Shown here in pieces: positions 1 to 32,724 of a DNA stretch of 32,724 nucleotides (its first letter is position 1; the number at the start of each line of letters is the position of its first letter). The position numbers and the translations under genes are program-made. This stretch comes from Folioceros fuciformis (lineage: Eukaryota): contig JBNGIO010006038.1 of NCBI GenBank assembly GCA_049999805.1, positions 1-32,724 of the forward strand, written 5' to 3'. The notes below the pieces were generated by a model, which was not told the origin of the DNA, searched no databases, and was given only the letters and a program-made list of their open reading frames with translations.

Positions 1-934
1 TTCCCGCTCTGTTTTCTTCTCACTGAATGTCATGATCTTTCCAAGCATTTAGTCGTAAACTTTTGGAGCACATAAGATTTTAGTGAGAATAAAACGATAT
101 ATGTTCAAATAGTCCATAGGAAAAAATTTAAAACAAGTGGCTCCTTATGTTTTTTCCTGGTAGGGATTTTTTGAAATATTTTACAAGAAGGCACTAACAG
201 ACAAGACTTTTTTTTTCTCTCGAACCTACAGCATACAACACTATATTTCTTCCCTCACACTATCTCGTTAAGGTTTTCAAGGTTCCAGGGCATCATACTC
301 AAGTCAACATGCTCTTTGTCTCCTCCTTCACCCGAACCAAGCTCACATTTTATAGGATGGAATGTTGTGATTGAGTTGTGGATGGTTGTTTCCTTACACC
401 AGAGCTTATGGTCACGTGAGCTTGGAAATGATTGAAATGTCCAGTGTGTATATGTGGTTATGTAATTGCATCCAAATCCCAAACAAAATCGGGTTCAATT
501 GATCAACTCTAAAGAGTTTGTGGGAGGTAAGTGCTGTGTAGGTAGCCCATGACACCCAAGAAGGGTGCAGTAATTACAGAGAACGTTGCAAGTGTAGAAT
601 GTGGGGATTGTAGAGCTGCAAAATCAATGGTGTGTGGCCAGTGGTTAGAATAACAATGACATTGTAGTGAAGTTTGGGTCTTACAACATGGAATGTGAGC
701 TGAGAATGTAGGCAACTACATGAGCTTCTTGTAGACTTAGGAGGAAAGCTAGTACAATTGTCTATGCATTGTGGTGTGGGTTACAACCATTGCACATACC
801 CATGGCCTTGTCTTGTCTGATCACCAAGAATGAAATAGAGGAGCTTGATTGGAGACAGCTGCATAGCCGTTTTGGTAGATTCAATATACATAGAGGAACT
901 CGTGGAATCGCGATGAGCATTGAACTAAGCATAT

Positions 935-1000
935 GTGTTATGTAAGGCAATGCAGCCTCTATTATTAGTGTTATGTAAGGCAATGCAGCCTTTATTATTA
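935..1000. repeat. 33-bp tandem duplication
   Basis: gtgttatgtaaggcaatgcagcct(c/t)tattatta occurs at 935 and 968 with 1 mismatch. Confidence 0.9.
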
Positions 1001-1122
1001 GCACAAGCAACCCTGTGTACCTATTCCTAAAATATGGCCCCAAGTCTAAGATTGAAGAGAATTACACATCCTTCCTTCCTGCAAGCTAAGTGTGTGCCCT
1101 TGCTTCCAACCTGACCCTAAAT

Positions 1123-1503
1123 CCTTCGAGAAGGGTGAGGAATTTCAAACCAAGTCGTGAAGGCCTCTCATGCCCTATTCCTTCGAGAAGGGTGAGGAAT
1201 TTCAAACCAAGTCCTGAAGGCCTCTCATGCCCTATTCCTTCGAGAAGGGNNNNNNNNNNNNNNNNNNNNNNNNNNNNNNNNNNNNNNNNNNNNNNNNNNN
1301 NNNNNNNNNNNNNNNNNNNNNNNNNNNNNNNNNNNNNNNNNNNNNNNNNCAAACCAAGTCCTGAAGGCCTCTCATGCCCTATTCCTTCGAGAAGGGTGAG
1401 GAATTACAAACCAAGTCCTGAAGGCCTCTCATGCCCTATTCCTTCGNNNNNNNNNNGGAATTACAAACCAAGTCCTGAAGGCCTCTCATGCCCTATTCCT
1501 TCG
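1123..1503. repeat. 57-bp minisatellite array, interrupted by N gaps (true copy number unknown)
   Basis: Unit ccttcgagaagggtgaggaatt(t/a)caaaccaagtc(c/g)tgaaggcctctcatgccctatt starts at 1123, 1180 and 1237, then resumes after the gap (1350-1503). Copies are near-identical. Confidence 0.95.
1250..1349. other. Assembly gap (100 N)
   Basis: Run of N inside the 57-bp array. Confidence 0.99.
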
Positions 1504-1688
1504 CTGCGCTTATGGTATTATTGTGCAAGATAGGTATAGAGGGCGCACCCTAAACCCTAAACCATCCATCCTTGCATGGATGGAAAAAACACCTGGGCAC
1601 AAGATGTAGGCGTGGCCCTCCACATGCTTAGAAGAAGGGCGGTCTGAAATTCAAGGCACGTAGAAAAAGTACAGGACGAAGCTCGTGC

Positions 1689-3228
1689 ATGAAGAAGAAA
1701 GAAAAGTACGGAGATATCGTGGAATATTTGCATAAAATATACGGTTGGAAAAAGTCCGTATCGGTATTCAATAAAATCTTCGTGGGCCTCGCCGACTTTC
1801 TCTCAATTGGCCGGAATGAGTGGACTCTAACAGAGCAACTGCAGGTGACGCAAGTGTGGCATAGGCGTGAAGGTAAGGAAGGAGCTGGGAAAAATGTTCG
1901 ACACCGAATTCCATCCGAATTCGGGCGAGGTGGTCGGGAATGATCTGTTGAATGAAACGATGAACGCAACCGACCGCGATTCTCCCAGCGACAAGCTTGT
2001 CATGGACGAAGGGCAGCTGAGGGACAGTCTGCTCGTCATGATCGGTGCTGGCTTCGAGACCACCGGCAACTCACTCGCCTGGCTTGCCAAGCTGCTGGAT
2101 TGATGAGAATCCCAGCGTCAAGGACAACTTGAAGCTGCTGGTGAGCGTGGCCCAGGCCTTTCTAGAGCAGACGTCCTTAGGAAACACGATTTGATTGGAG
2201 CATCTTGGATCGAACTTCGAAGCCAAGGTGGAGCCACCTTTCTGTTGGCGGAGCATTGGGCAGTGATAAGTAACAAACCTGGTAGCTGGAGCGGCTTTCA
2301 CATGAGCGGATCTCGGCAAACCGATGGCCTACACGTCAAAGGTGAGATTCCCAACATTCTCCAACCCAGTGCCACACATTTACAGTACTGTATATGAAGT
2401 GCTGAGATCTGGTGTTCTGAGGTCCATCTGTCTGGTGACGACCTCGTCTGCGCGTTCAAGTAAGATAAGCGAGGCACAACAAGTGTCCTGAATAGTTTTC
2501 TGGTGGAATATCCAAGTCAATGAGGACTTCATATTCCACGGTATGAACGCTCAGATTTCTTCCCAGATACTATACAATAGTAGTGCTTGCAGTTATTTTG
2601 GGCACCTCAATGATTTTCCTGAAGCTTTCTCAGCACCTTACGTGCCACCAGCAGGATACCAGATTGCTAAAGGCTGGAGCCTTGTGCCAGACAGTCATAA
2701 CCTGCACCATAGTCCACAAATCTTCCAAGACCCGGACACGTTTAATCCCTCTTGCTTCCATGTAAGCGCCTGATGCTTGCCTTGCAGATCAACTCTGAAC
2801 TAAACCATTGCAGTCGGACGTGAACTTTGAATCATAGATGACGAACAACATGTTGAGAGTCATCTTCTGAGCCACTGTGCGTTCCGTGGCTACGAACAGG
2901 AACAACCCAAGCCTGTCACCCTGCTTACATTTGGAGGTGGATTGTGCCTTGGGAAGGAACTGGCACTGATGGACATGACAGCGATGTTGCATCACTTTAT
3001 GCTCAAATTCAGGTGCCTCTAGGACCCCATCCGTCCCCATTGAATTGTCAGTGTTACACCTGTAATCCCCTTCCCCACGTATGTGCTGCTTTGGCTAACC
3101 GAAGGATGCAAACCTGGAATGGAAACAGGTGGACAGGAGATAAGCCAGACTCTGGCGTACTCGTTTCGGGTCTGCCAAGTCCTGAAAACGGTGGCCTTGT
3201 AAGGATCGAGGCTGTCCAAGACTACTAG
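1689..3228 (+). pseudogene. Cytochrome P450 pseudogene, CYP85-clan-like exon structure
   Basis: I-helix LLVMIGAGFETTGNSLAW lies at ~2030-2085. A TGAT insertion at 2101-2104 causes a stop and frameshift before ENPSVKDNLK (donor 2141). The next exon reads EH...FT*ADLGKPMAYTSK with TGA at 2303-2305 (donor 2342). ExxR is EVLR at 2396-2407. Exon 2655-2761 reads GYQIAKGWSL...FQDPDTFNPSCF. Exon 2900-3012 has the heme motif FGGGLCLG, lacking 2 residues of FxxGxRxCxG. The last exon 3129-3228 reads WTGDKPDSG...PSPENGGLVRIEAVQDY*. The 5' limit (KYGDI, ~1700) is uncertain. Confidence 0.88.
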
Positions 3229-3890
3229 TCTGCCAGCCAACCCATGAGAAGTCTGAATATAGCGTGTGTTGTCGATGTCGTGTGTAAATCGTTTCTGTCG
3301 GCAGCCGACACCCTTCTATATGCATCTCTCGATCCGGGGTAGCCTAAGTAATACTTCAGCTGCCTGTGGATTGCACATGTCTCCTTGCGATGCCTCCTTG
3401 CTTCAAGTGTAGATTCCCTACCGTCTTTTGAATGAAGGCTCTCCGATATCGTTTTTCACAACCATCCTCGTGAATTATCACCATCGGGCTTTAGTGTGTT
3501 AATCTCATGATCGGGGCATCGGGCTTCTCGTGCCAGAGGTAAATGCAGGCGTCGTAGCAACGGGTGTTGTTTGCCACCATGCACTCTTTAAGCTTAGTCA
3601 CATTGATCGTCCTTCGTAAACGTCTGAACCTTGTAGGCTCGCCTCGTACAACAACATTTGTTGTCAATCATTACTAGTATCGAGAAAGGGCTGCTAGTGG
3701 GGGATCTCAAGTGCACCCTGTCCTCAACACCGCCCATCTTCACCCTGCTCCTGCCTTGAGCCCAGCTCGGATCTGGTGCTCCTTGAGGTGATAGACGGAG
3801 AACATACATGAATCCTTTCATGGAAGGTGTTGACGACGAAGGGAGAGAAATGGAAGGGACACGAACATGATTTACCCTGTACAACATGGA

Positions 3891-4629
3891 CTACCCTGTT
3901 GCCCTTTCTCCTGCTTGTTTGGCTGCTTCTAGACATTCTTTGGCCCGCTGCACCTTTGACTGAATATAAAAGCTTCCAGACACAGCGTTCCTTTCGAATA
4001 GATGTTCGTACCTCTGCATTCAAAAGAACCAGCCACCAATAATCAAACCAGAACTCTTCCAAACAAATCCAACACCTTCGCACCACCAACAGCACGAAAC
4101 AGAAAATGCTCTACCGAGCTCACCTTGAGGACTTCCTCCCATGTTGCCTTTTCATCGACTCCAAGGATAAGCCTTGCCTCGGCTTCCGTCATAGTTTTGG
4201 AGACCTGGTGAGCCATATTCTGCACGGTTTCTTGAGCTACTCCAGTTTTCCCTGCATCTGAAAGGCCAACCGAATTCCTCAGAATTCAGAGCCCAGCGTA
4301 ATCCACAGATGCAGCATGCCCCGTACGAAACCCTACCCCCAGCGGAGGTCTAGGAAGCGCATTCATTCACTGGGTGACGACGATCAAAGGATACTTACTG
4401 ACGATGGCTTGCCTATAAGCCTGCGAGACCGCCCTGAGCAGAACCCCAGAGGCGATGACTATCAAGTTTGCAATGATCTTCGCAGCCTGCCACAGTGACA
4501 TGCCAATACTGCGAAATTCAACACCTCTCTCTCCCCCGCGTGCACGTATGGAATCCCACAATTCATCCTTCAGCACCAACCATAGCAAGAAGAAACACGC
4601 AGCACAAGGATCAGCAGGGCACGCACCAT
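3891..4629 (-). CDS. PAM16: Mitochondrial import motor J-like subunit PAM16 (Tim16), 115 aa, 4 exons
   Basis: Exons 4629-4627 (ATG|gtgcgt), 4486-4399, 4257-4124 and 4013-3891, all GT-AG, total 348 nt. Protein: MAAKIIANLIVIASGVLLRAVSQAYRQAIVNAGKTGVAQE...MTEAEARLILGV...RYEHLFERNAVSGSFYIQSKVQRAKECLE. These are the canonical PAM16 motifs. Confidence 0.95.
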
Positions 4630-4776
4630 CCTGAAGGACGCATCACAGCAGCAGCTTCAACATCAATGGTCCAACGGCGTGATGAAATCCCCGAGCGCGC
4701 AAGGAAGACTCGATGGCTACTGAGCTAGGGCTTCGGCGCGAATGACCAGTGGACTTGATGCTTACTGTCGACTGAG

Positions 4777-4782
4777 GGCCCA
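4777..4782 (-). promoter_or_regulatory. Possible site II element (TGGGCC) upstream of PAM16
   Basis: TGGGCC lies on the minus strand ~150 bp upstream of the ATG. Site II elements are common in promoters of nuclear genes for mitochondrial proteins, but a 6-mer can occur by chance. Confidence 0.3.
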
Positions 4783-4888
4783 AATTCTAGCACTTTATTC
4801 TCAAAAAATTTCCTCGTGCGTAGGTCACCATCAGCAACCTTTTTGTCCACAACTTGTCCTGGTTGTACGCGACATCCCAAGAGCGTCT

Positions 4889-4959
4889 GTTGCCCCCAGC
4901 TTGACAAAGGCTGCCCACGGCTTGATAAAGGCTGCCCACAGCTTGACAAAGGTTGCCCC
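4889..4959. repeat. 21-bp tandem repeat (~3.4 copies) upstream of PAM16
   Basis: Consensus gctgcccacagcttgacaaag at 4889, 4910 and 4931, with a partial copy at 4952. Confidence 0.85.
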
Positions 4960-6839
4960 GCCATGAGATTAACACCTTAACTGCATGGCTAAGCATTCTA
5001 TGGCTGAACTGTCTATCCACTCTTTACTCCATGCCTACACCTTCATCAAAGTCATAAACTGTTAACTAGATATTTGAATACTATCACATTCAACAAATCT
5101 AGAAACTGTCACATACCCAATGAACTAAGAGGATGGACTTGACACATCTTTGAAACTTGAGCAAACATACTTTGAAAGGTGGCAGGATCTAAGAGATGAA
5201 GGAGGGTAGAGGAGCTAAAGGAATTTGGGTGGAAGCCCACAGAGGAGTTGTAACTAATTCATAGTGAATACAAATATGGTGGTACTCTTGGAGACTTCAA
5301 GTATGGACAAACGCCATGCAAGTAAGCTTATGATACACAAGAACCTCCCACAAATAGGAGGATTTGGAGGAGGCCAATGAATGAGGGGACAAGGTGACCC
5401 AAGCAAGGAATCTGGCTAGTTGGCTTTTGAGTCTCCATGTCAAGGGATCGAGATGTCCTTGTCTTGCATAGACAGAATTGCAAGGCTATGTTGCATAGCA
5501 GAACAAGCAATAGAAAGAATTGCTTCTGGACAAGGTCTCCCTCACAGTGTGGATAGCTTTGGTGTAGATTGGTGCGTATTGAAGAAGAAACTTGGGTCGT
5601 GAACTGCAATGGACTTGATTGAGACTACAAAATCTTTCCGTATTAGACAGGTAACATGAAGGGACTTAAAGGTGTGCACGAATAAAGCATCTATCTACCT
5701 CTTCCCTGTGCCTTCCTCGTCATGGTGTGCAATAGACGAGAGAAAAGAGAAAAAGAAAGCAAAAAGTAAAAGAAAAAAAAAGGGACGAGGAGCGGTTGCT
5801 AACCGTGGAGTAGGGCACGCTTAGAGAGGCGAAAGCAATTAAAAACGGTTTAGGGAGTTGTCCACAGCACAGTGATATTTGAGGAGGCGGAGAGGTTGGC
5901 GACAGAGTCGTGAGAGGTGAGGAAGTAACCGTAGCGGCTTGGGCTTGGCTTGGCGAGGAAGCGTGAAGCCTGAGAGTCGTTGCGGAAGAGGCTCGCGATC
6001 CCGTGCAGGGCTGGAAGCGGTGGGGCAAGGAGGTGGATCGCCTAACCCTGCTCTGCCGACACGGAAAGTTAGGGAAAGAAAATTGGAGGCTGATTGGATT
6101 ACGTGGTGCGTGAATTTCTGGTGCCCCCGCTGGTGTGGTGTGCGCTCAGGACAGACGGCTGCTCTCCGGCTCCTCTTCACTCGCCAGCGACGAGCAGCGA
6201 ATTCCGTGCGGTGAGGCAGCGAACTGAAGGCAAGGGAAGCGAAGTGAAGGGAAGGAAGCGAAGCAACGAAGGCAAGGCGAGGCAAGGCAAGCAGCGAAGT
6301 GCAGGCAGGGTCTGCACCTGCTTGTGGCCAGGAGCAGAGTAGAGTCGGGAGCCGAGTCGTGACTTGGCCACGCCTGTGTTCAGGTCGGGCCAATTCGAGA
6401 GCATCGTCTTCGTGATCGGGCGCGCATCACACCGGGGGGAGTGGGAAACCTGCTGCTGTCTTCCTCTCTTAGGGTTGAAGAGGACGCAGATCGGGGCCAG
6501 GATGTATGCTCAGGTTATTGCCGAGGAAATTCCCCGAGGTGTTTCTGTGTTGTCTATAAATGTCTGACCAGTTGCCGGACCTTGTGTTTTTGTGGAGTTT
6601 GGCTTGGCTGTACTTTGTGGATTGAGGGTTTCTGCGGTCGCGGATTGGATTTTCGCTTGCTTGCCGCGGGACGTGGTGTTTATTAGCAGGCTTGTTCGCG
6701 ACAGCATATCGCTCTGATGTCGCGGTTACACATGATGCTGCAGAGTGAACTGCAGCAGGACTTTTTCCTGAAAGATCAAGCCAAGAGCCTGTTAGGCCAT
6801 CCGTATGAGGGTGGCACGGTGGAGGAGAATGGACATAAC

Positions 6840-8327
6840 ATGACGGACTTCGGGGCGGCTTGGCGGTACCAAGCCGATGCTCGCCGGACCGCACCACCCG
6901 CTCAACTCCCGGCTGCTAAGCGGACGCGCAGAGATTTCGGTGCGTGTTTGTCCTCGCTTTCGTTCGCTCTCTTGGGCCGCTTCCCGCATGGGCAGCGCGT
7001 CACCCTTCTCATCCTGTTTGCTCCCGTCGCTACAGAGGATGTTCAACAAGCTCGGAACGCATATGGTACGCCTCGAACTGCTGCTGGTGGCAATGGTGTA
7101 GGTCGAGATGTAGGTGCTTACAGTGCTAGGGACAGAGCAGCCGCAGGTTATGATGATCGCACCGCGAGGGGTTGGAGAGAGGGCGAGGGTCTGCAAGCCA
7201 CGGACCTGGTGAGCGTGTCTGCATGAGTCAGTCATTACGTGGGGGATTTGTTGGATCACCAGTGACCCCCCACTCCCCTCCGCCCGATTGCCTTGCTTCG
7301 TAACATTAGTAGCTCCCGCGTTTCTTATCCAGCTGCATATCTTGGTTCTGGCAGTTGGGCTACGGCGCTGGCACCTTGTCCGCAAATGATCTAGCCATGG
7401 GCGGCGGCCCTGGCATGGGTCTCCAAGTGGGCGGAGGGGTCGCAATGGGTCTCAACATGGGTCTGGACGAAGCCACTCTAATGGGTCAAGCCAACCGTAT
7501 GGTTGGTCTTGATGTTGCTATGGGTGGGAGACCTACCAGTGTGGGGTTGAACGGAGTTTCACAGGAATCAGAGCTCATGCGTGCAAATTCTGAAGTTCTC
7601 CCCCCTGATGCCTCATCAACTCTTTTTGTGGATGGTCTTCCCTTGGACTGCTCCCGGCGTGAAGCTGCACGTACGACAGTTTTTTTTTTCCCTTCTTTTA
7701 TCTAATTTTCTTTCTCTGCTACTTTGTTACGTCGTGCGTATAATCCCTTATGTTCTCAATACTGGCGCAGACATCTTTCGGCCCTTCATCGGTTTCAAGG
7801 AAGTTCGCCTTGTTCACAAAGAAGCCAAGCGAGTTAGTTCGTTGCTCCCATCCCTCTAGCTTTTCGTTCCTACCTTTTCTGGGGTTAAATGTGCGTTGTC
7901 GTCAAGCAGTGCAGCATGATTTTTTTGAAAGTGTAGGGACTGTCTGCCACTTATTGCTTCTGTATTTCCTGTGGAGCATTTTATGTTACATTACGTTTTC
8001 ATGATTCAGGCGTTGGGCGAGAAAGTGGTACTCTGCTTTGTGGAGTTTGCAGATGCCAGATGTGCTGCGACTGCTCTGGAGGCACTGCAAGGTAAGTAAG
8101 GTGTCTGACTGTTGTGCCACGCCACTTCCGTACGAGGGCCCAATAAACCAGGGTCTGAAGCCATTGTTATCGTGTATGCAGGATATAAATTCGATGAGAC
8201 AGATCCTGATTCATATTCTCTTCGGTTGTCCTTCGCTCGCCATCCTGGCCCCCGAGGGCCACCTCCTCGTGATGACTACCGCCGTCGGGATGATGACTAT
8301 GGTCATCGTTCCAGAGGTCGCCGATAA
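6840..8327 (+). CDS. RRM RNA-binding protein of the nuclear speckle RNA-binding protein (NSR) family, 6 coding exons
   Basis: Exons 6840-6939, 7036-7208, 7355-7670, 7771-7832, 8010-8091 and 8182-8327 (GT-AG, frame-consistent). The N-terminus is MTDFGAAWRY...KRTRRDF. The C-terminal RRM is LPPDASSTLFVDGLPLDCSRREAAHIFRPFIGFKEVRLVHKE...LCFVEFADARCAATALEALQGYKFDE...LRLSFAR. In-frame upstream ATGs (6717, 6732) are alternative starts. Confidence 0.9.
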
Positions 8328-11017
8328 ATTGAGCCAGGTGTTCTACCTTCAGGTAAGAAACTATTCATGTATGCATGTTTGAGCTGCCTGAATGCGTCTG
8401 TGTTGGGCGCCTGCGAGAGGTCATGACTCATTCTCATAGTTTGCCTGTAGATGGTCGGTATACCACTCTAGTTCTCGCATGACCTCCCTGGGCGCCTAAT
8501 CCCACTTAGCGGGTAAAGCCAGAGATCGCCAAGCTTCCCCATACTGATCCAGGGCTGGAATGGATTCCCAGTTTCTGTCATGGCATGGGTGTCTCTTCCT
8601 AGTGTGATACCGGCTAGATTACTTGCAAACCTGGCAATCAGGCTTGCCCAAAGTACTCTTGATTCGTGACGACCCGGTAGTTCGTTTAGGGTATAATGAT
8701 GCAGTGATCATCTCCTCATTGTGATCTCGTTTGCTTTAGCCCTCTCGCTCCTATGTCTGAGGGATGCATTTTCGGCCATGTCTTAACAAGTAGTTATTTC
8801 GATAACTGCTGGTACTCCTCTGTGCTGAACGTGTCTGAACAGAAAATTCAGAACTCTAGGTCGGTTTGCTGGGTTACCAGCTACCCAGAGTAGTTATTGT
8901 AGATGGATATCTGGAGGTCAATATCATCTTTGCTCCCGTGATGCTGTCTTCTGATGATTAGTTGTTGACTCTAGAAAAGCCTCTTCGTTCGTCTGCTTTG
9001 CCCTCTGATCAGTGTAGCCTTTCGCTTCAGGTGTTGGCCACTTCGGCCTGCGGTAGATAACTTCGTGATTATTGGAACTATTTACGTGCAGCTAATCAGC
9101 CGTTTCTTATACCGAGCTGAAGGACACTGAGCGGATCGTTTTTGGCGTCTCTGAGTTTCGCGGATGATTCTTCAACGTACCTCTTTTCCGCTGCGAAGGT
9201 GTGATGTGATTCTTTGCGTAACGGCTTCGTGTGTATATCACTTGCGTGGAGAGGAGCGAGAGGAACATTGTAGTGTTTTACCTCCTTGGGCGTTTCATTA
9301 ATCTCCCTGCAGGCCATATGCTGGCCTCAGATGGGTTGTAGGCCATCGGGTCAGTGTTCTCGCAGCAGTCTCGCTTGTAGGGCTTTAGTTCTTCTCGCTT
9401 TTATACTTCATCTTGCCAGTTTTAGATTTGCATAGTAGAGAACACGAAGGTCAGGACATAGGATTGATATATTAGGATGGTGAATATGGCTGATGAATTT
9501 TGCTCAGTTTAATTCTCTTCTTCGATGTCCTAGCCTAGGGTCAGACCTATAAAATCGTTGTAAAGTGGAAGCAGGTCTTTTCGTCTCGCGCCTCTTCTCT
9601 TCTACCGCGCAAAGGGCTTTTAATGTATATTGTGTCAGGTGCCCGCACGTCGTTAAGAGTTGGACAGTGTGCTGATTTGCTTGGCTGTTGGCCATACCAT
9701 GTATTGTTTATTGCTAAAGGCTTCCTGTGAATGTTGGTTGTGAATGGGCCTATTCATGATTTGGCAGTGATTCTTTTTTCCTGCTTTTCTAGATCACCTT
9801 TCTGTGTCCGCGCTCTGTGGAGACAGGCTTACATTTGGATTCTTTTGCTACCAAGCTTTGTTGTGTATATACTACAGGTTGTAATGTGCAGAGTAGCTAC
9901 TTGGAGGCTACGTCTGGAGATTTGCATTTTTGTTTCAGCTCGTGTGTGATCCTTGAAATTTGTTATTTGTGCTAACATGTGCTTGGGCATCAGTTTGGGC
10001 TGCTCTGTTTAGAAACTCAGGCCTGTGGATCCTCCATAGAACCTGACACTTCTAAGTGGTGAATGTGGACGGCTATGTTCCCCAGGGTTCTAGGGTTGTA
10101 GTGTGTAATTTGGAGTGAGGTAACGGGCCAATGACTCTAACAGTAAACTTAGTACATGTGGTGAAAGAAGTGCGACTTGGTTTTTGTTTTCTTTGTGTCT
10201 TTGAAGATGCGGAGCAGTCCTGAAGCTCTGAGTTGTCCCAGATCTAATTATGCTGGCATCCGCCTCTTTCGCGGTTGATTATTTGTTGGACTGTGAGAGG
10301 ACATTGAATGACCCTGGAACATGTTGAATGATCTGAATGATCTGGGGACGGTGGAAATTGCGTCAGTTAGTTGTCTCGACCCTGGAGAACTGAGAAGTAT
10401 TTTCTCCTTCCGTGAGGACATGCATGGGATCTCAACTTTTGAAGCTTGTGTATTCACTCCAATGTTTCCATTCCCACAGCTTAATTCCCTGAAATGGAAG
10501 AGCAGGTCATTCGGAAGGCTTTGGCCACTGTTGTTTGCCGTGTAGTATGTGTAACTGATGTTGCCTCTTATGTGATGTATTTGAGATTAGAGAGTGTCTT
10601 CTGGTAGAGCAGTTTTCACTCTGGTTGAGCAGCTGGAAATTAGGAGTTGAATTCACTTGGACAAAAGTTTTCCCCAATCCCCATTGGGGAGCTGTGATAA
10701 TTTAATTCCTGTTCTCTGTTCCACTCTTTAATCCGCATTTGTTTCAGTTCCAGATCGCTGAGCGTCGAAGATACGGTGATTCACACTTGGAGTCCTTCCG
10801 GTCGCTCGCCCACGGTCACAGAAGAAAGTTCGTCAATAACAGAAGACAGCATCAGTCCTTACGACCCTTCTGTGGCTTCGGATGGTAGGACCAGGAGTAC
10901 ATTCGTTCCGATTTGTTTCGCAGAGAAAAATTAGTTCTCTGGAACACATGGGGCGACTACAGTCGCTCGTATCGCGTCGTGAAAGTTGGTCGGGAACGTG
11001 CATGCACGCAGTTGTAT

Positions 11018-12162
11018 CTAAGTTGTAGAATGTTTAGCCAGGAAACTTCTTCCAATGTTGCTGGAGCAAACGTTTGTAGAGCTGGCATACGCCGTAACAG
11101 CTTCGATAACCTGTGGTGTCACAATATCTTGTTGCGCCAAATGAAAGGGAGGTGCATTAGGATGCAACGTCGGCCCAGTATTCGCATGCGAATGACCCAA
11201 AAAATTTGTCGTACCTGTCCGGGTGGAAGGCGAGCAGACATAGTACAAGGTAGTCATGGCTGCCAAAGCCTGGAGAAAAGTGACAGCTTAGTATTTCGAA
11301 CATGAGGATGTTGGATGATAAAGCGTTAGCCAAAAATTTGCAACAGCACTCGCCGTCTTCTGGACGGGGCTCGACAGACACGAGATAAGTAGTGGAATTC
11401 CATCACTTTTGACAATGGCATCAGCACTCGCTGGATCTGCAAAACCAAAGCAGCAATGAATACACGACGTTCATGGCAAGCATTCCTCCCGCCAGAGAAA
11501 AAGTTCCTTCCCTTCCCCTGGCCCAAATGAGTATTGGCAATACCTGCGGAGCAGTTGCAGAGGCCCTCTATGCCAAACTGTACAAGCTTCTCGTTGGACT
11601 CTGTCAAGCAGTCCAGGAAGAGATCTACTACATGGAGCTTTAGCTCCAGATCCAGTCAAACTCCAAGTAAGATTGATGCCATGGTGAACTGGAGCTGGAA
11701 CAGAAAGCAGAAAAATTGTAGGTGATACCTTTCGAAAATCAGCATAGTTGAAAGGATCGTAAGCGAAGTTAGCCAAGTGAGCAACAAGTCGTTCTTTCTG
11801 CTCTGCACTCAAGGAAAGCTGCACTGAGAATGATACGGGACACGACAAATACTTCGGAAGGGCTCCATCACGCGAAAGGGACGAGGCTGAAGAAAAAGAA
11901 AATTCATGCAGCTTGCAAGCTATTTATTTCCACAATGGATGGCAGCTACCGTCGTCCACGGAATTCTGAAACTGAGTCACTAGCTCCTGCACCTCCACCT
12001 CTGCAGAATCAGCGCAGAAGAAGCAAATACCAAAGCACCAGGANNNNNNNNNNNNNNNNNNNNNNNNNNNNNNNNNNNNNNNNNNNNNNNNNNNNNNNNN
12101 NNNNNNNNNNNNNNNNNNNNNNNNNNNNNNNNNNNNNNNNNNNTCTCTGCGCTGCTGAACAT
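11018..12162 (-). CDS. ARMC7: Armadillo repeat-containing protein 7 homolog, 7 exons; exon 1 runs into an assembly gap
   Basis: ATG at 12162 (MFSSAER...), then the gap. Exons: 11986-11950 (ELVTQFQNSVDD), 11802-11729 (EQKERLVAHLANFAYDPFNYADFRK), 11637-11544 (LHVVDLFLDCLTESNEKLVQFGIEGLCNCSA), 11436-11354 (DPASADAIVKSDGIPLLISCLSSPVQKT), 11269-11215 (ALAAMTTLYYVC) and 11127-11018 (stop TAG). LANFAYDP is the ARMC7 signature. Confidence 0.92.
12044..12143. other. Assembly gap (100 N) covering ARMC7 exon 1 end and intron 1 start
   Basis: Run of N. Confidence 0.99.
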
Positions 12163-12225
12163 TGTTCTGGATTTGCGCAACGGGATACAGACATCAACAG
12201 AAGAAGGAAGCCGAGAAGACCGACA

Positions 12226-12572
12226 TTCACTTCCCGATGTAGTTTTAGGGTGCGAATGGTGATGACTGGCCGGTGACAATCGATGCTGCACCAAGCTTGC
12301 CCCTCACCACGCATAATGATCTAACCTGATCTGGTGGAGAGTCGACAAGAAGGAGACTTGGTGGATAGTAAGGGTTGGTGGCAGCGTTGGGAGGCAGAGC
12401 AGAGCAACTTTCACTCCCCGATGCAGTTTTCGGGTGCGAATGGTGATGAGTGGCCAGAGACAATAGACGCAGAAACGATCGTGCGCCTCAGTACTCACGA
12501 TGTTCAAGTATCATCTAACCTGACCTCCTGATGAGTCGACAAAAAGAAGACTTGGTGGATTGTAAGGGTTGG
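12226..12572. repeat. Diverged tandem duplication, period ~184 bp, just upstream of ARMC7
   Basis: ttcact(t/c)cccgatg(t/c)agtttt(a/c)gggtgcgaatggtgatga...atctaacctga...gagtcgacaa...gacttggtggat(a/t)gtaagggttgg starts at 12226 and 12410. Confidence 0.85.
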
Positions 12573-13099
12573 CAGAAGCTGTAAAGTAGACTTCTGTTTG
12601 CCGACAAGGGAGCCTGACATCACCTCAATCTCAGAGGGTGCTAATCAACTTGCACACGTGGTGTGGAATGGGACTCTACGCAGCTAAGATGTAGACACTA
12701 GAACAGGTCATTCAGTGAGTTCGTTGTACAGTTCCTTAAGCTTCGCTACAGGCCAGGAGTGAGCTGGTTGCCTCTGAGATAGCTCTTAGTACTAGGCTCC
12801 CCCCAATGCTCAATCCCTGGAAACTACAAGCCTAACCTAAGTCTTGAAGACAGTTTTGCAGACACTGGGAAAATGCGCTGCACATGTGTTGGAAGACAAA
12901 ATGCTGTACAAGTGTAGTATGAGACGCTTAAGAACGTCAGGAGTGAGTTCAATCAAGAATGCAGGCAGATGCTCACACTACGACATGTACACTTTGATTT
13001 GTAGCTGCCCCTTAAGCTTGTGCATCTGCTGTCCACTTGGAATCTGGCACAAAACTTTGTACCTGTCTTGTTTTGTTTGCACCGTGGCATTCCTCCTCA

Positions 13100-14360
13100 C
13101 TTGTAAACTTGTGGAGAACTATACTGCAGGCTGCCACCTTATGGACTTGTATACAAAAATGTGGACAACTAGGACAAAGCACGCCAGGTTCTCCAGGGCT
13201 TGGCCACAAACTTAAAGGATGTCATGCCGTGGACGGCGCTGATTGCTGGGTATGTCTTATGCCCAGTAAGGACTCGGACCTGAGGCACTTTTTGAGTACC
13301 AGGCGTGGACAGGTAGGAGGGATGATTGTGGCTAACCAGGACACTTCACTTTTGCTTTGCCTTGTGATTGCGACCTATTCAAGCGCTGGTCACCTCACAG
13401 ATTTAATGGGCAGGCATGTATATGCACTCACAGATTGTAGGAGGAGGACAGCCAGACAATTACTCGCTGGGCGGGAAATTAGTTGCCTGGTGGACATGGG
13501 AAGCGCTGAAAGATAAAAATGCCAGGGTAATTCGAAGGATGCGATGTATTGAAATGTATTGACAGCTGGGTATGTACAACAAACCTTCTGGACTCGCCCA
13601 GGATGCGCGTCATGTATGCGGACAAACTGGAGCAAGAGGGTCGACCTCATTTTGGCTGACCATGTTAACATATGGACGGACATATGTGTGGGCAACTTAC
13701 TGGTGGGCATGGATGCAAAATGTGGCGGACTGGGTGATGCACGCCAGGATTTCTGACGTTGTCAGATCCTGGAGGATGTGCTGACATGGACGTTAGTGAT
13801 TGCCCAGCAAGGCCTAGCACACCAAACGCTCGTTGTTGTGTATGAAAAAATGGATCAACGGGGCATCAATTTGGCCGACCATTTCACGTTTGCTTTCCTC
13901 CTGAACCTTGGTCTGCACATGCAAGAACAAATGCCTTACTTCTAGAATGCTATGCGCAGCTGCAATCGCAGATTATTGAAAGGGGAGTGCCGCATACATG
14001 ACATGGTGTTGGTGGGGGTGGGGGGGGGGGACTGCTTGGTGGGCAATTGAAATGCCCGGCATCCCGAGGATGCTGCTTGTTCTTGTCAAGCGTGCCAGTA
14101 GCATGCATTCAGCGGTAGTTATGTGGGACCAGTCCAAGCGCTCGAGCCACAAGCAATTAGATTCCATGACTCAACAGCACGGCATTGAACCTACTGTTGT
14201 CGTTGACCATACAATCGCATGATTGCCCTTCATGGGCCGGGCGTGCAGGAGAGCCAAATTAGACGAGGCAGGGAAGATGCAGCCTACTGTCTTGTGAGGG
14301 TGAGGCCGAAGTAAGGTTGTTTGTAACCCTGCAACAAGTCATGGCGGCTGCGGAAGAAGC
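13100..14360 (+). pseudogene. Decayed intronless PLS-class pentatricopeptide repeat (PPR) gene
   Basis: Frameshifted motif remnants: LMDLYTK/CGQLGQ/ARQVLQGL...KDVMPWTALIAGYV (~13140-13257), KDAMY*NVLTAGYVQQ (~13535-13580), DICVGNLLVGMDAKCGGLGDARQDF (~13680-13753), EDVLTWTLVIAQQG...YEKMDQRGI...DHFTFAFLL (~13770-13905) and SMTQQHGIEPT...GRA...LDEA (~14160-14270). Many stops and frameshifts; both ends are approximate. Confidence 0.85.
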
Positions 14361-14604
14361 TGCTAGCTGGAGTTCACAGGCCAAATCACTAACACCTGCT
14401 GCAATTCAACACAACAGTAGTTCTGGAGATCACTAAGCCTGCTAGCAGGAGTTAACAGACCGACTGGATGATGAACACCTGGTATAATTCAACACAACTG
14501 TAGTGCTGGAGATCACTAAGCCTGCTAGCTGGAGTTCACAGACAGACTGAATGACGAACACCTGGTGTAATTCAACACAACAACAGTGCTGGAGATCACT
14601 AAGC
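14360..14604. repeat. Three-copy tandem repeat, 79-83 bp unit
   Basis: ctgctagc(t/a)ggagtt...aacacctg...aattcaacacaac...ctggagatcactaagc at 14360, 14439 and 14522. Confidence 0.9.
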
Positions 14605-15306
14605 TTGAGTTTTGTTTCTGGCCAATCAGTGGTCCGTGGGTCGGCTCTACGGACGAGTGAGAAGGGCAACCAGAAGATTAATAATGTGTTCAAGAATCTT
14701 GAATTACTAGGCCTCCGTGTCAACAAACACATATAAGTAACTGGGAGCCCTCGCGGCAGTGTGAATCAGGAGGAACCCAAAACATTGTGTCCATCACGAC
14801 GAATCTTAAAACACTATGGGTATAAATTGAAATAAAGAACAAATGATGTGTCCCTTTCAATCGGTAGAGAAAAAAGTTCCCTGCACACCGTGGATGACGT
14901 GGCGAGTACAAGAATATTGTCTAGATGCCACCATATATTCTCGTAGAAAATACATATTCCAAAAAAAAACATCAATGTGTAGTCCTTGTCCTTATTGGTA
15001 TTCCATACGAGAGCCATGGTGCCGACATATTCTTATGAGATTGGCAAGAATAAATATGAATATAGAGATAGGACAAGGAACCCGTTATATTCAAAGATAA
15101 CGACCATGTCGTCATGCCGTCATGCATGAAACTTAGCTTTGCTTCATTTATACCAGTTTGTCATGCAGTGTCATAAGGCCTAGGTGGTGTTTTTCTAGCA
15201 CACCAAAAGGGCTGTGAGTTGGAGCGCATTAAGCAAGAACCCTAATGGAATGTGTCTAAACATGTGTGCATCATGCACGATAAGAATAGTAATGGGCCTC
15301 ATCTTG

Positions 15307-15431
15307 GGCGCATCTTTCACACTACATCCACCGATGGGACGCAGCTTGCAACCCTCAATTCTAATCATCCAAGGCGCATCTTTCACACTACATCCACAGA
15401 TGGGACGCAGCTTGCAACCCTCAATTCTAAT
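15307..15431. repeat. 66-bp period tandem duplication
   Basis: ggcgcatctttcacactacatccac(c/a)gatgggacgcagcttgcaaccctcaattctaat at 15307 and 15373. Confidence 0.9.
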
Positions 15432-15757
15432 AGGTGCAACAGCGAGTAACTACATGAATCACGACAAGCAGAGGACGGTCGTGCAAATCAGCAAGGTGGC
15501 AACATGTGGGGAGTTCAGGGAAGAATAGTCCCGCATATGCCTTGTCTTAACGGTCTTGTAGTTGAAGAACAACTGCATGAAACAGAAAGTGAGTCATGGT
15601 CATGGGAGCAAGCCTCGTACATTAGCATCTACAACCCAAGCCTCACTCCCTCTCCCTAGCAAACCCTACGTATCATATACTAGCCCTCCCTTGCATAGCC
15701 ATGCCTAGCCAACCCAAGGAACTGCACGATTGGCCTCACCCTTCGGTGTGAGTTGCT

Positions 15758-15892
15758 GCACCCTCTTCTTCAAGTTGCCTAGCCCAGTCCGAATGCTATC
15801 CTTTGGGTGATACATGCTGCAATCCCCACTATATTAGAGATATGCGCACCCTCTTCTTCAAGTTGCCTAGCCCAGTCCGAATGCTATCCTTT
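15758..15892. repeat. Two identical 47-bp direct repeats separated by 41 bp
   Basis: gcaccctcttcttcaagttgcctagcccagtccgaatgctatccttt at 15758-15804 and 15846-15892. Confidence 0.9.
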
Positions 15893-16406
15893 CCTTTAGT
15901 GAGGTCAGGCACTCCAGGAGCCCTCATGGCAAGCGTTCCACATATGTGTCCCCTATCGGTCCACGTGTCGAAAGGTGTCGAAAGGAGTGGGGGAATGTGA
16001 AGAATGTAGATGTTACTGAAGTGAGAATAGTGATGTGGGCATGTAGAACACAAGCATATAGTGGACACCCTTCCATAAATTCGCATCATGAGTAGGTTTC
16101 ATAGCGGAATTGGATGATAGGGTGGCCACTATGTGAATGGCTTATGCACAAGGGAGCATCGCGAAAGGGCATAGTGAAGTCCTGCACATCCTGGACTGAG
16201 GAGTGGTTTCTTGCACCCAAGAACCACCAAAGGGCCACACTTTTCCGTATTGTAGTTGCAGCCTTATGATTCGCTCCCAAGGGAGTGAACCAGTGTCAAG
16301 GAACACCTATAGCTATCCACTCGCACTTCTACCTATCAGCCAGTCTATAGACCTGTCTACACGCACACAACAAGGAGGCTAGTAGCCTAGCCTATCTTCA
16401 AATCAA

Positions 16407-16564
16407 CTCACACAACTCGCACTCCAGATCTTCAATCCTTCAACTCTTCATGAGTCCCACTTCTGTCCTCCCTTCTTCACTTCAGCTCACACAACTCACA
16501 CTCCAGATCTCCAGTCCTTCAACTCCTCATGCTTCCCACTTCAGTCCTTCCTTTCTCACTTCAG
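16407..16564. repeat. 79-bp diverged tandem duplication, pyrimidine-rich
   Basis: ctcacacaactc(g/a)cactccagatct...ccttcaactc...catg...cccacttc...cacttcag at 16407 and 16486. Confidence 0.85.
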
Positions 16565-17061
16565 TACTTCATCCTTCACTTTAGCACACACTACTGCACC
16601 TCAGCAGCTCACTCTTCACTTATATGCACTTCACTCCAACTCTTCCTCTCTTTGCTTCAGCTATTCCCTAGAAATTGGGACACAATGACTTCACTCCTTG
16701 TAGCCTTCAAGTGTAGTGTGCATACTAGGACTAGATAGCCTTCCTGGCTTCTGTCCCTTCACCTCAGCCAGCCTGCGAATCATTCAGCCCTTGCGGATCC
16801 AGCCACACGGATCTTGGCAATCTTGGGATCCTCCACATTCCCCTAGTGGCAACGGAAATCAGGCCCTTGGTTCAGTCTCAACCGGCTCAATGCCCTAAGC
16901 CAAGAGTTCTGCACACAAGGTCCAGGGAAATCGCACCGTAGACAACCTCTCTCTCAATGGACAACCCCTCTCTCAATGGTAGATCCCCCCTCTTATACTG
17001 CCCAGCCCTCATCTCTGGCTACTACGGTTAACCTGAGTCAACTACCTAACCACCTCTCTCT

Positions 17062-17352
17062 CTGACCTAAACCATCCTACATCCAGTTCTGACCTAAACC
17101 TTACCTAAGTATGACCTAACCTAACCTAGGTCTGACCTAAACCTGACCTAGGTCTGACCTAACCCTAACCTAGATCTGACCTAATCGTAATCTAGGCCTG
17201 ACCTAGATCTAACCTAGGTTTGACCTAAACCTAACCTAGGTCTGACCTAACCCTAACCTAGGTCTGACCTAACCCTAATCTAGGCCTGACCTAGACCTAA
17301 CCTAGGTCCGACCTAAACCTAACCCCAACCAAGAACCCTAACTCTAACCTAC
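17062..17352. repeat. 22-bp satellite (consensus ctgacctaaccctaacctaggt), ~12 copies, telomere-like words
   Basis: Exact 22-bp spacing of units at 17132, 17154, 17176, 17198, 17220, 17242, 17264, 17286 and 17308, with degenerate flanking copies. Confidence 0.92.
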
Positions 17353-17549
17353 CCCTGCTTCTAATTGCCCCTTGACCCGTTAGCTGCCCTTTACCCCAAA
17401 CTCATCAACCCCTCACAACTACCACAAATCAGGGGTACTTATCTTTCCCCCTTCTCCTCTCCCGGATGGGATTATCTCTTGGCCTTCGACCATCATGCAT
17501 TCTTCAAAGCCTTCCATCTTCAGGTTCCCCCTCCATTTTGCCAACATAA

Positions 17550-20500
17550 CCACCACTAGCTTCTCACCCACTAGCAGCACACCTGTACTAGACCTTCCGC
17601 CCAGTGGATGGAAAGCTGAATGCCACTTATGTAATATATCTGGATGGGGTTGTATCCCTCAATTTCGTCCGCACGCATTCTCCTGGCACCCTTCACCTCC
17701 GACCCCTGTCCAGGTCACTATAACTCCCTTGCTTGAAACCATACCCGATTCGGAGCCAGACTCGAGCTGTTTTTTATCCCTTCGCCGGAGTTCACTTTTC
17801 ACTCTCTCCTCTGCTGCCTGTTGCAATAGCCTCCCTCTCTCGTTAGCTTTCCATTGCTCCTTAATAGTTTCCTCTTGTCGCCGGTCTACGATTTCGGCCT
17901 ACCTCAGCTTCCTTGCATGAGCATCTTCCAGTTCGGGCACATACTCTCCCCTTAACTTCTGTAGAGATCTATCAACGCACGGATAACTGTCTCAGCTTGC
18001 TTCTGTGCAGCTGCCTTTCCCTCATGTGCTCATTGAAGGAGAAACTCTTCAGAGAGAACCCCTCGCCACGTAACTCTCAAGGCCGCCTTCACTTTGGTTT
18101 TCCAGGATGTTCTTCCACAATCCCCCGGTTGCGATGTAAACGGGCTCCTCCTCATGATCCTGCCTCTCGGGGACCTTAGCCTGATATTGCACCGATTCGC
18201 CACTTCCCGATCCAGTCCCCTCAACCACTTTCGGTAACAATCCCATCCACCTCAACGCATTTCTCTTCGCCCCTCGACAAGCGAAACCTTCCCTCTCATC
18301 ACGGCCTTCTTAGGAACGTGTATCCACTCATCCATACTCCTCATAGTTCTTGGTTACTGGCCTCTAATTGCCTGTCGATCTCCTGCTCCTGCTCATCCAC
18401 TGCTAACCATCTTCACATCCCAGCTCCTTGAGTTCCAGCTCTCTACCTTGCCAGCCATTGTGTCCGGCCCCGGTCCGGCACACCCGTGGATCCAGCGCTG
18501 CTGCCTGATCCATTCTAGTCCTAATTCGGCCAGCCCATCGATTAGATGTATGGCCAGATCCGGCCCGCCAATTGATCAGCCACCACCTGATCCAGCCAAA
18601 TCACCCGAGTCCACTAGCCAGCCACCCCAACCACTACTGCCAACCGCCTGGCAGATTCAGCCAAACAAATCCAGCTGCCCAGAAGCCAGGCTAGGCGGCC
18701 AGGCGGCTTGGATCCTACAGCCAGGCCGGCGGCTGGCTTCCGAATCCAGCCTCGGCCTGCATTCGGCCCGCTCATCTAGCCTCCAACTCTGGCTAGCCTG
18801 GTCGCTGCATGCATTGCCAAAACGGCCTGGCTGCCTGCCTGGCCATCTTCAGCTGCAGGCAGGCCGCTTCCTGGCTGATCCCGTCCGATCCGCCAGGCCT
18901 CCCACCAGATCCACGCCTGTCTTGGTTTTTGGGCTCAATTCACCACCCTCGACCCGGCCAGCTTGCTCTCGCATACCAGATATCTGGCCAGACCCGCCAA
19001 GCACCTAACTGATCCCATCCGATCATGCCACCTGCCCGACCGCCTGGACTCGGTCGTCACCCATCAGCCCGGTCGCCTTCCTGGCTTGACTGCGCCCCGG
19101 ATTGTAGGCAGCTTGCGAGTCTGGCTGCCCAGCCTCGCATCCCGCCATAACCAACCAGCCAGCTCGACTGGTTGAGCAGCCCGGCCGAACTGGCTTCGCT
19201 GTCCTGCTTCAGTCCAGCCCCTGGTCGTCTGGCTACCTGCAACCAGCCAGCCCAATCGACTGGCTTGCCGCTGACGACCCGCTCAGCTCAACCACCCCCC
19301 TTTGATCCGATACTGGCCGACTGAATCTGGCCCCAGCTTGAATGGCTTCTGCTTCGATTCGCCTGCCTAGATGCTAGCTTAGATCCATTGCTAGGCCGCC
19401 TCGCTGACCCAGCTAGGCCTGTCTGTCGATCCGGCCTCCTAGCTGCCTGGATCCGCCAACCTCTGGGCTGTTGGGTCGCCCGCCGGCTCCTGGGTTGCTT
19501 GGCTGCTGCTCAACAGCCGGCCTCTGCTGAGCTAGCCCCCTGCCAGGCTGCCGGCAAGGCCTGGCTGCTCCTCAGCTTGCAGGTAGCCCGCAAGCTTGGT
19601 TGCTCCTTAGAAGCCTTGCCAGTCGCCTATCTAGCCAAGCCGACTGGAGCCGACTAGCCAGCCGGCCTGGACCCACCATCTGGATCCGGCACAGCCCCCT
19701 GCCAGCTAGCCACGACCAGCGGCCTATCCTGCCCTGCTCAGCTCCGCCAGCAGGTCTAGGGCCCTGCACATCTGTGCCCAACCATCCCTGTGCTAGGCTC
19801 TGACCCTGGCGCGCAGGTCCAGCAGCCAGTACTCTCCCAACCTACCAGGGTTCGGCCCCGATGCTCCTCAACTAGCCGGGCCTCTAGGATCGGCCCGCCA
19901 GCCAGCCAGCTTGCCACCTGCCGGCTGCCTGCCTGCGCCGGTGCGAGGTCGCCTACCCGCCGACCAGCCAGGCCGCCTGCCCTCCTGGACTTGGCCAGGC
20001 GGCCCGCTTGCTGAACTGCCTGCTGCTGGGCTGGGCTGGGCTGCTGGCTAGGCTCCTCAACAGCCAGCCAACCGGCCCTCAGCCTCCTCATGGCCTCGGC
20101 CTGGCTCAGATCCACCCTGGCTAGCCAACTAGATCCCGCCGGGCCTCAGCCCGAATCCAGCTCCTAGCCTGCGTCGACATGGCCTACTTTAGGCCTGCTC
20201 TGGCCTGCCATGCCCCGGCGCGCCTGGCCGGCCAGGATCCGGCCCATCCTGGCTCTGAGCTTGGCCTGCCCGGCTGCCTCCAGACACAGCCAGCCGGTCA
20301 GCTCAGCTGGTCGCGGAACCAAGCCACTGCTGGCTCGGCCATCTTGCGTGTCTCCCGAATCGGCTAGCTAGCCCGCGTACCTGGCCTGGCCGCCTACCAG
20401 ATCCGTATACGAGCCAGCTGGCGAGCCGGCTGCTCCTGCTGCGCTCCGGGTTGCTTGGCTGCTGGCGGCCGGGTCTGCTGGCTGCCTGCTGCCCCTTGCG

Positions 20501-21010
20501 CCTGCAGCCAGTCAACCCGCCAGATCCAGCCGGGACCCCAGCCCAGATCTGGTCCTTGCCTGGTATGCCTGTGGATCCAACGCCGCCCGTCTAGCCTGGA
20601 TCCAACGTCACCGCCTACCTCCAGCCCGACCAGCCCGGCGTATGCCCTTGCAACAATTCCTCCTTGCCATGACCCCATGAACGCCTGGCGCACTGCACAC
20701 AAGGTAAGCTAGGGCCTCTCCTTTCACCGCTGCTGCTAGCAACACTTCCAGATTAGCGCCCCCACTGTAGACGATTTTAGCTTCCAGCCATCGTCTCTCA
20801 AAGTCTCTCACGAACACGCCACAACTTCTTCCGCATCTGCCTTCCGCCAACTAGAGGTATCTTAGTTAGGTCCATGCTCAGCTGGGAGTACTTGTCCGCT
20901 GCTTCCACCACAACACTTCCAGCCCACCCTCCAGTGAGCACCCCCTCGTAAGCAGACTCAGAAGTCGTGGCCTCCCTGTCCATGATTTCAAACCCAACCA
21001 GCATTCACTA
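17550..21010 (-). mobile_element. Highly decayed retroelement-like block: gag-like remnant, GC-rich low-complexity spacer, broken coiled-coil ORF
   Basis: The minus strand at ~20850-20650 gives VFVRDFERRWLEAK...LAAAVKGEALAY...SW..KEELL, reminiscent of retrotransposon gag. At ~18440-17700 there is a charged coiled-coil frame with stops and frameshifts (...AEIVDRRQEETIKEQWKANERGRLLQQAAEERVKSELRRRDKKQLE). I recognised no RT, integrase, paired LTRs or TSD. Confidence 0.4.
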
Positions 21011-21929
21011 CGTGTGGTGTAGCCAAGGGCTTGGCATGCCTGAGGTGAGCTCCTCGCACAACATCGAAGACCTATACCAGTAATTTAAGCGTTCCACAGC
21101 TAGCACTCTTGATGCCAGACTCCCCAACAAAACCACACACCCAAGACCAAAGCTGCATGGTGTGATTGCCCCGGGCTAGTCCGCCTGTGCCTGCTAGCGA
21201 GCCAGCTTGGACCACCCCTCCTGGATCCGGTCCAGCCAGCCGCGACCCGCGGCCTGCCCTGCCCCACTCAACTCCAGCAACAAGCTAGGAGCCCTGCACA
21301 CCTAGAGCACCAACTGCCCCCACACTGGCGGCCTCTCATCCAGGGATGCTAGCTCGATCTCTGCTTGGGATCGCTCCAACGTCCTCTCGTCTCTAGAGTT
21401 TTGCCCTCCCTTCACCACGGCTTCTTGTTGGGGGAGCGACACAATCTTCCTGCACACTCCCACAATGTGATTTCCGGCCTCCAGCAGGCACGAGTTGAGT
21501 TGGCGTAGAAGCCACAGTTGAGGGGCTGCTGCCTCGCAGATGGCCAGCTATAGAGGATCGTAACTCGGATCCCCCCACCCATACGGGCATAGCAGCGCTG
21601 CTGTTCTGCCATGCTGCTTATCAGTCCGCCATGTTCCGGCTAGCCATCCTCGTGCACTGCCTGCCCGCTCCATGAAACCCCACTCGCCTCCTACTCACAG
21701 ATCTAGGACTCCACACACACATCTGAACACCTTCGCCAGGGGGACCTAGACCCGTGGCCTACCTACCACACATCCCACCAAATCCCTATTGACTCACCTT
21801 TAATCTAACCTCTAATCTAACCTAATCTTCTAACCAATCCTCTACGAAATTCAATCAAAAACCCCAAAAAAACAAACTTTGCCATTTTCCAAGGGGTATG
21901 TTCGCCATATGGACTCCACATGGACCCTA

Positions 21930-22600
21930 GTACGTGAGGGCGGAGGTAGGCAGGAAGGCCGAATGGCAATTTGCTCTTGGTGGTCTAGAGATGGTGAACC
22001 TTATGAGCTTTCCAGGAAGCGGGTGTTATGAGATTGCTAGTGTGTTACCATACGATGTTACATTGGATACGTTGCGTGGAATGTGGTGTAAGTGTGTGGT
22101 TGCCTTAATGTTCTAGTGGTAAGAATTTGACTTTGTTGTGAACCGGTAAGAGCAACTATAATTGCTGAGGTGGCTAATTCTTTGCCAAATTGTGAAGCTA
22201 TCACTTGCATGGAATGCTTGAAGCCGGTTGGCAAAGCCCTATAAACTCTAAACAAAAAGGGTGGTCCCGAGGGATTATGCGTATTGATGGCAACAACCCC
22301 AAAGTTTAGCCACATTAAATGGCTCCAAATTGAACCTGAGCCGTGTTATTGTGGGCTATGGAGGAAACGCATGTGAAGAAGGATGAAGAGGAATTGTTTG
22401 GAATAGGAGTGTACCAAAGGGGTTAGTGTAAGGAGCACCAACACGAAAAGTAAAGAAAACACAATGGCCGAGGCCGAGGAATTACACCATGTTGTCCGAA
22501 AGGCAAAAGTGGATGGTAAGGTGGGACACAAACGCCGGGCATTTTCTACGCCAAATGGTGTAGTGTGGAATGTCCATTGCGCACATCCTTGCAAAGAGGT
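21930..22600 (-). mobile_element. Possible LINE ORF1 remnant
   Basis: Minus-strand fragments LCPTLPSTFAFRTTWC and FRVYRALPTGFKHSMQVIASQFGKEL loosely resemble the plant LINE ORF1 'W...LP....IAS.LG.VL' region. The frame is broken. Confidence 0.3.
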
Positions 22601-23710
22601 AGACCTCGCATTGCACTGTGTACGAGGAGAAACCCTATAGAGCACATTTCTAGGAACGATAGGAATAGTGGAAGGACACGGTGATGTGTGCATAAGAAAA
22701 AACAGTATGACACCATTGGGTTTGTCACCATAAGGACCCCTAGATGGCGCACCACGATCAAAATGGGGTAGATTTGTGACGCCCAAACATTGGACCGGAC
22801 ACCGCCACGCAAAACTTTGAGTTCTACATGGCATCACCATATCGGTATTCCATGGAACATGCCCCAAGATGCCTGTCAACCCTAAGTTGCTTTAGGAATC
22901 ACCAACAAGTGTCCTAGTGCAGCCATATACGTACCTGGAGGGTGCACACGGTTCCCGTGCTGAACCTAGCTATGTCATTAGACCAACCTGTACAGTGTAT
23001 AGGGATTTTGTTTCTATCATTCTAATGGGCATGTGGACCAAAAGGGACATGTCCTTCGTTTTTTATTTGGGTTTATGGAGCCTTCATCATAAAAAATCAG
23101 CATGAAACATGTCAGGGGTTGGCAAGGGTTAGGATTCGGCAGTGTTTCAGAGATGCACCGATTGACATCGCCGTGATACCCTCATGGCGAGTGAGAGATG
23201 GTTGTCTGCTACGGGCTAAACCATGCGGTAGACGCTTAGGGGCTAAACCTCGCCGTGGATGCCCAGGTGTGTTTAAATCCCCCCCTCAACTGCGTAGGAG
23301 AACAACTCAGAGTAGGAGAGCTCGCCCGCCTAACTCTAAACCCTCCTCGTTGGCGGAATGCTGAACCTGGAACTTCGATCCAAAACCCTAAACCTGCCGG
23401 CTGTCTTGATCTGCACCATCGCTTCGGGTCCCCCGGCTATTATCACACATAACTGAGCCGAACGTGAGGGATAAAATAAGGGCACAAAGTTGGTGACCCG
23501 ACTTTGTGCCCTACGACCGAAGCGGGCATATCTGTTACGTCTAAAATGTTTGGACCGTATACCGCCTTGGTAAAGTTTGTGTGAAAGCCAGCTTAATCGT
23601 ATTAGTATTCCATAAGCCATACCCACCAGTGCTCCTATACATGCACGCCCACCAACCCATGCTCCAACAGGCATGTGGACCGATACGGACACGTACTATG
23701 TTTTTTACTT

Positions 23711-23738
23711 GGGTTTAGGGTTTAGGGTTTAAGGGTTT
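23711..23738 (+). repeat. Short interstitial plant telomeric tract (GGGTTTA)n
   Basis: gggtttagggtttagggtttaagggttt. Confidence 0.85.
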
Positions 23739-23883
23739 ATGGTTGCACCCTCATCACTTAAAAAGTCAAGATGAAACATGTCGAGGGTTCGCAAGGGTTA
23801 TGGTTTGGCAGTGTTTTAGAGATGCGTCGATTGACAATGCTGTGAGACCCTAACGGCGAGCAAGAGATGATTGTCTGCCACGA

Positions 23884-24017
23884 GCTAAACCTCGCCATGG
23901 ACGCCTAGGGGCTAAACCTCGCCGTGGATGCCTAGGGGCTAAACCTCGCCGTGGATGCCTAGGGGCTAAACCTTGCCGTGCACGCCCACAGGCTAAATCT
24001 CGCCGTGGACACCCAGG
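23884..24017. repeat. 27-bp tandem repeat, 5 copies
   Basis: gctaaacctcgccgtggatgcctaggg at 23884, 23911, 23938, 23965 and 23992. The paralogous unit has only 2 copies (23215, 23242). Confidence 0.92.
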
Positions 24018-25107
24018 TGTGTTTAAACGCCCCTCAACTACATAGGAGAACAACTCATAGTAGGAGAGCTCGCACTATCGCTTCTGCACCCTCCTCATTA
24101 GCGGGATGCTCAGCTCGGAACTTCGATCTGAAGCCCTAAACCCTCCGGCTGTCTTGATATGCACCATTGCTTGGGGTCCCCAGCTATAATCACACGTAAT
24201 GGGTCTACCCGCTTTGTAAAAAAAGGTGCACAAAGAAGGTGTCCCAATCGGTAAAGCTCAAGCCTATTTTTTTTATTAAGAATTATTTTTTTCACACTAC
24301 ATAAAGAGGAAGCCTAAGCCTATTTTTCCTATTATGAACTACTTTTTTTCAGTTTGTAACTTGAAAAGATGGTATAAGACTTCAAAAATTTAGAAAATAC
24401 CTTGAATTATTCGTTTCAAATATTTTTGAAAAAAATAATGGAGTTTGGAAAGAGCAATCATGATACGTGTCGCCCGATGCCCTTGGGATATTTCCATGGT
24501 CGTCGGTGGGTAGACGATTTGTTACATGCAGTTTTGTTACACAAAGTGTATTTTTCTTACACACAAAGTGTCAATGAGCTGTTGAGAGGAGTAAAGAGGG
24601 AAAGAGACGGGGAGTCGGTTGGGACAAGGCTTTGGGGTCTGGAAGTTGAGTGATTTGATTGAGGGATGAGCTATTGTCTTGTTTTGTGACCCTACTGGAG
24701 GGCTCCCGGAGGCTGTGCATCGCAAGCACCATAGCCGGCTCGCTGTTACGTGCCTTGCCTCGCTCCAAGTTGCGGCGTTGCTTCGCTCTTGTTCCTTCGC
24801 TCTCCTACTCTCTCTCTCTCTGCCTCACGTCCAACTCCCACTGCCGTCTTTGCCTTACTGCCCTTGCGTTTCCTGGGGCAAGCACCCGAGTCCATGCCCT
24901 TGTACTCGTGCTATTCTCACCCCGCTCTCTGCCCGGCTTCCATCCCGCCAGCCTGCATTACGCTCCCTGATCTTCCCTATTTCTTCTCCTTTCTTTCCCG
25001 GCTGCCAGGCAGCCTTACTATGCGCCCCGGCGGGAGCCGACAGGGTTGAGAAGAGGCTTCACCGCAGGCAGTTGCTCGCACGCCATTCGGGCTCGCACCA
25101 CCGCAAG

Positions 25108-27266
25108 ATGAGCTACGCAGGGGAGGAGGACGGCGCCGGCAGGCCCAAGCTCAGTCTGCAGCCTCGAGGATCGGCGGCGGATGTCGCCTCCGCTACTTCT
25201 GCCAAGTCCAGCCGGGTGAGTGCGCATTTTTCTTCCTTGTCTTCGCTTCCCGCCATCCCGCGCTCCCTTGCCGCTCTTGGTGCGGGCTTCTTGGTGGTAG
25301 CCGCCCCCGTCGCAATGCGCTCCTGCGTGGCAGGGCTACCGCTCCGTCTCCTCCGCAAGGTTGCGTTGGGTGCTTTGTCGCCTGGCGTGGGACGCGGGAA
25401 AAGCGCGCTGAGATCTGCGGCCTCGCTTGTTGCGTAAATTTATTTACGCGTAGATTAGATTTGGCGCTTTCTGTGCCGGATCAGCTCCCTCTGTTCGGTT
25501 CTTGGATCAAAGGCTGCACTTTTGAAGAAGTCGGATTTTCAGATTCGTCGTCCTCGTTTCCTACGCAATTTCACTGTGCTGATGGAGACGGAGTGGCCAG
25601 GGTCTGGATTCAGGCGTTGCCGTAACACGTCCATGTAGGTCATACCCCTAGGCCGTGGAGGGGGCACGCTTGCTAGCCCTAGGGTTGCGTAGATGTCTCT
25701 GCGGTGTTCTGATTCTGTTTCAAGTGATTCCAGAGCACGTGAACGTTGTGCTCGTTTCTTTCGTATTTGAAGCTGAAGTCTCTCTCGGCCGCATCTTTGT
25801 CACGCCTCTAGGGTTCGATGGTGTTCGCTTGTGGACACAATATTAGTGGCAAGGCTGTGGAGGGTGTCCTTTAGGTGATGAGATGTGTGTTTATCCTCGT
25901 CTGCAGCCGAACCCTTTTGGCGCTGCGAGGCCCAGGGAGCAGGTCATTGCTGAGCGGGAGGGTAAGAAGGAGACCGAGGTTCTCAAGGAGCAGATTCAGA
26001 GAGAATGGAAGCCAACTGTAAGTGTGCCGTTGCTCTCGCTGTCAAACTTCTCTTTCAGTTCTGTGCGTTAATATTAAATCTCAACTCGTCAAAATTTGGA
26101 GAGGCAAATTCTGTGGACCTAGCTTGTATTCTATTCCCGTGTTAGATAATGTGAGTGGTTAGACCAATTGATGCTAGCTCTGAATTTCCTGCTTCTTCGC
26201 CAGATTGTTATGACAGAGGGACAGCGTGAAGAGAAAAAGGCTGCCGAAGCCGAGCTGGCTTTTGCAAAGAGTGAGCTCGACAAGGAAACTGATCCTCTGA
26301 AAGTGAAATCCTTGAGGGATGAAATATCTGTCAAGGAGAAGAAGCTTGATGAGCTTCTATCTTCTTTCGAGGTATGTGTCGCGGAATAGATTCGTGGAGT
26401 CTGGCTTGTACATAGTGCTGAGGGAGGCGCAAATTTCTTGGAACATTTCTGTGGTCCGGATGCGGCCAGTGTTGTGTGGTATCACCATTCAGGCTGTGTA
26501 TTGTGCAGAAGCTAGCTGTTCAAAGTGCGCAAACTGGTGGCACCAGGCGAACTCACGAGCGTACACGAAGAGATGAGGACCGTGTGTCTGGCTCGCCAGC
26601 TCCTCCCCAGTCCTACGGTAACAAAGACTACGGTGGTGAAGGCAATGACGGGTATGGCAATTTTAGCCGAGGCAGAGGCCGCGACCGTGATTCTGACGGA
26701 TCAGGGTCTTATGGAGACACCTGGGGAGGGGCAAAAGGAGGAAGGTCGGGGGGCCCACAGCCGTGTTACACATGCGGGGAGGTACTGTTGTGCGGAATGT
26801 GTCGCTTTTCTGGACGCTGTAGTGAACTTGGTCGCTCCCGAAATGCTGACATCATGCCTCTGCGCAGGTTGGTCATTTCTCTCGGGAGTGTCCAAGCGGA
26901 GGCTCTCGTGGCTACAGTGGAAATTTTGGAGGAGGCCGGAGCAGCTCTGGCCGCCAATGCTACACGTGTGGGATGGAAGGACATTTTTCTAGGGAGTGTC
27001 CCCAGGCAGGAGCTGGGGGCTATGGTGCTCCTCGCGGAGGAAGCTATGGACCACCTGCTGGTGGTGGTTATGGAGGAGGCTACGACTATAATCAGGGCGG
27101 GTATGTCCAGGAATACCCTTCTGCCTATGGTGGGCAGCCTGGTGCAGGATACGGGTCGGGATATGATGATCGCAGTGCTGGAGGCTATGGTGTGGGTAGC
27201 CGTGGAGGCGGGAACTACGCAACAGGTCGAACGGATTATGACACAAGAGGGAACTGGTCACAATGA
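25108..27266 (+). CDS. Plant eIF4B-motif protein with coiled coil, two CCHC zinc knuckles and Gly/Tyr-rich tail, 352 aa, 5 coding exons
   Basis: Exons 25108-25215, 25907-26017, 26204-26371, 26509-26781 and 26868-27266 (all phase 0, GT-AG, 1059 nt). Motifs: RPKLSLQPR and PNPFGAARPREQVIAE (plant eIF4B type), coiled coil EEKKAAEAELAFAKSELDKE...KEKKLDELL, knuckles CYTCGEVGHFSREC and CYTCGMEGHFSREC, and RGG/GGYG repeats. Confidence 0.9.
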
Positions 27267-28020
27267 ACGCACTTAGGGAGCGGTCGAGCAGTCCTCAGGA
27301 GGCTTTTGAGTGGTTCCCCGGGAGAGAAATTTCGAGGCGAGGCAGTGCCCACTTAAATCAGTTTTTTGCCTGGTGGTGCCTGGTTTGGAGTACGTACGAG
27401 GCGGGAAGTGACTTGGATTCTTACTTTTGCCTCTGCTTCTTGTTGCCTTTCCATCTCTGGCTACAAGTCATAGATGCAATATACTGTGACACATAACTTA
27501 CCTTAGATTGTTCAGTCTGGTAACTTTATTCTGTGGATTAGTTGCGGGCGGAGAAATAGGTTGAGACCATGTGATCGATCCTCTTGTAATTTCCACTTCC
27601 TCATAATCTATGTACTGTATGTCAGCAGTGAGGTTCTTCTTAAGTACGTTCCATGTATGAATCCAGTCCATACGGGGATGAATGAAGGGCACGCCGCAAT
27701 CATATAACCCCTGAGGAGCACAATATTCTAAGCTTTTCTGCTTTTGTCGGGGCAAGTCAAAGACACGCCATGTAGTTCGGGAAGTTGAAAAGCGAGGGTC
27801 GTCAGCGGAGCAAATTATGCGTTTGGGCCGCCTAGGGAGCGGAGTAATCGTGCGTTCGGGCTGCCTGTGGGGCGCAGTAATCGTGCATTTGACGTTCTGC
27901 TCCTGGCTTGCTGAATTCTATCATCTCAAGTCTCAAAGTGAAGCGGGGTTGCGAATTCTCCCGTCTCTGTGGAGCCTTGTGTGATGCTTTTACCCTCAGG
28001 CAGACCAGGAATCCGTGGAT

Positions 28021-31000
28021 ATGGACGGCCCCAGCGTCACCTTGCAGGATGAAGGGAACATCAAGATTGACGAAAAATTGGAAGCGAAGGCACTCCGTCG
28101 TGTGATCGCTGCTTACATGAAGTAGGAGCACTTTTTTCTGCTCATGCTTGCTCGAGTCTGCTCTGCTTCTCTCGGGAAGTCTGATGCAACCCTACACGTG
28201 CTCGCGGGAATTCGTGAGATTCGGGAATTTGGTGCACGGTGCGTCCTGATGCTTGTTTTGTCTCCTTTCGGTGTTTCAGCTACTATGACGCCGCCGAAGA
28301 TGATCGCCGACGCTGGATGCGGTCTTACGACAGGCTTAGCTCCTCGCAAAAGGTTTGCAGGCTCGGTTTGTGGACACACTGTGTTATGAGCTGGCAGCTT
28401 GTGTGTGTGGCAGCTACAATGCATGTTTCCGACAACTGTTTGTGATGAATGCCGATTCTTGTTTTCTGTCTAAGCACATTCCACTCACTCAACGTTGTCT
28501 GTATTATAGAATCGTGTTCCCCATTTGCCAAATAAGTATCAGCTGCTGAAGAGGTAATTTCAACACACGGCCATCTCAGATGATGTTGTGCATATGCAAA
28601 TTGTTCCTCTAACCTTTGCACCTTTTTGGTGCCAGGTGCATAGAAATGAATTCAGCCTTTATATTGAATATGGTTCAGGTCCATCCTTCAAACCATTGCC
28701 GTTATCTCTATGGGTTTTGGTCTCCGTTTGCAGTTTGGCAATTTGAGCCTAATAGGGTAGTTGGTGACTGATGTCAATTTGCACGTGTGTAATAACTCTT
28801 TTTGGGGCATCCAGGCATTTGAGCCTCCCTTTGATATTTCAGAGGATGTTTTGCTTGACGGAGCCGACATTCTGTCACGCGCCTCAGGATCTGTTCAGAG
28901 TTTTCACCATCTCTCAGGAAGTGGAGAGAACCATGACAATGTCAGGGGAACAAGAGGTTATAGCACAGTTGATGGCGGCAGGCATCCCGAGGATGAACCA
29001 CCTTTATCATTAGGATACGCTGAAGATATAGACCTTCCGGAGGCCTGGGACGGGGATGGAATAAGTATGTCTTCTCCAGAGGTATAGGCTAGTTGCATGA
29101 GTTTTCTTGGTCGAAAATTTTGTTTTTAATTCTGTATGTGCAATGATTCCGCCGATTTTAGTCTAAAGTTTTTCCTCCGATTGTAGTCTATATTGTCAAA
29201 TGTGTAGATGTGCGCCTTTGTTGGCAGGAAGCTGTCGCACCAGGTCTTTCACCAGATGGTTACAATGGAGTTTATGTACCGCCAGCGGATGTTGATAAGG
29301 TAGACTGTCACCTACCGTGCTTTCACGGACTACGTTTGTTTTTATGGCTCAGTTAATCTCTTCATGGCGACGATTGTGCTTATAACCTCATGTAGGTGCG
29401 GTGCATAATCCGAAACATTGTCCGGGACTGGGCTAAAGAGGTGCGGTCTAGTCACGTCATCCTTCGGTTCACTTTTCCCTTCACACCCGCTGAGGAACAG
29501 TTTGCCAACCTTGGCTTTAACTGAAGAAATGTCTATACAGCAGCATGTGGTTCTCATCAGCGTCCTTTTAAGTTGGCAGGGTGCGGTTGAACGCGAGCAA
29601 TGCTTCAAACCAATCTTGCAAGAGTTGGACCAGCATTTTCCAAACCGCACAGCTGATAGGTAGTGGCATTCTTGAACAAATCCGGAATGGCATTTCCAGG
29701 TGTTATTGGTTCCGTTGTGTGGGAGCGAAAACCTGACGGTGAATGGAACATTCACAATCTTCGTAACGACGTCTATATTTTTACTCTTTCGCATCCAGGT
29801 CGCCAAAATGCTTGGTTCCAGGGGCCGGATTAGCCAGGCTGGCTCTCGAAATTTCGCTCATGGGTGAGCGTTGTTTTATGGTTTCCATGTTTGAAGCTGT
29901 AGCATTTGGGAAAGTGTTCTTAAGTGGTCGGTTGGTGACAGGGTTTGAGAGCCAGGGCAACGAGTTCTCTTACTACATGCTTATCTGCTCAAGTTTTATT
30001 CTTAATCAGTATGTCAAAATCGGGAGGAGCAGGGATGAGTTATCACGGGCAAATACGTGCTGCTTTAAGTTTAGCATTTGAGTGTGCACATTGTCTGTGC
30101 ATGAGAGTCGTGAGCTTAGTGAACTCGTCTATGGTAACAGACGACTTACTGCTCTCTCGGGTGCAGTGCTCAGGAACCCTTGGAGTGGAAGGTGTATCCA
30201 TGGATCCACAGCAATTGCAACATGTTTTCGGATGCGGACCAACTTAGGCCTGTGCTGTTCCCTGACCTTCATCCTGCAAGGTTGGACGCAATTGTTTTCT
30301 GTATGTATTGTGTGTTTGAAGGAACTCTTGATATAAATGACGGGTCTCTTCAAATCTTAAAGCATGGGTGTTATACGAGAAAACTGTTCATGACTTCATG
30401 TGGATGGTCTGTGGTTAGTGTTGTTGCTTGTTTACTCGAGCACGAGTTGACTCGTGTTAAGCACTTTGCTCATTTTTCAGTGCAGGAATCACAGAAGGAT
30501 TTTCCATGTGTGCCGGCGATTTTGTCGAAGTGTATAGTCATCCGAGTCAGGCTGGTACATTTTGCAGAAGATGTAGAGTTTGTATGTGGCACCTCGTCTG
30601 GAACCACTTCGACTAAATGAGACGGGGTGGTATGGAACAGGGGCTTGGGATGCAGTGGTCACGTGCTTCTTCCTGGACACTGCTCATAACATTATTGAAT
30701 ACGTGGAGGTGATTTACAAAGCTCTCAGACCTGGTGGGGTACGTTTACCTCCTCCCCCGTGAGCTCTTCCTTGTTGAGTTTGTCGGGTAGGGAAACACGT
30801 GGATGTGTCTCGCTCTGTGTCAGGATTGAAATTCCTGATTCCTGTTGTCTTGAAACATGCAATGGCATGGCCTTGATACCAGGTGTGGATAAACTTGGGG
30901 CCACTCCTCTATCACTTCGCCGAGGCTCACAGCTATTCTGTGGAAGACGTAAGCTGTCTTGTCCTGGCAAGCTGTGGGTGTTCCTGATAACTGTGAATGC

Positions 31001-31402
31001 GATGTAGTCACACTTGTCTGCTGCTGTGGGCTTTGGCAGGAGATGTCACTGGAACTATGTTTGGAGGATGTGAAGAGTGTAGCTCTCACATTTGGGTTTC
31101 GACTGGAGGTACCATCTGGAAGCCCGTATGCTTGTCTGGCAGGATTTGTGCAGCTGTTTCTGTTTGATGCAAAAACAGTGCTCTCGGTACTGCATTGCAG
31201 AAGGAGTCTGTGATAAAAACAACTTACACAGCCAACTTAAAGGCCATGATGCAGGTACAGTGGCACTCGACCCCACCCGTCCCCTGGGCCGCTGTATACG
31301 ATACATACCTGTCACTCACATGGATGTTTGTTTGTGGGACAGACTCAGTACCTTGCTGCCTTCTGGACCATGATCAAGGATGGGACGCCAGTCACACCAT
31401 GA
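28021..31402 (+). CDS. CARNMT1: Carnosine/histidine N-methyltransferase (N2227-like family), 463 aa, 17 exons
   Basis: Exons 28021-28121, 28280-28352, 28510-28553, 28636-28678, 28815-29081, 29228-29299, 29396-29440, 29580-29659, 29799-29863, 29942-30008, 30167-30280, 30481-30554, 30641-30738, 30883-30948, 31040-31108, 31201-31254 and 31343-31402 (1392 nt, frame-consistent). Motifs: DVDKVRCIIRNIVRDW, LVPGAGLARL, QGNEFSYYM, MCAGDFVEVY, VVTCFFLDTAHN and WINLGPLLYHF. An upstream exon is possible (in-frame acceptor at 27999). Confidence 0.95.
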
Positions 31403-32724
31403 ATGACCTTCATCCCTCTTCCTCCCAGATTCATTCGCGCCCGCCTCTGAAGTGTTGGTGGAAGTGGCTCAACAGCAGTTCCCAGTACAGGACACTCAAT
31501 GGTGGGAGTTCCGTCACAAGAGAAACGTGAGTGGTCTACACACCTGCGTGCACTCTTAATGCGTCCAGGGAAGCAGGAGCCCGATGAAACTCCGAAGACC
31601 CCTCTGTGGCCAGATAACTGTACTCCCTCACCCTCCTGAATTCTTTTGTCAACTTGGATTGCCGATTGAGGACAGTAAATAACTAAGCATTAAAGTAAAG
31701 CGAAAGCTGGGTGTGGCTGACCGAGTCCTGCGGTGACGTCAGTGTCCAGCGCTGCATGGTGGCGTGGGACCGTCTCGGAGGCGACTGCGACACGCGGGCC
31801 CCGCCCCTCCCCGCTCCGCTCCGTCCGGCCCTTGACGGGCTGCCCGCCTGCCCCTTTTATTGCACGGGCAGCAGCAGCCGCGTCCGTCTCGCCTTCGGCC
31901 GTGCCGTTCCGTTTGGCGCCCTGCCTGAAGTGGAACGCCACGACGAGCAGTATACCCAGGGGCCAGAGTACCATAGCGTGGCGGAGGAGCGGAAGCTAGG
32001 TTGACCGTAGATCTATCCCTGGGCCGTACCGTCCCTCAATATTCGAGGTTATGGTATCATGATCGCGCGTGTGACGCTCGGGCCCAACATGTAAAAGCAT
32101 CACCCGTTATCTTTGCCCTTTAACACGCGCTGCCGACCCGTACCACCAACATTTATGGGGAGCGTGTCGGTGTACAATCGGGGTCTATTATTGTTTCCTT
32201 CCATGACTTTCATGTTAATTTTATGATTGTAAAAATACGAAAAATACATCTTTACTCTTTTATCAAAAGTCACAAGTAGCGTATCAAATACGTGAAGACG
32301 TATATACTCATAAAAATACTAATCTTTTCTTTAATTTTAATTTATTTCAAGAATTATTTAATTTAATACAAGAGGAAGAAGAGAAGGTGGAAGTTGCAGT
32401 TCCAGGAAGGAGGGAAAAAAGTCCATTCATAATAGAAGAAAAGTTGGTTACATGGTCATTGTATGGTAAATCTTAAACCCTAAATTATATTTTATTCATA
32501 AGACTCATATTAACTGAAATATTAGGGTTTAGAGAGGGTACCCTAAATTCAACTGAAAGGGGTATTTATTATTCATGTTGTGGAAAGTGAAAGTTATGTT
32601 GCTACCATGTTGCAATGTAATGCAGCCAGTCAATGCATGTTTTCAAACTTAACTAACTAGCTGGGTGAATATATCTGATATAAATGTAGCATTATTTAAC
32701 ATAAAGAAGTGATTAGCAGTACTT

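Follow-up and report, generated by a model that had tools for sequence, protein, structure and literature searches.

Plant eIF4B contains two short sequence blocks in the middle of the protein, at residues 274–311 of 383 in the eIF4B3-like protein of Cynara, between long N- and C-terminal regions (positions 1–234 and 284–502 of the Pfam profile PF06273), and it has no zinc knuckles. According to the excerpted text of PMC4718061, the 45–280 segment of wheat eIF4B lacks both eIF4A sites; the blocks are placed here in Cynara numbering, and no function is assigned to them in the literature excerpts consulted. The plant cold-shock-domain/GRP2 proteins and the CNBP/Gis2/HEXBP proteins carry CX2CX4HX4C knuckles amid Gly-rich sequence, together with a cold-shock domain or as five to seven copies, which in CNBP/Gis2 stand in tandem and occupy most of the protein. 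In animals, eIF4H and eIF4B pair an RNA-binding module, the RRM, with a short eIF4A-contacting region; the eIF4A-interaction region of eIF4H is C-terminal, according to a figure legend in a review (PMC12709193).

The gene described here lies on the + strand of a 32,724-nucleotide stretch of Folioceros fuciformis DNA (the window, that is, the whole stretch analyzed), and is a real, expressed member of an old green-lineage protein family. It extends from the ATG start codon at 25108 to the last base of the stop codon at 27266, and its five exons, all in phase 0 (108, 111, 168, 273 and 399 nt, in order), form a coding sequence of 1059 nt for 352 residues, with a single, terminal stop. The features are as follows.

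24777–25107, + strand: 5' leader (minimum extent), from X1 contig record 1, which covers 24777–25214 and continues in exon 2
24894–25049, + strand: 51-codon upstream ORF of the leader, in a different frame from the main ORF and inside the transcript contig
25108–25215, + strand: exon 1, coding, residues 1–36, with eIF4B-type block 1 (tblastn and contig joints)
25216–25906, + strand: intron 1, 691 nt (GT..AG; joint in X1 and X2)
25907–26017, + strand: exon 2, residues 37–73, with block 2 (Pfam eIF-4B, tblastn and joints)
26018–26203, + strand: intron 2, 186 nt (GT..AG; joint in X1 and X2)
26204–26371, + strand: exon 3, residues 74–129, Glu/Lys/Leu-rich helical region (similarity and orthologue model)
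26372–26508, + strand: intron 3, 137 nt (GT..AG; joint in X1 and X2)
26509–26781, + strand: exon 4, residues 130–220, end of the helix, Arg/Gly/Ser/Asp-rich linker and first half of knuckle 1
26782–26867, + strand: intron 4, 86 nt, interrupting knuckle 1 (GT..AG; joint in X1 and X2)
26868–27266, + strand: exon 5, residues 221–352 and the stop, with the remainder of knuckle 1, the whole of knuckle 2 and the Gly/Tyr-rich tail
27267–27518, + strand: 3' UTR (minimum extent), to the end of X1 contig record 3; the X2 relative aligns to 27623

All four introns have GT and AG at their ends, and all four junctions are seen as joints in spliced contigs from the public runs X1 and X2, which belong to two studies and display the same joints (25215/25907, 26017/26204, 26371/26509 and 26781/26868). 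The X1 contigs match the window exactly, without a single differing letter, and the X2 contigs come from a relative; neither run is on record as RNA, the contig type being our guess, and spliced forms are present. Single X1 contigs span exon 2 to the 3' UTR, and another runs from the leader through exon 1 into exon 2. In tblastn searches with four orthologues, the alignments stop at these exon ends, and the matched segments are collinear with the exons. The initial annotation had placed the last two junctions at 26371/26509 and 26781/26868, and these positions are correct because the X1 and X2 contigs carry both joints; the architecture that it proposed is real and spliced as it supposed, as the contig joints and the orthologue alignments agree. 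Within intron 1, an X1 contig of low depth (10.8) also spans 25333–25935.

The protein is composed of four parts, namely an eIF4B-type motif pair, a helical region broken by Asp-Pro, two CCHC knuckles, and low-complexity sequence rich in Arg/Gly and Gly/Tyr that surrounds and follows the knuckles. Block 1 (RPKLSLQPR) corresponds to residues 12–20 (25141–25167), and block 2 (PNPFGAARPRE), at residues 37–47 (25907–25939), is encoded by the first codons of exon 2. Both knuckles have the CX2CX4HX4C pattern. Knuckle 1 (residues 215–228, 26764–26891) contains intron 4 and shows the pattern only once spliced, knuckle 2 is located at residues 251–264 (26958–26999), and the six frames of the unspliced 32.7-kb window hold a single contiguous pattern of this type. 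Exon 5 matches Pfam zf-CCHC (PF00098) in two stretches with 42.2 bits (E 6.7e-11), above the cut-off of 20.8. The tail (residues 266–352) has 30 Gly and 13 Tyr among its 87 residues, and the whole protein has two RGG sites and 13 GGY/GYG/YGG sites. Pfam detected no RRM in any exon or scanned orthologue, and it found no cold-shock domain (PF00313) either, whether in the exons (E up to 1) or in the orthologues scanned. The best hits outside the family are cold-shock-domain/GRP2 and CNBP/HEXBP/Byr3-type proteins; unlike these, the window protein has only two knuckles and an eIF4B-type N-terminus, and 60% of its length is N-terminal to the knuckles, in contrast to the CNBP/Gis2 layout.

The likeness to eIF4B is genuine and narrow. 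Of the 12 family members scanned, all but P0150 and P0082 (10 proteins) gave a PF06273 match, always within positions 235–283 of the 502-position profile. The moss orthologues, whose blocks are identical, scored 34.9 and 35.8 bits, above the cut-off of 28, and the others 16.5–28.3 bits. The window protein was scored exon by exon rather than as one spliced product, and exon 2 alone gave 21.3 bits (E 1.6e-4, profile 267–283), which is below the cut-off. The expectation that the N-terminal half would match the eIF-4B profile was thus borne out by the moss orthologues, but the resemblance extends over only about 45 residues, or about 9% of the profile. For comparison, a true eIF4B reaches 175.8 bits, its strongest segment lying at profile 3–211; the window protein and its family have no full-length match, and the N- and C-terminal regions of the profile are unmatched in them. 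In a pairwise alignment of 87 columns, the window protein is 37% identical to the eIF4B3-like protein of an angiosperm (E 6e-12). What it has in common with the Cynara protein is the two blocks plus the few residues that follow, although the blocks are near the N-terminus in the window protein. As judged from its sequence, the protein has one motif in common with eIF4B but is not eIF4B itself, because the PF06273 match covers profile 235–283 only.

The initial annotation also regarded the protein as a chimera, possibly restricted to one lineage. This view does not hold, since the identical build occurs in mosses, liverworts, lycophytes, ferns and gymnosperms, as well as in the charophytes Chlorokybus and Chara, and among the 41 proteins examined, 27 combine at least one block with two knuckles at shared positions. 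The streptophyte orthogroup includes a 'CCHC-type domain-containing protein' of Physcomitrium patens (UniRef A0A7I4D283), Sphagnum fallax BDL97_05G123700, Marchantia AXG93_1913s1300, a Selaginella protein named 'keratin, type I cytoskeletal 9-like', Chara braunii CBR_g66777 and Ginkgo Gb_11731. These proteins of 290–357 residues have the same order of parts as the window protein, display no structural difference from it, and are 47–62.5% identical to it. Over nearly the full length, the identity is 60–62.5% with mosses, 58–60% with liverworts, 51–52% with gymnosperms, and 47–48% with Chara and Chlorokybus; exon 3 is 67–75% identical to nine relatives. In an alignment of 15 sequences, both blocks, the helices and both knuckles contain invariant residues, and the window protein fits the collinear layout of the orthogroup (blocks at about 11–20 and 37–47, helices, and knuckles at about 190–275). 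A quick tree follows the plant phylogeny, with seven rows of chlorophytes (support 100), 31 of streptophytes (100) and 25 of land plants (91), and places the window protein inside the land-plant clade and outside the moss and liverwort clade. Database tags for PF00098 and PF06273 occur together on 26 of 72 search hits, and an Atlas cluster of 70 members bears the name 'putative CCHC-type domain-containing protein'. A widespread, annotated orthogroup therefore exists, though its annotation is automatic only. The view that the protein is little described stands: no literature on the architecture or the motif was found, and searches covering architecture, motif and identifiers retrieved no experiment on any family member. 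In flowering plants, word-indexed searches and representatives of 50% clusters yielded no orthologue, and the zinc-knuckle form appears to have been lost there.

Relatives are also present in green algae, namely Chlamydomonas (CHLRE_06g252850, also Cre06.g252850, gene 522875 of the mating-type locus), Coccomyxa, Parachlorella, Botryococcus and Trebouxia. Like the window protein, they have the blocks at the N-terminus, the helical region and a tail rich in Gly and Arg, and those of Chlamydomonas, Coccomyxa and Parachlorella are 33–35% identical to it, but they lack the CCHC knuckles, which none of the 29 block-bearing proteins searched possesses. The conserved core function therefore need not depend on the knuckles. 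The C-termini of Mesostigma and the chlorophytes have their own conserved QDR[FY] motif in seven of eight rows, preceded by SP[YF] in five. We propose that the zinc knuckles were gained at the base of the streptophytes by a knuckle-less ancestral protein, and that the green algae retain such a form. Pfam, at E up to 0.01, did not bear out the UniRef name of the Coccomyxa protein, 'Hyaluronan/mRNA-binding protein domain'.

The structure model of a moss orthologue is mostly of low confidence (mean pLDDT 51.1, pTM 0.24, 194 of 339 residues below 50). The region initially taken for a coiled coil is modeled with pLDDT 80–87 as two helices, H77–99 and H103–137, separated by a break at the conserved Asp-Pro, and may mediate self-association. 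Among solved structures, the full-family profile matched knuckle proteins only (retroviral nucleocapsids, TUT4/7, Lin28 and ZCCHC8), and sequence searches with the knuckle-less Chlamydomonas relative or the 134-residue N-terminal fragment returned nothing meaningful.

Our preferred reading, to which we give a probability of about one half, is that this gene is an intact, transcribed orthologue in an ancient family, and that its product, distinct from true eIF4B and apparently lost in flowering plants, assists translation as an mRNA-bound accessory factor or as an RNA chaperone. By analogy with CNBP/Gis2 and the plant cold-shock-domain proteins, the knuckles and Gly-rich segments would bind single-stranded RNA. 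The eIF4B-type motif pair would dock the protein on the translation-initiation machinery, where the eIF4A helicase or its partners would be the likeliest target; the C-terminal eIF4A-interaction region of eIF4H and the lack of eIF4A sites in wheat eIF4B 45–280 are weak pointers to such a link. The helices may allow the protein to self-associate. A more specific version, which we hold only tentatively and consider rather unlikely, makes the family the green-lineage counterpart of the eIF4H/eIF4B-type helicase cofactors: the block pair and the helices would engage eIF4A, the streptophyte knuckles would replace the animal RRM, and the form would have been lost in flowering plants. The animal factors are alike in design, but use an RRM and have their parts in reverse order. 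A motif pair similar to the blocks is presumably present at the eIF4H C-terminus.

A somewhat less probable account than our preferred one is that the protein acts as a general RNA chaperone of the glycine-rich zinc-knuckle type and is not specifically tied to translation initiation; the blocks would then be a generic basic linear motif, present in eIF4B by coincidence, and serve, for example, RNA or ribosome contact or nuclear import. In favor of this account, the C-terminal half does resemble CSDP3, GRP2 and CNBP-type proteins, the two motifs are short and basic, and disorder is predicted for most of the protein. However, the blocks and the following helices are the parts most conserved over about 1 billion years, green algae keep them without knuckles, and our searches found the blocks outside the family only in eIF4B-type proteins. 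It is improbable that the gene is the working eIF4B of the organism, a short form performing the canonical job rather than an accessory paralogue, given the confined profile match set out above and the far higher score of true eIF4B over a different stretch. This idea draws on the label 'plant specific eIF-4B' given to the Chlamydomonas relative in the available part of PMC11244166, on a Selaginella family fragment named eIF4B2-like, and on the same core in green-algal forms. That two adjacent genes, or a gene and a retroelement Gag knuckle, were wrongly fused in one frame by annotation is very improbable indeed: CCHC knuckles are common in retroelement Gag, as the hits to solved structures illustrate, and knuckle 1 exists only after splicing, but the spliced X1 contigs from the leader to the 3' UTR, the identical joints in X2, and collinear full-length orthologues in at least 27 proteins all contradict such a fusion.

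The gene itself is an ordinary orthologue in a machine-annotated, uncharacterized family, and the family is of more interest than the gene. It has been kept from green algae to gymnosperms, is expressed here, as the spliced transcript contigs show, and contains a sequence block that is among the few conserved in plant eIF4B. The family appears to have escaped study, probably because it is seemingly missing from the model flowering plants. Were the block pair a contact motif for eIF4A or eIF4G, this small protein would offer a handle on the role of the blocks in eIF4B, and would exemplify the loss of a translation accessory factor when the angiosperms arose. Should the helicase-cofactor reading be true, algae, bryophytes, ferns and gymnosperms would possess an undescribed cofactor of translation initiation, and flowering plants would rely on canonical eIF4B alone. 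Moss and liverwort genetics allow a direct test of the role of the family. Among the literature excerpts searched for family gene identifiers, only the paper on the Chlamydomonas mating locus matched. A link to translation, albeit a weak one, is that the Chlamydomonas relative is placed in PMC11244166 among translation-related proteins, with a methylated arginine at R212.

The gene at 25108-27266 comprises five coding exons, whose introns all start with GT and end with AG, and the 1059-nt CDS yields 352 aa with a single terminal stop. The initial annotation described its product as a union of eIF4B-type motifs and zinc knuckles, and the gene model, spliced contigs and orthologues bear this observation out.

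Exons of the gene and motifs of its product
25108-25215, + strand, exon 1, phase 0
25907-26017, + strand, exon 2, phase 0; first codon opens block 2
26204-26371, + strand, exon 3, phase 0
26509-26781, + strand, exon 4, phase 0
26868-27266, + strand, exon 5, phase 0
aa 12-20, block 1, RPKLSLQPR
aa 37-47, block 2, PNPFGAARPRE
aa 215-228, knuckle 1, CX2CX4HX4C, interrupted by intron 4
aa 251-264, knuckle 2, CX2CX4HX4C

Translated in all six frames, the whole window contains one contiguous knuckle pattern, the other knuckle being formed only by splicing. The linker ahead of the knuckles is rich in Gly/Arg/Ser/Asp, and the C-terminal 87 residues include 30 Gly and 13 Tyr. Exon 5 matches the Pfam zf-CCHC profile with E 6.7e-11 and 42.2 bits (cut-off 20.8), and exon 2 alone matches Pfam eIF-4B at profile positions 267-283 of 502 with E 1.6e-4 and 21.3 bits, short of its cut-off (28).

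Two independent lines of evidence, orthologue alignments and spliced contigs, establish that the gene model is true, and an artefact can be virtually dismissed. In tblastn, four orthologues aligned with the window in collinear pieces ending at the proposed exon ends; for the moss orthologue P0003, these were residues 1-35, 35-73, 71-128, 128-206 and 205-339. The public run X1, whose sequence has 0 letters differing from the window, includes a contig joining 24777-25214 to 25906-25935 (before cut shifts) and a second that runs through exons 2, 3, 4 and 5 to 27518 with the introns absent. All four joints recur in X2, from another study and a related organism, alongside many differences that look like third-position changes. 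After the cut shifts, the joints fall at 25215/25907, 26017/26204, 26371/26509 and 26781/26868; the last two, which the initial annotation had predicted, are both present in X1 and X2 contigs. The kind of these runs is a guess, but a contig lacking the four GT..AG introns is a processed transcript; the gene is expressed. Another X1 contig, 25333-25935, covers most of intron 1 and extends into exon 2 at low depth (10.8 vs 271-314 for the spliced contigs), and is probably an unspliced precursor or an intron retention. Within the transcript contig, the 5' leader also carries a 51-codon upstream ORF at 24894-25049 (+), in whose frame another ATG lies at 25020. This ORF differs in frame from the main one and stops 58 nt short of the main ATG.

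The window protein adds a member to a family that is widespread, annotated by machine and unstudied as to function. A search with exon 3 returned 9 proteins at E <= 0.01 among 135 candidates, five of which (Physcomitrium, Sphagnum, Selaginella) have both PF00098 and PF06273. With a profile built from five of the nine, 72 of 8000 scored candidates reached E <= 1e-5, 26 of them with both families. Named members are bryophytes (mosses; the liverworts Calypogeia and Marchantia), vascular plants (the lycophytes Selaginella and Diphasiastrum; the fern Adiantum; the gymnosperms Ginkgo, Wollemia, Cryptomeria and Taxus) and charophytes (Chara, Mesotaenium, Chlorokybus, Mesostigma, Closterium), and beneath them ranked cold-shock-domain/GRP2 and CNBP/HEXBP/Byr3-type knuckle proteins. 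The initial interpretation is partly right: the protein is real and little described, as proposed, but neither a recent chimera nor narrowly lineage-restricted, since the family spans charophytes to gymnosperms.

In a pattern scan of the first 41 proteins, 27 combined one or both blocks with exactly two knuckles in matching places, and 3 had a single knuckle. Blocks only were present in 5 (two fragments and the Mesostigma viride model P0035 among them), and 6 had no block, 4 of these being N-truncated or fragments. P0035, of 245 aa, ends within what aligns as knuckle 1 and is probably truncated; Mesostigma too may have knuckles. In the 15-sequence alignment, some residues of the two blocks, the helices and the two knuckles are invariant, as is a central Asp-Pro. 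Identity with the window protein, over nearly its whole length, is 60-62.5% for mosses, 58-60% for liverworts, 50-57% for lycophytes, 51-52% for Ginkgo/Wollemia and 47-48% for Chara/Chlorokybus.

An AlphaFold2 model was obtained from this 15-sequence alignment, with P0003 as the first row (mean pLDDT 51.1, pTM 0.24). Confidence is good (pLDDT 80-87) only for residues ~77-137, predicted as helices H77-99 and H103-137 with the break at the conserved Asp-Pro. After block 2 come two short helices, 45-53 and 57-68; the knuckles appear as short, low-confidence strands, and the remainder is unstructured. The proposed coiled coil thus takes the form of a conserved helical pair in this orthologue model.

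An exhaustive HMMER search with the profile of these 15 sequences against 1.84 billion representatives, one per 50% cluster, gave 8959 proteins at E <= 0.001 (53 at E <= 1e-30), the best 150 of which were mostly multi-knuckle proteins aligned over the knuckle region only. Names were looked up for 20 of these 150, in two sets of 10. Seven of the first set are green algae (Parachlorella, Botryococcus, Astrephomene, Coccomyxa, Chlamydomonas CHLRE_06g252850, Trebouxia, Symbiochloris) and another is a marine transcript; the second set includes a Selaginella fragment called eIF4B2-like, Closterium, Auxenochlorella and Rubroshorea. Among 151 proteins fetched after the pattern scan, none of the 29 bearing blocks has knuckles. 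The chlorophyte relatives share the blocks and helices with streptophyte members, but have Gly/Arg-rich sequence in place of the knuckles. A C-terminal QDR[FY] is found in 7 of 8 algal rows (Mesostigma plus chlorophytes), preceded by SP[YF] in five, whereas the streptophyte zinc-knuckle forms lack QDR[FY]. The Chlamydomonas mating-type locus carries CHLRE_06g252850 (P0165/P0218), also deposited as mating-locus gene 522875 (522875p, 522875m), as a shared gene whose plus and minus alleles are recorded separately.

Fragments (P0002, P0004-6, P0033, P0036) and Closterium rows were excluded from a quick maximum-likelihood tree, whose 38 rows split into chlorophytes (7, support 100) and streptophytes (31, support 100). 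Land plants form a clade of 25 rows (support 91) containing fern, gymnosperm and moss-plus-liverwort clades; the window protein lies inside the land-plant clade and outside moss plus liverwort, its branching not settled. These relationships fit vertical descent of the family, with knuckles acquired at the streptophyte base.

No angiosperm orthologue was found in word-indexed protein searches or among the best 150 HMMER matches listed. The angiosperm rows of the five-protein profile search were cold-shock-domain proteins only, aligned through their knuckles. With the knuckle-free Ginkgo residues 1-140 as query, 28 of 385 candidates matched at E <= 0.001; 27 are family members, non-angiosperm or without organism name, and the exception, eIF4B3-like and from the angiosperm Cynara (E 3e-4), is matched through the blocks only. 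The Rubroshorea angiosperm model (1219 aa) has its block at residue 527 and is not collinear with the family. The Atlas cluster with the family has 70 members (PF00098 in 99%, PF06273 in 63%), which is small given the hundreds of sequenced angiosperms that would otherwise add to it. We consider loss in flowering plants probable rather than shown, because the five-protein and Ginkgo searches rely on shared 5-residue words and length windows, and a gymnosperm representative of a 50% cluster could conceal angiosperm members in the HMMER search.

PF06273 matches 10 of 12 scanned family members, always inside profile positions 235-283 of 502, with scores of 16.5-35.8 bits, three reaching the 28-bit cut-off. 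The Cynara protein, a true eIF4B with its blocks at residues 274-311 of 383, scores 175.8 bits, its best stretch covering positions 3-211. Its pairwise alignment with a moss member (37% identity, 87 columns, E 6e-12) stops shortly past block 2. Since the profile match is so confined and the alignment ends there, the family and eIF4B, judged by their sequences, have one ~45-residue module in common and nothing else. The family failed eIF4B membership by profile coverage, and a short-form eIF4B is quite improbable.

We estimate at about even odds that the window protein is an RNA-binding accessory factor of translation using this eIF4B-type module. Its parts and their conservation are directly observed; their roles are inferred. 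The two knuckles, with the Gly/Arg and Gly/Tyr stretches, would hold single-stranded RNA. Such binding by CCHC knuckles is established in CNBP/Gis2, Lin28, retroviral nucleocapsids and plant cold-shock-domain proteins. The block pair would be a docking motif common to this protein and eIF4B, and the hints at its partner are weak. A similar pair probably occurs in animal eIF4H, at the C-terminus, and in animal eIF4B, just ahead of the arginine-rich RNA-binding region. The eIF4A-interacting region of eIF4H lies at its C-terminus, according to a review's figure legend (PMC12709193). Wheat eIF4B 45-280, as described in an excerpt of PMC4718061, contains the eIF4G/eIFiso4G site and neither of the two eIF4A sites; in the Cynara protein, the one angiosperm eIF4B compared, the blocks start at 274 in that protein's own numbering. 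A cilia methylome table lists the Chlamydomonas relative, methylated at R212, under translation-related proteins (PMC11244166), a label that in this table is a Pfam name only. A general RNA chaperone, in which the motif has another role, is less likely.

In the literature, with subscription journals and supplements outside coverage, neither the general search nor that on the Chlamydomonas gene turned up a paper on the eIF4B-block plus CCHC architecture. What is of interest is the family, with its unexplained eIF4B module and its apparent loss in flowering plants, rather than the gene at 25108-27266.

Elsewhere in the window, N runs at 1250-1349, 1447-1456 and 12044-12143 are assembly gaps or masked stretches. 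A tandem array at 17088-17324 has 10.8 copies of a 22-nt unit, or alternatively an 88-nt period, and other tandem repeats are of 57 nt (1122-1503, around an N run), 83 nt (14384-14604) and 27 nt (23884-24017). An open frame at 30138-30620 (+), probably one exon of a gene next to this one, aligns with positions 103-139 of the Pfam profile CARME (carnosine N-methyltransferase, PF07942) with E 4.8e-7 and 29.8 bits.
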